Shown here one piece after another: positions 1 through 64,000 of a stretch of 64,000 nucleotides of DNA. How positions within the stretch are numbered: the stretch's first letter is position 1; every line of letters starts with the position of its first letter. This DNA comes from a virus. The notes under the pieces are model-generated. The model was not told where the DNA came from, searched no databases, and saw only the letters and a program-made list of their open reading frames with translations. The stretch lies in the IMG/VR virus record IMGVR_UViG_3300014202_001519; one strand, written 5' to 3'. The position numbers were made by a program, and so were the translations under genes.

Positions 1-1646
1 CGCTTCGGTTCCAGCATATCGGCGTGATTCTTCATCGCTTCTGCCGCACCGAGCAAGTCTTCCGTCTTGACCTGACCCTCGATGTTACCGCCATTGAGAC
101 GGTAAATCGCTGCGATCTTGGCCCGTTCGGTGACTTCCCGAATGAACGCTGGAATGCGACCCGCCAGATTCTTGCCGACATTGGTAAAGTCGGTATTCTG
201 TGCGAACAGGCCACGCCCATACAGCTTGACCAGCTTGATAGCCGCTTCCGCATCGGGCGGCTTCACTTCGACCAGCGTATCAAGCCGACCCATACGGAGC
301 AGAGCGGGATTGATATTCTCGACATGGTTAGTCGTGAACACCGTAATGATTTCCCCGCCCTTGGTATCGCAACCGTCCATGATATTAAGGACGGTATCCA
401 TGCTCAGGTTGCGGTCGCCTTCCAGCACACGGTCAATATCTTCCGCAAATACGATTGCGGGAGCATACTGAGCGGCCAGTTGCAGACCCTTCTTAAGATC
501 AAGCACGCTTTCCAGATACAGGAAAGTGAAACCGTGCTTGACGCCCTTGAGCGCCGTGACTGTGGCGGTCAAGGTCTTGCCCACGCCGTAAGGACCGTAG
601 AGCAAGATACCACGCTTGAGCGGCACCTTGTATCGACGGCACGCAGCCGAGAACTCAATCGGTGCGAACAGCCCAATCTTCAGCGCGTTAGTGACTTCGC
701 TGCCGAAAATCAAATCGTCTTCGGTGACGCCACCCAACGGCATGTACTTCGGGCAGTGTTCGGACGGGGAGAAGTCCCGACCTTCACGCTCCCATTCAAA
801 GCTAATCTTCACGGCTTGCCCGCGATAGATGGAACGGGTACGGAGAAATTCCTCCGTCTTTTCGGCAATGGCCGCAACCTGATCCTTGTTCTTCTGCTTG
901 ACCTTCCCGTTAATCACGAAACGGGGAGTCGGTTCAGCCTGGATACCAGTCTGAAGGAAACCTTCAATGCCAGGGATCATCACGCGACCCCACGGCACTT
1001 GCATCTTTTCGGTCAGACTGATCGGCACGCCAATCATCGTCGGCGGGGTAGGCCCGAAGAAGCCAGGAGTCGGCACCAATTCGGCCCAACCGTGGATTTC
1101 GGCCAGAGCGCGATGAAACGCTACGGCACCGTCCATTGGCGAGTAATGAAATTCATAATGAATCCCAATGTCGCGCTCATCTTCTTCACGCTTGCGACGA
1201 AGCCACTCGATACCTTCGTCAAAGGTCATATCCTTTGGCAGCACGATTTGCTTGCCACTACGGACGATTTCAACGTCCTTGACGGTCATCTTGATACCAG
1301 AGCCTGCGGGAGCGGGTGCGGTTGCCATTTCTATTTCATCCTTTGGTATTTTAGGCGACGGTAAATATGTGGGCGATGGATACTTCGTAAATTCCTTGTA
1401 ACCACCAGGGACATGTATTTTAATGTCGCTTAAGTCTGATGCTGCACCACTAATAGCACATATCTTTACATCTTCCAGTGACAGAGCATCATACTTCGCT
1501 TTAGTCTCTTTATATGTTTTTTCGCATTCCGCCATCAAAGTTTCAATTTGTGGTGGCGGCGGTCCTAATATTGCGCAGAGCAAATCTTGCAATAATAGGG
1601 CATCTAGTTGGTTGTTTAACTTCCGTTGAAGTTCTTCTTTCGTCAT
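1..1646 (-). CDS. AAA+ ATPase (FtsH/CDC48-like AAA domain), 3' end runs off the window
   Basis: Manual minus-strand translation (not in ORF track): KRGILLYGPYGVGKT (Walker A), IVFAEDID (Walker B), FTTN, LLRMGRLD. Frame is open from ATG 1646; second ATG at 1328 has an AAGGA SD. Confidence 0.9.
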   Translation of the reverse strand, partial: MTKEELQRKLNNQLDALLLQDLLCAILGPPPPQIETLMAECEKTYKETKAKYDALSLEDVKICAISGAASDLSDIKIHVPGGYKEFTKYPSPTYLPSPKIPKDEIEMATAPAPAGSGIKMTVKDVEIVRSGKQIVLPKDMTFDEGIEWLRRKREEDERDIGIHYEFHYSPMDGAVAFHRALAEIHGWAELVPTPGFFGPTPPTMIGVPISLTEKMQVPWGRVMIPGIEGFLQTGIQAEPTPRFVINGKVKQKNKDQVAAIAEKTEEFLRTRSIYRGQAVKISFEWEREGRDFSPSEHCPKYMPLGGVTEDDLIFGSEVTNALKIGLFAPIEFSAACRRYKVPLKRGILLYGPYGVGKTLTATVTALKGVKHGFTFLYLESVLDLKKGLQLAAQYAPAIVFAEDIDRVLEGDRNLSMDTVLNIMDGCDTKGGEIITVFTTNHVENINPALLRMGRLDTLVEVKPPDAEAAIKLVKLYGRGLFAQNTDFTNVGKNLAGRIPAFIREVTERAKIAAIYRLNGGNIEGQVKTEDLLGAAEAMKNHADMLEPK

Positions 1647-1658
1647 GCCAACTCCATT

Positions 1659-1686
1659 ATCTTACTGCCAATTTTTGCATTGTCAA
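1659..1686 (-). promoter_or_regulatory. sigma70-type promoter TTGACA-N16-TAAGAT
   Basis: Consensus -35 and -10-like hexamer just upstream of ATG 1646. Confidence 0.65.
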
Positions 1687-2144
1687 AAGGAATCCCACTC
1701 TTGATCTTTACTTTTTTGGAGTTCGTGCATCGCTTGGCGATAGGTGTCAATATCCTTGCCAGTAAGGACTTGCACCGCTGTATTGCCAGGGTGAATATCA
1801 CTTTCATGCGTGATCGTCCACGCCTTGATTTTCCTTACGTCATCGTCCGTAAGAGAACCCCAGCAAGCCTCGCCATCTTCCATCACTTCACGGAAGAAAA
1901 TGATATTGCCAAGGAAGCCGCAGTTGGGTTCCATACCTGGAACATACATAGCCTCCTCATTGACCATAGCCTTGACTTCGCCGCCAATCCAAACGACTTC
2001 TACATAACCTTTAACAAGGTCTTGCGCCAACTTCAACTCTTTTTCAGAGCGTTCATCTTCATCTGCGAACGAAATATTGAAATTTCGTTCTTCGACAGGC
2101 TTGTTGGGTTCCTTAAACATCCAACGTAGGTTAATCGTCTTCAT
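1683..2144 (-). CDS. DUF3846-like protein
   Basis: LAQDLVKGYVEVV...VNEEA...PN...GNIIF...GSLTDDD pattern; start trimmed to MKTINL. Confidence 0.55.
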   Translation of the reverse strand: MKTINLRWMFKEPNKPVEERNFNISFADEDERSEKELKLAQDLVKGYVEVVWIGGEVKAMVNEEAMYVPGMEPNCGFLGNIIFFREVMEDGEACWGSLTDDDVRKIKAWTITHESDIHPGNTAVQVLTGKDIDTYRQAMHELQKSKDQEWDSF

Positions 2145-2355
2145 CTTCCGACCTTTCAAATGGGTGTTTAGATTTGGAAGGTGCATGAGCATAATGCTCT
2201 ACCCGATTCTTAATTGCCGCTTTATGCAGTGGCTCATAACAATCGGGGCACCATGCTTTGTTTTGACAAACGCCGCCGCCAGTGGGTGAGACGTTATAGC
2301 GATTTCGCCCAACAAGTTCTTTCCCACATTCATGACAGTGCGTTGCTGTGTTCAT
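2131..2355 (-). CDS. small Zn-ribbon hypothetical protein
   Basis: CHEC...CPDC; overlaps both neighbours. Confidence 0.55.
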   Translation of the reverse strand: MNTATHCHECGKELVGRNRYNVSPTGGGVCQNKAWCPDCYEPLHKAAIKNRVEHYAHAPSKSKHPFERSEDEDD

Positions 2356-2729
2356 GTTAGGAATATATCCTTGAGAAGTTGTTCATCATCATCATGTGGA
2401 CCCAACCGCAATGAAGTAGATGGCATCGTATGAAGATAAAACAAATTGTTCCTAAACAAAGTAAAAAACCCCGCTGACTTTGGGGTTTCATGGGGTGCTA
2501 CTAGGTGTTTATGTTCTATAGGACCAGCAACAGGTGCATATCTAAACTCATTTCCAACTCTTACATATTTTATATTTGCTGGGTTCCCTTCATCTACGAT
2601 TGCTTTGATTTCTTGGATAGAAAGAGCAGAACGCATCACCTCTACCTCCATGTGACCAAGATCGAACCTCCTTACTGTAGTCCAGAAAGTTTGCTTGTCA
2701 AGACACTTTCTGGAAAATAGATTATACAT
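2352..2729 (-). CDS. hypothetical protein
   Basis: ORF in packed minus-strand run; start may be 2651. Confidence 0.55.
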   Translation of the reverse strand: MYNLFSRKCLDKQTFWTTVRRFDLGHMEVEVMRSALSIQEIKAIVDEGNPANIKYVRVGNEFRYAPVAGPIEHKHLVAPHETPKSAGFFTLFRNNLFYLHTMPSTSLRLGPHDDDEQLLKDIFLT

Positions 2730-2734
2730 AAGAT

Positions 2735-3253
2735 ATGCACGAATCCAGTTATAATTTCATGAAAACCTTCGTTGAGCAGTATGTCAAAAAGGGTGATTCC
2801 GTTTTAGATGTAGGATCATACGACGTAAATGGTTCTTATAAACCATTGTTTGACGGCTGCCATTATTTGGGCATTGATATAGAAACAGGCCCAAACGTAG
2901 ACGTTGTTCTAAGTGAAATGTATAAATATCCGTTTCCAGATAATCATTTTGATGTTGTTGTATCTGGACAATGCTTGGAGCATACATTCCACCCGTGGCG
3001 AGCGGTCAATGAAATTGGCCGTGTCGTAAAACACGGCGGCTTTGTTTGTTTAATAGCACCCTGGCAATGGCCGATACACCGCTATCCAGTAGATTGCTTT
3101 AGAATACTACCAGATGGCATGGCCAATATGATGAAAGATGCTGGACTAGAAGTTCTTTCTTGCACCCATAGCACCGCTGGTACTAGCTTTAGTCCTGTCG
3201 AGAACGATTGCTATGGAGTCGGCAGGAAACTACTCCCAATACTTACCCCATGA
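2735..3253 (+). CDS. class I SAM-dependent methyltransferase (Methyltransf_11-like)
   Basis: VLDVGS, GIDIETGPNVDVV, FDVVVSGQCLEH, HRYPVDCFR. Confidence 0.85.
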   Translation: MHESSYNFMKTFVEQYVKKGDSVLDVGSYDVNGSYKPLFDGCHYLGIDIETGPNVDVVLSEMYKYPFPDNHFDVVVSGQCLEHTFHPWRAVNEIGRVVKHGGFVCLIAPWQWPIHRYPVDCFRILPDGMANMMKDAGLEVLSCTHSTAGTSFSPVENDCYGVGRKLLPILTP

Positions 3254-3859
3254 TGTTCCGAAGAACTTCTGAATCTTTTTTAAGTATTCCCAGGTTTTAA
3301 TCTTGGTCATCCACAGTTTATGACCTTGCCCACCCTTACAGACTACCCCTTCGTCTATTGGGTACTTTTTCTCTCGTACATCCGTGATGAAGTCTTCCGT
3401 AAGTCTGCCCTGGTAAATGACTTCGGCACTACGGACGTGTCCGAATTGAGAAACAAAGTCCAAAGGACTTACAAAGCCTCGTTTGTGTATGTTTACGTCA
3501 AATAGGACTAATTCTTTTGGGTCGTTATTATCTACCTGTAAGATTCCAGGGTCATGTAACCCAGCAAAAGAATGCGGTCCTAGATACTCCATGAAAACGA
3601 TGGCACTTTCTGCCTTTGGATAATTGTCTCGAATCGCTTTTGTCAGTGGTTCGGCGTGCGTGTTCTCAAAAATGCCGATGGCGTCCCCGAAGTGCTTGTC
3701 TGTTTTATCAAACAAGTGACCTCTGGTGCCCCACTTATACCAACCGCGTTTTTTATCCCATTCACTCCGCAGATTACTGCCGTCGTATTTGCGGAAAGCA
3801 ATACAATGCTGGTTGATATATTCGTTTAGAACTTTAGGTATACTTGGATATTCTTTCAT
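3230..3859 (-). CDS. RNA ligase-family nucleotidyltransferase
   Basis: Motif I KYDGSN, motif III FMEYLG, IIIa LFDV, IV EGVVCK, V KIKT. Confidence 0.7.
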   Translation of the reverse strand: MKEYPSIPKVLNEYINQHCIAFRKYDGSNLRSEWDKKRGWYKWGTRGHLFDKTDKHFGDAIGIFENTHAEPLTKAIRDNYPKAESAIVFMEYLGPHSFAGLHDPGILQVDNNDPKELVLFDVNIHKRGFVSPLDFVSQFGHVRSAEVIYQGRLTEDFITDVREKKYPIDEGVVCKGGQGHKLWMTKIKTWEYLKKIQKFFGTSWGKYWE

Positions 3860-4314
3860 TTCTTCTTTATTACTTCAATCTGACCCTTCTTAGGACCAGT
3901 ACAGTAAACCCTTTCGCAAGCTTCCATCCCGCCAGGAGGACTTTCAAGGATATTGACTCTGAGAACAACCTTGTCGATACAGCCTTTGAAACACAGGTGC
4001 GGGATAAGTTGGGACCGCAGTGAATCGAAGGTGACTTTGGGCGCTGGAGATACATCGAACGCTCTGACGAACCTACCGATATTGAAGTTAAATCCAGGGA
4101 ACACTACTTCCCCGTCAGCTTTACCGCCGTAAATTTCCCTTAATGCAGGGAAGAAAAGAACCTCAAAAGACCCGTTACTAAGTTCGCTTATCTTGCAGCC
4201 AACGCTACCCAAACTGTCCCAACTCTTGTTGACTGCCGCAGTAAGCTTGTCAAAGAATGGGGGCGGTGTAGATTTGGACGAATTTAAGAAACGGTAGTTT
4301 TTCTTGTCCTTCAT
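3856..4314 (-). CDS. conserved hypothetical protein
   Basis: ORF trimmed to MKDKKN (GGAG upstream); FEVLFFPALREIYGGKADG motif. Confidence 0.6.
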   Translation of the reverse strand: MKDKKNYRFLNSSKSTPPPFFDKLTAAVNKSWDSLGSVGCKISELSNGSFEVLFFPALREIYGGKADGEVVFPGFNFNIGRFVRAFDVSPAPKVTFDSLRSQLIPHLCFKGCIDKVVLRVNILESPPGGMEACERVYCTGPKKGQIEVIKKK

Positions 4315-4384
4315 GCGATGACTCCGATTAGTGGTTTCTGCGCGCTGGACACCAAAATATACAACAAAGTTGGACTTTGGTAAA

Positions 4385-4912
4385 TCAAAGGGGTTCGTAG
4401 ATAAGAACCTTCGTATCTTCGGGCAAATCCTCAGCAAAATTCTCAATATGAGTCTTAACCACTCCCCACGGCAATCCACCCAGGCCACAACCAAGCGCGG
4501 GAATAGCAATGGATTTAATACCCCGCGACTCAACTACATGCTTCAATTTATCCAAACCATCCGTGACATATTCCAATTTGGATGGAGATAGATCATCTTT
4601 AGTAGGAAAATTGATAATGTATTTCGGGTCGCCTTCTGGATTAGTCCAAATGTGCATTAAACCAGGCCGCAAAGCCTTAGCCTTGCAAATCCTGATATAA
4701 TCCTTATTCATTTTAGGGAATTTCTTCCTGAACGCCGCAGCCAGTCCAGCACCCATAACGCCTATACAATTGACCGTGTTTACCAGTGCTTCGCAACCTG
4801 ACTCAAACAAATCGCCCTTGCGATATTCATACATATCAACGTAGCGAATACAGCATACACAGCCTGCATTATCGCATACATCGCAATATGGTTTCATTCT
4901 AATCGTTTTCAT
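4385..4912 (-). CDS. macrodomain ADP-ribose hydrolase (DarG-like)
   Basis: KGDLF, LVNTVNCIGVMGAGLA, IINFPTK, SIAIPALGCGLGGLPW; start may be 4834. Confidence 0.9.
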   Translation of the reverse strand: MKTIRMKPYCDVCDNAGCVCCIRYVDMYEYRKGDLFESGCEALVNTVNCIGVMGAGLAAAFRKKFPKMNKDYIRICKAKALRPGLMHIWTNPEGDPKYIINFPTKDDLSPSKLEYVTDGLDKLKHVVESRGIKSIAIPALGCGLGGLPWGVVKTHIENFAEDLPEDTKVLIYEPL

Positions 4913-5582
4913 AGTATTCTTTCCTTATTTGTTCATTAAGAAGATTGTGCGACTTCTCAATGTATGGCCAAGCCAAATCTGAAATCCTTTTTAATTCTGG
5001 ATCGTGTTTCCAATTACCGCCAGGATGTAGTTTTATAATGTATTCCGCTTTCTCGTCCTGACCATAGAACGCCACTTCACCAAAAGCGTTTTCAAGATAG
5101 TTCTCAAACTTCTCAACAGGAAAGGCTGCTTCGCCAATCACAATTTCATCTTCTAATTTACCGACATGACAATATACATCCTTGCCATTAGGATCAATGA
5201 AATTGATCTTTAGTGGATGCCAGGACGTGCGTTCCCTGCCATTGTGAACATCAGGGAAATCCAAATGCGGGCCATCCCACCAGTAACGATGCCTGACAGT
5301 TAATGGGAATACAGCTGCGTTATGATGCTCGCAAATTTCTAATGCTTTGTGGTAGTCAGCCAATTGCTTGTATGTTTCATCTTCCTTATTAGGCACGTTT
5401 TCTAATAGGACTTTAGATTCTTGGAGCATGGCATAAAATATATGAATGTATATAACAGGATAATGCACATCGGGGTCAAATGGCTCATTGATGACCCTAA
5501 CGATGTTTTCAGCGCGTTCCCGTGCTGCAAGGTGCAAAATCCCATCATGCCCAAATATTTTAATTGCCTCTTCCAGATTCAT
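4899..5582 (-). CDS. hypothetical protein
   Basis: Long ORF in packed run; start trimmed to MNLEEA. Confidence 0.65.
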   Translation of the reverse strand: MNLEEAIKIFGHDGILHLAARERAENIVRVINEPFDPDVHYPVIYIHIFYAMLQESKVLLENVPNKEDETYKQLADYHKALEICEHHNAAVFPLTVRHRYWWDGPHLDFPDVHNGRERTSWHPLKINFIDPNGKDVYCHVGKLEDEIVIGEAAFPVEKFENYLENAFGEVAFYGQDEKAEYIIKLHPGGNWKHDPELKRISDLAWPYIEKSHNLLNEQIRKEYYEND

Positions 5583-5586
5583 TTCA

Positions 5587-5901
5587 TCACCGTGCAAGAG
5601 TGTTTGTAATGAAATAGATGCAATAAGCCACTGCTGGAAATATGACGACACCTAGATAAAGTCTTCCCCTAAGATTGCCAAGAGCCGCCCAAATGGTAAA
5701 GAAGGCAGCTACACCCCTGGCAATCCATGTTGCAGTTTCAACAGGAATGCCGACAATCTTTGCTGGAACGAAGACTACCCATAGGAATATGAAGTAAAAC
5801 ATAACCAGGGCGATTGCCATTGCAGGAGCATTAAGGCCAGTACCCTGACTGTTTTTCAAATAATCAAAGCGGTTAGGATTGTGCGTATTCCCAAAATACA
5901 T
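5587..5901 (-). CDS. membrane protein
   Basis: GGAG SD; three hydrophobic segments. Confidence 0.65.
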   Translation of the reverse strand: MYFGNTHNPNRFDYLKNSQGTGLNAPAMAIALVMFYFIFLWVVFVPAKIVGIPVETATWIARGVAAFFTIWAALGNLRGRLYLGVVIFPAVAYCIYFITNTLAR

Positions 5902-5909
5902 GATAGCTC

Positions 5910-6197
5910 CTACTTAGGTTGTTTCTTTTCACGTCTGCGTTTTCTTTCTTCTCTTGCCCAAATGCTTATGTAATGGTATTTGTCCATTACAACAGGAGAA
6001 ATCCAGGTTTTGTGTCCAGGTGGCGTCCATGAGCAGGCGATATTCTTCCATTTTGGGTCTTTTTCTTTCTTATTGACCCAGCGGATTAGGTGTCCACCTT
6101 GATCGTATGCCCAATGCGGTCCTGCATGTCCAGGGACACCCTGGCACTGAACGTCTTTAAGAGTGTCCTTCGACCGACACTGTTTCGGGTCTTTCAT
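5910..6197 (-). CDS. hypothetical protein
   Basis: GGAG SD; C-x9-C...H-x3-H. Confidence 0.6.
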   Translation of the reverse strand: MKDPKQCRSKDTLKDVQCQGVPGHAGPHWAYDQGGHLIRWVNKKEKDPKWKNIACSWTPPGHKTWISPVVMDKYHYISIWAREERKRRREKKQPK

Positions 6198-6417
6198 TAT
6201 TTATCTCCACTATGCTGTAGCCCCCCTCATTATCAAACTTTATGTCTTTCATACAGGATGGATACCCAACTACTAACTTAGCTAAACTTAAATCGTTTTC
6301 AAGTTTTTTAACTTTACGTTGAAGGATTATTTTCCTATCAACTAAACGTAAAATCACCCTGATAAGAATTACAATGACAAGTGTTAAGAATCCAGTCATA
6401 AACATGAAGAAGTTCAT
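6157..6417 (-). CDS. small membrane/coiled-coil protein
   Basis: N-terminal hydrophobic helix; AGGA SD. Confidence 0.5.
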   Translation of the reverse strand: MNFFMFMTGFLTLVIVILIRVILRLVDRKIILQRKVKKLENDLSLAKLVVGYPSCMKDIKFDNEGGYSIVEINNERPETVSVEGHS

Positions 6418-6595
6418 GATTAGTCCTAGTATAAAATCACTTCAAGGCACCACTTCCAGAAAATTCTAGCCTTATGCTTAAAAGGCGTGTATTTATTCCT
6501 GAAAAGTTGCTGGTCAAGTGTAAGACCGCACTTGTCGCATTGATCCAAGGATTCAATATAGCTTGAATCGCAATGAATACAGACTGTCAATGCCA

Positions 6596-6826
6596 TTATA
6601 GCTCCCCCACGTCCTCACGGGTATGGAATTTTACGATTTTAACCTTTTGTTTGGTGACAACGGAAATTTGATGGGCGAAGGGCCGCAGAGACTTCAACCG
6701 TTCTTCGTCGGCACAAATCATTGGCACCCATTGGTTTGTGCGCGGATCATTGAAACCGCAGATGCCCTCATTGCCACTATCGTCTTGGGAAATATACGCC
6801 CAAACTTCATTAATTTTAAATGCCAT
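6596..6826 (-). CDS. hypothetical protein
   Basis: Stop/start coupled to ArdC gene. Confidence 0.6.
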   Translation of the reverse strand: MAFKINEVWAYISQDDSGNEGICGFNDPRTNQWVPMICADEERLKSLRPFAHQISVVTKQKVKIVKFHTREDVGEL

Positions 6827-7740
6827 TATGCTACACTTTCATCAATTTGATTGAATCTGGACTCACTAGACCCCAAGATATAGTCTACGGCATTAGACGC
6901 CGAAGCACATACCTGAAAAATAAGGTTTTCGTCTTGTCGCATCAGTTGAATCCATTGCATATACCACTTGTTAAAGTTGGAGAAGGAAATACTATGGGGA
7001 ACCCCAAGTTCCTCTACAAGCATTGCCGCCCCAATATCCGCTCGCAATTCACGGATTGCTTCATCGGAGTTAGTATCATACCCAAGTCTAGGTTCGCTCC
7101 AGTGAATCAATTCATGAGCGAGAGCTTCATAATAACTAGGCATTCCACCCAAGCCATCTTCTTCAAAACATGCCTTAGTCGGCAGTGTAATACAATCTTT
7201 CGGCGGGTAGAAATACCATGCCTCGCCAGTGGTATTGTGTTCAATCTTTGCTTTAGTAGAGTGTAGAACCTTCTCTGCTAAATCATATACTGGCATAAGC
7301 TTAGGGCGGGATTTATAACCTTCCAAAATTGAAGTCAATTGGTCGGCATTATAGACGATTGAAGATGCGGTCAGCAGCTTGTTCACTTCTGTCTTATAGA
7401 GGATGGTTTCCGTAGACCAACTACCGAGAGGAACGCTTTCTGGCCGACTTTTAATCCCTGATCCAAGCTCCGCAAATTGGGCGACGGTGCCCCACCAGTT
7501 ACTAATGAAGCCATGCTCCCTTGCTGACATTTGTAGCAAAAGGAAGTTGATACCAAAGAACTTCTTCTTGGTTTTGGCGTCACGCGGGTAGCCAACACCT
7601 TCCCCGCAACCTTCCCACGGCTTTTGCCAGGGAACATAACGGTTTTCTAACGCCCGAACAATACGATTGTTAATGCCCTTGCGAAGCAAAATGCTAAAGT
7701 CTTCCTTAGTTCGCTTCGGGGAAAGTGTCGCCAAACTCAT
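6826..7740 (-). CDS. ardC: ArdC-like antirestriction protein (ssDNA-binding N-domain plus zincin-like domain)
   Basis: VPWQKPW, GINFLLL, DCITLP, YYEALAHELIHW (HExxH), ELRADIGAAML. Confidence 0.85.
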   Translation of the reverse strand: MSLATLSPKRTKEDFSILLRKGINNRIVRALENRYVPWQKPWEGCGEGVGYPRDAKTKKKFFGINFLLLQMSAREHGFISNWWGTVAQFAELGSGIKSRPESVPLGSWSTETILYKTEVNKLLTASSIVYNADQLTSILEGYKSRPKLMPVYDLAEKVLHSTKAKIEHNTTGEAWYFYPPKDCITLPTKACFEEDGLGGMPSYYEALAHELIHWSEPRLGYDTNSDEAIRELRADIGAAMLVEELGVPHSISFSNFNKWYMQWIQLMRQDENLIFQVCASASNAVDYILGSSESRFNQIDESVA

Positions 7741-8080
7741 CGTCCACCTCTACATCTTTCTTTCTGTTTTTGCCGTAAATGGCTTCTCCTGTTTCAAGAT
7801 CATATGCAATCGCACCATCCTCAGCGAAAGGGTTCCAATCCGCTAGGAACACATAATGCTCTGGATGATGCTCATTGTCTTCGCTGCTACGAGTTTTCTG
7901 GCATTCCTCGCCCGTCTCCGCACCGCTCACGAAATGTTCAATGGTATGGAAGCTGATGACAGGACAAAGCGGCACGTCCTTATCACCATCAGCCTGCGAC
8001 ATGAAAACCTGTGCAGGTTGATCCAACTGTGCATCCGTCATGCCATCCAGAATCATCTTAATATCGCGGTAGCTCAGCAT
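7706..8080 (-). CDS. hypothetical protein
   Basis: ORF in packed run with AAGG SD. Confidence 0.6.
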   Translation of the reverse strand: MLSYRDIKMILDGMTDAQLDQPAQVFMSQADGDKDVPLCPVISFHTIEHFVSGAETGEECQKTRSSEDNEHHPEHYVFLADWNPFAEDGAIAYDLETGEAIYGKNRKKDVEVDDEFGDTFPEAN

Positions 8081-8082
8081 AT

Positions 8083-8298
8083 TTAACCTTTTGTTTTAAC
8101 AAACATCCCTGTGTTCGTGCATTGTATATATAGCTGTCCTTTACCTTCACCCAGGCCAACGCCATGAGCCAAGGCACAGAAAGGACACATAAATGCCCAC
8201 GGACCTTGTTTGACTTTGCCATCGACAAATTTATCTTCAATTTCTGTCAGGCATAAATCGCAGTTTGTAGGCGGGTCGCCAGTCCATGTAGTATTCAT
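8083..8298 (-). CDS. small Cys-rich hypothetical protein
   Basis: CDLC...FVDGK...GPWAFMCPFC...GVGLGEGKGQLY. Confidence 0.6.
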   Translation of the reverse strand: MNTTWTGDPPTNCDLCLTEIEDKFVDGKVKQGPWAFMCPFCALAHGVGLGEGKGQLYIQCTNTGMFVKTKG

Positions 8299-8313
8299 AT
8301 AAAAAACAAGGCG

Positions 8314-9393
8314 CTATGCTGCCATAGCGCCTTTGCCCTCGTTTGGAAGTTTACGAATATCAAGTTCCTTCAATCCAGCTTCGGTGATGGAATAACCCTT
8401 GCACGAAACTGTAACCAAAGGTTCCTGATCGTCAGTCGCCGCCAACAGCCAAGGAAGAATGAACTTCTCCAATTCCTCAGACTTGCAACCAGCAACGATT
8501 GGCAGACGCTTTTCAGCGACAGGCCCGCGCCCCAACGCCTTGAGAATCGACAACCGCTGGTAGCTCATGCCGAGAGGATCAATTTCATTATCTTCCGCAA
8601 CCGCACGGGCGACATTACCCCAGCTTTCAAGCGGATTCATGTTACGTTCTAGCTGCATTTCCCGTGCGAACGCCAACGCTTCGCGGGGAACCCGTCCGCA
8701 GAAATATGCAACCAGATTGCACACACGAATATCCCATGAAGGATTGTTGACCTTAACAATCTTTGCCACTTCATCCTTAGTGTAAAGATTAAGGACACAT
8801 TTCGTAAACCGAGTATCGAAAGCGTCGAACAACTTGCCACGATCCGTAGTGGCAATCATCCAGTGAACATTCTTGCAATTAACCGTGACGCCCTTTTCCG
8901 TCACCAAGATACCGTCATTGTGTTCCGTAGCCTTGAGCAAACCGTCTACAACAGGTGCAGACAAGGCATGAACTTCGTCAATAAAGATATTAAGCGGCGG
9001 CGGAACGTAATTGTCTTCGCGGTTCAGTGGCACCAACGGCAAGCCAGCTTCGGTAAGAACCCTAGACATAATCTTAAAAATGTCATGGGTAGTCTTAACC
9101 GACTTAGGCGAAATCTCCACCAGCGGGAGCTTATTAGCCTTAGCATGACGACGCGCTAGTTCAGTCTTGCCACAACCAGCCTGCCCAATGAAGGCGATGT
9201 TAAGATCATTGCAGACATGGTTATGACGACCAAGCGCCTCAAAGTCAATGCGAATAAGCCTATCGACCGCCCGACGATTCCCAATGAAGCCGAAGTAAGG
9301 CGAAACAGGATTGGACGGGTCCAGGTAAGCCCGACGTGCCTCAACAGAAGGGGCAGGATTACCGTTGAAAAATTCCAAGTAAAGCTGATTCAT
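8314..9393 (-). CDS. ruvB: RuvB-like Holliday junction branch-migration ATPase
   Basis: FIGN, GQAGCGKTELA, FIDEVHAL, ATTDRGKL..AF.TRF, GRVPREA, IDPLG, C-terminal winged-helix pattern (GPV...EKFILPWL). Confidence 0.85.
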   Translation of the reverse strand: MNQLYLEFFNGNPAPSVEARRAYLDPSNPVSPYFGFIGNRRAVDRLIRIDFEALGRHNHVCNDLNIAFIGQAGCGKTELARRHAKANKLPLVEISPKSVKTTHDIFKIMSRVLTEAGLPLVPLNREDNYVPPPLNIFIDEVHALSAPVVDGLLKATEHNDGILVTEKGVTVNCKNVHWMIATTDRGKLFDAFDTRFTKCVLNLYTKDEVAKIVKVNNPSWDIRVCNLVAYFCGRVPREALAFAREMQLERNMNPLESWGNVARAVAEDNEIDPLGMSYQRLSILKALGRGPVAEKRLPIVAGCKSEELEKFILPWLLAATDDQEPLVTVSCKGYSITEAGLKELDIRKLPNEGKGAMAA

Positions 9394-9424
9394 AGTTCAC
9401 TCCAGTTTTTGTCTACACCAGCTT

Positions 9425-9440
9425 TGGTACAATTGCAATT
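9425..9440 (-). promoter_or_regulatory. recurrent motif AATTGCAATTGTACCA (copy 1)
   Basis: Identical copies at 12458-12473 and 34906-34921; 1-mismatch copy at 12902-12917. Confidence 0.6.
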
Positions 9441-9442
9441 GT

Positions 9443-9769
9443 CTATTCTAGCCTAAGACTAGCTTCCGTAGCTTTGGCTAAACTGGAGCCGATTTTCTCA
9501 AATAAATCATCTGGACTGTAGCCAGGATAAGATAAACCCGTCGCATGGTACTGTTCAGCCTTCCAGTGGCAGTTGTTTTGGTCAATCCCAGCGCATAATG
9601 TAATGCCGTTCTCCAAAACGTAACCGCCATTGGGCATCAGGTGTCGATCTTGTATATGGTGAGCATCCAGCTTACATTCCCGCTTACCGCACATCACGCA
9701 CTGATTCCCGTCACGGTCATAGACCGCATCGCGGAAGTCGTCCCTGACCTGTTTCTTTTTATTTTTCAT
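9443..9769 (-). CDS. HNH endonuclease
   Basis: VYDRDGNQCVMCG, LDAHHI, NGITLC, CH. Confidence 0.85.
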   Translation of the reverse strand: MKNKKKQVRDDFRDAVYDRDGNQCVMCGKRECKLDAHHIQDRHLMPNGGYVLENGITLCAGIDQNNCHWKAEQYHATGLSYPGYSPDDLFEKIGSSLAKATEASLRLE

Positions 9770-10148
9770 CAGGTATATCCGACGTAGCCTTATAGAACCT
9801 TTTCAAGATAGTAGCGAAGCCATCTGCGATGTTATTAATTATTTCATCTTGCATACGGGTAATAATGTCTACGCACGGCCCGAAACTATCTTCACCTGGC
9901 TTTTGATTCAGAGAACCAAAGAAGACTTCAAACCATCGTTCATCGTGCAATCCAGCACCCGCCCAACCGTGGTCTGGATGTGACCGTTTGAATGGGAAAG
10001 ATGGCTTCCCTGGAAACTTGACAAACCAACATGCCTTCTGATAGTCTATCGTGGCCCCAATGTCGCCAAGGTAGTCTTCAAGAATTAACTTCAATTGTTC
10101 CAGAGTCGGCTTTTCATGGTGAAATATAACAAAACGGTCAAGTCCCAT
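9759..10148 (-). CDS. hypothetical protein
   Basis: Overlapping ORF in packed run. Confidence 0.6.
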   Translation of the reverse strand: MGLDRFVIFHHEKPTLEQLKLILEDYLGDIGATIDYQKACWFVKFPGKPSFPFKRSHPDHGWAGAGLHDERWFEVFFGSLNQKPGEDSFGPCVDIITRMQDEIINNIADGFATILKRFYKATSDIPDEK

Positions 10149-10353
10149 CGCGTTTTTCCTTGTATGCTTTTGTTTTATTGTAGACTTCCCTGGCTATACT
10201 TCCAGCGGTAAACTGATAGCTAGGAATGTTGTGTAATTCCTTGATGGTTTCCAACGCACAAACACCGCAAACATTTCTGTAAGCACCATTTACGCACAGC
10301 GGTTGTACCAGATCGTCAGGGAGTTTTTCCTCGCATTTACTGCACAGGAGCAT
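10138..10353 (-). CDS. small Zn-finger hypothetical protein
   Basis: CSKC...CGVC. Confidence 0.55.
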   Translation of the reverse strand: MLLCSKCEEKLPDDLVQPLCVNGAYRNVCGVCALETIKELHNIPSYQFTAGSIAREVYNKTKAYKEKRDGT

Positions 10354-10543
10354 TTGATTCCATATCCTTTAAAAGTTGTTGTAGAACTTCCTTTGGAATA
10401 TGAACTTCCAACCACCATGCTAGATTTTTCTTATCGTCCAGGCGCAGCGTTACGCCGTCTTCATGGACGTTAAAATCGGATACGATGTTCTCGGAGTCAA
10501 ACCGAGCTTCCCCAAGGTGCCGACCGTTGACGTGCAGTTTCAT
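10337..10543 (-). CDS. hypothetical protein
   Basis: ATGA overlap with SpoU stop; GAGG SD. Confidence 0.55.
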   Translation of the reverse strand: MKLHVNGRHLGEARFDSENIVSDFNVHEDGVTLRLDDKKNLAWWLEVHIPKEVLQQLLKDMESNAPVQ

Positions 10544-11133
10544 TGGAAAATGTCCTCATATTCTGATTCGATAAAGCCACGCTGTTCCTTGAGAATTTCG
10601 TCCATTGGACGATTAGGCTCTAAGCCATCAGCGATTCTCTTGGAGAAACGGTCATATAGAATCAAGTATACAGCCGCTGACAAATTGACGCAGTGTGCAG
10701 TTGGAATTACTACAAACCGATGGCAATGCCGTAGCATTACTTGCTCAATGGAACCATCTTCTGGCCCAAAGACATAGAGTGGATTTTCAGGGTGGATAAA
10801 GTTTGGAAGTTGTTCCGCATTTTGTCTTAATTCCACCGCAACAGGGGTAACGTCACGGTCGAATTGCTCAAAGAAATAGTCGAAATTTCTTAGCTCAACT
10901 TCGCTGTAACCCTTCATGCGTTCTTCGCGGGGAAGGCGATAACCCTTTGCCTTATCAGCCTTTAGAGGGACGCGGTTGCCGCTGAACCATAGCTGTTTAA
11001 TACCAAAGCATGAACAGGCCCGTAGTGCCGCCCCGACATTATGGGGATACTTTGGATTGCATAGGGCAACAGCAGGAGCTACACCTTCTTTGGTTTTATT
11101 TTTGCCCCATATAGCGGTTTCAATTTGACTCAT
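10540..11133 (-). CDS. SpoU/TrmH-family (SPOUT) RNA methyltransferase
   Basis: NPKYPHNVGAALRAC, YVFGPEDG, VVIP...CVNLSAA; start trimmed to MSQIET. Confidence 0.9.
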   Translation of the reverse strand: MSQIETAIWGKNKTKEGVAPAVALCNPKYPHNVGAALRACSCFGIKQLWFSGNRVPLKADKAKGYRLPREERMKGYSEVELRNFDYFFEQFDRDVTPVAVELRQNAEQLPNFIHPENPLYVFGPEDGSIEQVMLRHCHRFVVIPTAHCVNLSAAVYLILYDRFSKRIADGLEPNRPMDEILKEQRGFIESEYEDIFQ

Positions 11134-11312
11134 GATGTTTCTTCTTATAAAAGTGGACAATATAATCTGGCGAATCACCAGCATAATAGCATCCACTTGT
11201 ATCAATTTCAAGTTCAAAATGCGTAGCACCAGCAGGAATTTCGCTATTAGAGTCCCTGTCAAGCGTGATGCTGGCTACCTTTTCATATTCTTTGTCCATA
11301 AGTCTCCATTAT

Positions 11313-11340
11313 AAAAGGGGGCTATTTCTAGCCCCCTTTT
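11313..11340. terminator. intrinsic terminator (bidirectional-type)
   Basis: AAAAGGGGGCTA-tttc-TAGCCCCCTTTT immediately after sigma gene stop. Confidence 0.85.
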
Positions 11341-11344
11341 AGGG

Positions 11345-12409
11345 TTACTTGCGCTGATCTTCATTGACGGCGTGTTCAGCGCTCCATTCATCGAAGAACT
11401 TATCCACCGCTGGATTTTCTACAGGCGGGTCCGAAGGATCAAGGAATGCTTCCTTAATCTTGTTCTTAGCACGCTCCAGCGTGTATTGAACATTTTGCCG
11501 TGTGAAGCGTTCGCCAGTACGAGGGTTGACATGCTTGCTGGCAATATCTTCCTTCCAACCATGATAAGGGAAGATTTCACCGAACACACACGCCATCTCG
11601 AAAGCGTTCAGGTTAGCATCCTTCATCGCTTGCCGTGCTTCCGTGCGGATAAAGAATGTTTCCTTGAAGTCCCTATCAACGCCACGGCGATTGGAAGTAT
11701 AATCGTCAGCATGAGTCTCTTGACGAGACGGAACGCCAGCGATTATCCCGCCACCAGAGGACCACTGTTCATTAATCACCTTAGTAGCGGAGCGGAAGAA
11801 CACTTCGCTTTCTTCGCTGCTGAACCCCAGCACTTCCACCGCTTGTTCATCGGAGATTTCAGCATCCTTATTCTGAACCTCCTTGACACGACGAATGAGG
11901 TCAATCGCCTCATTCGTCAGCGGGCAGAGCGGATTAAGACGGTTCACCGCGTCGAAGATACGACGCCGAATGCACTGCCAAATATAGGTGAACAGCTTAA
12001 TCTTAGTGTCGGTGTAGCCATAGATGCCATCCAAGACGGCAATATCGCCTTCCTGAATGAACTCTTCTTTGGCATTAGCTGAATCATAGTTGTTGCGTGC
12101 AGCCAGCCATGCTTGCTGGGCAATCAGTCGAGTGAAATTGCCGCGCACAGCAGCTTCGCACTTATCACGAACGGCGAAGATTAGTGGCTTAGCAGCTTCC
12201 AACTTAGCAAGCTGTTCGGCGGATAGACCACTAAGGTCCAGCCGATTGTTAAAGAGCTTGCCACGAAATTCACGTTGGTTAAGGCCCATCATTTCCGCGC
12301 ATTCCTTTAGTGCGGTATTGCCGATGGACATAATCTGACAGACTTCCTCCATTTGAGTCTTATTCAGACGGGTTCCCTTTTGGACAGTGTGGAAACGATT
12401 GCCAGGCAT
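11345..12409 (-). CDS. sigma70-family-like RNA polymerase sigma factor (divergent)
   Basis: Region 2-like EEFIQEGDIAVLDGI...LFTYIWQCIRRRI; region 4-like TRQNVQYTLERAKNKIK. Confidence 0.75.
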   Translation of the reverse strand: MPGNRFHTVQKGTRLNKTQMEEVCQIMSIGNTALKECAEMMGLNQREFRGKLFNNRLDLSGLSAEQLAKLEAAKPLIFAVRDKCEAAVRGNFTRLIAQQAWLAARNNYDSANAKEEFIQEGDIAVLDGIYGYTDTKIKLFTYIWQCIRRRIFDAVNRLNPLCPLTNEAIDLIRRVKEVQNKDAEISDEQAVEVLGFSSEESEVFFRSATKVINEQWSSGGGIIAGVPSRQETHADDYTSNRRGVDRDFKETFFIRTEARQAMKDANLNAFEMACVFGEIFPYHGWKEDIASKHVNPRTGERFTRQNVQYTLERAKNKIKEAFLDPSDPPVENPAVDKFFDEWSAEHAVNEDQRK

Positions 12410-12457
12410 TGAGTCCTACCTTCTTGGTTTTTGGTTTTGGGTTGGGTTTGATCTACT

Positions 12458-12473
12458 TGGTACAATTGCAATT
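12458..12473 (-). promoter_or_regulatory. recurrent motif AATTGCAATTGTACCA (copy 2)
   Basis: Intergenic, upstream of sigma gene. Confidence 0.6.
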
Positions 12474-12485
12474 CCCTGACACCAC

Positions 12486-12818
12486 TTAACGTGGCAGGTT
12501 CGGTTGCGTCCGCTTTTGAAGCCACTCATTGACTTCTTCGGCGGTTAATTGCCAAGTAGACCCTTTTTCTTTAGGCAAACCAGCGATCACTGAGTTTTTG
12601 AAGTCTTGATATAGACGCTCAGCGGTCACTTCGTCAGTCACTTCCAGCAGAATCCCCAGCGCAAGTTGCGCAGGGCCAGAACCACAGTAGCCCCAGGCAA
12701 AGCCATCTGGTGAGTGATTCCGAATTTTCAAAGAGCGTGCAGGGGAAAAGGTTTCCCCGTCCACCCAAGTCTGATACCAGTTGTCTGAGTCAAACTGGCC
12801 CGAAAAGACCATCTTCAT
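12486..12818 (-). CDS. DUF6166-like protein
   Basis: RNHSPDGFAWGYCGSGPAQLALGIL...YQDFK; AAGGAGG SD favours start 12818/12812. Confidence 0.75.
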   Translation of the reverse strand: MKMVFSGQFDSDNWYQTWVDGETFSPARSLKIRNHSPDGFAWGYCGSGPAQLALGILLEVTDEVTAERLYQDFKNSVIAGLPKEKGSTWQLTAEEVNEWLQKRTQPNLPR

Positions 12819-12825
12819 CCTCCTT

Positions 12826-12853
12826 AACCTACTACTGAAACACGTTTTGTCAA
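12826..12853 (-). promoter_or_regulatory. sigma70-type promoter TTGACA-N16-TAGGTT
   Basis: Same geometry as the other N16 promoters. Confidence 0.55.
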
Positions 12854-12901
12854 AGGAATACGCTACAACCAGCGATTTTTTCACCGATTTCACTTTTTCA
12901 C

Positions 12902-12917
12902 TGGTACAATCGCAATT
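12902..12917 (-). promoter_or_regulatory. recurrent motif AATTGCGATTGTACCA (copy 3, 1 mismatch)
   Basis: Divergent intergenic region. Confidence 0.55.
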
Positions 12918-12969
12918 CTTTATCTTGGCTAAGCTATAAATTTTAACCGTTTGAAGATATATAAATTTA

Positions 12970-13458
12970 ATGGCACTTACAGCAAAATGGATTTACACGG
13001 CTAATCAGGCGGCAACTATTACCATAGCTAGTTTAGCTAATTTTGGATTAGCTATATCGAATGCTATTGATAATTCGACAACTGGATACATGGCGTTAGA
13101 CCTTCAAATACAAGTTAGAACAGGTGGCACAGTCGCCGCAGGTGGCCTATACGATAGTGCGGGAGTTGGGGTTTACCTATTAAGAACCACCGATGGTAGC
13201 ACTACTGGAGTCTTTGACACAGTGTTAGGCCCAGGACAGTCAATTGTAAGTGCCGCTACTATAAAAGCCAACAATCCTGAATTACTGGCTATAATTTATA
13301 CTCCCGCCACAGCCACAACTTATAGAGGAAGTGCTAGGATTGAGAATATCCCAGCGGTATTTAAGTTAATGTTATATAATGCAACGGGCGGCGCATTAGA
13401 TTCCACAGGCAGCAATCATTACATTAAGTATGCTAGCAAACATTTACAAGTAGTTTAA
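12970..13458 (+). CDS. putative virion structural protein (paralog 1)
   Basis: T/A/G-rich; strongly similar to next gene (ANQ..TIT.ASLAN...SNAIDNST.G; LDSTGSNHYIKY). Confidence 0.7.
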   Translation: MALTAKWIYTANQAATITIASLANFGLAISNAIDNSTTGYMALDLQIQVRTGGTVAAGGLYDSAGVGVYLLRTTDGSTTGVFDTVLGPGQSIVSAATIKANNPELLAIIYTPATATTYRGSARIENIPAVFKLMLYNATGGALDSTGSNHYIKYASKHLQVV

Positions 13459-13466
13459 GGAGAAGT

Positions 13467-13892
13467 ATGCCAACAGGTAAGCAAGTTTATACAGCTAATC
13501 AAACCGTCACAATCACACTAGCGAGTTTGGCTAATGGTGGCACAGCGGTTTCTAACGCTATAGATAATTCAACCGATGGTTTTTTATCGGCAGAGTTTCA
13601 AATAAGAGTAAGGACTGGAACTGTAGCTGGTACTCCGACTGTATCTGTTTATCTTCTAAGATCAGTTGACGGCGGCACCGATTACGATGACTCCACCAAT
13701 GTTAATAATCCAGAATTAATGAGACAGATAAGTACGCCAGTTGCCACAACTACTTATACCAGTAGTGTAAGGGTTGAGTCTCTGCCACAATATTTCAAGA
13801 TCATGGTTGTTAATAACACAGGTGGAACATTAGATTCCACAGGCAGTAATCATTATATCAAGTATTGTGCTAAAACCATCCAAATCGCATAA
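13467..13892 (+). CDS. putative virion structural protein (paralog 2)
   Basis: AAGGAG SD; paralog of flanking genes. Confidence 0.7.
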   Translation: MPTGKQVYTANQTVTITLASLANGGTAVSNAIDNSTDGFLSAEFQIRVRTGTVAGTPTVSVYLLRSVDGGTDYDDSTNVNNPELMRQISTPVATTTYTSSVRVESLPQYFKIMVVNNTGGTLDSTGSNHYIKYCAKTIQIA

Positions 13893-13901
13893 AGGGGAAT
13901 C

Positions 13902-16112
13902 GTGGCTGTCACAGGAATACAAAGTTTTACATCCAATATTGATTTGAGTATCAACCTAAATGGTTTGGCTAATCTAGCTACCGCTGTATCCGATGCTTAT
14001 GATAATACTACCACAGGTTTTATGACAATGGAGGTGCAGTTCTCTGTAACTATTCCTTTAACTGGCGGTGTGGCAACAAGCCGAACTCCATATATTTATC
14101 TATACCTATTGAAAAGTGTTGACGGCGGCACAACTTATGATGACGCCGACATTAACAATGCCGAATTATTGAGAGTTCAGTGGACAAGAGCAGCAAGTAC
14201 AAATGCCTCAAACCAATATTTCGGAAGTGTGTTGGTAGACTCGGTTCCACAGTTTTTCAAGTTCATGATTTATAATGCAACTGGAGATGTAATATGTATA
14301 GCTCGCCCCAAAGCTATCACAAGTGGTCCCGATGGTAATTTGTGGGTCAATGACGGTTATGAACAAAGATTATGGAAGGTTACAACAGCAGGGGCTATCA
14401 GTTGGCATAACAGCCAGGATGCCGTGACTTTTGGAATAACGATCCCGCCAAGTGCATCAACCAATGTAACCTTGGGGGATATAACAGTTGGTTCGGATGG
14501 TAATTTATGGGTTTCAGACTTCTACAGTTTTAGGTTGTGGGAAGTCACAACCACTCCAGCTTTTACAGGCTATGCACCTATTGCATCACACCCGATTAGC
14601 GTCTGTGACGGTACAGCCATAGACGGCAATGTTTGGACATGTGATGAACTTGGATATGTTTGGAAGGTAACTACCGCTGGCGCAGCTACCCCTTATTTAT
14701 TATCACTAGCCGCACCACTTTCAGGTATTTGCACTGGTTCCGATGGTAATTTTTGGGTCTGTGCTAGAGATGGTTATGTCTGGCAAGTAACTCCTGCTGG
14801 CACCGCAACCGCATATTTAATAGGCGGAATTTTAACAGGAATTTGTGATGGCTGGGACGGTAATTTATGGGCGGCTGATGCTACTGGTTTTATATGGAGT
14901 ATCACAACGGGTGGCTCTGGAACATCATACGCATTAACTGGTGGTACTCCTACAGGTATTTGCCGTGGTTCAGACTTTAATCATTGGCTTTCCGATCCCG
15001 CCGCGAGTGGTCAAGTGTGGCAAGTCACAACTGGTGGAGTTGCAACCGCATTTTCATTAGGCTCTCTTGCAATACCAACAGGCATCACAAACGGCCCTGA
15101 TGCTAATTTGTGGGTTTCTGACATAATTGGCAAAGTATGGAAAGTCACAACAGCGGGAACTCCAACATCATATACGTTGGCAGTGTCAAATTGTGAACCA
15201 ATGGGTATTTGTGAAGGCCCAATTGATGGCCATGTTTGGGTAGCAGATGCAGGTGGAGCTTCATTGGGCAAAGTATGGAAAGTAGATATGTCAGGTGTGC
15301 CAACGGTATATTTCCTTGGATCAGCACCATATGGTTATGGCACTCCGCGATCAGTTACACGTTGTTTGGGCGATTTTAAGATGTATGTTGCTGATTATGC
15401 AAACCATATAATGCAAGTCACAACCGCTGGGGCAGTGACACAATTCAATCTTATACCATTTGTGAATCCTAAAACGTTATGTGAAACATCCGACAGTAAT
15501 CTGTGGTTGGCTGATGGCATTGGAGATTATATTTGGAAGATTGACATAACGACTGGTTTACCAATATGGTATCTCCAATTACCTAGTGCTATTATATGGG
15601 ACATTTGCCTTGGTCCAGATGGCAATTTATGGGTTGCTGATGGTAATAGTCAAGTGTGGCAAGTCACAAATGCTGGTGTCGCTACTGCATACTCACTACC
15701 ATTTTCAACACCTTATGGCATTTGTAGTGGACCTGATGGTAATTTGTGGGTCGCTGACGGTGTGAGTGCGGTTTGGAAAGTCACAACTGGTGGCTCTGGA
15801 ACATCATATGCAGCGGGAGGTTTATTCCCTCGCGCTATTTGTGAAGGACCAGATGGACTTTTGTGGGTCACTGATGCTACTGATAAAGTATTCAAGATAA
15901 CCACTGGAGGGTCAATATCAGCAACTTATACTTTAACAGGAGCAAACTTGAACGACACAACAAACATTTGTGAAGGACCAGATGGGAATTTGTGGGTTAA
16001 TGATTATAATGGCAAGGTATGGAAGCTTACGACAAGTGGGGTAGGAACCCCTTACACATTGATTGTTGATACCGTTATAACTGTATCGGGGAAATATGAT
16101 ACTTATTCGTAA
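13902..16112 (+). CDS. Vgb (virginiamycin B lyase)-like beta-propeller repeat protein with paralogous N-domain; putative receptor-binding protein
   Basis: About 14 repeats P.GIC.GPDGNLWV.D...VWKVTT.G; N-terminal ~130 aa similar to the two upstream genes. Confidence 0.8.
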   Translation: MAVTGIQSFTSNIDLSINLNGLANLATAVSDAYDNTTTGFMTMEVQFSVTIPLTGGVATSRTPYIYLYLLKSVDGGTTYDDADINNAELLRVQWTRAASTNASNQYFGSVLVDSVPQFFKFMIYNATGDVICIARPKAITSGPDGNLWVNDGYEQRLWKVTTAGAISWHNSQDAVTFGITIPPSASTNVTLGDITVGSDGNLWVSDFYSFRLWEVTTTPAFTGYAPIASHPISVCDGTAIDGNVWTCDELGYVWKVTTAGAATPYLLSLAAPLSGICTGSDGNFWVCARDGYVWQVTPAGTATAYLIGGILTGICDGWDGNLWAADATGFIWSITTGGSGTSYALTGGTPTGICRGSDFNHWLSDPAASGQVWQVTTGGVATAFSLGSLAIPTGITNGPDANLWVSDIIGKVWKVTTAGTPTSYTLAVSNCEPMGICEGPIDGHVWVADAGGASLGKVWKVDMSGVPTVYFLGSAPYGYGTPRSVTRCLGDFKMYVADYANHIMQVTTAGAVTQFNLIPFVNPKTLCETSDSNLWLADGIGDYIWKIDITTGLPIWYLQLPSAIIWDICLGPDGNLWVADGNSQVWQVTNAGVATAYSLPFSTPYGICSGPDGNLWVADGVSAVWKVTTGGSGTSYAAGGLFPRAICEGPDGLLWVTDATDKVFKITTGGSISATYTLTGANLNDTTNICEGPDGNLWVNDYNGKVWKLTTSGVGTPYTLIVDTVITVSGKYDTYS

Positions 16113-16120
16113 GGAGGAAA

Positions 16121-18034
16121 ATGCCGTTAATTCGTGGTGCTAATGTAACATTCACATCTGGCAACGATAGATGTTTAGATTTCGTGACAGACGGAACTTA
16201 TATCTATAATAGCAGTGCGCCTCCAGCAGCAGCAGGAAGAGTCGTCAAAACAACAATCTCCCCTTTTGCACAGACCGCCGTTGCTACCTTAAGTGTAGAC
16301 AATGCGGTTGGTTGCACCGTTTTGGGCGGCTATGCCTTTACTACTCATTCTGACTTAGCTATAGCAGAATCTAATTCAGGATGGGTTCTTAAAGTTGATA
16401 CCGCAACAATGACCGAAGTTGATAGCATACAATTGTGGTCGCCTGGAGCTTCTAGTAAAAGGCAATCAGTTGCGATCTATAATGATGGTACTTTTCTTTA
16501 TGTTGGAAGTTCAGCATACAGCCCAGCAGGGCCAGCTTATCTTTTCACTCAAATAACCCAAATGGATACCAGTTTTGGGTCACTCACAGACGTATCATTG
16601 CCAATAAAAGGCACCACATTAGTCCCACACGTCGTAGATGGTGATGGTAGCCATGTTTATTTTGGTGTCGATGGTGCTGATGGTGTTATTGATGCTGGAA
16701 ACAACATCGTTAAATTAAGCACAAGTCCGTTTGCCTACGTCAGCAAGTGGGAGATGCCATATACGATAGGAACATGGACCAGTTTGTGTTGCATACCGCC
16801 TAAACTATATGTAGGTGTATTGCCAGCAAACCCTGATGATCCTGGTTTAATTTACCGCATCAACACAGATGATATGACTTCCGATGGAGTGGTTATTAAG
16901 CAGCAAAGTGGTGTGGGCGGAATTATATCCGCTAATGGTCTTTTATATGTTTCTAGTATATCAGGCGGAATTTTATGCTCATATGATTTAAACACATATG
17001 ATAGAGTTGGTACTATACAGTTTACTGGTGCCGCTGGCGGCGGTGGCAGTGAAGGTACTGTTGGAATATTCGGACCTAATACAAATGGCACAGTTTTGTA
17101 TTGGGGACTATACGGCACAAGTCCTGGTGGTGTTCAACAAATAAAAAATGTTTACACAGGAGCCGCATCTTCTACTTACCCACAGACAGAACAGCCGACT
17201 GTTGGGGGTGGCGGTATCAGAGGAACAAACTCCCCTAATATTCCTACAACCAGAAAGAATATTTCAATAAGAACAGGACAGAGTGGTGGTGGTGGTAGTA
17301 ACACTGGTGGTAACAACCTTCCAGGCAGTAGTTCCATTGGCATTACTTCCACCAATGCGTTTTTACAAGCATCGGCAATGGGCGATCCACACTTCTATGG
17401 TTTTGAAGGAGAAAATTGGTTCTTCAATGGTGAAGTAGGAGGTTATTACAACCTGTTCTCTGATGATGGGATTCAAATTAATTCTTTGTTCAGGTATTGG
17501 GAAACAAGTTATGCACAGAACTTCACAGCAATGGAAGAAATTGGCATCACAGTTATAATTGACAAAATACCTACCGTAAAGAGTTCTAAAAGAAATCTAA
17601 CAAAGAAGTGCAAAAGCGATTCTGTTAAAATTAGAATCACAGCAAATCATGGAGTGCTAGTCAATAATGAACAGGTTTGTGATTCTTTAGACCCAATACT
17701 TGAGTTTGTAAATGATATAAAAGAGTATTTTACTGAAAGCGAGATAGAAAAGTTTAAGCAAACAGAAGGATATGGAGAGTTTATGCAGGCTCACATTATT
17801 CGTTTCTGGCCTTATAACTTCATTATTACCAAATCCACAGATCGCGTAAATGCTCCATATCTTAACATAATTGCAAGATTGGATGGAACATCAGCAAATA
17901 GACCACACGGTATTGTTGGGCAAACCGCTGACTTCGATGGAAAGCCTAAAGAAAAATTAGATGGGGAAGAATCTGATTATAAGGTAAGCGATTTGTGGGC
18001 AAGTGATTTTAAATTCAATAAATTTAGGGGATAA
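16121..18034 (+). CDS. putative virion protein: beta-rich N-domain, Gly/Ser linker, C-terminal VWD-like domain with GDPH
   Basis: AAGGAGG SD; SAMGDPHFYGF...YNLFSD..IQIN; HGIVGQT. Confidence 0.7.
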   Translation: MPLIRGANVTFTSGNDRCLDFVTDGTYIYNSSAPPAAAGRVVKTTISPFAQTAVATLSVDNAVGCTVLGGYAFTTHSDLAIAESNSGWVLKVDTATMTEVDSIQLWSPGASSKRQSVAIYNDGTFLYVGSSAYSPAGPAYLFTQITQMDTSFGSLTDVSLPIKGTTLVPHVVDGDGSHVYFGVDGADGVIDAGNNIVKLSTSPFAYVSKWEMPYTIGTWTSLCCIPPKLYVGVLPANPDDPGLIYRINTDDMTSDGVVIKQQSGVGGIISANGLLYVSSISGGILCSYDLNTYDRVGTIQFTGAAGGGGSEGTVGIFGPNTNGTVLYWGLYGTSPGGVQQIKNVYTGAASSTYPQTEQPTVGGGGIRGTNSPNIPTTRKNISIRTGQSGGGGSNTGGNNLPGSSSIGITSTNAFLQASAMGDPHFYGFEGENWFFNGEVGGYYNLFSDDGIQINSLFRYWETSYAQNFTAMEEIGITVIIDKIPTVKSSKRNLTKKCKSDSVKIRITANHGVLVNNEQVCDSLDPILEFVNDIKEYFTESEIEKFKQTEGYGEFMQAHIIRFWPYNFIITKSTDRVNAPYLNIIARLDGTSANRPHGIVGQTADFDGKPKEKLDGEESDYKVSDLWASDFKFNKFRG

Positions 18035-18035
18035 A

Positions 18036-18320
18036 ATGGCAGCACCAATATTTAACAATTCGCCCACAAACGGATATGTAGGAGTCCCCTATTCATTCAC
18101 TTGGGATATTTCCGATGCGGCAACTGTCCAGTTAATGAGTGGGGGCACATTGCCGTCTGGATTAACCCTATCCAATAATGTTATTTCAGGAACCCCTGAA
18201 ACCCCTGGACAATATCATTTGGTAGCTTATGTCACCACAGATGAAATCGCTACCCAAGAGTTTACTATTACAATCAAACAACGCATCTTCAGGGGCACTT
18301 ATCTCCAAGAAGGTTCTTAG
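18036..18320 (+). CDS. putative Ig-like (He_PIG-type) domain protein
   Basis: VGVPYS, GTLPSGLTLS..VISGTP..PGQY. Confidence 0.7.
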   Translation: MAAPIFNNSPTNGYVGVPYSFTWDISDAATVQLMSGGTLPSGLTLSNNVISGTPETPGQYHLVAYVTTDEIATQEFTITIKQRIFRGTYLQEGS

Positions 18321-19014
18321 TCAGCTTGCGTTCATCCCAACGGCAACCCTGAATGAAATCGTGTCGCACCCACTTAAATCTGTGAAGCACTTGTTGGTCA
18401 TCACAAACTTTAATGTAAAGCCCTTCCCGCTTATCCAATGTGGAAAATAGGCTTTTTTCTTCCATGAACTTTTCCAAAAACTCATAGCTTGGCACAGCGC
18501 CAGTATGCAGTAATGGCGTAATGATGAACCCAGCTTCCGTTAGTAACTGACGTGCTAACTTCGTGTTCACAAAGCGACTCTTCTCCCAATCATATAGATC
18601 GTAAGCCATGAAATAGCCTGGAAGTGCATTATATTCAATGCCGTGCAAGGCATAGAGCCATTCACCGTAAACACTTGGCTCATAACCACATAGGTCACGA
18701 AGCTTCTCGAACTTTTCACGATTTTCGTAGAACCAATTCCAGATTGGAGCGAATTGGAGTTTGGCGGGTGTACGAAGGTGTCCAGATTTGCCTTTTTGAA
18801 GAATATTGCTGCGATTGCGGATCACAGGATTATCTTCATAGAAGGAAATTCCGCAATTTGCCCCGTCTACCTTCTCTTCGACGGTAGTATTCTCATTGCT
18901 GAGAATCACAGCACATTCTTTAGCCTCTGCGATTAAGTCCAGACGCTGAGCGTTTGGCTTATAGCATAGATGCCTAGTGCGTGGGTATTCAGGAAGTAGT
19001 TTTGTTGGGTTCAT
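18289..19014 (-). CDS. RNA ligase family protein
   Basis: YPRTRHL, EEKVDGAN, YGEWLYALHGIEY, FMAYDLYD, REGLYIK, RFKWVR. Confidence 0.85.
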   Translation of the reverse strand: MNPTKLLPEYPRTRHLCYKPNAQRLDLIAEAKECAVILSNENTTVEEKVDGANCGISFYEDNPVIRNRSNILQKGKSGHLRTPAKLQFAPIWNWFYENREKFEKLRDLCGYEPSVYGEWLYALHGIEYNALPGYFMAYDLYDWEKSRFVNTKLARQLLTEAGFIITPLLHTGAVPSYEFLEKFMEEKSLFSTLDKREGLYIKVCDDQQVLHRFKWVRHDFIQGCRWDERKLTKNLLGDKCP

Positions 19015-19020
19015 GTAGTT

Positions 19021-19048
19021 ACCATACTACAAAAACCTGAGTTGTCAA
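19021..19048 (-). promoter_or_regulatory. sigma70-type promoter TTGACA-N16-TATGGT
   Basis: -10 lies 6 nt before RNA ligase ATG (near-leaderless). Confidence 0.65.
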
Positions 19049-19061
19049 ACTAGGGATTTTA

Positions 19062-19592
19062 CTATTTTACCACGTTTGGAATAGCCTCTGCTCCAGCTAT
19101 AGTTATTTTAGGATCAGCCTCAATTATTGTGGTTGTATCCCAACGAACATCAGCCACGTCTCCTCTAGTTGTTTTAGAGTTAACCTCTGCTGTTTTAGAG
19201 GTCAACTCATTGGTTATGGAATTGCCCCAATCTACGAATTGTTTAATATAAGCAGCACGATTGTCTTGTTCATCCTTATAAGATTCCGCTAACATTGATG
19301 ACAAAATTGACATTTGTGATGCAAAATATCTGTCTTCTACAATTCTAGATGCAGTATAATTGAACTCATTAATTTTGGCTTGTTTTTCAGCAACAATTAA
19401 TACGGCATCTACCGCATCTTTTTCAGATTGATCCATCTCCGAGACAGTATCTCCAGTAATTTTCCAATATTCAACAGGGACGCCTGCAACCGTAGTTAAA
19501 TCAGGGTTGATTAACCAATCTGATTTTGGGAAGTCAGGAGTGTTTACAGATAGAAAATACTGCTTTGTAGTTCTGTTTAATACTGATGCCAT
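19062..19592 (-). CDS. putative tail-fibre assembly-like/structural protein
   Basis: SVNTPDF...WLINPDL..V.GVP..YWK; clustered with LamG gene. Confidence 0.55.
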   Translation of the reverse strand: MASVLNRTTKQYFLSVNTPDFPKSDWLINPDLTTVAGVPVEYWKITGDTVSEMDQSEKDAVDAVLIVAEKQAKINEFNYTASRIVEDRYFASQMSILSSMLAESYKDEQDNRAAYIKQFVDWGNSITNELTSKTAEVNSKTTRGDVADVRWDTTTIIEADPKITIAGAEAIPNVVK

Positions 19593-20341
19593 TATATGTG
19601 TTTCCTTCTTTTACTTGCTGGACTACCAAAATACAGAGGGTCACTGGTGACAACTGACGTTGGCCACTGTGAAGGACTTATATCTCTTACACTCCCCGCA
19701 ACAGCAGCCGTACTTTCACCAAGTTCGTTATATGCCCAACGGCCTACTAATCCATTTACTATACCATCATGCCCTCTTGTATTATAAACAGTTAGGATTT
19801 CATTGGCACTTAACAACCTTTGGTAAACCCGCAAATCCCATATTTCGTTATTTGACTCACTATCTGGCCAAAGATTACCATGCGCAATATCCCAATTAGT
19901 ACCTGTGTGGGGCAATATAGCAGCACCAGCAAGAGAGAAGTTATTGGCTGCGGCATTATCTTGCACGCCGTTTAAATAACAATTCCAACTTCCTCTGAAT
20001 GTGCCCACATTGGTAGAAAGAAAAGTTCCTGTGAAGTGATAAACCGTGCTTAAAGATAGTGCAGTAGCACCTGATGCTCCGACAGCTACAGCATCAGTAT
20101 CGTGACAAAAAATAAGACGACGAGTACCACTTACTAAAGTATAACATAAAGTGGGAGAGCGATTAGTGCCAATAAATCTAGTAGTGAAGACGACGCCGCC
20201 ATTTGTGTTAGGAGCGGCAGCGAATGTTGTGGCGTTAAAAGCCAAAATACGGACCCATGCCATTATGGTCAAATCACCACTACCAAGGTCCATTGTCGGC
20301 GTGTTATCTAGTACATCTGATACTCCATCAAATCTTAGCAT
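19592..20341 (-). CDS. LamG/concanavalin A-like lectin domain protein
   Basis: LRFDG, LTIMAWV, YHFTGT, YLNGVQ, DLRVYQRLLSANEI, GLVGRW; GGAGG SD. Confidence 0.8.
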   Translation of the reverse strand: MLRFDGVSDVLDNTPTMDLGSGDLTIMAWVRILAFNATTFAAAPNTNGGVVFTTRFIGTNRSPTLCYTLVSGTRRLIFCHDTDAVAVGASGATALSLSTVYHFTGTFLSTNVGTFRGSWNCYLNGVQDNAAANNFSLAGAAILPHTGTNWDIAHGNLWPDSESNNEIWDLRVYQRLLSANEILTVYNTRGHDGIVNGLVGRWAYNELGESTAAVAGSVRDISPSQWPTSVVTSDPLYFGSPASKRRKHI

Positions 20342-20350
20342 TTACCTCCC

Positions 20351-20857
20351 TTAAAACTCAACCGATAGTTCAGCTAAGTGCCAGTCGCCAACCAATCCAG
20401 CCGCAACATCATCCCTTGTTAATTCAAATTGAACCAGGGTGCCAGGCGTAATGCTCAAAGTAGAAAGCTGGATTGTTTGAGTATCATATTGGAAAAACAC
20501 ATTAGTAGGAATGCTAATTGGCGTCAAAGCCAACCCTGCTGACCATGCTCCTACAGCAGCGTTATCAGGAATTGTTCTTACATATAAGTTTGTTTGAACT
20601 GTGCTGATGACGCCAGGAGCGGTTCTAGCTTTTGACTTAAATCCTAGTGTAATTCCACAAGCACAAGTCGGTATTGTTAATATGAACCCAACTCCTTCTT
20701 CGGCTGTGTCATCAAATGCCCTTACAGTAATAGCGGAATTAGTATTATCGGCGGTAGCTGGAGCCAAGGCATTTACAGCCCAATCCGCACTCACTGGATT
20801 ATCTAATTGATCGGCATAAAACAGAAATTTAGTTGGTTTTCCTTGTGTTAATCCCAT
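20351..20857 (-). CDS. putative structural protein
   Basis: Beta-rich, in structural operon. Confidence 0.6.
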   Translation of the reverse strand: MGLTQGKPTKFLFYADQLDNPVSADWAVNALAPATADNTNSAITVRAFDDTAEEGVGFILTIPTCACGITLGFKSKARTAPGVISTVQTNLYVRTIPDNAAVGAWSAGLALTPISIPTNVFFQYDTQTIQLSTLSITPGTLVQFELTRDDVAAGLVGDWHLAELSVEF

Positions 20858-20860
20858 TTA

Positions 20861-21211
20861 TTACCCTTCTTTTGCTACAAATTTAGCACCAGTTGTAGGA
20901 CCAATAATATTAATGCTATCTGTACTACTAAAAAATCCTTCCATTACGAAGTTACTTCCAGGGCATAATTTAATGGAAGGTTGATCTTGTACAGCAGCTA
21001 CGCCGAAATTAACCCACAAAACGTCCGTGGATATATTTTGCACAAAGAAATAACTTCTAGTAGCATTAGCAGGTGCTAAAGTCTGTGATGCACCACCAGT
21101 GGTGATTGTTCCTGACCTGTCAGCAACTGCCCCGCGAACAGGACTAATTGCCACAGGATCACCACCAGACCCTACAGGATTAATTACATATACATGTTGT
21201 ATTCGTTCCAT
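20861..21211 (-). CDS. putative structural protein
   Basis: ANATRSYFFVQN.S...LWVNFG pattern; TATATA upstream. Confidence 0.6.
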   Translation of the reverse strand: MERIQHVYVINPVGSGGDPVAISPVRGAVADRSGTITTGGASQTLAPANATRSYFFVQNISTDVLWVNFGVAAVQDQPSIKLCPGSNFVMEGFFSSTDSINIIGPTTGAKFVAKEG

Positions 21212-21244
21212 AACACAATTATATAGTAATCTTCCACTTGTTTT

Positions 21245-21460
21245 CTAACCAATTAGTGGGTTGCATTCGTGCCTTTCTAGCAATTCAACCCTCGCTAATA
21301 GTTCTTCAATCTTTTGGTCTGCTGTTAAAGCGTTCCAGCGGTCTTTTTCTTTAACCTTTGCGGCTGTATTGCCATTACAGTCGTCACAGTAACTTGAGCC
21401 GTGACAAGCGGAAGTCATAAACTCTTTACCACAACCCCAGCAGGGCATTAATAATGCCAT
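21245..21460 (-). CDS. small Zn-finger/coiled-coil protein
   Basis: CWGC...CDDC; AGGAG SD. Confidence 0.55.
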   Translation of the reverse strand: MALLMPCWGCGKEFMTSACHGSSYCDDCNGNTAAKVKEKDRWNALTADQKIEELLARVELLERHECNPLIG

Positions 21461-21482
21461 ATATAACTCCTATATAAAAATA

Positions 21483-22154
21483 ATGAATCCGTTTAATGTA
21501 GTGCAAATGTTCGAGGAAGAATTAGCTCGTTACACAGGAGCTAAGTATGCCGTCACAGTGTCAAGTTGTACTGATGCCTTATTTTTATCCTGCATCTATC
21601 ACAACGTCAAGGGGAAAGAAGTAACAATCCCCAAAAGAACCTACCTGTCCGTGCCACAATCTATCATTCATGCGGGCGGGATTATTAAATTTAATGATTA
21701 TGACTGGCAAACACACTTGTATAGCCGATATCAATTAAAGCCATTCCCTATATGGGATGCCGCCAAAGAGTTGCAACCAGGCATGTATCGACCATCACAC
21801 TCTATATGCCTATCCTTTCATATAAAGAAACCTTTAGGCATAGGCAAAGGTGGATGTATACTCACAGATGATTTAGAAATGGTAACGTGGCTTAAGAAGG
21901 CAAGATATGAAGGACGATCTGAAAAGTCTTATCATGAAGATGATATAACTTTTCTAGGATGGAATATGTATATGACTCCAGAACAAGCAGCTAGAGGATT
22001 GGTATTGTTGCAACAAATGCCAAAAAACGGTATCGTTCAATATGAACGATACCGAGACTTAACCGAGTTCACCGTCTTTAAGGACGTTGAAGTGTTAGTC
22101 TCCACCCCCGCCACAACCACCGCCACCACAAGAACTTCCACCCCCACAACTTGA
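21483..22154 (+). CDS. DegT/DnrJ/EryC1/StrS-family PLP aminotransferase (short form)
   Basis: FEEELARYTGAKYAV.VSSCTDAL, WDAA, SFHIKKPLGIGKGG. Confidence 0.85.
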   Translation: MNPFNVVQMFEEELARYTGAKYAVTVSSCTDALFLSCIYHNVKGKEVTIPKRTYLSVPQSIIHAGGIIKFNDYDWQTHLYSRYQLKPFPIWDAAKELQPGMYRPSHSICLSFHIKKPLGIGKGGCILTDDLEMVTWLKKARYEGRSEKSYHEDDITFLGWNMYMTPEQAARGLVLLQQMPKNGIVQYERYRDLTEFTVFKDVEVLVSTPATTTATTRTSTPTT

Positions 22155-22748
22155 ACCGCCACCACAAGAACTTCCACCGCTATCACTATGGCTACTATGA
22201 CTTCCACTGTCATGATGACTGCCGCTATCGTGATGATGGCTCCCACTGTCATGATGGGAAACATCTGCCGCTTTGTGACTTATGCTTTCGCCGCCGCCAC
22301 AGAAAACTGGCACAAAACTACTGGAAGAATCACTACTTGGTTGTGATTTAGCCTTTTCGCTATAAGTTTCCTTATACATTTCCTTTGTCTTGCTGTAGGC
22401 TTTTACCTGCCCTGCACTTCCTTTAGGCAGGTTCGGGTTGTGATGGAACATTTTGCCAAAGATGGCCATGCAGTCCTTCTCATATCTGGCGGTATCCAAG
22501 ATATGTTCGTGCCACAGGTCATCCAAATCTTGTGTCCACGGCACAATTACTTCCGTTGGGTTGACCACCGCCAAGTAGAGAAACTGCTTATATTCAGTCT
22601 CAATCTTGTCTACGTCATTCTTCCAACGCCACCAAACACCCTTCTTAGCCTTGAACTTTTCCTTAACCCCTGTCAGGTCCAGAGCTTGGATCAAATCCCA
22701 CTTAGCCTTTTCCTGCGCCTTCAACTCTTCTGATTTTTCATTACTCAT
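22095..22748 (-). CDS. glycine-rich-domain (GRDP/DUF1399-like) protein with His-rich and Gly/Ser/Cys tail
   Basis: EYKQFLYL, VP...LDDLWHEHILDT..Y..DC...FG..FHHNP; tail SCGGGSSCGGGSSCGGGGCGGGGD. Confidence 0.8.
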   Translation of the reverse strand: MSNEKSEELKAQEKAKWDLIQALDLTGVKEKFKAKKGVWWRWKNDVDKIETEYKQFLYLAVVNPTEVIVPWTQDLDDLWHEHILDTARYEKDCMAIFGKMFHHNPNLPKGSAGQVKAYSKTKEMYKETYSEKAKSQPSSDSSSSFVPVFCGGGESISHKAADVSHHDSGSHHHDSGSHHDSGSHSSHSDSGGSSCGGGSSCGGGSSCGGGGCGGGGD

Positions 22749-22866
22749 ATTATTTTTCCTTTTACAACATCTGCTACTACGACACTTTCCGATATTAAGA
22801 ATCACAAGATTCTCGTTCTCGGTAGAGTCGTGTTACCGTAGCTCCGTATCACAACTCTCTACTATA

Positions 22867-22894
22867 ATCATAGTCTCGATTAACAAATTGTCAA
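22867..22894 (-). promoter_or_regulatory. sigma70-type promoter TTGACA-N16-TATGAT
   Basis: Near-consensus hexamers. Confidence 0.7.
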
Positions 22895-22927
22895 GTTCAA
22901 GTTACGGTTTTCACATGTTCTTCATTA

Positions 22928-23365
22928 TTAACTGGCATCACACTTAGGACAGGCACATCGCCAATTTTCTTTTGTGTGATGGAACTCAAAGATGTGCTTG
23001 CATTTATAGCATTCACACTTTAACGTGAAAGTCTCTTTGTGTTTATTATTCTCATCATATGGACTTCCTTCCAAGACCGTGTGACCGCTATACATTGAAA
23101 GTCCTTGAGCTTTCAGGGCTTCCATTTTCTGAAAGAACCCAGCCATTGCTTGACCATATGAGCTTCTAACTGGAATTTTAAAATCCTTTTCTTTTCCGCA
23201 AGCCTCGCACTTGGTCATAATCAGGTCAATCATTGCCTTATCATCTTCGGAATAGCACAATGCCTGACCATTAGGCTGAAATGCACCGCCACACTCACAA
23301 GGTACGCCCTTGATGTATGAGTATTCCTTGCGGACACTTTCCTTGATCTTATTCCAATCTGTCAT
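22928..23365 (-). CDS. multi-Zn-ribbon hypothetical protein
   Basis: CECG, CEAC, CYKC, CPKC. Confidence 0.65.
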   Translation of the reverse strand: MTDWNKIKESVRKEYSYIKGVPCECGGAFQPNGQALCYSEDDKAMIDLIMTKCEACGKEKDFKIPVRSSYGQAMAGFFQKMEALKAQGLSMYSGHTVLEGSPYDENNKHKETFTLKCECYKCKHIFEFHHTKENWRCACPKCDAS

Positions 23366-23405
23366 AACTTATTCCAATCTGTCATAACTTATTCCAATCT
23401 GTCAT
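23348..23405. repeat. 20-bp tandem repeat (CTTATTCCAATCTGTCATAA) x2.9
   Basis: Units 23348-23367, 23368-23387, 23388-23405. Confidence 0.95.
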
Positions 23406-25081
23406 GGCTTTTTCATAGTCATAGAATAGATGGCATTTTCTTTAGTAAACATGACCGCCGCCCCCTTATGATACAGCAACATGTCCTGATTAATAACATC
23501 ATCCGTCACAACCTTGGCGTTTTTCAATTTGCTGAAGATTTCAATGTTTTCGTCTTCATCAATGTGAACGCACATGCCGTTGTCAAGAACGGTAAAGTTC
23601 AAGCCCGTATAAGTGACATTCTTCTTCTCTGCTACTTCATAAGTCTTGAAATCGTCCTTGAAGGCAAACGTGAACCTGTTGTAGTGGCCTTTCTTATCAA
23701 CCGCCACAACCATCATGATCTTGTTGTCATATTTGGCGTCAATCACACGCAGACCATCCAATTCCCTGAGCGCAACCTGTTGGCACCGCTTGCTTTCTGG
23801 AAAAATGGATGCATAATAAGCGTCGAATAGATTCTGGACAATTACGCCGCTAAAGAAGCGGGTGCTTTGTTCTAGGACATTGGCCACGATATGTGGCGAA
23901 GCCAGAATCCTATTGCCCATTTCCGTAAACTGAATTTCGATGATATTCATGCCGTTCTGGACATATAGACGGCCATTATACTCCATCATCTTGCTGCCAG
24001 AGCATGTAAACGGAATGTCTTTATCGTTAATCACATCCTTGAGCTTAACGTCACCGTTGTCAATCCAGGCAGCAATAGGCTGATTAGCCTTTGTGAACCC
24101 AACATTGATTTTGTCATAGGGCTTATTATAATCTCGCTTATCCACGAAGACGTTCTTGGAAGTCACAAATACTTCACGGCCAGACGAGTAATAATAGCCC
24201 ATGATTGGGTGCGGGAACTCATGTAGCTTGTCAATAGCCAAGCTCTTACCTCCCACAACCTTGACTGTAGGTACGATTACGACATGCACAACTGCATTCA
24301 GGTCGCTAGGCGGCGGCACACGTTCGCCCTTATCAAAGATTGCTTTATACCACTGTAAATACGCATCAGGTATCACAGTGAATGGCTGACATGCAGCCGT
24401 TGGATAACCAACAGCCTTATCGAACACAGAAATATTGTTCTGCATTCTAGCATCCAAGTCTGTATACTTTGGATGCCTGCCCTTATAAGGGTGGATGCCA
24501 ATAAACAACTGGAACGTAATAATGCCGAACGAGAACCAGTCTGTGAGTTTATTGAATTTGGTGTTATGTCGATCCCGAATGCTATCCATGATAGCCATTG
24601 CAGGATAGTGTGGCGTCTGATAGCTGTTTACGTCGATAAAGAACACGTCCTTGAACTTATCATCGACTAGGAAGTTAAATTCGTTCATATCCACAATCAA
24701 AATATCGTGGCTATGGACGTGTTGGACCGTCTTCTGCATCTGCTTCACAAGATCAAGCATAGTTTCTGGCTTGATATTGTTTCTGAGACGGAAAGCCTTT
24801 GTGAAAAGCTGGCATAGTGTATAAGTATCCTTGAAATACTTCATGCTATAGCCAACATCCACATTCCGATCATTAACCAGGATTTGTTCTGGTTTAACGA
24901 TATGGGAATCCGTCAGTACCGATAGTTCTGTGAACTTGCCTTCGGGAATCATTTTCCCAGGCTCACAGATTTTATATACGGTATCACCTTTAACGTAAAT
25001 TTTACCCTCGCCGCCTTGAGCAAGGAAATCGCCGTTATTAAGTTCGATTGGCTTATTTTTGCCCTTAATGAAGACTTTCAT
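23402..25081 (-). CDS. Ser/Thr protein kinase (TerY-P-associated type)
   Basis: AQGGEGKIY, VYKI, HSHDILIVDMNEFNFLV, FIDVNSY, DWFSFGI, GIHPYKG. Confidence 0.85.
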   Translation of the reverse strand: MKVFIKGKNKPIELNNGDFLAQGGEGKIYVKGDTVYKICEPGKMIPEGKFTELSVLTDSHIVKPEQILVNDRNVDVGYSMKYFKDTYTLCQLFTKAFRLRNNIKPETMLDLVKQMQKTVQHVHSHDILIVDMNEFNFLVDDKFKDVFFIDVNSYQTPHYPAMAIMDSIRDRHNTKFNKLTDWFSFGIITFQLFIGIHPYKGRHPKYTDLDARMQNNISVFDKAVGYPTAACQPFTVIPDAYLQWYKAIFDKGERVPPPSDLNAVVHVVIVPTVKVVGGKSLAIDKLHEFPHPIMGYYYSSGREVFVTSKNVFVDKRDYNKPYDKINVGFTKANQPIAAWIDNGDVKLKDVINDKDIPFTCSGSKMMEYNGRLYVQNGMNIIEIQFTEMGNRILASPHIVANVLEQSTRFFSGVIVQNLFDAYYASIFPESKRCQQVALRELDGLRVIDAKYDNKIMMVVAVDKKGHYNRFTFAFKDDFKTYEVAEKKNVTYTGLNFTVLDNGMCVHIDEDENIEIFSKLKNAKVVTDDVINQDMLLYHKGAAVMFTKENAIYSMTMKKP

Positions 25082-25113
25082 AAAAATTCTCGTTTTGTTC
25101 CTATTGATAATAC

Positions 25114-25683
25114 ATGAAACTAACGGAATTGTTAAGTGTTGTCGAAGGCCAAATCATGGTAACAGGCCCACAACGATCAGGCACCACCATAGCCGCATTA
25201 ATTCTTGCTCAAGAATTAGGGTATCCGTGTTATCTTGAAGAACACTATGGTATACATGACCTTAAAAGATTCTTTGGCATTTATTCCGCTACGAAATTCG
25301 TTGTTCAGGCTCCAGCCTTATCTGCATATGCTAATTTAATTCCTGGCTCCGTAGTTTTTATGATGCGTCCTATCAATGAGATTGTCCGCTCGCAAAGACG
25401 AATCGGTTGGGGAGAAGAGAACATAGAAAAAGCCAAATACTTTTCAGACAATCTTTTACCCATCGCCGCCTTTAAATACAAAATGTGGGACCAATATCAA
25501 AAGCACCTTCCCAACAGGTTTGAACTTGAATATCATTCACTTGAAGGTCATCCATTGTGGGTTGATGAAACTTTAAGAGTTAACTTCCAGGTTCGACAAA
25601 CCCATTGCACTGCATCGGATATTCCATTGCCACCCATGCCTTCAGAGCCATTGCCAAAACCCATTGTAAGAGGACGAATTTAA
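25114..25683 (+). CDS. sulfotransferase-like P-loop protein
   Basis: VTGPQRSGTT (PAPS-binding-like), FMMRP..EI..S. Confidence 0.6.
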   Translation: MKLTELLSVVEGQIMVTGPQRSGTTIAALILAQELGYPCYLEEHYGIHDLKRFFGIYSATKFVVQAPALSAYANLIPGSVVFMMRPINEIVRSQRRIGWGEENIEKAKYFSDNLLPIAAFKYKMWDQYQKHLPNRFELEYHSLEGHPLWVDETLRVNFQVRQTHCTASDIPLPPMPSEPLPKPIVRGRI

Positions 25684-26339
25684 CCTATGTAGCTGAAGTA
25701 TGTATTCCCCCATCTGTTTTCAAATGTCTTTGGGGAACTAGGCTCAATAACATTTACCTTAATCGCCAGTTTGTTCAAAACATACATCAAGGCTACTTGA
25801 TCCCTGGACGAAAACCTACAGTATTCAGACCACCAATAGTTATTAACCATTTCTGTTATGGCGTTGTGTCGTCTTACGAATACGCCAGCCTCACAAAGCC
25901 CTTGGACTTCAGGATATCCACTAGCCCTATAGATAGCACCTTGTTCTTCAAGTGCTGCAATCTCGCCTTCTTTGTTTATGCTCTTGCAAATATCTATAGC
26001 CTTGTAAATGCAGTCCCTTTCTGGATGCCTGAACATGGCTATATCGTGGTGTTTTAACCACTCATCTACTACTTGCTCCGCTGGAACATTCATCCTTACA
26101 CTACTGTCCATCCAAATTGAATATTCAGATGATATAAACTGGTGTATCAGAATCTTATGAATGCGAGAGTTTCTACGCGGTGACTTAAACCTATTGTAAG
26201 CTGGTCGATGAGTCCAAGGTTTTGACTCAACCGCACAATCCGTGAATGCAACAAAGCTAACATCTGGATTGATGTTTTCATGTTCTATTAGTTGTTTAGA
26301 GCCACCAGTGAACGCTGTTACTACTGATATTTTAGACAT
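25680..26339 (-). CDS. DUF616 (TOD1/MUCI70-like) glycosyltransferase
   Basis: VVTAFTGG, FTD, RIHKIL.H, SIWMD, FRHPERDCIY, SRDQ. Confidence 0.8.
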   Translation of the reverse strand: MSKISVVTAFTGGSKQLIEHENINPDVSFVAFTDCAVESKPWTHRPAYNRFKSPRRNSRIHKILIHQFISSEYSIWMDSSVRMNVPAEQVVDEWLKHHDIAMFRHPERDCIYKAIDICKSINKEGEIAALEEQGAIYRASGYPEVQGLCEAGVFVRRHNAITEMVNNYWWSEYCRFSSRDQVALMYVLNKLAIKVNVIEPSSPKTFENRWGNTYFSYIG

Positions 26340-27150
26340 GCAACACACCCAACGAGAAATCGTCCGTATGCTTGATACCCTGTGCTGTATAGTCTCTTAG
26401 AAACTTCTGACAGCGGCGATGTGCAAACTGCCCTTCAACGGTTTTGAAGTTGAATAGGTCTTTTACCACTTGACGGTCATGCACACCCTTATTCGTGATG
26501 GAAGTGCCGCCCTTTACCTGTTGCACAAAGGATTTCAAGCCATCGGAGGAGATTCCAACAAGATCATATTCATCCGTTGAGAATGCATATTCGATTGGTT
26601 TGAAGTTATAGGCTCTGACTATGCAGGTAAATTCGTCATGGGTAATAACTTCCCCATTCTCAAGAACGGTAGTTTCGACAATCATCTTACCGTGGCCAAA
26701 GTGGGCAAGATAACCTTCCTTGAGTTCGTTGCTAAGAGTGTAATAAGGATACCAAGGTGCGCCAGTATCAAACATATGGGAAATTATTTTCAGCTTGCCG
26801 TCTTTGCTTCTAGCCACAATGTAGCCGTCACCAACGATGAAGGCGTTGATGATGCCTTTATTAACATAAGCACCAAGGAGGGTTGCACAGAGACAATCGG
26901 GATGCAACTCTAGCTTATCAACATAGCTTTTGGCACCCTGTACAACATTGTCAATAAACTTGGGAATGTACTCAGGCTTAGTCAGCTTGAGGATGTTGTA
27001 GGCAGATTTGGTCAGGAAACGAGCGCCCCAATCGGAGTCCTTAGCACCTGAACAGCCGTCAGAAAGGACAACAAAATCGCCATCAGCAATCGCATGGTCC
27101 TGGCAGACCTGATGGGTCGATCCGATGGCAAAATAGCTATCAGCGCTCAT
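26332..27150 (-). CDS. PP2C-like protein phosphatase (PP2C_2)
   Basis: GSTH.VCQD, LSDGCSG, ATLL, VGDG, SSDGL, DDFS. Confidence 0.85.
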   Translation of the reverse strand: MSADSYFAIGSTHQVCQDHAIADGDFVVLSDGCSGAKDSDWGARFLTKSAYNILKLTKPEYIPKFIDNVVQGAKSYVDKLELHPDCLCATLLGAYVNKGIINAFIVGDGYIVARSKDGKLKIISHMFDTGAPWYPYYTLSNELKEGYLAHFGHGKMIVETTVLENGEVITHDEFTCIVRAYNFKPIEYAFSTDEYDLVGISSDGLKSFVQQVKGGTSITNKGVHDRQVVKDLFNFKTVEGQFAHRRCQKFLRDYTAQGIKHTDDFSLGVLHV

Positions 27151-27454
27151 TTTTGGCTTTCTTTTTCTTTGGTGTTTCAGGCTTCACTTTTTCTAAAGTG
27201 TCGGGTTTATGCCAATTAGCAACTTCTATGACTGCACCGCCTAGCTCACCCATAGGATGTGGCGGCTTGTATTTAACAAGTGTTTGTAAAGCGGGCGTCA
27301 GCATATTCACTGGTGAACCGCCCATGACTACTGTTTCACCCCTTAGTGAAACAAGGTCCAGTGGTTCATCGGTTATAAGCACAATGCCGATAAGGTACTT
27401 ATAACCTTGTTCTATTTTGTCATGTCCGAATATTACGCCTTTAACAGCTTCCAT
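27140..27454 (-). CDS. hypothetical protein
   Basis: Coupled ORF. Confidence 0.55.
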   Translation of the reverse strand: MEAVKGVIFGHDKIEQGYKYLIGIVLITDEPLDLVSLRGETVVMGGSPVNMLTPALQTLVKYKPPHPMGELGGAVIEVANWHKPDTLEKVKPETPKKKKAKNER

Positions 27455-27960
27455 TATTTGATCCCCAATGCTTTTCTTTCTTCTTTACTCAGCTTGGAAG
27501 CAGCCTGTGTAATTAAAGTCTTTTTTTCTTGCTCCCGCTTCTGTTTGTTTTCTTTGTCTTTAGCTTTTTTCTGTTCTTCTTTTTCTTTATAGGCTTTTAT
27601 ACCATTTGTAAATTCTTCTTCAAAATCTTCATAGAGCCAACGGGTGGGAACACCGTCTGACAATCCCCACTCATCACCGTCTCTATCAAGGAAGATTATC
27701 TCTCGTTTAATATTCCATTCGGCACGAATGGAAAGTGTATCCTTGTCATAAGACTCCATGAAATCGCCGCTGGACTGGTCTTCATAATCACCGTCGCTGT
27801 TCCAGTCCCACCAGTCTAATTTACCACCAGCAAGTTCAAGACACCGCCGAATGATGTAATTCATTCGGGCGGTGATGTTTACCATCGCAGCAGCATAGAG
27901 TTTATGCGCGTCAATGGCTGCGGTAATATCAGACTCAGCGATTTTTTCAATCTTATCCAT
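27454..27960 (-). CDS. hypothetical protein
   Basis: C-terminal KLSKEERKALG coiled-coil tail. Confidence 0.65.
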   Translation of the reverse strand: MDKIEKIAESDITAAIDAHKLYAAAMVNITARMNYIIRRCLELAGGKLDWWDWNSDGDYEDQSSGDFMESYDKDTLSIRAEWNIKREIIFLDRDGDEWGLSDGVPTRWLYEDFEEEFTNGIKAYKEKEEQKKAKDKENKQKREQEKKTLITQAASKLSKEERKALGIK

Positions 27961-27983
27961 TTAATAAGTCTTTATACTTGTAG

Positions 27984-28301
27984 ATGTTTAGCAGGATGCT
28001 ATCATGGTTTTTTGGGAAGGAACCCGAACCTAAAAAGAATCGTCCAACAGATGCTGAAATACACCAAATGGTTATTGCAGCATTTCATTCCGTTGCCCAA
28101 AAACATATCAATACCATTCCATCCCACTACACCTTAATTGATATAACAAATGACATAATGAAGACGCTCATGAGTAATAACCCTCATGTTATGAGCAAGG
28201 GTGATTTAGTCAAAACGACTAAATTATGCCGTAAGTATGCTGAGCAAGTTATACGCGGCAAATTAATTCAAATTCTAATTGCTTTGTTCCTAATACTATA
28301 A
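27984..28301 (+). CDS. hypothetical protein
   Basis: Only sizeable ORF in the gap; ends at shared terminator. Confidence 0.55.
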   Translation: MFSRMLSWFFGKEPEPKKNRPTDAEIHQMVIAAFHSVAQKHINTIPSHYTLIDITNDIMKTLMSNNPHVMSKGDLVKTTKLCRKYAEQVIRGKLIQILIALFLIL

Positions 28302-28345
28302 AACAATCCCTTAGCAGTGGTTGGCTACACTGCTAAGGGATTGTT
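28302..28345. terminator. long hairpin between convergent genes
   Basis: 18-bp perfect inverted repeat AACAATCCCTTAGCAGTG / CACTGCTAAGGGATTGTT. Confidence 0.8.
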
Positions 28346-28347
28346 AT

Positions 28348-29091
28348 TTAGAACGTCAAGGATGCCGAAGGACCACCAGTACCTAGCGCCTGGCTCTGGC
28401 TGGAAATGCTCTTGGAAACGAATGCTGCCAGCTTTGCAAGCGTCTTTTCCGAAGCATCCTTCAATTCCACAAACTGTGTAAATTCCGCCGTCTTGTGGAA
28501 CTTCTCAAGGAAGTCCTTGATACGGGGATCGGTGATATTAACACCGATCAACACCGACACCAAGCTTTCCAAGGTTTCGCTGCTGACACACTTTGCCAAT
28601 GCTTCCTTAACCTGGATGGCATTGAACTTGCTAGCGTTATCGTCGCCGTCCGTGAGAACGAAGACGCACGCATTGCATAGAAATTCATTGTCAGCAAGCT
28701 GCTTAGCATAGTCCTTTGTTGCTTCGATAGCATCACACGCCGAATCGAATAGCGCCGTCGAACCACCAGAGCCATAGCAGCCAATGTAATCGTCAGGATT
28801 ACAAGACTGGAGCAGCTTGAAACCGTGAATCTCACGGTAGTTAGTGCCGAATGCTACAAGGCGTAGCATCAGGTTATCGCAGCGTGGCGAATAACGACAC
28901 GCTTTGACGATTTCAGAGATACATTTCTCCATATCGCTTGCGAATCCAGCCGTAGAGCCAGATTCATCAAGAACGATGGTGCATAGTGTGTATTCCGTAG
29001 CACCAGTTAGATCACCCAGGCGGGTGCCTGTATAACCAAAGTGGGTGCCAGGAACTTTCCGACTTTCCATCACTTCATCAAATCGCGGCAT
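28348..29091 (-). CDS. vWA domain protein (TerY-like)
   Basis: MIDAS DESGST, GGSTALFD, VLTDGDDN; start trimmed to MPRFDE (AAGGAG SD). Confidence 0.85.
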   Translation of the reverse strand: MPRFDEVMESRKVPGTHFGYTGTRLGDLTGATEYTLCTIVLDESGSTAGFASDMEKCISEIVKACRYSPRCDNLMLRLVAFGTNYREIHGFKLLQSCNPDDYIGCYGSGGSTALFDSACDAIEATKDYAKQLADNEFLCNACVFVLTDGDDNASKFNAIQVKEALAKCVSSETLESLVSVLIGVNITDPRIKDFLEKFHKTAEFTQFVELKDASEKTLAKLAAFVSKSISSQSQALGTGGPSASLTF

Positions 29092-29311
29092 GATGATTCT
29101 CCTTATTGTTTTCAATCACAACTAATTCGTTATTGCCAGCCAATTCCTTAAACTTCTTCTTGGATACTTGGGTCCGCAGTCCAGAATGCTTTTTGCAAAA
29201 AGGATAAGGACGCTTAGAGGTAAAGCGATGGTTAGGACAACCCTGGACCTTGCAAACATCCTTTGCTGGTGCCACAACCCCCGCAGCCGTCTCATTCACT
29301 GTGAATCGCAT
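29078..29311 (-). CDS. small Cys/His hypothetical protein
   Basis: CKVQGCPN...FCKKH. Confidence 0.55.
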   Translation of the reverse strand: MRFTVNETAAGVVAPAKDVCKVQGCPNHRFTSKRPYPFCKKHSGLRTQVSKKKFKELAGNNELVVIENNKENHHAAI

Positions 29312-29313
29312 GG

Positions 29314-29952
29314 TTATACACCTTTCTTAGATTCCACTTCCGCCTGAAACACCTTAGCCTCAGCGCGAGCCGTCTTCACCACGATTGCCGTTGCAACCAC
29401 AAAACCCGCAATAATCGACAACGCAACCAGAGCAATGACATATACCATCAATTTGCTACTTGGTGAATCGTCGTCATCATCACTCTTACTGCCGCCCAAA
29501 CCAGAGAAGAACTTACCTACATTCTCAAACGCAGGACCGATAGACGTAAACACCTGATAAGTGTTATGAATCTGTGCGAATGTATTCCATCCAGCCACCG
29601 CGAAGGACGTAAAGGTTCGCTCTTTCCATGCTTGGATAAGAGAATCAATCCAGATGAATAGCCCCGACAAACATATGGTAGGAGCAAGCACAATATAGCC
29701 CAAGTTCATTGTGGCTAACAGTGCCTTATCATCAAATCCGAACCAATGATTAACGTATGAAAGCAGAGCGAGCGGTAGCAGAAAGCACCAGCTAAAGCCG
29801 CACACACTCATGATGTAGCCACACCATGTAACTAGGCGTGCCCACCCACCCATTTGCTTCGTATAGACCCACATCTTCCCAACCGCATAAGCATTCCAGG
29901 CAGAAATGCCAAGATTGAGAATCCACACAAAAGCAATCAACATATATTCCAT
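29314..29952 (-). CDS. multi-pass membrane protein
   Basis: 4-5 hydrophobic helices. Confidence 0.7.
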   Translation of the reverse strand: MEYMLIAFVWILNLGISAWNAYAVGKMWVYTKQMGGWARLVTWCGYIMSVCGFSWCFLLPLALLSYVNHWFGFDDKALLATMNLGYIVLAPTICLSGLFIWIDSLIQAWKERTFTSFAVAGWNTFAQIHNTYQVFTSIGPAFENVGKFFSGLGGSKSDDDDDSPSSKLMVYVIALVALSIIAGFVVATAIVVKTARAEAKVFQAEVESKKGV

Positions 29953-30488
29953 TATTCTTTACCCTTCGTAAAGCTGTGAACTACTACGGTTCCATCACCA
30001 TGTTCAATTACTTGTTCGGTTTCAGATTGCTTCCCTTTTTCAATCTGGTCAATTATTGGCCCAAGGATTTTCTTGCCCGCTTCCATTGCGTTGCGAGTTG
30101 CTTCGTTATCAACACCCTTCCCCATATTTTCGATAAGTTCCCTATATCGCTGCATGAGTGGGGTATTGTCACCCATCCCAGCGATTTCCTTGACGACATA
30201 GGCCAATTCTGCTGGCACCGTAAATTCCCAAACCCCATAGGTTTCATCCGTGCTTTCGGGAATATACTTGACGAAATTTGGATGTTGCTTAATCGCCTGA
30301 TTAAACTCATTTCCTTCTGGATAATTCCGATGGAGCATGAAGATGCGATCACCCGCATCATTTGTATAAACGTCGCGGAATCGTCCTAGCCAAGCGTTTT
30401 GCGGCGAACCCTGGACGAAGCCCAAGACGCCCATCAGATATGGGCCAAGAGGATTACGTCCCATCAACATGTTATAAAGACCCGACAT
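29952..30488 (-). CDS. hypothetical protein
   Basis: GLYNMLMG.N...GRFRDVY...HPNF. Confidence 0.65.
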   Translation of the reverse strand: MSGLYNMLMGRNPLGPYLMGVLGFVQGSPQNAWLGRFRDVYTNDAGDRIFMLHRNYPEGNEFNQAIKQHPNFVKYIPESTDETYGVWEFTVPAELAYVVKEIAGMGDNTPLMQRYRELIENMGKGVDNEATRNAMEAGKKILGPIIDQIEKGKQSETEQVIEHGDGTVVVHSFTKGKE

Positions 30489-30522
30489 GATTATCCCTTT
30501 ACCTGTTTCAACGCTTCATCCA

Positions 30523-30996
30523 TTATGAACAGTAGCTAACATAGCCGAATTTTGCTTCTACTTCAAACCACTGCTCTAAGTATTCAATCTCTTCCTTGAA
30601 CAGCTTTTTGAATTTCTTGATAGTGCCAGGAACATCCATTTCATCAAATGGCACTTCTTCCTCGTCACCGTCGATTCGTGGAATATCTAATTCCTCATAA
30701 TAACTATTAGGAATATAGATATATGTCTTTTTGCCGTTGATCGTCTCAGGGTCGCTCATAAACGATGTAGAAGTAAGGTAATCGTGAAAATCACCTTTCT
30801 TATAATCGGATTGCCAATCGTCAGGAGCATTGTCCCCTTCGGTCTTATAGATACGATCTTTTTTGCTTTTACCGCATTTAGGACAGTAAGCGGCATCACC
30901 ACGGTCATGTTTTGCACAGTAATCAATCTCTATCTTCTTCATTGTAGCCGTTACACGGAGGTACGGCCCGATATAAGCATTATGATCCACACCCAT
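30523..30996 (-). CDS. hypothetical protein (Zn ribbon)
   Basis: YCPKCG. Confidence 0.6.
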   Translation of the reverse strand: MGVDHNAYIGPYLRVTATMKKIEIDYCAKHDRGDAAYCPKCGKSKKDRIYKTEGDNAPDDWQSDYKKGDFHDYLTSTSFMSDPETINGKKTYIYIPNSYYEELDIPRIDGDEEEVPFDEMDVPGTIKKFKKLFKEEIEYLEQWFEVEAKFGYVSYCS

Positions 30997-31225
30997 TGTA
31001 TATGTCCTTATCGAATTGCTTCACCTTCTTATACTCTTCCACGGTGACTGGAATCCAGTCTGTGAAATCAAATTCACTGAAACGAGCATCGTCTACGACA
31101 CGCCTCGTTTCAGTTTCATCAAGAACAATTACGCGGTCGCACCAGCGGTAATGGCGCTCCACAAAGAGATTTTTATTCTCTTTGTGTCGCCATACCGCCA
31201 TGCCCCACTCGTTTAACTCGATCAT
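30980..31225 (-). CDS. hypothetical protein
   Basis: ATGA overlap with PncA stop. Confidence 0.55.
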   Translation of the reverse strand: MIELNEWGMAVWRHKENKNLFVERHYRWCDRVIVLDETETRRVVDDARFSEFDFTDWIPVTVEEYKKVKQFDKDIYNGCGS

Positions 31226-32022
31226 ACAAGGAAATCCTTGCAGGTTGTCGTCTGCATACCGCGAGCCTTCATTTCCTTAACGAACTGCTCGCCGTAATTC
31301 TCGAAACCAGTTACGTCACTGGTGGCGTCTTCCAGCAGGACCAGCTTCTTAACGAGGCTATCATCGCTGAAATAGTTACAGGCATCACGGCCCGTATTAG
31401 CCAGACAGTGCGAACGAGCTTCACCAGCCAGCAGAACGATATCAGCTTCATTGATCGTATTCAAGAAGCTGACATTCATCTGCGTGCTAGGATCATTCGG
31501 GTCAGGCACGTCAGCCACAATAGCGGAATAGTGTTCAGTGAGAATGTTGCTGCCCTTCGTCACGAAATCAATCGCGGCGAAAGTCTTGCACCAGTCCATC
31601 AGGGCTTCATTCAGGACAGGATAAACGGTCTGGCCAACCGTGCCGATCAAGCAGTGCGGTGGCCAAATGCACAGCGGATAGCGTGCATTCTTTTCGAGCG
31701 TTTCCACATATTCCTTGGCACGCTTGAAGAGACTTGGCTTGGTTGTAGTCCAAGTACCATCCCGAACGTCTTGTGCCGTGATGATTGTGAAGGGATTCGG
31801 ATTGCTCCCCGCAGAGTTTTTCCAGAAAACAGGGTGAGCAATGTGAATGAGGTGGTGAGAGTCAAGTGTGACGTGAATATCGTCAAGCTTTCGACCCAAC
31901 CGCTTGACCATTGCGGCCAGTCGCTCCATATCCTTGTCAGCACCCTTTACATAAAGGTTGCCCTTGGGATCACAAAAGTCTACCTGTGGGTCAATTACAA
32001 CCAGATGGATTTTCTTCGGCAT
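31222..32022 (-). CDS. pncA: nicotinamidase/isochorismatase-family hydrolase
   Basis: VIDPQVDFC, GNLYV.GA, TLDSH, WPPHC, KG, EHYS, AGEARSHC. Confidence 0.8.
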   Translation of the reverse strand: MPKKIHLVVIDPQVDFCDPKGNLYVKGADKDMERLAAMVKRLGRKLDDIHVTLDSHHLIHIAHPVFWKNSAGSNPNPFTIITAQDVRDGTWTTTKPSLFKRAKEYVETLEKNARYPLCIWPPHCLIGTVGQTVYPVLNEALMDWCKTFAAIDFVTKGSNILTEHYSAIVADVPDPNDPSTQMNVSFLNTINEADIVLLAGEARSHCLANTGRDACNYFSDDSLVKKLVLLEDATSDVTGFENYGEQFVKEMKARGMQTTTCKDFLV

Positions 32023-32060
32023 GGTTCACCTTCCTTTTGGAGATGTGGTTCACTACCAAT

Positions 32061-32088
32061 ATCATACTACGACAACACCTAAAGTCAA
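32061..32088 (-). promoter_or_regulatory. sigma70-type promoter TTGACT-N16-TATGAT
   Basis: Upstream of pncA. Confidence 0.65.
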
Positions 32089-32336
32089 AGCGATTCTTCA
32101 TCGCCCTTTAGGTTTCGCACACAATTTATACAAATTGGGATAAGCACCTCTTCTAATTCATCCCCCGCCGCAAATCGCTCGGCGCATTCTTCACAGAGAA
32201 AGTCATTTTCCACTTCTCTGCCGTCTTGCACATCCATTGATACCCAAAGCTGATTGGGCTTATCAATCAAATGGGTGCAAAGGAAGGAATAAGGAGCCAA
32301 ACTATGGTCGCCACATTCAATAACTAAAGGAATCAT
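32085..32336 (-). CDS. small Cys-rich hypothetical protein
   Basis: CGDH...CTHL...CEEC...CINC. Confidence 0.6.
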   Translation of the reverse strand: MIPLVIECGDHSLAPYSFLCTHLIDKPNQLWVSMDVQDGREVENDFLCEECAERFAAGDELEEVLIPICINCVRNLKGDEESL

Positions 32337-33217
32337 ATGATTTTCTCCAATGCGTTTTCAATCATGTCTTTTCGACTAAGCTTATCTTTCCATCGCTGCG
32401 GAATGCCAGACTCTCCCCAACATGCCCCAGCTAATTGCCCACAGACAGCACCCGTGCTGTCAGCATCATCCCCTAAATTAACCGCCCTTAATACCGCCTC
32501 CTCAAAGTCCTTAGCACCAGCAAATGCCCACAAAGCAGCTTCCAAGCTCTGAACAACCCAGCCAGACCCAATAATTTCTGGTGGGTTACGATGCAAATAT
32601 CGCTTTTCATCTACCATCCATTGCTGGATGCAAGGATGCAAGTCCTTAAAAGGTAGAGCTAACGCTTCTTCTTTCGTTGCTCCATTTATAAGAGCAGCAA
32701 CCGTTGTAGCCAGGAACTCACACGCACTTAAACACTGCTCGCTGGCGTGCGTCACCATGCTAGATTCCCTAGCCTTAATCCTTAACTCTTCCCGACTCAA
32801 ATTATGATACTTGATGGGAATAGGAGCCAACCGCATGATTGACCCATTCCCACTGTTCTCTACCTGTTTGTCGGCACAATTATAAGCATCCCTGGTTTCG
32901 TCGTAACGCATTAGCGAATAACGAGTTGTGCCACCAATATCAAAACACATGCCATTGACTGAATACTTACCTTTCTGCCACCAGTCAAGGTACTTGTCGG
33001 CTTGATCGTTCAAATCCCAACCATTGCCAAGGCTATCAGCTAGGGCAAGAGCCATGCTTGTGTCATCGGTCCAATCTCCAGCATTGAGTCTGAATGGACC
33101 ACCGCTGCGAAACTCTGATACTGGTGCAAACTCTCCTGGCATTTTAAATTCAATGGGCGCACCAAGGGCATCCCCTACCGCTGCACCATATAGACAACCC
33201 CGCTTTTTGTCCATCAT
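32333..33217 (-). CDS. ADP-ribosylglycohydrolase (DraG/ARH family)
   Basis: GAAVGDALG, WTDDT, GNGSIMR, TH, GDDADSTGAVCGQLAGA. Confidence 0.92.
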   Translation of the reverse strand: MMDKKRGCLYGAAVGDALGAPIEFKMPGEFAPVSEFRSGGPFRLNAGDWTDDTSMALALADSLGNGWDLNDQADKYLDWWQKGKYSVNGMCFDIGGTTRYSLMRYDETRDAYNCADKQVENSGNGSIMRLAPIPIKYHNLSREELRIKARESSMVTHASEQCLSACEFLATTVAALINGATKEEALALPFKDLHPCIQQWMVDEKRYLHRNPPEIIGSGWVVQSLEAALWAFAGAKDFEEAVLRAVNLGDDADSTGAVCGQLAGACWGESGIPQRWKDKLSRKDMIENALEKII

Positions 33218-34536
33218 AGCCCTAGTTCCTTTTTAACAGACTCAATCTTATCGTTATCGCCAGTATGCTTGCCCTTATCATCCGACAGCTTAACCACCGT
33301 CTTCAAGCCGCTGCCGAAGTCAATGGCGACGAGTTTGATGACCATATTAAGCGGTTTATGGCCGCAGTCATTCGTAAGATGAGTGCCAATACCCATGACA
33401 CACGGAATTTCCTTCCCAAAACGAGCCTGCAAACAACAAGCCTTATCCGTATCCAAGCTATCGCTGAATACGATTCGCTTTTCCTGTGGATTGATGTTGT
33501 TCTTCTTATAGTGTTCCAGCAGGTTCATGCCGAAGATGATAGGTGGGCCACTGTCCTGCCGTACCGCCGTATACTTATTGAGCATATCGCCAGTATACGT
33601 CCGCAGGAACACTTCCGTAGTAAGAGTGTCAGTCAGTGCCGTAAGCAGATGTGGATGCTCTTTGTATTCTTCCCACCAATGTTCCATCCATTTGACGTTG
33701 GATTCGGTAGCATTGTATTTAGCCTGCATCGCCATGACAGCTTCATGGGCATAAGTGCCAATCGGCTTTAGATTATACTTCATAGCGAAATATGGATTGC
33801 TTGTGCCGAGGAATCCAGGCTGAAAGTCATACATGGTTGCATTAACAATTTCCTGACTTGCCTTGGAGAATCGACGCCGCGTACCAAAATCACTCCATTT
33901 AACATTGGCGTTAAGCATCTTGCTTGCTTTCGCAGCGGTGTTGTTGATAAACTCGACATTATCGAAGGTTTTACCAGTCATCTTGAAATACAATTCACTG
34001 ATAAGTGCCATGAGTGGAACTTCCCAAAGGATAGTTTCGACCCATAGACCTTCAATGGTGATTTCGAGCGTGCCACCTTCCTGTTCAATTAGAACCTGAT
34101 TTGGATTAAAGCGGTAGTTTTCAAGGAAGTTGAGGTAATCGTTTTTGAGAACTACCTGATCGCTGAGCCACATAAGCTCAGCATCATTGAGACGAACCTT
34201 GCTTAGATATTTTAATTCTTTCTGGAGAGCTTCTTTGAATCCAGATGGAAATTCAGTCTTACCACGGTTGTAGAAACGATAAACCGCATTGGCAGTAGGA
34301 AACTGATGGAACACAACCTGTCCCATTGTCAGCTTATACCAATCAGTGTCGAGCAGACTTGTGATGATAGGGATGTGACGATAGCGTAAATAGAGGAAGA
34401 GTCCAGCCGCTGTGAGTAAATTAACGCCAATCCAAACGAACATTGCCTTAATGCCAAATAACAATGCTGTTGCCAGAGTAATAAGGCAAAACGTGATATT
34501 AGGACCACTATGGATTTCAACTTTGTTTGGCATCAC
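33214..34536 (-). CDS. pncB: nicotinate phosphoribosyltransferase with N-terminal hydrophobic extension
   Basis: SLLDTDWYKLTM, DFGTRRRFS, GTSN, PIGTYAHE, LTDT, RQDSG, FSDSL, GIGTHLTND, KLSDDKGK. Confidence 0.92.
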   Translation of the reverse strand: MMPNKVEIHSGPNITFCLITLATALLFGIKAMFVWIGVNLLTAAGLFLYLRYRHIPIITSLLDTDWYKLTMGQVVFHQFPTANAVYRFYNRGKTEFPSGFKEALQKELKYLSKVRLNDAELMWLSDQVVLKNDYLNFLENYRFNPNQVLIEQEGGTLEITIEGLWVETILWEVPLMALISELYFKMTGKTFDNVEFINNTAAKASKMLNANVKWSDFGTRRRFSKASQEIVNATMYDFQPGFLGTSNPYFAMKYNLKPIGTYAHEAVMAMQAKYNATESNVKWMEHWWEEYKEHPHLLTALTDTLTTEVFLRTYTGDMLNKYTAVRQDSGPPIIFGMNLLEHYKKNNINPQEKRIVFSDSLDTDKACCLQARFGKEIPCVMGIGTHLTNDCGHKPLNMVIKLVAIDFGSGLKTVVKLSDDKGKHTGDNDKIESVKKELGL

Positions 34537-34894
34537 ATGGCACCTCTAATGGCTTAGTCGCAGGGCAAGTGGGGCACTTGCCGTCTTCTTGCCATTTATT
34601 GTTGCAGTTTTTACAAACGTCTGTATATTGACGGGGTTCTAATAAAGAGTCCAAATTCCTGCACCGTTCCCACAGTTTCGATGCTTCCAGACTGACAATT
34701 CTAGCCTGGCGTTCCACCAGGCTGAATTTGTCGAAGACAAAGAAATCTGGATTCTCAGCCAAGATTAATGCAAGAACGTCGCCAAGCTCTTGCGTCTTAT
34801 GCTGAATACCCGCCGCGATGTTGTTCAAGAATCGTAGCTTGATGAAGTCTGGACTGCTATACCACTCTTCTCTAGTCATTAGTTTCTTTGCCAT
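34517..34894 (-). CDS. hypothetical protein
   Basis: GAGGTG SD; C-terminal CKNC..CPTC. Confidence 0.6.
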   Translation of the reverse strand: MAKKLMTREEWYSSPDFIKLRFLNNIAAGIQHKTQELGDVLALILAENPDFFVFDKFSLVERQARIVSLEASKLWERCRNLDSLLEPRQYTDVCKNCNNKWQEDGKCPTCPATKPLEVPCDAKQS

Positions 34895-34905
34895 CGCACA
34901 CCTCT

Positions 34906-34921
34906 TGGTACAATTGCAATT
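34906..34921 (-). promoter_or_regulatory. recurrent motif AATTGCAATTGTACCA (copy 4)
   Basis: Abuts SD of 34894 gene, at the head of the pncB-ARH run. Confidence 0.6.
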
Positions 34922-35525
34922 ACTTCTTCTTAGCTAAATTACGCTTGACCTCTGATACAATCTCACTAACAACATCCTTGGACTTGGCTACATCCCACCA
35001 GTCTTTAGCTGCTTCATAGCTCTTATCATTGGGGTACGGCACATAGACCACCATACAATTATTGAACATTAACCCGCACTTATCCTCACCCTTTACAAAG
35101 TCAGGTGGGACAGAGGTAAAAATTGGATGCAGGTTAATTTGTTTTTGTGGTCTACTAGCCTGGAAGATCGCTATATCTAGCAGGTATTCTTCGTGAAGTA
35201 ATACGGCAAGGTGCCCTGCCCATTGGCCAGGGTTGCTAGGCTCTTTTCTATCACCCATTACAACTTGCCATGCGCCTTCGGTAAGCCACTGCTGAGCCTC
35301 TTCATCGCTTTGTGGCGTGCGACCTTTCCTGACATATACTTCGTTGAATATATTAGCTTCGACAACAAAAGGTCTTACATCTTTGAAGTGAAGTTTCTTG
35401 AGGACTTCTGTAACAACTCTCGCCGCTGCAATACAGCAAGTATCTTTATACTTGCGCATGATAGCATTAGGAGCTACCCTGGCGACAATTTCTAACATTT
35501 TGATTTGATGTTCTGATAAACTCAT
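34920..35525 (-). CDS. hypothetical protein, possible transglutaminase/papain-like Cys-His-Asp fold
   Basis: CCIAAARV...AGHLAV...LLDIA..QA. Confidence 0.55.
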   Translation of the reverse strand: MSLSEHQIKMLEIVARVAPNAIMRKYKDTCCIAAARVVTEVLKKLHFKDVRPFVVEANIFNEVYVRKGRTPQSDEEAQQWLTEGAWQVVMGDRKEPSNPGQWAGHLAVLLHEEYLLDIAIFQASRPQKQINLHPIFTSVPPDFVKGEDKCGLMFNNCMVVYVPYPNDKSYEAAKDWWDVAKSKDVVSEIVSEVKRNLAKKK

Positions 35526-35526
35526 T

Positions 35527-36608
35527 TTATACTCCATCTTGTAGCCATTTGGCATATTTGTATAATTGTTCTATTGCTTCCTTTTCAGTGAGGTAAGGAC
35601 CACCACCAAAATTCTCGGTTTCATCCGTGAAATACCAACCACCTTCCATTGATTTACCTTCACATAGAAATCCAGGCGGAACATACCATACACACTTTTC
35701 ATGCTTTGATTGTATCATGAGGACACCCACAATTAGAACATTTTTCTATATCAACACCTTTGTTGAAATGGTCGCAAAACCAGCAAATGAAACCGATTTC
35801 CCAACCGCATTCCCAACAAATCCATTCTAATGCTTTTTCTACACTAATGCCACAGTTAGGGCAAGTTTTCTGCATTTTTTATTTCCGAAATAATGAAATC
35901 AGCCAGCTTTGGCTTGCTGGCTTCCCTATCAACAGCATGAGAGTGGCAGTCAACGCGGCAATCGTGGCACTTACACCACTCCCAATCGTCAAAATCTGCT
36001 ATAATCTCACGAAGTTTTTCTTCGGTAAGGTACATGAATACACGCACATACTTTCTTGCCAAGACACACATCCGTTAAAGGTGTTGTCTTATTGCATTTG
36101 GAACATCTATCAGAATAGGTATTCAATCCACAAATCGTGCATTCCTTGTATCCGCCATAGCCAATACCAGTATCATACATCTTCCAAACATGCTGGTTTG
36201 GACGAGTGTTGATAACTTCTGGCGTAATACTAAACCATTTCTTAACGTATTCAGCACCTGTATCATAGGTGGCGTCAAACGTAAAAGATAAAGGCGGTTG
36301 ACTCGGTAGGTAGTCTGGAACAAACGGACAAGGTAATACCGTCTCCAAGATTACCTTGTCTGGTCCGCTTGTCAATAGCACAGTTGCCTTAGTGAATTTC
36401 ATATGATCGGAGCATCCCATAGGTCGTCAAACTCCTCTTTGGAAATTTCCTCAAAGACTACTTCTTCTTCGTAATCTTTATCAAAACCACAGTTTTCCAC
36501 TATTTGGTCATCTGGTATAGAGCATTCGCCAATATAGGCGTCTCGTTTCACTGATTTCACTCGATAATACTTGAACATTAAATCCATCCTTCGGGCCATT
36601 CTTCCCAC
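35527..36608 (-). other. run of about 5 small hypothetical ORFs (35527-35730, ~35698-35874 double Zn ribbon, 35856-36071, 36007-36420, 36399-36608)
   Basis: Overlapping short minus-strand ORFs, several with CxxC pairs. Confidence 0.5.
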
Positions 36609-37291
36609 GTCCTACCATCCAAGACATTATCCTGTCCTGGCAAGAACGCGGAACCCTGTTTATAGAAGAATGCTACCTTTTCTGCAATACATAAATCCCT
36701 GGCTTCTCTGGCCCAATCCAAGTCCATTGTCCTGAACCCTGGACCCGACTCACCACCAGCAATTAACCAGTGAATGTCCTTCAAGGACAAGCCTTTGATA
36801 GATGCTAACAAAGGCTCCGCAGAAATGAAACGCCAACGTGCAGGAACTAACCTCAAATCGTCGGCACGGCCATTATAGGCTGCACTTTCAATACTGACGC
36901 CCAAGGCTACGTTATCGTAGCCTGTGCCCCAATCAGGCGGCAATCTGTCAGGGATTAACTTAGGACGCTTTGTTAAAATCTGATAGATTAAGTTAGGCGT
37001 TTCTTTTATGACTTTCCACGCTTCGGCACGCCATTCGTCGGCAGCTTCAATGAAGAAATCGCTCCAACTACATGTGAAGACCATTTCTTTCTTGTCGGTG
37101 CCTGCCAAGGCTTTCTGCCAACGGCGCGGCTGTCTCCAGGTTTTGGTTCTGGTTACAACGGTTGGGTCTAATTTATAACGATATTGTTCGGTGAACATAT
37201 AGCAATTGGCACACCCTGGAGAGATTTTCTTACAACCTCTCCACGGGTTCCACGTTCTTAATGTCCAGCCAATTCCTGTGAACTCACCCAT
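36578..37291 (-). CDS. DUF5131 (phage Gp37/Gp68-like, radical-SAM-like) protein
   Basis: TWNPWRGCKKISPGCANCY, SDFF, ILTKRP, FISAEPLL, GGESG, FFYKQ. Confidence 0.9.
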   Translation of the reverse strand: MGEFTGIGWTLRTWNPWRGCKKISPGCANCYMFTEQYRYKLDPTVVTRTKTWRQPRRWQKALAGTDKKEMVFTCSWSDFFIEAADEWRAEAWKVIKETPNLIYQILTKRPKLIPDRLPPDWGTGYDNVALGVSIESAAYNGRADDLRLVPARWRFISAEPLLASIKGLSLKDIHWLIAGGESGPGFRTMDLDWAREARDLCIAEKVAFFYKQGSAFLPGQDNVLDGRTWEEWPEGWI

Positions 37292-37663
37292 TGTTTAATA
37301 CCTTCTATTCTCGCTTGTGCTGTTTGAATATCATTCTCATATATTGGAATGACATTCTTTAGATGTTCTTTTAACTTTTGAATTGCCTCGTCTTCAGTCT
37401 CGCCTTCTGCCTTATAAAACTCACGAACAATCCAGATTGTTGCGACCCATTTACCGTCTGTTTGGGGGTATGTTTCCATTTTGCTCACATCCTGCATAGT
37501 GATTGAGCAATTCTAGCAGATTGCCAGGGTGGTCGCCAGGCTTTTTTAGGCTGAACCCTATCTTGCAAATTCGACAAAACAAATGCCACTGGTCGCCCTT
37601 GTCGATGACGTTGTACTTCTCAGACAAGCTAGGATCAATTTGGTTCGCCATTTTTTGCTCCAA
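37258..37663 (-). other. two small hypothetical ORFs (37258-37497, 37451-37663)
   Basis: Packed ORFs downstream of N16 promoter. Confidence 0.5.
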
Positions 37664-37670
37664 AAAAGAA

Positions 37671-37721
37671 AACCTGTAGGGTCACTACAGGTTATTATAC
37701 TACGAAAGTGGCCAATGTAAA
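37671..37721 (-). promoter_or_regulatory. promoter TTTACA-N16-TATAAT (37694-37721) abutting terminator hairpin AACCTGTAG/CTACAGGTT (37671-37693)
   Basis: Perfect -10; 9-bp stem followed by T-tract on minus strand. Confidence 0.65.
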
Positions 37722-37727
37722 ATGGCT

Positions 37728-38519
37728 TTAAGCGATTCCCTTGTAAGGGATGTTATGCATGTTCATTAACTGTTGTAGCTTACGATCAATCCATAATAGC
37801 TGTTGCGCTAAGATGCCTTGCTTTTGTACTACATGCTTATCATATACAGCCTGGAATCTCCTAGCATGTTCTGGTGGTAAATTATTGGCAAGCAACTGGA
37901 CCCAAGTTCTCATCGCGTTAGACATGTTCTGCATATCAGCCTTCATTGCTTCAAAATCTGTGTGCTTAACATTTACGCCTTCAAGGATGGAATGCTCACG
38001 CGGAGCATTTCTCTGAGCCTTATAGTTTGCTAGCTCCATCTTCTTATTGTTTACCCAACCAACCCATCCTCGTAATTTGGCGTAGGATGGTGCTACTTTC
38101 TGTTCATAATTGGTGGCTGCACCTTGGCCAAGACGTGGATTAATTTTCTGGAGTTGCTGAATAACAAACTCCATATAACGGCTAATCATGCCAAGGTAGT
38201 CTGTAATTGCGACTTTAACATTATCCAAATCAGCGGCACGGAACCCAACAGATTGTTTCTGTGGTGCGGCTGTGCCAAAGTTTTGTGGAGTAGGCGTACC
38301 ACCTGATCCGCCTAGCATTGGGCTTACAGGACGACCTCTCTGTGATTGCTGCTGTGGTTGTTCATATCGACCTGGATATGTATTTATGGTGTCCGCGTTA
38401 ACAGGACTCCAATTACCTAACACACGCCCAGCTTGCTTAAACTTGTCACCAACATTGCCGAACCAACTCTTCCAGTCAGCTTCGCTTATATTTTGATCTA
38501 CCCAGCCTTTGAATTTCAT
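37728..38519 (-). CDS. putative internal virion protein
   Basis: TAAATA 4 nt before ATG; N-terminus MKFKGWV...ISEA; Gln-rich. Confidence 0.6.
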   Translation of the reverse strand: MKFKGWVDQNISEADWKSWFGNVGDKFKQAGRVLGNWSPVNADTINTYPGRYEQPQQQSQRGRPVSPMLGGSGGTPTPQNFGTAAPQKQSVGFRAADLDNVKVAITDYLGMISRYMEFVIQQLQKINPRLGQGAATNYEQKVAPSYAKLRGWVGWVNNKKMELANYKAQRNAPREHSILEGVNVKHTDFEAMKADMQNMSNAMRTWVQLLANNLPPEHARRFQAVYDKHVVQKQGILAQQLLWIDRKLQQLMNMHNIPYKGIA

Positions 38520-38526
38520 ACTTTAT

Positions 38527-39498
38527 TTATAATTTCATGTCAATTATTTGGTTTAAAAGTTTTTTAGCACTGACATTTATTTTAGAAACCTGATTCTTGA
38601 AGAACTCTTTGTTTTCCATAAAATCCTTCAATAGATTCAGAGTCTTATAGTAATCAAGATGCCAGAAATCTAAACTCCACTCTGGTTTGCCTATAAATTC
38701 CATGAACATCTGGTTCTTTGAATGATGCGTAATGTCCACAAAAGGTGTTCCGCCAATACAGCTAAATATAGCCGAATGTAACCTAGTTGTTACTGCTGCG
38801 TCTGCCGCAGCAAAAATGTCCAAGGTTTGCTGGATCGAGAGTTTCTCGAATAACAATAGATTTTTCTTCCAGAATTTGGCATTCGCATAAACGAAGGCAT
38901 TTGATATTCTGTCATTCTGTGGGAAACCATTGCCAAAAGGCACCAATATAAAACTGGCATTCGTATTATCCATCAATTTAGACAAATCGTAACAGATTTT
39001 GTCAAAAGCAACGTAATCCCTTGCTAGAATCTTCTCTCTCACGCAGAGGAAACTGTTTAAGGTCAACACTACAACGTTTTCATACAATTCTGATTTGTAT
39101 TTTTCGAATAAAGACTTTATTAGCTGTTTTCCATTATCTGCGTTAGGTTCTAGAATGAACGTAAAATCTGGATAGCATTGAATTTTATAATTGTCTACTG
39201 TTCTCAGGTCTACAAAGTTCCTAGATATAATCTTATCGAATTGGGATAATTGCGGGGTTATATCTGTGGCTCTTAAATTGATTGAGAATGCATATTTCTT
39301 TGCCTGTGGGTGGGCATCGAGTTGTTTGGTGAACTTTGGGGAGAGAACATCGCCGCCACCTAAAATGATAGTATCTGGCTTACCTTGGATTTTTTCGCCA
39401 AAAGTAAAGTCATGGTTTTTAAATAGCTTTGGAAAAGCTATTTTATAAGCTTCGTCGCCAATGTTGTCGTGGTCATACCAGCCTAGAACGTGGATCAT
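38527..39498 (-). CDS. polysaccharide pyruvyl transferase family protein
   Basis: GWYDHDNIGDE, ILGGGD, PDF.F, RLHSAIFS...GTP. Confidence 0.85.
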   Translation of the reverse strand: MIHVLGWYDHDNIGDEAYKIAFPKLFKNHDFTFGEKIQGKPDTIILGGGDVLSPKFTKQLDAHPQAKKYAFSINLRATDITPQLSQFDKIISRNFVDLRTVDNYKIQCYPDFTFILEPNADNGKQLIKSLFEKYKSELYENVVVLTLNSFLCVREKILARDYVAFDKICYDLSKLMDNTNASFILVPFGNGFPQNDRISNAFVYANAKFWKKNLLLFEKLSIQQTLDIFAAADAAVTTRLHSAIFSCIGGTPFVDITHHSKNQMFMEFIGKPEWSLDFWHLDYYKTLNLLKDFMENKEFFKNQVSKINVSAKKLLNQIIDMKL

Positions 39499-39516
39499 TA
39501 CACTATGTATGAAATA

Positions 39517-39756
39517 TTAATTTCCATCTTTAGTCAAATCCATTACGAATTGACGTAAATTATATAAATAGTTGTTAATGCTGCCAGGGTGGTCATCCCT
39601 GCAAGAATGGCAAGAACAAGATTTCTTCTTGTTTATATAACCTTCATATTTAGCGCACCGAATTGAACACCACCGCATCCCACATTCACAAGCAATATAA
39701 TCATCCCCATCACATATGTAATCCAGACAATAATCACATAAGAAATAAGTGTTCAT
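39517..39756 (-). CDS. small Cys-rich protein
   Basis: CDYC, CECG, CSIRC, CHSC. Confidence 0.55.
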   Translation of the reverse strand: MNTYFLCDYCLDYICDGDDYIACECGMRWCSIRCAKYEGYINKKKSCSCHSCRDDHPGSINNYLYNLRQFVMDLTKDGN

Positions 39757-39948
39757 TTAGTGTTAATTTTGGTTATTTTGACGACTACACATTGCTCCTG
39801 TGCTAATTCGTCGCAAACCTGGCTTACTATGTAAAGAGCATACTCCAATTCAACTTCATTAAAATCGGTTAAATCAAGCGTTGGAATTTTTTCTTCACAA
39901 TTCTGCAATTTTAAGCCTCCAAAACTATTTAGTTATAGCACTCAATTA

Positions 39949-40677
39949 TTGTTATATATTATGATCCAGTACATGGAAAGAGTCAGCATTATTGATGGCA
40001 AGAAACCAATTATCTATGTGGCACCACACGGAGCCACATGCGATGATGTAAATACAGCATTAATCGCGGAAGTTCTCGCAGAAGCCACCAATGGCTATGC
40101 GGTTATTAACCGTGGTTGGGAACGAGCGGAAGAGATTAACTACAAAGAAGATAAAGCAAACTGCAATAACACCTACCATTGCCATAAAGATGTAATTAAA
40201 GAAGAATTTCTAGACCCATTAATTAGATTCAAAAACAGAATATTAAAGAAGTGGTCAAGACTTTGTATTGTCTATCTTCATGGCATGTCTAACAAAATAA
40301 CAGAAACGACTGGCATCGACAACTTGCACTACGTTATTGGGTGGGGACGTGGTAAACCCGCATCTTTTACCTGCCAACAATGGGTTAAAAACTTCCTAAT
40401 CTATAATCTAGCAACTGGAGACAATTGCACAGTGGCCGAAGGTAGGTCCGAAGGAAATTATGCGGCGTGGTCCCGTAAAAATATGGCTCAACTATTCAGA
40501 AAGTGGTATCCAGACAGCGAAGTAGACTCAGTGCAAATTGAAATCATTAATAAGATTAGAAATAACCGTACCATAGCCGAAACAACTGCCCAAATTATGG
40601 CTATAACCTTCGAGGAAATGATGGCCCAAGATGCAGCATGGGAATTGCCGTCTGGCTTTAGGATCGTGAAGGTTTAG
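39949..40677 (+). CDS. Zn-dependent hydrolase-like (N-formylglutamate amidohydrolase-like) protein
   Basis: YVAPHG...D.NT, YLHGM, SVQIEI; start probably 39961/39976. Confidence 0.55.
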   Translation: MLYIMIQYMERVSIIDGKKPIIYVAPHGATCDDVNTALIAEVLAEATNGYAVINRGWERAEEINYKEDKANCNNTYHCHKDVIKEEFLDPLIRFKNRILKKWSRLCIVYLHGMSNKITETTGIDNLHYVIGWGRGKPASFTCQQWVKNFLIYNLATGDNCTVAEGRSEGNYAAWSRKNMAQLFRKWYPDSEVDSVQIEIINKIRNNRTIAETTAQIMAITFEEMMAQDAAWELPSGFRIVKV

Positions 40678-41241
40678 ACACCTGATCTTCACACCACTCC
40701 AGATCAATCATCCTGGCTTCATCCTCTTCTGGAACATAGTAGCTACTAACATTAGCCGCTGCGGTCATAAACCCACTCACGTCACTAATGACAGCTAAAC
40801 CACCTATCCTTACTGACGGCATCTTAGCTATAGAATCTAGGAAATGATATAACTCTTTGGTATTATAGGGTTTAGCAACGAAGTCTTGAATTTTAAGCTT
40901 AACATAACTTTCCATGTCCCGTTCAGGAAGTTTAAGAAATGTATAAAGTATTAAGTCTCCAACATTTCGGTTAAATTGATCCATCACATTCTCCCTAGTT
41001 TCTTAGCACACCACGGACAGAATCTTATTCTATATACAGAGCTTGCCGCGTATTCGCTATCATGGACAATAAGGCCATATTTCCCATGTCCTAAGTAGGC
41101 TACTACGTTGTCGGCACAGGCGTAATAGGTATGGATGGTGCATTGTCTGGTTAGGTGTACTTTCATTGCATCGCAACAAAACTTGCGGGGTAATTTGTGG
41201 ACGGGATCGACATTATGAATGTCTATTAGTTCTCGATGCAT
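40658..41241 (-). other. two hypothetical ORFs (40658-40987; 40984-41241 with FCCDAM...IRFCPWC)
   Basis: Coupled ORFs. Confidence 0.55.
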
Positions 41242-41634
41242 TTACCACCCTGGTTCTGGATGTGGAGCTTCCCAAATACTGATATCATCTGGAGAAAAAT
41301 GAACGCCTTGCACTTTTTGCCAACTATAACCACCGCCACGCTCATAAATGTGACAGGCAATATCAACACCATAGGCTTCTTGTTGATTATGGACGATTAA
41401 CCAGCTATGATCGTCACCTTCATGCCCACCTTCCGTAATCTCGGCGTTACGAATGTTTCGATAGATTACATCTGATATGGCGTTGGCTACTTCATCACAA
41501 ATTCCACCGCCGCCTAGTTCGGCATCCATACCATTTTCATCTTGTTCCCAACTGTTATAGACTTTTTGTGCCGCAAAAGCCATTTGTTGTCTTAGCGACA
41601 TAAGTTGTTGATATAGTGGACGATTTGTTGCCAT
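41242..41634 (-). CDS. hypothetical protein, possible Cys-His-Asp catalytic fold
   Basis: GGGICDEVA...DHSW...GVDI. Confidence 0.55.
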   Translation of the reverse strand: MATNRPLYQQLMSLRQQMAFAAQKVYNSWEQDENGMDAELGGGGICDEVANAISDVIYRNIRNAEITEGGHEGDDHSWLIVHNQQEAYGVDIACHIYERGGGYSWQKVQGVHFSPDDISIWEAPHPEPGW

Positions 41635-42133
41635 TTATTCTCCGCAATAGTGTAAATTAATCCAAGTCTCCAAGTATTCACGCTCAAGAAGTAATCTGTT
41701 GATAATATCCTCCGCTTCTTCTTCATCGCTAGGGTAAAACCCTAAACGAAATGCAAAATGCATTACAGTGCCTTGATCCGCATACCTGTCTGCGGTGCGA
41801 GCGTCAAAAGCGATTGCGTCATCTTTACGACAATCTTTTAGTTCTTTTGGTATCCTAACTTCCATATCACTTCCCAAGACATTCCAAAAACGACCATATT
41901 ACGGTCTGGCAATACTTACATTGCCCAATATATATATAGCCTCCACCATCTTCACAAGGATGCCTATTTAATTTAACTGGACGTTGGCACCTACAGGGCG
42001 GCTGAAACATTTCTGTCGCAAACAACGGTGGTTCAGCATAAAACCAAGGGCGATCCATCGCATGGTGAACTATTTTAGACTCGCCAGCCCATATAATTAA
42101 AACTTCAGATGGTAGCTTTTCAGTAAGCATCAT
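41635..42133 (-). other. two small hypothetical ORFs (41635-41877, 41867-42133)
   Basis: Coupled ORFs. Confidence 0.5.
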
Positions 42134-42142
42134 ATATTCCTT

Positions 42143-43105
42143 TTATATATTGTTTTCTTCTTTACTAGCTTTCAAAAATTCCAAATAACCCTGATAGATT
42201 TCACACTCTTCCCCACTTCCCAATTTAACAACAATGCGGCTATTCATATTAGAAATAGGGTTCAAAATAGTCCCAATAGCAATCGAAGCCATTTCCACTG
42301 CCGCTTCCATTGGCTTCTCATATACGGACTTACCGACAAACTGGCCTGTGTCCAGCTTCCAAATCCTTAAATCAGTATTCGTGACCACCGCATTTTCCGT
42401 GGATTTTAATTGCGCAAGATACGCCTTGCGATTCCGCTTCGGCATATGTGGTGTGGCGTGCGGCTGCTTAAATTGATTCTTAGCATCCTCAAGCAACTTT
42501 CTAAGCCTTTTTCTAGGAAGATTCTTATTGTTGTCATATAACAATCGTAATTCCTTAATCTTCTCCAAAGGAATATTACTTGAACCTTTAAGATTGTTGC
42601 AAATAGCACACATCGTCTGGTAGTTGCTATGTATGTCTATACCGCCGTAGGACTTAGGATGCATGTGATCCTTGGTCATAAGGATTAAACGACCATTTTC
42701 TAGTCCATAAAGGTTAAAGTGTGGGTTTTTATCAGATGGACTTAATTCTAAACAGAACTTAGACCCTTGTAGACCGCAGGCTGAGCAGCACAGATTTTCT
42801 CGAAAAACGAAATATCGTGAGCTATCCATGCGTACTTCATAGACTTTATCTTCGACCTTATATTCTTTTTTTCTTTCTTCACGGGAGACATAAGGCAAAA
42901 CGTTTTCAATATTAAATTCGGCTAAGCGGAGCCTGTGTTTTGGCTGTTTTAATTTTTCCAACCGCACTTGCTTCCTGGTCAAAATGATATCAGCGGTCAA
43001 CTGATTCAGACTTTCTTCCGTTTCAAGTTGAGCTTCTGCATGATCTTTTTCGGTTTCAAGATCGTAGGAAAAACTCACATTGACTCGATAACGATTTTTG
43101 GACAT
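42143..43105 (-). CDS. HNH endonuclease domain protein
   Basis: CSACG, HFNLYG, LMTKDHMHPKSYGG, NYQTMCAICNNLKG. Confidence 0.85.
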   Translation of the reverse strand: MSKNRYRVNVSFSYDLETEKDHAEAQLETEESLNQLTADIILTRKQVRLEKLKQPKHRLRLAEFNIENVLPYVSREERKKEYKVEDKVYEVRMDSSRYFVFRENLCCSACGLQGSKFCLELSPSDKNPHFNLYGLENGRLILMTKDHMHPKSYGGIDIHSNYQTMCAICNNLKGSSNIPLEKIKELRLLYDNNKNLPRKRLRKLLEDAKNQFKQPHATPHMPKRNRKAYLAQLKSTENAVVTNTDLRIWKLDTGQFVGKSVYEKPMEAAVEMASIAIGTILNPISNMNSRIVVKLGSGEECEIYQGYLEFLKASKEENNI

Positions 43106-43142
43106 GACTGCTCTTTTTTAATGCAACTAAACCAAGGCAAAT

Positions 43143-43170
43143 AAGATACGCACATTCTAAGCACTGTCAA
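43143..43170 (-). promoter_or_regulatory. sigma70-type promoter TTGACA-N16-TATCTT
   Basis: Upstream of HNH gene. Confidence 0.6.
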
Positions 43171-43223
43171 AAATGAATCAATACAAAAACAGAATATTTG
43201 GTCAAAGTGCAATATATAAGTTC

Positions 43224-44138
43224 ATGACAACAACAACCGAAGGAACGGGCCAAGGCTCGGCTGAAGGCCCATTAAGAGGATTTGACCTCGATAATATCCG
43301 CAAAGTATTCATCAACCAATCGGGAACATTGCTGCCATGTATTTATATTGTCGGCAGCGGTGGTGCCGAGAAGTACGTTCTCCGTGCTACTGGTGACGGT
43401 CAGGTGAAGATTGACGCTTCTGATGAGCCTGACTATTTAGGCGCAAAGCTTGTAGAAGGCACCAACATTAACTTCACCGTTAGCGTTGGTCCAAACAAGA
43501 CTTTGACTATAGACGCTACCGATCAATTCGTCAAGGTTGATGCTGGAGATTCCACAGCAAGTTATCTAGCCACCAAGCTTATTGCTGGTACTAACGTCAC
43601 CCTAACTCCGTCTATTGGCCCAAACAAGACCTTAACCATTGATGCCGCTGGCGGCAGTGGTGAAAAGGTTAAAATTGATGCCGCTGACTCAACGGCTGAC
43701 TACCTAGACGTTAAATTACTTCCAGGTAGTGGCATTACATTGAGTGTTTCTGCTGGCCCGAACAAGGATATGACCATTTCTGCGTCTGGAAATCCTGTTG
43801 TTGTCGATATTGGCGCAGCTAATCCTGACTTTGACGAAGCGGTATTGTCAATTACTTCGGTTATTAAGGGAACTGTAAGTGCAAACTTTACAATGACAAA
43901 TCTCACCATCACTGATGGTGTAACAGATAAGATGCTTTTTAGAGTAGAACTTACTCAATCTGGTGGCGGTGGCGACATTTCCTCATGGAGTTCAAACTTC
44001 GTAGGCAGTGATTTAATCCCGTTGACTTCTATTGGGCTAAGTATTGGTGCAGGGAAGACTGATATCTTGGAGCTAGAATGGGATGATGACCGATCACAAT
44101 GGATGTTGGTAGGCTTCATCAACGGTATTGCTCCGTAA
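43224..44138 (+). CDS. putative tail-fibre/structural protein with three ~40-aa repeats
   Basis: VK(I/V)DA.D....YL..KL..G.N.T...S.GPNKTLTIDA x3; TATATA 5 nt before ATG 43224. Confidence 0.7.
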   Translation: MTTTTEGTGQGSAEGPLRGFDLDNIRKVFINQSGTLLPCIYIVGSGGAEKYVLRATGDGQVKIDASDEPDYLGAKLVEGTNINFTVSVGPNKTLTIDATDQFVKVDAGDSTASYLATKLIAGTNVTLTPSIGPNKTLTIDAAGGSGEKVKIDAADSTADYLDVKLLPGSGITLSVSAGPNKDMTISASGNPVVVDIGAANPDFDEAVLSITSVIKGTVSANFTMTNLTITDGVTDKMLFRVELTQSGGGGDISSWSSNFVGSDLIPLTSIGLSIGAGKTDILELEWDDDRSQWMLVGFINGIAP

Positions 44139-44173
44139 TGTTTGAATTAACACACACTTAAAGGAATGAAAAA

Positions 44174-44545
44174 ATGGCAATCAGAACAATCGTTCAGACA
44201 GGTGACTGGACTGACATTAACACATGGGGTGAGGGCGAAGTTCCAACCGCAGAAGATGATGTTGTCTGGCAGTCAGGCAGCTTGACCATCAATACTAGCG
44301 ATGCAACTTGCAACACAATGACTTTGCAAGAATACGATGGTTATTTTAACTTCGTCAATGGCGCGGTTCTAACAATCGTAACCAATCTTTATTTGGACCA
44401 GTCAAGCGGGATAACATTGACCTTCGCTAATGGCGTAGATAAGTTCGTGTTTCTAAGCTCTACTGTAAACGTTTGGTATGATGGCGAAAGACAGGTAGCT
44501 GTCTTCGACAACGGCTCAGAAACTTTCTACATTCCGTATGTATAA
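44174..44545 (+). CDS. putative structural protein (paralogous N-domain)
   Basis: MAIRTI..TGDW.D.NTW..G.VPTAEDDVV. Confidence 0.65.
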   Translation: MAIRTIVQTGDWTDINTWGEGEVPTAEDDVVWQSGSLTINTSDATCNTMTLQEYDGYFNFVNGAVLTIVTNLYLDQSSGITLTFANGVDKFVFLSSTVNVWYDGERQVAVFDNGSETFYIPYV

Positions 44546-44553
44546 GGTAAACT

Positions 44554-44922
44554 ATGACTACAAGAAGAATAATCAACTTAGGAAATTGGAGCGATCCTAA
44601 TATATGGGAAAATGGGGTTCTGCCGACAGAGGAGGATGATATTGTTGTTAATCCCATTTGTGGGGAAATTAACATTGATATCGCTGTAACCTGTGCATCA
44701 ATTGATGTACAGAATTTTGTCGGCAGCTTCGTTTTTCACAATGGAATGCCTTTTATAGTCACCAACAGAGTATACCTCTCTCAATGTAATGGTTTTACTT
44801 TAGTGAATCCTGTAGATAACCTTTATTGCACCAACAGTGCAATACTTGCATACTGTGATACGGAAAAAAAGGTCGTAATCTACAACGATGGTGGGTTAGA
44901 ATACATAATAAGTTACACTTAA
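44554..44922 (+). CDS. putative structural protein (paralogous N-domain)
   Basis: MTTRRI...GNWSDPNIWENGVLPTEEDDIVV. Confidence 0.65.
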   Translation: MTTRRIINLGNWSDPNIWENGVLPTEEDDIVVNPICGEINIDIAVTCASIDVQNFVGSFVFHNGMPFIVTNRVYLSQCNGFTLVNPVDNLYCTNSAILAYCDTEKKVVIYNDGGLEYIISYT

Positions 44923-44932
44923 AAAGAGGGAT

Positions 44933-47900
44933 ATGGCAACACGAACAATAGCAAATGCTGGCGGCAACTGGAACACAGCGGCAACATGGGTTGAAGCTGC
45001 TGTTCCAACTGCCGCAGATGAAGTTGTAGCTACCGCTACATCTGGTAATCTTACTGTCGATACGGCGGCTGTCTGTAGGTCCATCAACCTGACCAATTAT
45101 GTCGGCACGCTCACTATCAATAATACAAATTCATTAGCTATTGGTGATGCCACCCTTCCTACAGGCAACATTGCTTTACTATTTCCAACTGGCATGACTG
45201 TAGCCTGTAATACCCCACAAATAATTAGCACGTTCGTCGTCTGCTGCGGCAACATTAGCTTCGTCTCCACCGCTGTTGGCGTTCAGACAATTGATTTCAA
45301 CAGCGACAACGTTGGTCAGGTTGGAAACGTTATTTTTGACGGTGTAGGCGGTTCCTGGCAATTCGTAAGCAACCTTAATACCAGTTGGTGGGGCACTGTT
45401 ACCATTACTAGGGGTACTGTAAACTTCAATGGTTTAACCTATGACCTTGGTAGAATCTCCAGCAGTAATAGCAATACTCGCACAATTACAATGGGTGCAT
45501 CACAGATTCACCTACACACCATACACCCAAGCAGCTTGAGAACATGGGAATTTGATACCGTTACCAACCTGACGTTTACCGCCAACACAGCCCATGTAAG
45601 AATTACTCAAGAAGCAACTTCTGGTAATAATCTAATTGGGACTGCTACGTTCAATTATAACGGCTTGTCGATGACAATGGACGGCATTGGTGCCCTCCAT
45701 ACTACGACAACAGGCACTATGACACTTGCTAATTTCACTGTGGAAGACACTGCCGTTCCAGAAGATGGTCGAACTTGGTGTACGATGACACGCTATCAGG
45801 TTAACACGCCTGTTACTGTAACCAACAGTCTAACTTTCTTGGGTGCCGATTCAGGAAGACGTATTAGAATACAGACAAACTCAGGTACAAGCTTAAGAAC
45901 CTTTGGAGTTACAGGCGCAACGGTTACAGCAGATTTTGTAGACTTCTTCGCCATTAGCTTCAACGTAGCACAGAACTTCTCAGCCAATACCGTTGGCAAC
46001 GAAGCTGCAAACACTAATATTACCTTTCCTACAGGAGCCACACAATATTTCTACGCTCCAGGCACAGGCAATAAGCGATGGTCTTATCCTGGCTACTGGT
46101 TCCTTGGAAGTGGTGGCACAGGTGGCGCAGGCCGCTGTCCACTCCCACAAGATACTGTGAGATTCGATTCAGCCTCTTTTGATTCTCCAGGGGTGACAGT
46201 CGTTTCAGATACTCCGCGTATTGGCGGTGGTACAGTAGCAGGTGGTGTAGGCATTGACTGGACTGGTGTTACAAATAATCCAAATTGGCACTTTAACCGT
46301 GCAATGGTGTGCTACGGCGATATGAAATTAGGGGCTGGCATGACTACCAGCGCTACCAGAGCCGCCTCACTGTCACTGTCTGTTCCACAAGGCACTCATG
46401 CTTTTACATGGACAAGTGCTGGCGTCACATGGGCGTTGCCAATAACATTCAGCTTGTCAGGCACTAGCACAGTTCAATTGCAGGATGATTTGACGATTGA
46501 TGCGGAGTCTGGTTATTTAAACAACAACCGTGGTGGCCTAACTTCGTCCAGTGGCGGGTTGGATTGTAACAACCATGACGTTACTTGCAATACTTTCAAT
46601 AACGCTTCTGGTTTATTGACAATGGGTTCTGGAACCTTTACCTTAACTGGTCGTGGCACGGTATGGAGCAGTGGTGGAACCGTCACTGCTGGCACTTCTT
46701 TGATTAGAATTTTGAATAACACTCGTTATGCCGCAACCTTTGCTGGTAATGGTCGTACTTATAACAATCTTGAATTTGCTGGCACAGGAAGTGGAACTTA
46801 TACGATCAGTGGATCAAATACGTTTAATACTGTGTCATCAACAAAGGCAGTGCCATTTGAAATCGCATTCACCAGTGCTACAAATAATACAGTTACATCA
46901 TTTACAATAGTTGGTACTGCTGGCAATTATGTAAGGCTCAGAAGCACATCGCAGGCAGCAAACTTTACGTTAACTAAGGCTGGTGGTGGCACGATTACTA
47001 GCGACTATCTAATTGTGAGTCGTAGTACGGCAGCACCCGCCGCAACGTGGTCAGCCACAAACTCTGTTGACGGTGGCAACAATACCGCTTGGGGTGGTCT
47101 TGGTGATGGTCCGAAAACATGGACAGGTGCAATTGATAATAATTTCAGCCTTGCGGGTAACTGGAACGGTGGCGTTCCTGGTGCTGGCGATATTGCGTTC
47201 TTTATTGGCACATATAATGTTGCTTGCACGGTTGATGCCGCAGCCAACGTCAAGGGTTGGTATATGGGCAATACCTATACAGCCACTATTACTCAGGCCG
47301 CAACCGTAACGGTTGGTGAAGACCACTATCAGCAGCTTGCGGGAACATTTACAGGTGCTACCCAGGCATTAGCCTTCAATGGCGACTTCATTCAACTTGC
47401 TGGAACATTTACACCATCCAGTGGTGGCACAACCTTTGGTGGAGTGATTGATACATTCTTCTCCGCTACGGCTGCCTATAACGTTGGCAATCTAGTTGTC
47501 AACAATTCTGGTGGCGTAAGATTGTTCTTGCTCGTCACCCTAACTGCCAGCGGTGTTGGACAGAATTTGACCATTAATGCTGGCTCTGCACTAGACACTA
47601 ATGGTTCAAGCATCGTTGTTAATGCCGCATTAACTGTCAATGGGCACTTACGTTCGACGGGTGCTGACCTAACTGTAGGATCGAGGTCAATTAGCAGTGC
47701 AACTAGCACGATTGAGTTAGCTGGTGGTGGTACAATCGTGTTGGATACAGCTTTCGCCACTGACTTATTTAACTTGACGTTGGTTGCGAATAAGACGGTG
47801 ACGGTCACTGCTGGTGCTACTCTAACCATTAATGGCACAATATCACCAGGAACGGCTGACGCTTTTAATTCTCAGGCAACACCAAACCGTGGTCAGTGTC

Positions 47901-48139
47901 AGGTATATTCAACGATAGATAACATCTTCTTTAGGTTGAATCTACAAGGGACAAGTACGGTTGGTCCAGCACTTGATTTAAAAGACTGTGATGCACGTTA
48001 TGGCAAGTGGTTTGAATGCAAGGGTTCACAGTATATCTTGAGCCATGCTTGCAAGCATCAGGGTAATTACCGCTGCATTGAGAAACCACTCCGAGCAGGC
48101 CGCATCTTTAGAAGCCATAAGAACGGTCACTTGGCTTAA
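44933..48139 (+). CDS. large T/G/N-rich beta-helix adhesin-like virion protein
   Basis: 1068 aa; [30 protein letters not shown], repeated internally (TWTG....NFS.AGNW..GVPGAGD); GAGG SD. Confidence 0.75.
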
Positions 48140-48612
48140 CGTAGATCAGGCGAACCATCAGTTTCGTATTTGCCAGCGAAGGAGTCTTTCCACTTATCCT
48201 TCATTTCTTGCATTTGTTTAGCGTTCTTGGCGACGTTATTAGCAACGTTGTTACGAACCCATGCAGCTTTTTCTTCTGGTGATAGTGGTCTGCCCCACAA
48301 GTCGAATGGCGGCGGTGGGGCATCATAGATACGAAATCCGCTCTGATGGTCACTGAACTCAAAGGAAGGCTTCTTTGGCTTGGGTTTAGGGGTTGGGGCT
48401 GGTCTAGGTTGTGGTCTGCCGTTATACCTGGCGCGTTTGTTAACGTCCATAAGGGTATCATAGGCTTCCTGAACCTGTTTGAATTTGGTTTCAGCTTCTT
48501 TGTCCCCTGGATTTCGGTCAGGGTGATATTGCATCGCTAATCTGCGATATGCTTTCTTAATGTCTTCTTCAGTTGCCGTCCTTGACACACCTAGTAATTG
48601 ATAGTAGTCCAT
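48136..48612 (-). CDS. J-domain (DnaJ-type) co-chaperone
   Basis: [39 protein letters not shown]. Confidence 0.92.
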
Positions 48613-48622
48613 AGCATACTAT

Positions 48623-48889
48623 TTAATCTCCTAAATTCAAATCTTCCGCCATTCGGTCTGCCTCAGCTTGGCTTCTTAGGAGTTTATATACCAAAATACC
48701 ACAGAACTTAGTATGGGTGGGACAACCACCTAGAGTAGCCCACTTTCTAATGAAATTGGCTACTGTTGGATTTTCTTTATCCATTCTTTGCAACTCAGTC
48801 TTTATAAAGTCGGCATCACCTCTTTCGCCAACATATTTTGCTAAAGAGAATCCGACTTCTGAATCTACTATAGGAAGTAAAGGTTTCAT
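48623..48889 (-). CDS. hypothetical protein
   Basis: Start trimmed to MKPLLP; ENP.VA...YKLLRSQAEAD. Confidence 0.55.
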   Translation of the reverse strand: MKPLLPIVDSEVGFSLAKYVGERGDADFIKTELQRMDKENPTVANFIRKWATLGGCPTHTKFCGILVYKLLRSQAEADRMAEDLNLGD

Positions 48890-48908
48890 ATTACTATTAT
48901 AAGGTAAT

Positions 48909-49136
48909 ATGATGTATTTTAATGAAAATCTTAGAAATTGGCTATTAGGCAAAAGCGAAATAGACGATGAATGTTCTGCGGTCCCGCCAGCGACTGAATC
49001 TCCACAAGATTTATTAGCAAAATACCAGACAACGAAGGATAAAGCAGAAATAAGTAAGATAAACAAGAAACTGAATAAGTTAGGATATGAAGTAAAAACA
49101 GTATATATTCTTGGCAGGAAGGAATCAATAGGTTGA
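48909..49136 (+). CDS. small hypothetical protein
   Basis: Precedes HAD gene on the same strand. Confidence 0.45.
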   Translation: MMYFNENLRNWLLGKSEIDDECSAVPPATESPQDLLAKYQTTKDKAEISKINKKLNKLGYEVKTVYILGRKESIG

Positions 49137-49146
49137 CAAGTATAAT

Positions 49147-50442
49147 ATGGTTAAATCATTCGATGTATTTGATACTATTATAGGCAGAAAGTGCGACCGC
49201 CCAGGTTGTATTTTCGATGAGGTTGAAGTTATTTCTAAATTCAATAACTTCAAACTTTTTAGAAAACAAGCAGAGAAAACATCCCCTATTAAAAACCTTG
49301 ATGACATTTATGTTACTTTTCAAATTATAACCAATTGCACCACAGATACTGCGAGTTATTTAAAGTCTTTAGAACTAGAAAGAGAGCTTAACAATTTCTT
49401 TCTGATTAAAAAAAATTATAAACTTGTAAACAACGGCGATATTTTAATATCGGATACTTATTTCACCAAAACTCAATTGATAAACTTTTTGAATCACGTT
49501 GGATTCAATAAAACCGTAGAGATTATAGCAAGTTATGATGGTAAAAGTTCTGGAAGAACCTGGAACGAATTGCGCACACGGAAAATCAGTCATATTGGGG
49601 ACAACAAACACTCCGATATAGCAATGCCTGCTAAGTTCGGCATTCCGTCCTTCTTCTTTAACCCTAATATGACAGACGCAGAAAACTTTGTTGAAAAACA
49701 TGCCAAGGGGTTAGGTAAAACGATGCGAGTTCTTCGTTTGTCCAATCCTTATGACGGAGACAAAGAAACATATTGGGACCAACAAAGCGGTGTTAATTTC
49801 CCATTGCTTGTAGCGACCTCATATTTTTTGAATGCTATTTGTTTGAAAAAAGGTTATAGTAAAATACTATTCGTTACACGCGATTGTGTACATTTACAAA
49901 AAATCTATCAAAAATTATTTCCAAAACAGGAGGCGGTTACATTTCAAAGTTCTCGCATAATGATAGATTCTAATAATAAAGAATATAAGCAATATGTTAA
50001 AGCTACATGCAACAACACAACTATCATGGTAGATTTGCATACAACTGGACGGCGATATAGGGAGATGGCGGCTTCTCTTGGATATCCATTTAATTTTTTT
50101 TCCCTAGTAACCACCTCGCTCAAGTTCCTTGCAGAATCACAATATTTCATTAAAACTTTTCCAGCCAGTGGCAGACGGTTAGAAATACTTAATAATGATT
50201 TGATAGGCACGATGGTAAATTATAGAAATGGTATAGTAATCAGAAACCCAATTGAGTACGATGCCAATATTATAAAATCTGGCCATGAGTGCATAGACTT
50301 GGGTTTAAAATTAATTGAAAACATTACGGTCCAAAACTCCAAAGCGGTGATGACCTTTTTGATTAAGCAGATTGAACTACTGCCAAACATCGCCGCTATT
50401 AGTCATCATGATAAACACAAAGCACACATAAAGCTATGGTAA
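49147..50442 (+). CDS. HAD-like hydrolase of polysaccharide loci
   Basis: SFDVFDT, LISDTY, KSSG, HIGDN.HSD, LFVTRD. Confidence 0.8.
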   Translation: MVKSFDVFDTIIGRKCDRPGCIFDEVEVISKFNNFKLFRKQAEKTSPIKNLDDIYVTFQIITNCTTDTASYLKSLELERELNNFFLIKKNYKLVNNGDILISDTYFTKTQLINFLNHVGFNKTVEIIASYDGKSSGRTWNELRTRKISHIGDNKHSDIAMPAKFGIPSFFFNPNMTDAENFVEKHAKGLGKTMRVLRLSNPYDGDKETYWDQQSGVNFPLLVATSYFLNAICLKKGYSKILFVTRDCVHLQKIYQKLFPKQEAVTFQSSRIMIDSNNKEYKQYVKATCNNTTIMVDLHTTGRRYREMAASLGYPFNFFSLVTTSLKFLAESQYFIKTFPASGRRLEILNNDLIGTMVNYRNGIVIRNPIEYDANIIKSGHECIDLGLKLIENITVQNSKAVMTFLIKQIELLPNIAAISHHDKHKAHIKLW

Positions 50443-51134
50443 TAAATTCATTATGGATAGGGCAATGCCCATTACGATTACAACAAAAACTTACCATCAA
50501 ATCATTTATAAAGAATGGCTACAAGTTTAGGGTTTGGTCTTATAATCCTAAATTAGTCTTGCCGATCAAGGCGGAACTGGCCGATGCAAGTTTGATTGTT
50601 CCAGAAAACGAGATATACCAGCTAAAGAATTTCGGCGGCAGTTATGTGTTCTTTGCAGATTACTTCCAATGTTGTTTTTTATACTCTCACGGCGGTATTT
50701 GGTCACACTTAGATGTAACTTGCTTGAAATCTTTACCAGAATATAACCAAGAATATCTGTTTGTTCCACACTGGAAAACAAAAATTGGTTCATATGCAAT
50801 GAAAGCCCCCCAACACTCTGAATTTGCTCTAAATCTAAAAACCGAACATAAAAGGCTTTTCAATAAAGATACAGTAGATTGGCACTCAAGCATGGAACTG
50901 ATGAGCAATATGGTTTATAAATTCAAACTAGAAAATTACATAGTTGATAAGGCAAAAGTCACCATTGATTATCCTGTGAATAATTCCTGGGAGCAGATGT
51001 ACCAAGAAGATCAAGAAAATTTACACTTGATTCATTGGTGTGATTTTGCAACAATCCAGATTAGTAATAATTACAGCAGCAATAATTTTTATTCGAGACT
51101 TCTAAACAAGTATGTTATGCCATCACATAAATAA
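50436..51134 (+). CDS. glycosyltransferase (GT-A, GT32/capsular-synthesis-like)
   Basis: SLWIG, IKSF...GY..WSY, DAS.I, FADYF, GGIWSHLDV.CLK. Confidence 0.75.
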   Translation: MVINSLWIGQCPLRLQQKLTIKSFIKNGYKFRVWSYNPKLVLPIKAELADASLIVPENEIYQLKNFGGSYVFFADYFQCCFLYSHGGIWSHLDVTCLKSLPEYNQEYLFVPHWKTKIGSYAMKAPQHSEFALNLKTEHKRLFNKDTVDWHSSMELMSNMVYKFKLENYIVDKAKVTIDYPVNNSWEQMYQEDQENLHLIHWCDFATIQISNNYSSNNFYSRLLNKYVMPSHK

Positions 51135-51764
51135 TTTATTGCTAGGCTTTGTCAAATAACTTATATTAGCATACCCTTTATCCACAAACACAGGGTTGTT
51201 TTCGGCGGTAGTCATTCTCTTAATTTTTAGATGGTTTTTTTCAGCATATTTATTAAGTGCGACTCTCGGCCCCATAATATCCACATGGTTTACATCATGC
51301 AAACAACATACCCCTTTGGATAAAAGTAATGGAAAATAATTGTGTAGGTCTTCGAAAGCAGCAGCCTCAGTATGATCGCCGTCAATGAAAATAAAACCAG
51401 TGTTAGTCTTTATTTCTCTGCTTATAAAATTTAAGGCTTCTTGAGAAAATTTACGGATAACAATAACCCTATCCTTTACGGGTTCTATGTTTCTCAAAAA
51501 TTTTTCATATACTATCTGACCAAGCATCTTTTGATCGGATATCCAAAAGTCAATCCAGGGATCAATTACCACAAGCTTTTTATCTACTTCCCTGGCGATA
51601 TGAGCCAAGAACGTAGATGTTGCGCCAATGTATGCTCCTATTTCTATCCCATATCTGCCAGGCGACTGAGCAAATAACAATCCTAAATTAACCTTCTCAT
51701 CTTCTGGAGGGCTGTATATGCCATCAATGTGCTTGATGTTGGTTAAAAAATCTGATACTTTCAT
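51123..51764 (-). CDS. class I SAM methyltransferase (Methyltransf_24-like)
   Basis: IEIGAYIGATS, IDPW, FIFIDGDH, LHD. Confidence 0.85.
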   Translation of the reverse strand: MKVSDFLTNIKHIDGIYSPPEDEKVNLGLLFAQSPGRYGIEIGAYIGATSTFLAHIAREVDKKLVVIDPWIDFWISDQKMLGQIVYEKFLRNIEPVKDRVIVIRKFSQEALNFISREIKTNTGFIFIDGDHTEAAAFEDLHNYFPLLLSKGVCCLHDVNHVDIMGPRVALNKYAEKNHLKIKRMTTAENNPVFVDKGYANISYLTKPSNKLFM

Positions 51765-52762
51765 ATAACCTTTATAAAACTTTTGTTCAAAATGTAGTTA
51801 ATGACTGGCATCCAATGATTCCAACTGCACTTATTTGCAACATGCTCCAAACAGCTTAAAGACAGTCTATTCCTTAATTTTACGTCTGTCAACAACAGTT
51901 TTGCATTATCATATAGTTCATCTTCGCGGTTGTAGTCACAACGCAGACAATTATACTCATGTATTAAGTCATCATCGCCGTTTATAATAGCTCTTGCGGT
52001 AACAGTGCCTTTAGTCATTGCTTCTAATGGAGATAAACTGCGTGCATCATATCTAGTTGCTTTGACTAATATTGTTGCATTTTTGTACAATTCATTCATT
52101 TTCTTTAAGTCTGGTTTATAATAATATTCGTTCGGAATATCGGTTAGGGTTTTTAGTGGATGTTGAGAGTATGCTATTATTTTATACCCATCAGCTTTAA
52201 GTCTTTTGGCAACCTTCGGGCCTATTTGTAATTCATCTTTGCAATAGTTGGCAGGTTCCCAACCCTCAACCAATACTGTTTTATTGTCCTTTAATTCATT
52301 CTCAATTGGGAAATCTTTAAAGCTGATGCCGTTACCAACATAATGAGTTTTGCCCACTCTGTTGAAATCTTTTTTCACCATGTCTATGTTCCACTGACTA
52401 ATAGCAATCATGGGATATCTAGAACTGTAAAACTCATTACATTTAATTAACCATTTTTTATTATTTGGCATAAAAAGATGTTCTACCATCTGCATGAATA
52501 TTACTTTTAACCTGGGATTAGGATAGTTAGCATATTTCATCCCGTTCGGATTTGTTATAATCAAACAATCTACAGAATTTATTATGTTGTCATTTTTAAC
52601 TAATTTTAGTTTGGGATCGAAGGTGAACCAGTCACAAATGGTTGTGTTTTCTTGATTATACAAGTAAACTTCATTCCATTGAATTAGCCGATTAGCCCAC
52701 TCAAGAATTATTCTTATGCCACCATACACTCTTAATGTAGGTGTAATTATTAGTATTTTCAT
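51761..52762 (-). CDS. GT4-like glycosyltransferase
   Basis: GGIRIILEWANRL, AISQW, GNGI, SLSPLEAM.KG; start trimmed to MKILII. Confidence 0.8.
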   Translation of the reverse strand: MKILIITPTLRVYGGIRIILEWANRLIQWNEVYLYNQENTTICDWFTFDPKLKLVKNDNIINSVDCLIITNPNGMKYANYPNPRLKVIFMQMVEHLFMPNNKKWLIKCNEFYSSRYPMIAISQWNIDMVKKDFNRVGKTHYVGNGISFKDFPIENELKDNKTVLVEGWEPANYCKDELQIGPKVAKRLKADGYKIIAYSQHPLKTLTDIPNEYYYKPDLKKMNELYKNATILVKATRYDARSLSPLEAMTKGTVTARAIINGDDDLIHEYNCLRCDYNREDELYDNAKLLLTDVKLRNRLSLSCLEHVANKCSWNHWMPVINYILNKSFIKVI

Positions 52763-52769
52763 TTCCCGC

Positions 52770-53363
52770 CTAAATAAAAGGATTCTTAACACTGGCAGAC
52801 TGTAGTTCTGTAAAAGTTAATTCGTTGGCACTTCTGCCATCTTGCAAATGAATATTGCCAACAAACCACTTAGTCCCAAGTCCTTCCTCACACCATTTTG
52901 ATTTAGCTTTGTTGAACTCGATAATGTCAGTTAAAGACCTCGATAATGAATAATACTTATAGTAAATTAGCCACATGTTTTTTTTATTCATCATATCTGA
53001 AAAGCTATAGCGATAATCAAAAATAAAATCCTTACAAGCATCAAAATGATTTATTTTCTCGGATATTGTTCCGCCAAGTTCTGAATATGACTTAGTTATT
53101 AAACTTTTTTCAACTTCTTGATAATCTCTGGTAAAGTAGATAACTTTATGTGGTTCGAAAGATTCGATGTGATCTTTGATAGTATAAAATTTTGACACCG
53201 TGCATTTGAGTATCACATCTATATCAGAAGGAAACTCAGAATGCGACGGTGCCAATTCTTGATTATACAGATCAATTATACCAATAGTATTTGATCTTTG
53301 TGATAACAAATAGGCGAATAACGACGATCCAGAAGATTGCAGAGCATATATTAAATACCTCAT
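52770..53363 (-). CDS. sulfotransferase-like protein
   Basis: YALQSSGSSL, VILK, YFTRD...SL; TATATA 4 nt before ATG. Confidence 0.5.
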   Translation of the reverse strand: MRYLIYALQSSGSSLFAYLLSQRSNTIGIIDLYNQELAPSHSEFPSDIDVILKCTVSKFYTIKDHIESFEPHKVIYFTRDYQEVEKSLITKSYSELGGTISEKINHFDACKDFIFDYRYSFSDMMNKKNMWLIYYKYYSLSRSLTDIIEFNKAKSKWCEEGLGTKWFVGNIHLQDGRSANELTFTELQSASVKNPFI

Positions 53364-53375
53364 GCCTTATATAGT

Positions 53376-53816
53376 TTATAAATTACCATAAAGCTCATTG
53401 ATTAATTCAAGCTTCATGGATAGCCCATCAACCCCTTCTTCTCCCGCAACTGGATACCTTGCTTTGCGGTAGTCTGCATAAATCGGCAAATCCACCAATT
53501 CAGCAAAGGTTTCATCCTTGCCGTCTTTGTAGTATTGGCCTTTCTTGCCCCATTTTACATTCTTTATGACCTTCTTGCAAAAGATGGAAGTCAATGCAGG
53601 CTCAGGTTGCGGCACAGCAACGGCATAGCCTACTATCTGCCCCGCAGAGTTCTTTAGTTTTGCACGAATGACACGGTTCTGTGGTTCCTTACGGTCCCAG
53701 CGGTCCCACGCCGCCTTTTCATGTAGGGCTTTGGTAAAAGCCATATTGAGTGCCTTCAACTTGTGATAGGTTTCCACGTCACAAGGATACCAACCATACT
53801 TACCTTCCTGTTTCAT
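53376..53816 (-). CDS. hypothetical protein
   Basis: AAGGAG SD. Confidence 0.65.
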   Translation of the reverse strand: MKQEGKYGWYPCDVETYHKLKALNMAFTKALHEKAAWDRWDRKEPQNRVIRAKLKNSAGQIVGYAVAVPQPEPALTSIFCKKVIKNVKWGKKGQYYKDGKDETFAELVDLPIYADYRKARYPVAGEEGVDGLSMKLELINELYGNL

Positions 53817-53827
53817 TTGAATCTCCT

Positions 53828-54256
53828 TTAAACAGTTGTTCTTGTACCTAAATCAAACCAACCAACGGCCATTTTCTGGTTCTCTTCATAGCCACGCAGC
53901 GTATCCTTCACCTTATTGAACTCATCATAAAACTCATGATGAAGGCGATAAGGTTTCAATGCACTGTTTTTCCTGTGACCACGTTCATCACAACAGAAGT
54001 GGTCGCCAACCTTTTCCACGAACAGATTATGCCATTTCAACTCTTCCGCCAATTGCTCTGGCGTTAGTCTCACAACGACATATCTGCGCCAATATTTGGC
54101 ATTATTCTTATAATTCTCATGGTGGAGAGCATACCAATGCATCTCTTCTTTATATTCACACATACCAGCCAATGGGCCATCCCACCAGTTATTATGCCAT
54201 AAGAACTTGACCTTGATCTTTGGTAGATCACGCAGGTCTACCTTAGTCGTCTTCAC
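53828..54256 (-). CDS. hypothetical protein
   Basis: WWDGPLAGMC motif. Confidence 0.65.
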   Translation of the reverse strand: MKTTKVDLRDLPKIKVKFLWHNNWWDGPLAGMCEYKEEMHWYALHHENYKNNAKYWRRYVVVRLTPEQLAEELKWHNLFVEKVGDHFCCDERGHRKNSALKPYRLHHEFYDEFNKVKDTLRGYEENQKMAVGWFDLGTRTTV

Positions 54257-54980
54257 TTTTTATCACCCCGTCTCTCATATAAAAATGCTTAACAGATGTT
54301 ACAGCCACATTGAAATACTTATCACTACCACTAATACTACGCAAGCACTCCTTTAGTGGAAGTGCAGGCAACTCCAGATAACCGAATGTCGCCTCGCGTT
54401 TCAGGATACCATTATGAGCTTCGGTTAAGTCCAGACGTTCTAGCTTCCATGAATTGTCATCACCCCAAACGCACCCCATAACGAACCCAAGTCTGAGGTC
54501 GTACTCGATTTTACCTGAATAGATGGCACTATCCGTTTCATGGGCTTTGAGTTCGGATTCCCAATCTGGAGAACCGTCCTCGTTTTCATAGTCACGCTCA
54601 TGGCGATCCACTTTTAGCCAGTGATGATTAGCTTCTGGATACTTGTGGAGTTCGCTTTCTGGCGTTGCCTTCCAGATATAAGGACTATACCTGGCGACGT
54701 AAAACCCTGTCGGACAAAAGCCATGTCCTACGGGTTCTTCGCCGCCTATCTTTTTACAATCAGGCAGTGACATAAGGCTAGTAGCGGTATAATGCTCTGA
54801 ATATACTGCATACCATTTGCCATCGGCACCGATGAACGGGCAGAAAGTGGCTTCGCCATAGCTGGGATAATTACGTTGGTATTCACCAATCTGTTTATCC
54901 CCTTCAAACACACCAATCTTGGTGTAATTCCAACAACCAGGCTTAATTTCAACCTTATCAAGCAATTTCGCACTATACAT
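54243..54980 (-). CDS. hypothetical protein
   Basis: YQRNY...TFCPF, YTAT, GFCPTGFYV, GCVWGDDNSWK. Confidence 0.7.
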   Translation of the reverse strand: MYSAKLLDKVEIKPGCWNYTKIGVFEGDKQIGEYQRNYPSYGEATFCPFIGADGKWYAVYSEHYTATSLMSLPDCKKIGGEEPVGHGFCPTGFYVARYSPYIWKATPESELHKYPEANHHWLKVDRHERDYENEDGSPDWESELKAHETDSAIYSGKIEYDLRLGFVMGCVWGDDNSWKLERLDLTEAHNGILKREATFGYLELPALPLKECLRSISGSDKYFNVAVTSVKHFYMRDGVIKSEDD

Positions 54981-55470
54981 AATTCTCTCCTAAATTGAAT
55001 GAAGGCACAGCCTCCACAAACTTATCTCTGCTCAATTCATCCTTGAAACAATATTCACTGAATCCATAGTCATAACCCGTTTTACCTAGCCACACAATGG
55101 TCCAGGTGCCTTCATGCCCATGTTCCCCAGGATCACGGGTATGGTAGTCGTAATTATGAACTACACCATCCTTGGTGTAGGATTTTGGGATGGTATAAGG
55201 CTCAATCGCCAGGACTTTTGGACAGCCTGGATACTCAGAACAATGCTCCCCACAAACCTTACAATCCATTGGACCGAAAGTTTGCCAACACCAACGACAA
55301 GCAAAGTCATTGGTTGGATAGCAACCTTCTACCATGACGGAATATGGAAACTTTTTTAGAGTTTCCGATGCGTCATTCCACGGGTTTTTACCACTATTTG
55401 CTTCCATAAACTGTTCTATTGATGCTATTTGCATCTTTGTATAATCTTTCATTTTTCTCCTCGTTGCCAC
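54973..55470 (-). CDS. hypothetical protein
   Basis: KTGYDYGFSEY. Confidence 0.65.
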   Translation of the reverse strand: MATRRKMKDYTKMQIASIEQFMEANSGKNPWNDASETLKKFPYSVMVEGCYPTNDFACRWCWQTFGPMDCKVCGEHCSEYPGCPKVLAIEPYTIPKSYTKDGVVHNYDYHTRDPGEHGHEGTWTIVWLGKTGYDYGFSEYCFKDELSRDKFVEAVPSFNLGENYV

Positions 55471-55796
55471 TTGCTAAAAGCTGCTCTAAATTCTTTCTCA
55501 TCCATTTCCCCTGTAGCTCGTTTGTAATACAAACTATCCTTCACGGGGATTTCGTCAATGGACGATTTAACGTCTGACAAATCCAATCCTAATGAATTTG
55601 CCTCGTCCAATAGTTGTTTCAGTGTATACGAATGGCATAGAATCCATTCGTCGGTCTTGGAACCGCCAAGAGCATTGGCAAATTCCATTGCTCCATAACA
55701 ATTAGCGCATTTAAGGCTAATTGCCTTCTTCAAGGCTTCCTTAGAAATCGTGCGTTCCTTAACGATGGTCGTTTCTTGAATCTTTAGAATACTCAT
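55449..55796 (-). CDS. hypothetical protein coupled to pth2
   Basis: GGAGG SD; ATG overlaps pth2 TGA. Confidence 0.65.
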   Translation of the reverse strand: MSILKIQETTIVKERTISKEALKKAISLKCANCYGAMEFANALGGSKTDEWILCHSYTLKQLLDEANSLGLDLSDVKSSIDEIPVKDSLYYKRATGEMDEKEFRAAFSKWQRGEK

Positions 55797-56146
55797 GACA
55801 GTACCTCCTGAGTAGGCGCATTATCTCCCAGGCATCTATATGCGCGGAATAGATGCCGTTTCTCACCAAAAATAGGTTCGGTTGCTAAAGCGGTAGCTTC
55901 GCCGTTACGGTCAGGCTCGGTGAAAATCCGATACTGAACGCCAGCTTTGTCAAGCTTACGCGCGGAGTTATAGAGTTGTTGTTCGCCCTTGACACCAAGG
56001 ACAACAAGATGGGGATGCTCTAAGTCGTTATGCAGAAAGGATTTAGCGGATTCAATGCAAGCATGAGCAGATTGAACAACCTGCTGTGGAAAGGAAAGGT
56101 CTTTCCGAATGAAAATGTAAACGTAAGGCGTGTCCTAGTGAGTCAT
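55793..56146 (-). CDS. pth2: peptidyl-tRNA hydrolase 2-like protein with in-frame TAG at codon 4 (readthrough candidate)
   Basis: Manual translation MTH*DTPYVYIFIRKDLSFPQQVVQSAHACIE...HPHLVVLGV...FTEPDRNGEATALATEPI...RHLFRAYRCL...; AAGGAG SD at 56153-56158; TAG at 56135-56137. Confidence 0.8.
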
Positions 56147-56159
56147 TGTGTTCTCCTTA

Positions 56160-56291
56160 ATTAAGGTGCGTCGTGTTTTGGACAATAAGGAAATCCTGTT
56201 TCGCCACATGCGACACAGCAATTTTCATCCCTACAGTGTTCAACATGAGTGTTGAGTTGTTCAGCACTCATACCGATGCGTTGGTCTTCCA
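56160..56291 (-). CDS. small Zn-finger protein (about 43 aa)
   Basis: GTG start; ...CCVACGETGFPYCPKH; below ORF-track cutoff. Confidence 0.45.
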
Positions 56292-56316
56292 CACACTATA
56301 ATAGGGCTTACGAATC

Positions 56317-56460
56317 AAAAAATGAAGGTTTTTCGTATACTTGAGCTATTTATTGTGGCTGCGTAGGCGGGAAACCTTCAAACCGCCATACCTTTTCACC
56401 ACTGCTCAAATAAACGGTCCTGTGCGCTAGGCCAACACGGATGACTTCGGCCAGGTATCC
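56317..56460 (-). ncRNA. candidate structured RNA
   Basis: Own N16 promoter; nested stems and a 9-bp loop-tail complementarity. Confidence 0.35.
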
Positions 56461-56463
56461 ACT

Positions 56464-56491
56464 ACAATACGCCAAAATTTTTGTTTGTCAA
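56464..56491 (-). promoter_or_regulatory. sigma70-type promoter TTGACA-N16-TATTGT
   Basis: Heads the pth2 transcription unit. Confidence 0.6.
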
Positions 56492-56522
56492 ACAGAATTT
56501 TTGGTTTTGCCCTAAATAAAGC

Positions 56523-57269
56523 ATGGGAAATTTCAATGACTTCATGTTCACCAAAACGTTAGATCGGCTGGCCGAAAGATGCGTAAGAGAGAAGCTGCCT
56601 ATCGTTGAATTTGTAGATTGGTACATGGAAGAAGGCCAACATTTGAGCGAAGCTGGTTTTTGGGGCGATGTAGGTAAGAGTGCCCTAGCTGGTGGTGGTT
56701 ATGGAGCATTGGCAGGTTCTCCCTTTGGTATGGGTGCCGCTGGAGCATTAGGCGGTGCAGCTTTGGGTGGAGTATATGGTGGTCTAAAAAACGTTGCTAA
56801 CCGTTTTGGTCGTGGTAATTATAACACAACAAAGCAAGCCGCTCTTGACGCTCTACAGAAGTTTGCCGCTTTATCACCACGTCATAAAGCGGACATTGAC
56901 CAGATGATTAGTAATTTAAGTGCAATTCAACCAGATGGCGGGGCAGCAAGCAGTACGCCAGCACCAACTACAGCAAGCAAAGGTAGCACGCCCCCGCCAG
57001 CATCAGCTATCAATATAAAACGTGGTTATATAGCCGCCGCAATGAAAGACCCACTTATCAAAGACCTTGGCAATGATCTAATTGGCAATCTTGCTCATAA
57101 CAACATTCCTATTGAGCAATTTATGAAAATTCTCAAAACGCATGAAGCAACAACATCTTCTCCAGAAGAAGCTGTTGTTAAGACCTTACAGGAACTTGGT
57201 ATTCGTAATCGAGCAGGCGGTCATTATAGCTGGAATCCTACAAAGAGCGCATTTGAGCATACTTCTTAA
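56523..57269 (+). CDS. putative internal virion protein with glycine zipper
   Basis: TAAATA 4 nt before ATG; LSEAG; GALAG..GAAGALGGAALGG. Confidence 0.6.
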   Translation: MGNFNDFMFTKTLDRLAERCVREKLPIVEFVDWYMEEGQHLSEAGFWGDVGKSALAGGGYGALAGSPFGMGAAGALGGAALGGVYGGLKNVANRFGRGNYNTTKQAALDALQKFAALSPRHKADIDQMISNLSAIQPDGGAASSTPAPTTASKGSTPPPASAINIKRGYIAAAMKDPLIKDLGNDLIGNLAHNNIPIEQFMKILKTHEATTSSPEEAVVKTLQELGIRNRAGGHYSWNPTKSAFEHTS

Positions 57270-57499
57270 GGTGTATGGTCGTTAATCCACTTCCAAGCAT
57301 CCTCCATTGACTCGAAATTCTTGGCATGTTGAACATTCTCGGATGGATAATGCTCTGTAACGTACATATACGCCCATTGATGGCCATTCCATACTTTATT
57401 GTTATATGTTAATACTTTGACATATACTTTATCACCTACGCTAAGAACCTTATAGAAATCCATATCAAAGCTCCAATTAGTGCAATTGCAATAATCCAA
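57266..57499 (-). CDS. small hypothetical protein
   Basis: FESMEDAWKWI tail. Confidence 0.45.
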   Translation of the reverse strand: MDYCNCTNWSFDMDFYKVLSVGDKVYVKVLTYNNKVWNGHQWAYMYVTEHYPSENVQHAKNFESMEDAWKWINDHTP

Positions 57500-57711
57500 T
57501 CTATCGGTTTCGTTCCTTGAGGAATGTCAGGAATCATTTTACACCATGTCAGGTGGATTGCCAGCGAAAGAGTACCCACAATTCATGCCGCCAGCCCAAA
57601 GCAAAAACCCGCCGACAAACAATTGCGGCTCTGCTTTACTAAGAAAATAAATTCCAGCAACCATTTGAAATACTATAAGTATTGCCATATACCAAGGATT
57701 CTTTCTTGTAA

Positions 57712-58065
57712 TCATATGCTGTAATCCTGTAATTGTCGAGGTTTCTCTTTTGTAAGTTTATCCACCGCTCGGTTTATACGGCGAACTTTACTTCTAATCA
57801 ATTTCCAATCTTCTTTATGGATGAAACGACAGGAATGGAAGATTGGATAGCCATTGACACCCATATTGAAAGTGTCTTTCATGTCTCCGATAATCTGACC
57901 AATATTGTCTATTTCATCCTTACTTATATCATCTTTGGACATAAGTGACAAGGGCATAAAGATGCTCTTGATTAGGTTTTCAGGGGCAGCATCGGAACAG
58001 AAAATTTGGTTTTGAACTATCCCCTTCGCTATCTCGTTCACTTCTTTCTTCTGAAGCCTTTGCAT
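57712..58065 (-). CDS. hypothetical protein
   Basis: IFMPL...VNGYPIFHSC motif; GAGGTG SD. Confidence 0.6.
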   Translation of the reverse strand: MQRLQKKEVNEIAKGIVQNQIFCSDAAPENLIKSIFMPLSLMSKDDISKDEIDNIGQIIGDMKDTFNMGVNGYPIFHSCRFIHKEDWKLIRSKVRRINRAVDKLTKEKPRQLQDYSI

Positions 58066-58435
58066 CGGGCACCTCTCTGTATATCATTACACCTTCAGCT
58101 TCGTTTGCTTTACTATCCCATGAGAGATACTTGGCTAAATCGTCTCTTGGACTGTAAGGATTTACAATAGGTTCAGTGATTCGGAACGCCATATGGTGAA
58201 TCCCAAAGAAGGCAAGTCCAACGGTTTGACCTTTAACGCCTTCAATAAGTTCATCAGCGTAATGTTTGATTTCTTCGACGGCTGTTATCAGGGAGTCACC
58301 AGGGCATTCAATGAGAACAGTTTCACCTTTTCTTAGGTTACATTCAAGAACGCCGCCTAGCACGGTGAATACGATACTCCCACCACGACTATTAATCTTG
58401 AAAAAGTTATCGACCTTCATTACAAGTTCTTTCAT
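57980..58435 (-). CDS. stand-alone EF-Tu domain II-like beta-barrel protein
   Basis: MKVDNFFKINSRGG..FTVLGGV....LRKGETV...EEIKHYADELIEGVKGQTVGLAFFGI parallels EF-Tu D2; GGAGG SD. Confidence 0.55.
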   Translation of the reverse strand: MKELVMKVDNFFKINSRGGSIVFTVLGGVLECNLRKGETVLIECPGDSLITAVEEIKHYADELIEGVKGQTVGLAFFGIHHMAFRITEPIVNPYSPRDDLAKYLSWDSKANEAEGVMIYREVPDAKASEERSERDSEGDSSKPNFLFRCCP

Positions 58436-58882
58436 ATACCCTCCAGTTTCTTCATAAACTCTGCAAATTCAGGGTCATCTTCTTGGCCATCTTCTTCTAC
58501 GACATGTGACCCTTCCATTATGAAGTCAGTGAAATCGGGATCAATTTTAGGTGCGAAGTATTCAGAGATATAGAAATATTCCTTGGGGAAGTATTCTTTC
58601 AACTTCCCCAAGAATAAATCTGCTTTGTCTTGAGTTGTAAATACAGCTATAACGAAACTGTGTTCGTCACCAGAGCAGCTAGTCTGACTTGAGAATATCG
58701 CTATCATCGAGTTCATTGGTGAGTCTATCCCCGTCTAGCCAATGGTTTTTATGAGGAGGACATTTCATCATTAGGTCGAGTAAGCCCATCTTCATCCACA
58801 TTCTTTCGCATTCCATTGCTTCGTGGAGAAACTTCTGATTAATGGTTGACTTCTTCTTTTTATCTGTCCAATAATTCTTCAT
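58432..58882 (-). other. two small hypothetical ORFs (58432-58716, 58679-58882)
   Basis: Overlapping ORFs with SD. Confidence 0.5.
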
Positions 58883-58890
58883 ATTTCCTT

Positions 58891-59727
58891 TTATGGAGGT
58901 GTTACCAAATCTGCGCCTGTTAGTGTGTATGGAATCGTGGTAATCTGGTCAGGGGTTATGTTGGCTCCAGTATAAACGTACTGAATCTTTCTGCCTAGAT
59001 CACCTACGACAGCACCAGCAAAATATTCAATAATTTCTGTAATACGGTTACTTCCATCCTGTGTGATTTTAGCGAATGAATGAGTGTTAGAACGCCCGTG
59101 TAGCAACTCCCAATCTGTCAACGGTGCGAGTGGGTTTAAGCCCGCTGCGGTAATAATTGCTGCATCTACAGGGTCCAATGGGTCAAGTGCGACCAACAAG
59201 GAAGGACCATCTGGATAGTTAAATCGCTCCTCAATGGTGAAACGATTGAAATACGATGGTAATTCCTTGACCTGTGCCCTATAGTTGAAATTCAATTTCT
59301 GTTCGGCACCAGCATTGGTTACATAGATTCTAGCTGCTTGACGTGCCTTTGTTGGTCTAATTAAGACTTTAAATGGCGATCCATAGGCTATATTGCCCTT
59401 GGTTGCATTGACATATGATGCTGTGAAATTATCGGCAAACAAAGGATTAGCGTTTAACAATGTAACAACTTCGTTAGCGGTGGTTGCCGCTGGGATTGCT
59501 CCTGCCACATTAACGGTAATTGGGGTAAAACCCCTTCGTAATGGGTCATAAGCAATATTGATAACGAAGTTTGGTACTACGCTGAAATCATATGGTTCGG
59601 CATTGCCCGAAACCATTTCTGCTATGTTATTAAGGTTGGCGGCTATAAAAAACTCGGCTTGCTGGTCGATTGGCCAAGTGCCTCTACCTCTAAACTCTTC
59701 GCCAATTGGATTCTGGAAAAAACTCAT
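58891..59727 (-). CDS. putative virion structural protein
   Basis: AATTANEVVTLLNA; TATATA upstream; AGGGG SD. Confidence 0.6.
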   Translation of the reverse strand: MSFFQNPIGEEFRGRGTWPIDQQAEFFIAANLNNIAEMVSGNAEPYDFSVVPNFVINIAYDPLRRGFTPITVNVAGAIPAATTANEVVTLLNANPLFADNFTASYVNATKGNIAYGSPFKVLIRPTKARQAARIYVTNAGAEQKLNFNYRAQVKELPSYFNRFTIEERFNYPDGPSLLVALDPLDPVDAAIITAAGLNPLAPLTDWELLHGRSNTHSFAKITQDGSNRITEIIEYFAGAVVGDLGRKIQYVYTGANITPDQITTIPYTLTGADLVTPP

Positions 59728-59788
59728 TTACACCCCTTCTATTGTTACTTATTATATAGAAGAGTTTAGCTAAATGCTTATATAAAAT

Positions 59789-60085
59789 ATGGACTTTCGC
59801 TTGTGGTTAGAAAAAACAGAATATTGTTTTGGTTGTGGGGAGCCAATTAATGAGCCTATGTTTATGGTAAATGATGATGTTTGGGAGGATTCAGCAATAC
59901 CAGAAAACGCACAGGTGCATTTGGCTTGTCTTGAAACTCACTTACAAAGAAAACTGACTAAGAATGATTTTTCCCAATATGCTAATACAGTAGTTAATAA
60001 ATGTAATTCACAAGTAAGAAGAATAACTGGATACCAGCTTACTCCACAAGATGTTCGATTGTGCAATGCAATGGTAGCTTGGTAA
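59789..60085 (+). CDS. hypothetical protein (MDFRLWLE N-terminus)
   Basis: CFGC...FMVNDDVW...HLACLE.HLQRKLT..DF; TATATA 4 nt before ATG. Confidence 0.65.
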   Translation: MDFRLWLEKTEYCFGCGEPINEPMFMVNDDVWEDSAIPENAQVHLACLETHLQRKLTKNDFSQYANTVVNKCNSQVRRITGYQLTPQDVRLCNAMVAW

Positions 60086-60243
60086 TTAACGGGTGACTAG
60101 CTTGCCCACTCTGCTTTTGGCTCAACTCCAGGTCATTCCGATGGAAGAGAACTTTGTCGCCTGGCGCAATGCGCTTTTTCCCGCTAGTCGGAAGGGGAAC
60201 CAAAACCACCTGTTCCCTTACCGCGCTGTCCTTTACCCATTAA
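60086..60243 (-). ncRNA. candidate multi-stem structured RNA
   Basis: Terminal 9-bp stem with G-U on minus strand, internal 7-bp and 8-bp stems, possible pseudoknot. Confidence 0.5.
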
Positions 60244-60244
60244 T

Positions 60245-60299
60245 AAAAAAATGCTCCGTGAGAGCAGGGTCCAGTTAAGGGGTGCCAGTCTCACGGAGC
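60245..60299 (-). terminator. 11-bp hairpin with 25-nt loop plus U7 tract
   Basis: GCTCCGTGAGA/TCTCACGGAGC-A-TTTTTTT. Confidence 0.65.
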
Positions 60300-60320
60300 T
60301 AAACCATAAAATATACTACT

Positions 60321-60348
60321 AACATACGCTACTTTTTGAGTTTGTCAA
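60321..60348 (-). promoter_or_regulatory. sigma70-type promoter TTGACA-N16-TATGTT
   Basis: Points into the non-coding region. Confidence 0.55.
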
Positions 60349-60859
60349 ATCCCATTTTCAGAATCATCGACTTCATCGGCCACTGCCAGCCCATGCTTGG
60401 ATCATGCCCATTCCAGGCACGCATCCACTCAACATACTTTGTCCAAATATCAGTGTTTTCCAGCAGTACCGCCCCAATGTATACATTCAAGCGGTTCGGG
60501 AAGTGATGTGCCTTCTGGAGAATGTTCAAGCCACCTTCAGCCCCAAACTCTCTAGCAGCGATTAAATACGCTGTAGACGAGCTTCTACTGATGCCAGCGG
60601 CACACGCCACAACCAGCTTCTTACGGCCCTTGGCGAAGTCTAGGCACTTCTGGACCGTCTCAGCGGTAGGTGCGACGTGCATCTTGTATTCGTAATGGTC
60701 AATGTCGTCCACGGGCATGTGGAGCGATTCCATTGCGTTATCTTTAATCAAGTCTATTTCGGGGGACTCAGAATGAGTGTAATAGACAACATCATACTGC
60801 TTGGGATTTTTTGCTACAAATTGCTCTAAATCCGTTCGTCCAAATATTTTAATTTCCAT
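60329..60859 (-). CDS. protein tyrosine/dual-specificity phosphatase-like
   Basis: DDID acid loop; VACAAGISRSS (CX5R); PN. Confidence 0.85.
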   Translation of the reverse strand: MEIKIFGRTDLEQFVAKNPKQYDVVYYTHSESPEIDLIKDNAMESLHMPVDDIDHYEYKMHVAPTAETVQKCLDFAKGRKKLVVACAAGISRSSSTAYLIAAREFGAEGGLNILQKAHHFPNRLNVYIGAVLLENTDIWTKYVEWMRAWNGHDPSMGWQWPMKSMILKMGFDKLKK

Positions 60860-60866
60860 GATTTAT

Positions 60867-61493
60867 TTACACGCTTTTGGAGTTTTTCTTACCCCTCTCT
60901 TCAGGACGGATGTAATAAATGTCCAAACCAAACCTATTATTAAGCTTGTCGTCAAGTTCACTAATGAGCTTTATATTAGTCTTACCATTGAAAATGTCTT
61001 CACACTTAACAGATTCACCATTAAACCATTTCAAAATACCTAAGCTCTTAGCGTATAAAGCTTTGTGTTGAGTGGGGGAAATCAGATGTGGTTCAGGCAG
61101 TTCATTGACAAGGTTATTGATAGCGATGTTGGCGTCACGGCCAACAGGCGTATAGATCATAACCTTGTGGATTGCTTGGGGTGGGATTCTGGCTTTATAA
61201 AGGCAAACGCCGCAATTAGTTAGGGATTGATCCCATTTGCGTTTACTACCTTTATAGGCAGGCGGTGGGGCAATCATTTCTGTATTGAGTTGATTGAAGT
61301 TTACAGAAATAATACCCCACCGCTCACCATTATTACATTGTTGTTTGCAGAAGAATCCTGGGTAAACATCTGTCAGAAAAATTGGCGGTTCTAAACCTTT
61401 AAGTGGGGCTAATTTAGCCGCCTGTTCTGTCGTACCGACATAGAGAAATTCTCTAGCCTGTTGCACACTGACTGAGTTTACTTTGGTCTTCAT
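60867..61493 (-). CDS. hypothetical protein, possibly a degenerate ART-like fold
   Basis: LYVGTT...GL.PPIFLTD...WDQSL...G...YKARIPPQAI. Confidence 0.5.
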   Translation of the reverse strand: MKTKVNSVSVQQAREFLYVGTTEQAAKLAPLKGLEPPIFLTDVYPGFFCKQQCNNGERWGIISVNFNQLNTEMIAPPPAYKGSKRKWDQSLTNCGVCLYKARIPPQAIHKVMIYTPVGRDANIAINNLVNELPEPHLISPTQHKALYAKSLGILKWFNGESVKCEDIFNGKTNIKLISELDDKLNNRFGLDIYYIRPEERGKKNSKSV

Positions 61494-61680
61494 GTTCCTG
61501 TGGTCCCCAGCTTCCATAATTCCATTGTGGTTTGGGGGCAAAATGCTTCGCAGACTCCGTTATTAACGTAATTTCCCTAAGAATTATGTCAATAGGTGCT
61601 GCGATTGCCAGTAGTTCATTTAGCCGTTTGGCTCTACCTTCTAGCAACCCCATATGATAGTTGTGATTGTATCCGCTCAT
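61453..61680 (-). CDS. small hypothetical protein
   Basis: GAGGTG SD. Confidence 0.55.
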   Translation of the reverse strand: MSGYNHNYHMGLLEGRAKRLNELLAIAAPIDIILREITLITESAKHFAPKPQWNYGSWGPQEHEDQSKLSQCATG

Positions 61681-61717
61681 TGTATCACCTCTTTCGGTCT
61701 TGTAAAGTAGAAAATAC

Positions 61718-62797
61718 TTAAGTTTGCATCGCCAGCGGGCAGATAGATCGTTCCAGCTTGTTCAGAACTTCTTGACATTCTTTGTTGTTTCCTATTACTT
61801 TGGACAATTCTTCGTTTTCACTATCAAGCACAGCCACTTTACGCAGTAGCTCTGCTTTTTCCGCGTTATTAGACGTAATCTTGTTAGCAACGTCCGCTAA
61901 CTCTTGCAGCTTGTCACGCATATTGACAAGCGTTGTCAAAATATCGACTTTGACTTTGATTTCTTCTTTTTTGGGGGCAGGCAGTTCAGGAAGGGGCGAA
62001 TCGTCTTTGGTTCTTGTTATAAAGGCGATTGCTCTTGGCGTTAGACTATAGCCTATAAGTTTCTCTCTATCATTCACCGTCTCCATGAGGTAATCACTTT
62101 TGGTCAATTCCGTCAACACCCTAGTCACAGCATTCTTTGTGTGCCCATCCTTGTCCCACTTACATTCATGCTTGAGCGTTTCTTTAAACTGAATCACGTT
62201 TCTACAGAAGTTCAAACCATTAACCGTCTGAATCTTCTGAAGAACATAACGCAGCTTATCGTTATGCTTTAGCACGCCCTGCAAGGTCTTGAAGTCAGGG
62301 CGATATTCCGTAACAACAGGTTCAGGGTCAGATTCCACAACAGGTTCTGCAACAACAGGCTTGGGAAACGGGGAAGGTGCAGGAGGCACATGGTTGTTGG
62401 CAACTTCCATTGTCTTCTTTTCCTTGTGTTCTTGCTGGCGAATGATACGGCTGACTGACTTTTCATTCGCTTTTAACTGATCGAAAAGATTTTTGGCGGA
62501 ATAGCCCGAACCTTGCGGGATGTAGAGTGTCATTTGATAGTCGTAATTGGAATGAACGTATGGCTTCACTCTCATAATAATGCCATAGTTCTTAAAACCA
62601 ACTAAACGAATTGGGCGACTCATACTGCTACAGTGTTTCTGCTTATCAACCCGACACTCCCACTCAAAGTTTTTCGTATAACCTGCACGATTAAGTAATG
62701 TTTCGACCAACTCTTTAGATTCAGTTGGCTTTTCTTTTTCCATGCCAGAGAAATGTTCCCCAGCAATGAACACATTTACAGTCGGGCCAGCTATCAT
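61718..62797 (-). CDS. hypothetical protein (possible winged helix plus C-terminal coiled coil)
   Basis: AVTRVLTELTKSDYL...YSLTPRA; heptad tail. Confidence 0.65.
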   Translation of the reverse strand: MIAGPTVNVFIAGEHFSGMEKEKPTESKELVETLLNRAGYTKNFEWECRVDKQKHCSSMSRPIRLVGFKNYGIIMRVKPYVHSNYDYQMTLYIPQGSGYSAKNLFDQLKANEKSVSRIIRQQEHKEKKTMEVANNHVPPAPSPFPKPVVAEPVVESDPEPVVTEYRPDFKTLQGVLKHNDKLRYVLQKIQTVNGLNFCRNVIQFKETLKHECKWDKDGHTKNAVTRVLTELTKSDYLMETVNDREKLIGYSLTPRAIAFITRTKDDSPLPELPAPKKEEIKVKVDILTTLVNMRDKLQELADVANKITSNNAEKAELLRKVAVLDSENEELSKVIGNNKECQEVLNKLERSICPLAMQT

Positions 62798-62827
62798 TTG
62801 AAAATCCCTCGTTGGATTGTCCTCATT

Positions 62828-62855
62828 ATTTTACTCCGAATATGCCCATTGTCAA
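62828..62855 (-). promoter_or_regulatory. sigma70-type promoter TTGACA-N16-TAAAAT
   Basis: Near consensus. Confidence 0.7.
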
Positions 62856-62896
62856 GAAACCCAATGGGTTTACAACTCAATAAGGGTTTGTCAAAC

Positions 62897-62931
62897 AAAA
62901 AAAGGACGAGAAAAAATCTCGTCCTTTTTTT
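62897..62931. terminator. intrinsic terminator (bidirectional-type)
   Basis: A7-GGACGAGA-loop-TCTCGTCC-T7. Confidence 0.85.
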
Positions 62932-62949
62932 GGCCTAAATGAAGATGGC

Positions 62950-63366
62950 CTACTTGCGCTTCGCTGCCGTAGCTTTCGCAGCCACTTTACGCGGCTGTTG
63001 CTTTTCGCAAGTCCTTGGTGGAGAACCAGTTAGCTCCTCCTCTGCCTGGAGCCAGTATTGGACTCCATCCGACTGAGGATAGCCAGCCGCTTCCCACTTC
63101 AGGTAAGCCAACTCCCGAATCTTGTCATCTGACATTCTTCGATCCCTTTCATTGTGTAAAAGACGCCTTCGTGCTTTTATTGCAGCCAAATCTACTTCTA
63201 ACTTCCTTTTGGCTACCACCATGTCGTTGAAAGCTGCACAAGTCTGCTGATATTTAATGAAACAGCGACCCAATTCGCTTGTAGCCTGGGTTGCTACAAG
63301 CTCAGCTTTTTGTTTATCTTCAATAGCAACGGCAAGCTGACGTTCTAGTTCGTAGAAGTTATCCAT
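62950..63366 (-). CDS. DUF2934 domain protein with N-terminal coiled coil
   Basis: IRELAYLKWEAAGYP..DG..YWLQAEEEL; start trimmed to MDNFYE. Confidence 0.8.
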   Translation of the reverse strand: MDNFYELERQLAVAIEDKQKAELVATQATSELGRCFIKYQQTCAAFNDMVVAKRKLEVDLAAIKARRRLLHNERDRRMSDDKIRELAYLKWEAAGYPQSDGVQYWLQAEEELTGSPPRTCEKQQPRKVAAKATAAKRK

Positions 63367-63637
63367 TTGATTTACTTGCAGAACCGCTGCCAAGGCAGCC
63401 AAGATCGACCAGTACCGCAACGATCAGTAGGATCAGCCATCCACCGTTTACATTGTGTTCGTTGTTTATCATAGCCGCCATATACGCAAGAGTCGTAAAT
63501 GGCATGAACAAGAAGCCTAACAACGGCCATATAACGGTATCATAGGCTTTGCTAAACCAGTCGGTTAGTAGCCAAATGAAGAACATTATAAGTCTAGGGG
63601 CGAGCAAAGCAATCAGAGTTATAAGACAACATCCCAT
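63359..63637 (-). CDS. conserved small membrane protein
   Basis: PRL....WL......AY...IWPLLGFLFMPFTTLAY; GGAGG SD. Confidence 0.7.
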   Translation of the reverse strand: MGCCLITLIALLAPRLIMFFIWLLTDWFSKAYDTVIWPLLGFLFMPFTTLAYMAAMINNEHNVNGGWLILLIVAVLVDLGCLGSGSASKSNG

Positions 63638-63650
63638 ATAAACCTCCTAG

Positions 63651-63723
63651 TGAGAGCGGCGGGGATCGAACCCGCGACCAATAGATTAAAAGTCTATTGC
63701 TCTACCAACTGAGCTACGCTCCC
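63651..63723 (-). tRNA. tRNA-Lys (UUU), no encoded CCA
   Basis: GGGAGCG/CGCTCTC acceptor, GCTC/GAGC D-arm, ATAGA-CTTTTAA-TCTAT anticodon arm, GCGGG-TTCGATC-CCCGC T-arm. Confidence 0.95.
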
Positions 63724-63980
63724 ATACGTTCTTTTAAACATTTATAAACAGGTTCGTCAGCATCCCATCCATTTTGTTCCATTCCAGCTAACCACCAATC
63801 CCAAAATTCTTTCAAATTAGGGTGTTGGAGTGTTTCTTTACCATTAAGAGTCAACAGTGCTGGACAGGGATTGTCCTTATAGTGAAGAAATACTGGAAGC
63901 CTTCCGAACCTTGTGGCTGTATAGTAAAAATTATCGTTAAGACGATTTTGCCATATACCGCATTCACGATAATCAGCCAC
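63714..63980 (-). CDS. hypothetical protein
   Basis: ORF whose last 10 nt overlap the tRNA 5' end. Confidence 0.45.
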   Translation of the reverse strand: MADYRECGIWQNRLNDNFYYTATRFGRLPVFLHYKDNPCPALLTLNGKETLQHPNLKEFWDWWLAGMEQNGWDADEPVYKCLKERMGA

Positions 63981-64000
63981 TTCGCCACTTGGAAACCTAA

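What the first reader, a model, noticed from the sequence alone, without database searches (positions are those of the whole stretch)
55793..56158. Peptidyl-tRNA hydrolase (Pth2-like) gated by an amber codon at position 4: candidate readthrough sensor of termination failure
Seen: minus strand AAGGAG-N6-ATG ACT CAC TAG GAC ACG CCT TAC GTT..., followed by 113 uninterrupted codons with Pth2-type motifs (YIFIRKDL, QSAHA, LVVL.V, F.EPD, TALA..P). There is no in-frame ATG/GTG/TTG after the TAG, and the final TGA overlaps the next gene's ATG. TAG is an ordinary stop elsewhere here (ruvB-like, HNH, PTP, DUF2934), so this is not genome-wide recoding. Established: Pth recycles dropped-off peptidyl-tRNA; lambda bar-type minigenes cause peptidyl-tRNA drop-off; RF2 autoregulates through an early in-frame stop. 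Inference: by default only the tripeptide MTH is made. Pth2 would be produced only when UAG termination fails (RF1 depleted or inhibited, e.g. by host defence) or a suppressor tRNA appears, which is when peptidyl-tRNA rescue is needed. I cannot tell whether this has been described.
Basis: partly seen in the sequence, partly recalled or inferred. Interest (0 to 1): 0.9.

Follow-up and report, generated by a model that had tools for sequence, protein, structure and literature searches.

The report
Stop-codon-gated phage tRNA-hydrolase gene
A giant phage keeps a UAG stop as the fourth codon of a small peptidyl-tRNA-hydrolase-like gene, and about a hundred related phage stretches keep the same early stop together with their own UAG-reading tRNA, so the enzyme is most likely made only when that tRNA overrides the stop.

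Summary
On the minus strand, AAGGAG-N6-ATG ACT CAC TAG is followed in frame by 113 codons with a Pth2 fold, and that frame has no canonical start.

It is not an error or a decaying gene:
- An independent 99.5%-identical assembly carries the same TAG.
- dN/dS downstream is 0.06-0.2.
- 44 of 69 IMG/VR relatives and 28 of 31 metagenome relatives open the same way: a start, 0-6 codons, then TAG.
- So do the cultured phages BF, CBB, GAP32, RsoM2USA, ME3, Arash and XacN1.

Every gated gene on a long contig comes with a phage tRNA with anticodon CUA, often within 1 kb. One TGA-gated copy sits beside a tRNA-UCA. The base after TAG is a purine in 41 of 41 distinct contexts, which favours suppression.

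TAG remains a normal stop: it ends 13 of 98 window genes, and this is the only gated gene in the window and in the whole BF genome.

The best reading is a single gene gated by a suppressor tRNA. This window's own tRNA lies beyond its end and is inferred from synteny and an earlier scan note.

The scan has noted this design before on other DNA (55 notes, at least 44 genomes). I found no paper describing it.

The parts
56464..56491 (-). Promoter-like site (TTGACA, 16 nt, TATTGT) at the likely head of the transcription unit
   Evidence: Consensus scan, 10 of 12 matches. This is a pattern match only.
56161..56271 (-). Small Cys-rich ORF (36 aa from ATG 56271) directly upstream, ending in TAA 3 nt before the SD. 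It has no early stop.
   Evidence: Read from the sequence. Not studied further.
56153..56158 (-). Shine-Dalgarno AAGGAG, 6 nt before the ATG. It is placed for the ATG, and would be 15 nt from the TAG.
   Evidence: An SD at 5-9 nt before the mini-ORF start is seen in most gated relatives.
56135..56146 (-). Gate: ATG ACT CAC TAG, that is a start, two sense codons and an amber codon, followed by G (a purine)
   Evidence: Identical in an independent assembly and in LR756511. The same design is in 44 of 69 and 28 of 31 relatives.
55796..56134 (-). Pth2-like coding region, 113 codons, no canonical start inside
   Evidence: Pfam PF01981 30.9 bits. PDB profile hits to Pth2 chains. AF2 model pLDDT 91. 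Foldseek TM about 0.7 to archaeal Pth2 and human Bit1. dN/dS 0.11-0.14 against the nearest relatives.
55793..55795 (-). TGA stop, overlapping the ATG (55796-55794) of the next gene 55449-55796 (ATGA coupling)
63650..63723 (-). tRNA-Lys(UUU), the edge of the phage tRNA region and a synteny marker. In LR756511 the order is pth2-like, then tRNA-Lys(UUU), then tRNA-CUA 3 kb further on. That places this phage's suppressor tRNA just past the window end.
   Evidence: ARAGORN. Earlier scan note e1-5358391 puts an amber-suppressor tRNA 4098 nt beyond the window end. I could not read that DNA.

Best explanation
This is a gene gated by a suppressor tRNA.

Ribosomes start at the SD-led ATG. After two codons they meet UAG.
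- If release factor 1 wins, only Met-Thr-His is released and no enzyme is made.
- If the phage's own tRNA with anticodon CUA is present, processed and charged, it inserts a residue. Translation then continues into the 113-residue Pth2-fold protein.

The gate sits in the unstructured N-terminal tail, four residues before the first strand. So any inserted residue is tolerated and no truncated domain is ever produced.

The purine after UAG favours suppression over termination.

The result is an AND gate. The peptidyl-tRNA-hydrolase-like enzyme appears only when the phage's tRNA programme, and specifically its stop-codon-reading tRNA, is active. That is also when read-through, stalled ribosomes and dropped peptidyl-tRNA should rise.

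Shown:
- the anatomy of the gate;
- its conservation;
- purifying selection on the coding region;
- the Pth2 fold;
- co-occurrence with tRNA-CUA;
- uniqueness of the gate in the window and in the BF genome.

Inferred:
- that the tRNA is charged and decodes this UAG;
- which residue it inserts;
- that the protein hydrolyses peptidyl-tRNA;
- the biological purpose of the coupling;
- that this window's own phage carries the tRNA, which rests on synteny plus an unchecked scan note.
For: 1. Conservation. The same opening is found in these phages:
- LR756511, BF, RsoM2USA, CBB and GAP32;
- ME3 and Arash;
- XacN1, Xoo-sp13 and RAS14, where it precedes an HD-domain fusion;
- 44 of 69 IMG/VR loci and 28 of 31 metagenome loci.

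2. The gene is translated. dN/dS downstream of the TAG is 0.06-0.20 in 10 pairs.

3. The matching tRNA.
- A tRNA-CUA is present in BF, CBB, GAP32 and RsoM2USA, LR756511, and ME3 and Arash.
- It is reported for XacN1, where the authors found no target for it (PMC5852040).
- ARAGORN finds one on the same strand within 10 kb in 34 of 44 gated IMG/VR loci, often within 1 kb.
- Six more were found by eye or elsewhere on the contig.
- The 4 without one are short contigs or contig ends.
- Gated against normal-start loci: Fisher p = 0.0008.

4. Stop and anticodon vary together.
- L059/L161 opens ATG GAA TCG TGA and has a tRNA-UCA about 190-270 nt upstream.
- L167 has a TAG gate with a tRNA-UUA 383 nt upstream, and ochre suppressors read UAG as well.

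5. Context. The base after TAG is A (24) or G (17) in 41 of 41 distinct contexts. A purine at +4 raises amber suppression in E. coli (PMC6266110).

6. It is one gene, not recoding.
- TAG ends 13 of 98 window genes.
- TAG ends 18 of 503 BF genes.
- This is the only gate without a later start in either.

7. Fold.
Against: - The window itself holds no tRNA-CUA. I could not fetch the DNA past its end.
- Nothing shows that any of these tRNAs is charged or that full-length protein is made.
- Three relatives have a TAA gate with no ochre tRNA found (L093, L181, L182). Their contigs are incomplete.
- 8 of 20 relatives with a normal start still have a tRNA-CUA next door. So the link between the tRNA and this gene is not only the gate.
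- The stop-anticodon switch to TGA rests on one contig, where a GTG directly follows the TGA and could restart translation.
- In canonical Pth2, as I recall it from S. solfataricus, the catalytic Lys position is Gln here. Activity is therefore uncertain.
Confidence: 0.75

Rival explanations
1. Termination-failure sensor without a dedicated tRNA. The UAG is read through by host near-cognate tRNAs only when RF1 is depleted or inhibited, so the enzyme reports failing termination.
For: An early in-frame stop that senses termination capacity has a precedent in prfB (from my own knowledge, not tested here). RF1 must compete at this codon in any model. The stop is nearly always TAG, the RF1-only codon.
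Against: A cognate tRNA-CUA travels with the gated gene in every long contig checked. Gates with TGA and TAA exist, and those codons are read by RF2. A purine at +4 in 41 of 41 contexts fits tRNA decoding. Nothing in the window points to an RF1 inhibitor.
Confidence: 0.08
2. Mini-ORF coupling. The three-codon ORF ends at UAG and the ribosome restarts at a nearby non-canonical codon, so neither a tRNA nor read-through is needed.
For: There is no canonical start downstream. Termination-reinitiation at short ORFs is known in bacteria (from my own knowledge). In L059 a GTG follows the TGA directly.
Against: The codon after the stop is not a conserved start-like codon. It is ATT in 9 contexts, GTT in 7, AAC in 6, AAT in 3, GAC here, and others. 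Later positions are not conserved as near-cognate starts either. This model explains neither the near-exclusive use of TAG nor the linked tRNA-CUA.
Confidence: 0.07
3. Leaky throttle. The stop only keeps a possibly harmful enzyme at a very low constitutive level through basal read-through. The nearby tRNA-CUA serves other purposes, such as acting on host genes.
For: 8 of 20 normal-start relatives also sit beside a tRNA-CUA. So the pairing of tRNA and gene does not require the gate.
Against: A weak SD or a rare start codon would throttle expression more simply, yet the SDs here are strong. The gate is significantly enriched where the tRNA is present. The switch to TGA with a tRNA-UCA is not expected under this model.
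Confidence: 0.08
4. Sequencing error, recent nonsense mutation or pseudogene.
For: Gene callers skip or truncate the gene. There is no call in the JGI contig. BF and RsoM2USA have annotation gaps there, and CBB, GAP32 and Arash carry truncated CDSs.
Against: An independent assembly has the same TAG. The gate is kept at 30-65% protein identity. dN/dS is 0.06-0.2.
Confidence: 0.01

Closest known systems
Stop-codon-recoded phages with their own suppressor tRNAs (TAG read as an amino acid, 'code 15': crAss-like, Lak and others; bioRxiv 10.1101/2021.08.26.457843, PMC9523058)
   Same: A phage-encoded tRNA-CUA decodes in-frame UAG in phage genes while the host uses the standard code. It has been proposed as a way to time gene expression.
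   Different: In recoded phages, many genes, mostly late ones, carry many in-frame TAGs. Here there is one gene and one TAG, always within the first few codons. TAG is still used as a terminator (13 of 98 window genes).
bldA tRNA-Leu(UUA) and the UUA codon of adpA in Streptomyces (PMC10732093 listed; details from my own knowledge)
   Same: A single tRNA species gates translation of a specific target through one special codon.
   Different: That codon is a rare sense codon in a cellular developmental regulator. This one is a stop codon in a phage translation-repair enzyme.
prfB (RF2) autoregulation through an early in-frame UGA (from my own knowledge)
   Same: An early in-frame stop makes synthesis depend on the balance between termination and an alternative decoding event.
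   Different: prfB needs a +1 frameshift, and its product is the factor that reads the stop. Here the frame does not change, a tRNA is the competitor, and the product is not a release factor.
Lambda bar-type minigenes and host Pth (from my own knowledge)
   Same: An SD, a start, one to three codons and a stop. Both have a functional link to peptidyl-tRNA hydrolase.
   Different: bar minigenes stand alone and act by sequestering tRNA as peptidyl-tRNA. Here the mini-ORF is the in-frame head of the hydrolase-like gene itself.
Archaeal/eukaryotic peptidyl-tRNA hydrolase 2 (PF01981; PDB 2zv3, 3erj, 1wn2, 1xty, 1q7s), already noted in jumbo phages (PMC7824862)
   Same: The fold matches (TM about 0.7), as do the R-x-D-L and Q-x-x-H-A motifs. 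An acidic residue (E73) aligns with the D of the DAG motif.
   Different: This is a divergent phage subfamily with 13-27% identity. The Gly-Lys loop preceding the Q-x-x-H-A motif is shortened and lacks the Lys. Some members are fused behind an HD domain. No earlier paper that I found mentions the early stop.

Membership tests
PTH2 (Pfam PF01981) | Sequence match above the curated threshold | tested here: met
   30.9 bits against a cut-off of 23, residues 5-88. A profile of 41 relatives hits the PDB Pth2 chains 24bt_A (E 2e-6) and 2zv3_A (E 1.6e-4).
PTH2 (Pfam PF01981) | Pth2 alpha/beta fold | tested here: met
   AF2 model pLDDT 91.2, pTM 0.83. The top 10 Foldseek hits are all Pth2 or Bit1 chains, TM 0.67-0.72.
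PTH2 (Pfam PF01981) | Catalytic residues of canonical Pth2 (a Lys before the Q-x-x-H-A helix and the Asp of DAG, as I recall from work on S. solfataricus Pth2) | tested here: inconclusive
   In the HMMER alignment to 24bt_A, the invariant E73 aligns with the D of DAG. The Lys-bearing loop is two residues shorter and reads Gln. Family invariants are Y6, R10, D12, H24, L54 and E73.
PTH2 (Pfam PF01981) | Hydrolysis of peptidyl-tRNA | not testable with these tools
   Needs an enzyme assay or complementation of a pth(ts) strain.
Stop-codon-recoded phage (code 15) | Phage-encoded tRNA with anticodon CUA | tested here: inconclusive
   None in the window, and the DNA beyond it could not be reached. 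It is present in the closest relative in the same synteny and in all gated relatives on long contigs. A scan note reports it 4098 nt past the window end.
Stop-codon-recoded phage (code 15) | Many genes interrupted by in-frame TAG, with TAG largely abandoned as a terminator | tested here: not met
   The standard code gives 92% coding coverage. TAG ends 13 of 98 genes, and only one gene has an internal TAG gate. The same holds for the whole BF genome.
prfB-type autoregulatory recoding | The downstream ORF lies in the +1 frame behind a slippery site and an internal SD | tested here: not met
   The downstream ORF is in the same frame as the ATG.
bar-type minigene | SD plus a start, 1-3 codons and a stop | tested here: met
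   In relatives the mini-ORF is a start plus 0-6 codons, most often 1-2.
bar-type minigene | Stand-alone element with no in-frame coding continuation | tested here: not met
   113 conserved codons follow in frame, with dN/dS 0.1.
Pyrrolysine decoding | pylS/pylBCD genes and a tRNA-Pyl architecture | not tested
   ARAGORN's 'tRNA-Pyl' label reflects only the CUA anticodon. The linked tRNAs have ordinary 73-77-nt cloverleaf lengths and CU-CUA-AA loops.

The most novel reading that the evidence does not exclude
The suppressor tRNAs carried by standard-code large phages may exist chiefly to open this one gene. On this reading, the tRNA, the early stop and the Pth2-like enzyme form a self-contained two-part translational switch. 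The switch reads the state of the translation apparatus: whether the tRNA is intact and charged, set against release-factor activity. That state could reflect host attack on tRNAs or the load of phage tRNA expression. A peptidyl-tRNA-recycling enzyme would be turned on only then.
Probability: 0.35. Interest if true: 0.9.

Novelty: new variant of a known kind. Interest (0 to 1): 0.8.

Why it matters
- It gives a concrete natural target to the "orphan" suppressor tRNAs of phages that use the standard code. The XacN1 authors looked for such a target and found none (PMC5852040).
- It would be a natural one-codon, one-tRNA translational switch.
- It explains why this gene is missing or truncated in GenBank records of well-known jumbo phages.
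- It can be tested directly in cultured systems: Salmonella phage Arash, Serratia phage BF, Acinetobacter phage ME3, Pectobacterium phage CBB and Xanthomonas phage XacN1.
- It ties stop-codon suppression to peptidyl-tRNA recycling. That hints at how phages manage the cost of overriding stop codons.

Tried and rejected
Steps that led nowhere:
- Reaching the DNA past the window end to see the phage's own tRNA-CUA. Exact-match scans of viral and metagenome contigs found nothing. Two protein look-ups returned only a 68-kb sister contig that ends inside the window. No whole genome is held.
A narrower alignment, A3, worked for metagenomes.
- The amino-acid identity of the suppressor tRNAs. Similarity to other phage tRNAs gave mixed, weak best matches (Arg, Lys, Thr, Met and others) and diverse acceptor stems. 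This stays unresolved.
- Simple anticodon-loop patterns missed the tRNA-CUA of two huge phages. An Rfam tRNA search followed by ARAGORN found them.
- The three TAA-gated loci. No tRNA-UUA was found, but the contigs are incomplete or not held.
- Megablast of the locus against GenBank phages found no match.

Readings rejected:
- sequencing error or pseudogene;
- genome-wide recoding;
- a conserved downstream non-canonical start;
- a second gated gene in this window.

No complex prediction was run.

Full report
**What is in the window**

On the minus strand the sequence reads AAGGAG (56158-56153), a six-base spacer, then ATG ACT CAC TAG (56146-56135). After that come 113 sense codons down to a TGA at 55795-55793, which overlaps the ATG of the next gene. 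The 113-codon frame contains no ATG, GTG or TTG. It matches Pfam PTH2 at 30.9 bits against a cut-off of 23.

**The TAG is real and the gene is alive**

A second assembly of a near-identical phage exists as JGI contig L033. It differs from the window at 62 of 12,130 aligned bases and carries exactly the same ATG ACT CAC TAG. Codons downstream of the TAG are under purifying selection:
- dN/dS is 0.11-0.14 against the nearest relatives;
- dN/dS is 0.06-0.20 in eight other pairs of gated genes.

**The protein**

A profile of 41 relatives hits solved Pth2 chains by sequence. An AlphaFold model has pLDDT 91. Its ten best Foldseek matches are all archaeal Pth2 or human Bit1, with TM 0.67-0.72.

The family keeps R-x-D-L, Q-x-x-H-A and an invariant Glu that aligns with the Asp of the canonical DAG motif. 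The Lys-bearing loop of canonical Pth2 is shortened. So the fold is established but the activity is inferred.

The TAG lies four residues before the first β-strand, in a tail with no predicted structure.

**The early stop is a family trait**

A tblastn search against GenBank phages found 37 records, nearly all jumbo phages. Their start regions read as follows:

| Phage | Opening |
|---|---|
| LR756511 | ATG ACT CAC TAG |
| Serratia BF | ATG ACG CAC TAG |
| CBB, GAP32 | ATG GCA CAA TAG |
| RsoM2USA | ATG TTG TAG |
| Acinetobacter ME3 | ATG ACT TAG |
| Salmonella Arash | ATG CTG TAG |
| XacN1, RAS14 (HD-domain fusions) | ATG AAG TAG |
| Xoo-sp13 (HD-domain fusion) | ATG AAG AAG TAG |

Only the RaK2/K64-1 group has a plain start.

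In IMG/VR, 44 of 69 loci have a start, 0-6 codons and a TAG, with no canonical start before the conserved core. Four more have the TAG followed by a later ATG. One has TAA, and one has TGA. An independent metagenome sample gave 28 TAG gates, 2 TAA gates and 1 TGA gate among 31 loci.

Gene callers and annotators miss or truncate the gene.

**The matching tRNA**

ARAGORN finds a tRNA with anticodon CUA in these genomes:
- BF, CBB, GAP32 and RsoM2USA;
- LR756511;
- ME3 and Arash, where GenBank labels the Arash tRNA as Phe.

The XacN1 paper reports two such tRNAs and states that no target could be found.

Among the 44 gated IMG/VR loci:
- 34 have a tRNA-CUA on the same strand within 10 kb, often 100-700 nt from the gene;
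- six more were recovered by reading the sequence or by searching the rest of the contig;
- the remaining four are short contigs or contig ends.

Gated loci carry the tRNA more often than normal-start loci (37 of 44 against 8 of 20, p = 0.0008).

In LR756511 the order is pth2-like, tRNA-Lys(UUU), tRNA-CUA. The window has the pth2-like gene and a tRNA-Lys(UUU) at 63650-63723 in the same order and orientation. The suppressor should therefore lie just beyond base 64000. I could not read that DNA.

**Signs that the tRNA reads this codon**

- The base after TAG is A or G in all 41 distinct contexts. A purine at +4 is the classic context for efficient amber suppression (PMC6266110).
- One lineage has switched to ATG GAA TCG TGA and has a tRNA-UCA about 190-270 nt upstream.
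- One TAG gate sits behind a tRNA-UUA, which can also read UAG.
- The SD is always positioned for the mini-ORF's ATG.
- The mini-ORF peptide is not conserved, as expected for a disposable N-terminal tail.

**Not a change of genetic code**

TAG ends 13 of 98 ORF-predicted genes in the window and 18 of 503 in phage BF. In both, this is the only frame with the gate and no later start.

**Interpretation**

The best-supported model is a single gene gated by a suppressor tRNA. RF1 ends translation after three residues unless the phage's tRNA-CUA decodes the UAG.

The purpose is inferred. The model couples a peptidyl-tRNA-recycling enzyme to the presence of a stop-codon-reading tRNA, or more broadly to the phage tRNA programme.

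Some normal-start relatives also sit beside a tRNA-CUA. This suggests the enzyme and the tRNA are functionally tied beyond the gate itself.

RF1 competition is part of it, but nothing requires RF1 failure.

**Novelty**

PTH2 in jumbo phages is known (PMC7824862), and so are phage suppressor tRNAs. In five full-text searches and the papers I opened I found no description of the early stop or of this pairing.

The scan itself has noted the same design before on other DNA: 55 notes in at least 44 genomes. It was also noted from the tRNA side in this genome. Those notes agree with what I derived independently here.

Noticed in passing
L005, L006, L007 (Xoo-sp13, XacN1, RAS14) 1-120; L088, L039, L064: In Xanthomonas and Stenotrophomonas jumbo phages and some metagenome phages, the Pth2-like domain is fused behind an HD-motif domain of about 170 residues. 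This long form also opens SD-ATG-AAG-(AAG)-TAG. The annotated start of XacN1 ORF364 lies 4 codons after that TAG. So XacN1's two 'targetless' suppressor tRNAs appear to have a target.
   Followed up: partly
L002 1483-1820 (BF), L003 1413-1856 (RsoM2USA), L008/L009 (CBB, GAP32), L160 (Arash): GenBank records leave this gene unannotated or start it far downstream. In Arash only the last 50 codons are annotated as 'peptidyl-tRNA hydrolase'. The tRNA that GenBank calls tRNA-Phe at L160 6310-6384 has anticodon CUA by ARAGORN.
   Followed up: yes
L059 9983-10000 and 9728-9804 (same contig as L161); L093, L181, L182: Gates built on other stop codons. One contig has a TGA gate with a tRNA-UCA next to it. 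Three loci have TAA gates for which no ochre tRNA was found on the incomplete contigs.
   Followed up: partly
L147 about 11466 and 11553 (G001); L151 about 203 and L154 about 240 (G002): Two complete huge phages (527 and 572 kb) each carry two different suppressor tRNAs: CUA plus UUA side by side in one, CUA plus UCA in the other. The G002 tRNA-CUA corresponds to a 93-nt Rfam tRNA match, the size of a tRNA with a long variable arm.
   Followed up: no
window 56317-56491, minus strand: A promoter-like TTGACA-16-TATTGT lies at 56491-56464. It is followed by a long-range hairpin, TGAAGGTTT (56380-56372) pairing with AAACCTTCA (56331-56323), and then a T run. All of this lies upstream of a 36-aa Cys-rich ORF and the gated gene, and could be a leader or attenuator. 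Another first-reader note describes it.
   Followed up: no
L059 7953-8029 and 8472-8547; L088 11339-11414 and 13141-13216; L100 8616-8692: ARAGORN calls several tRNAs with leucine anticodons (UAG, UAA, CAA) that are only about 76 nt long. They therefore lack the long variable arm of bacterial tRNA-Leu.
   Followed up: no
L052 about 2301-2306; L163, L164: In some relatives the mini-ORF is reduced to ATG TAG, a start directly followed by the stop. The suppressor tRNA would then have to decode the very first elongation codon.
   Followed up: no
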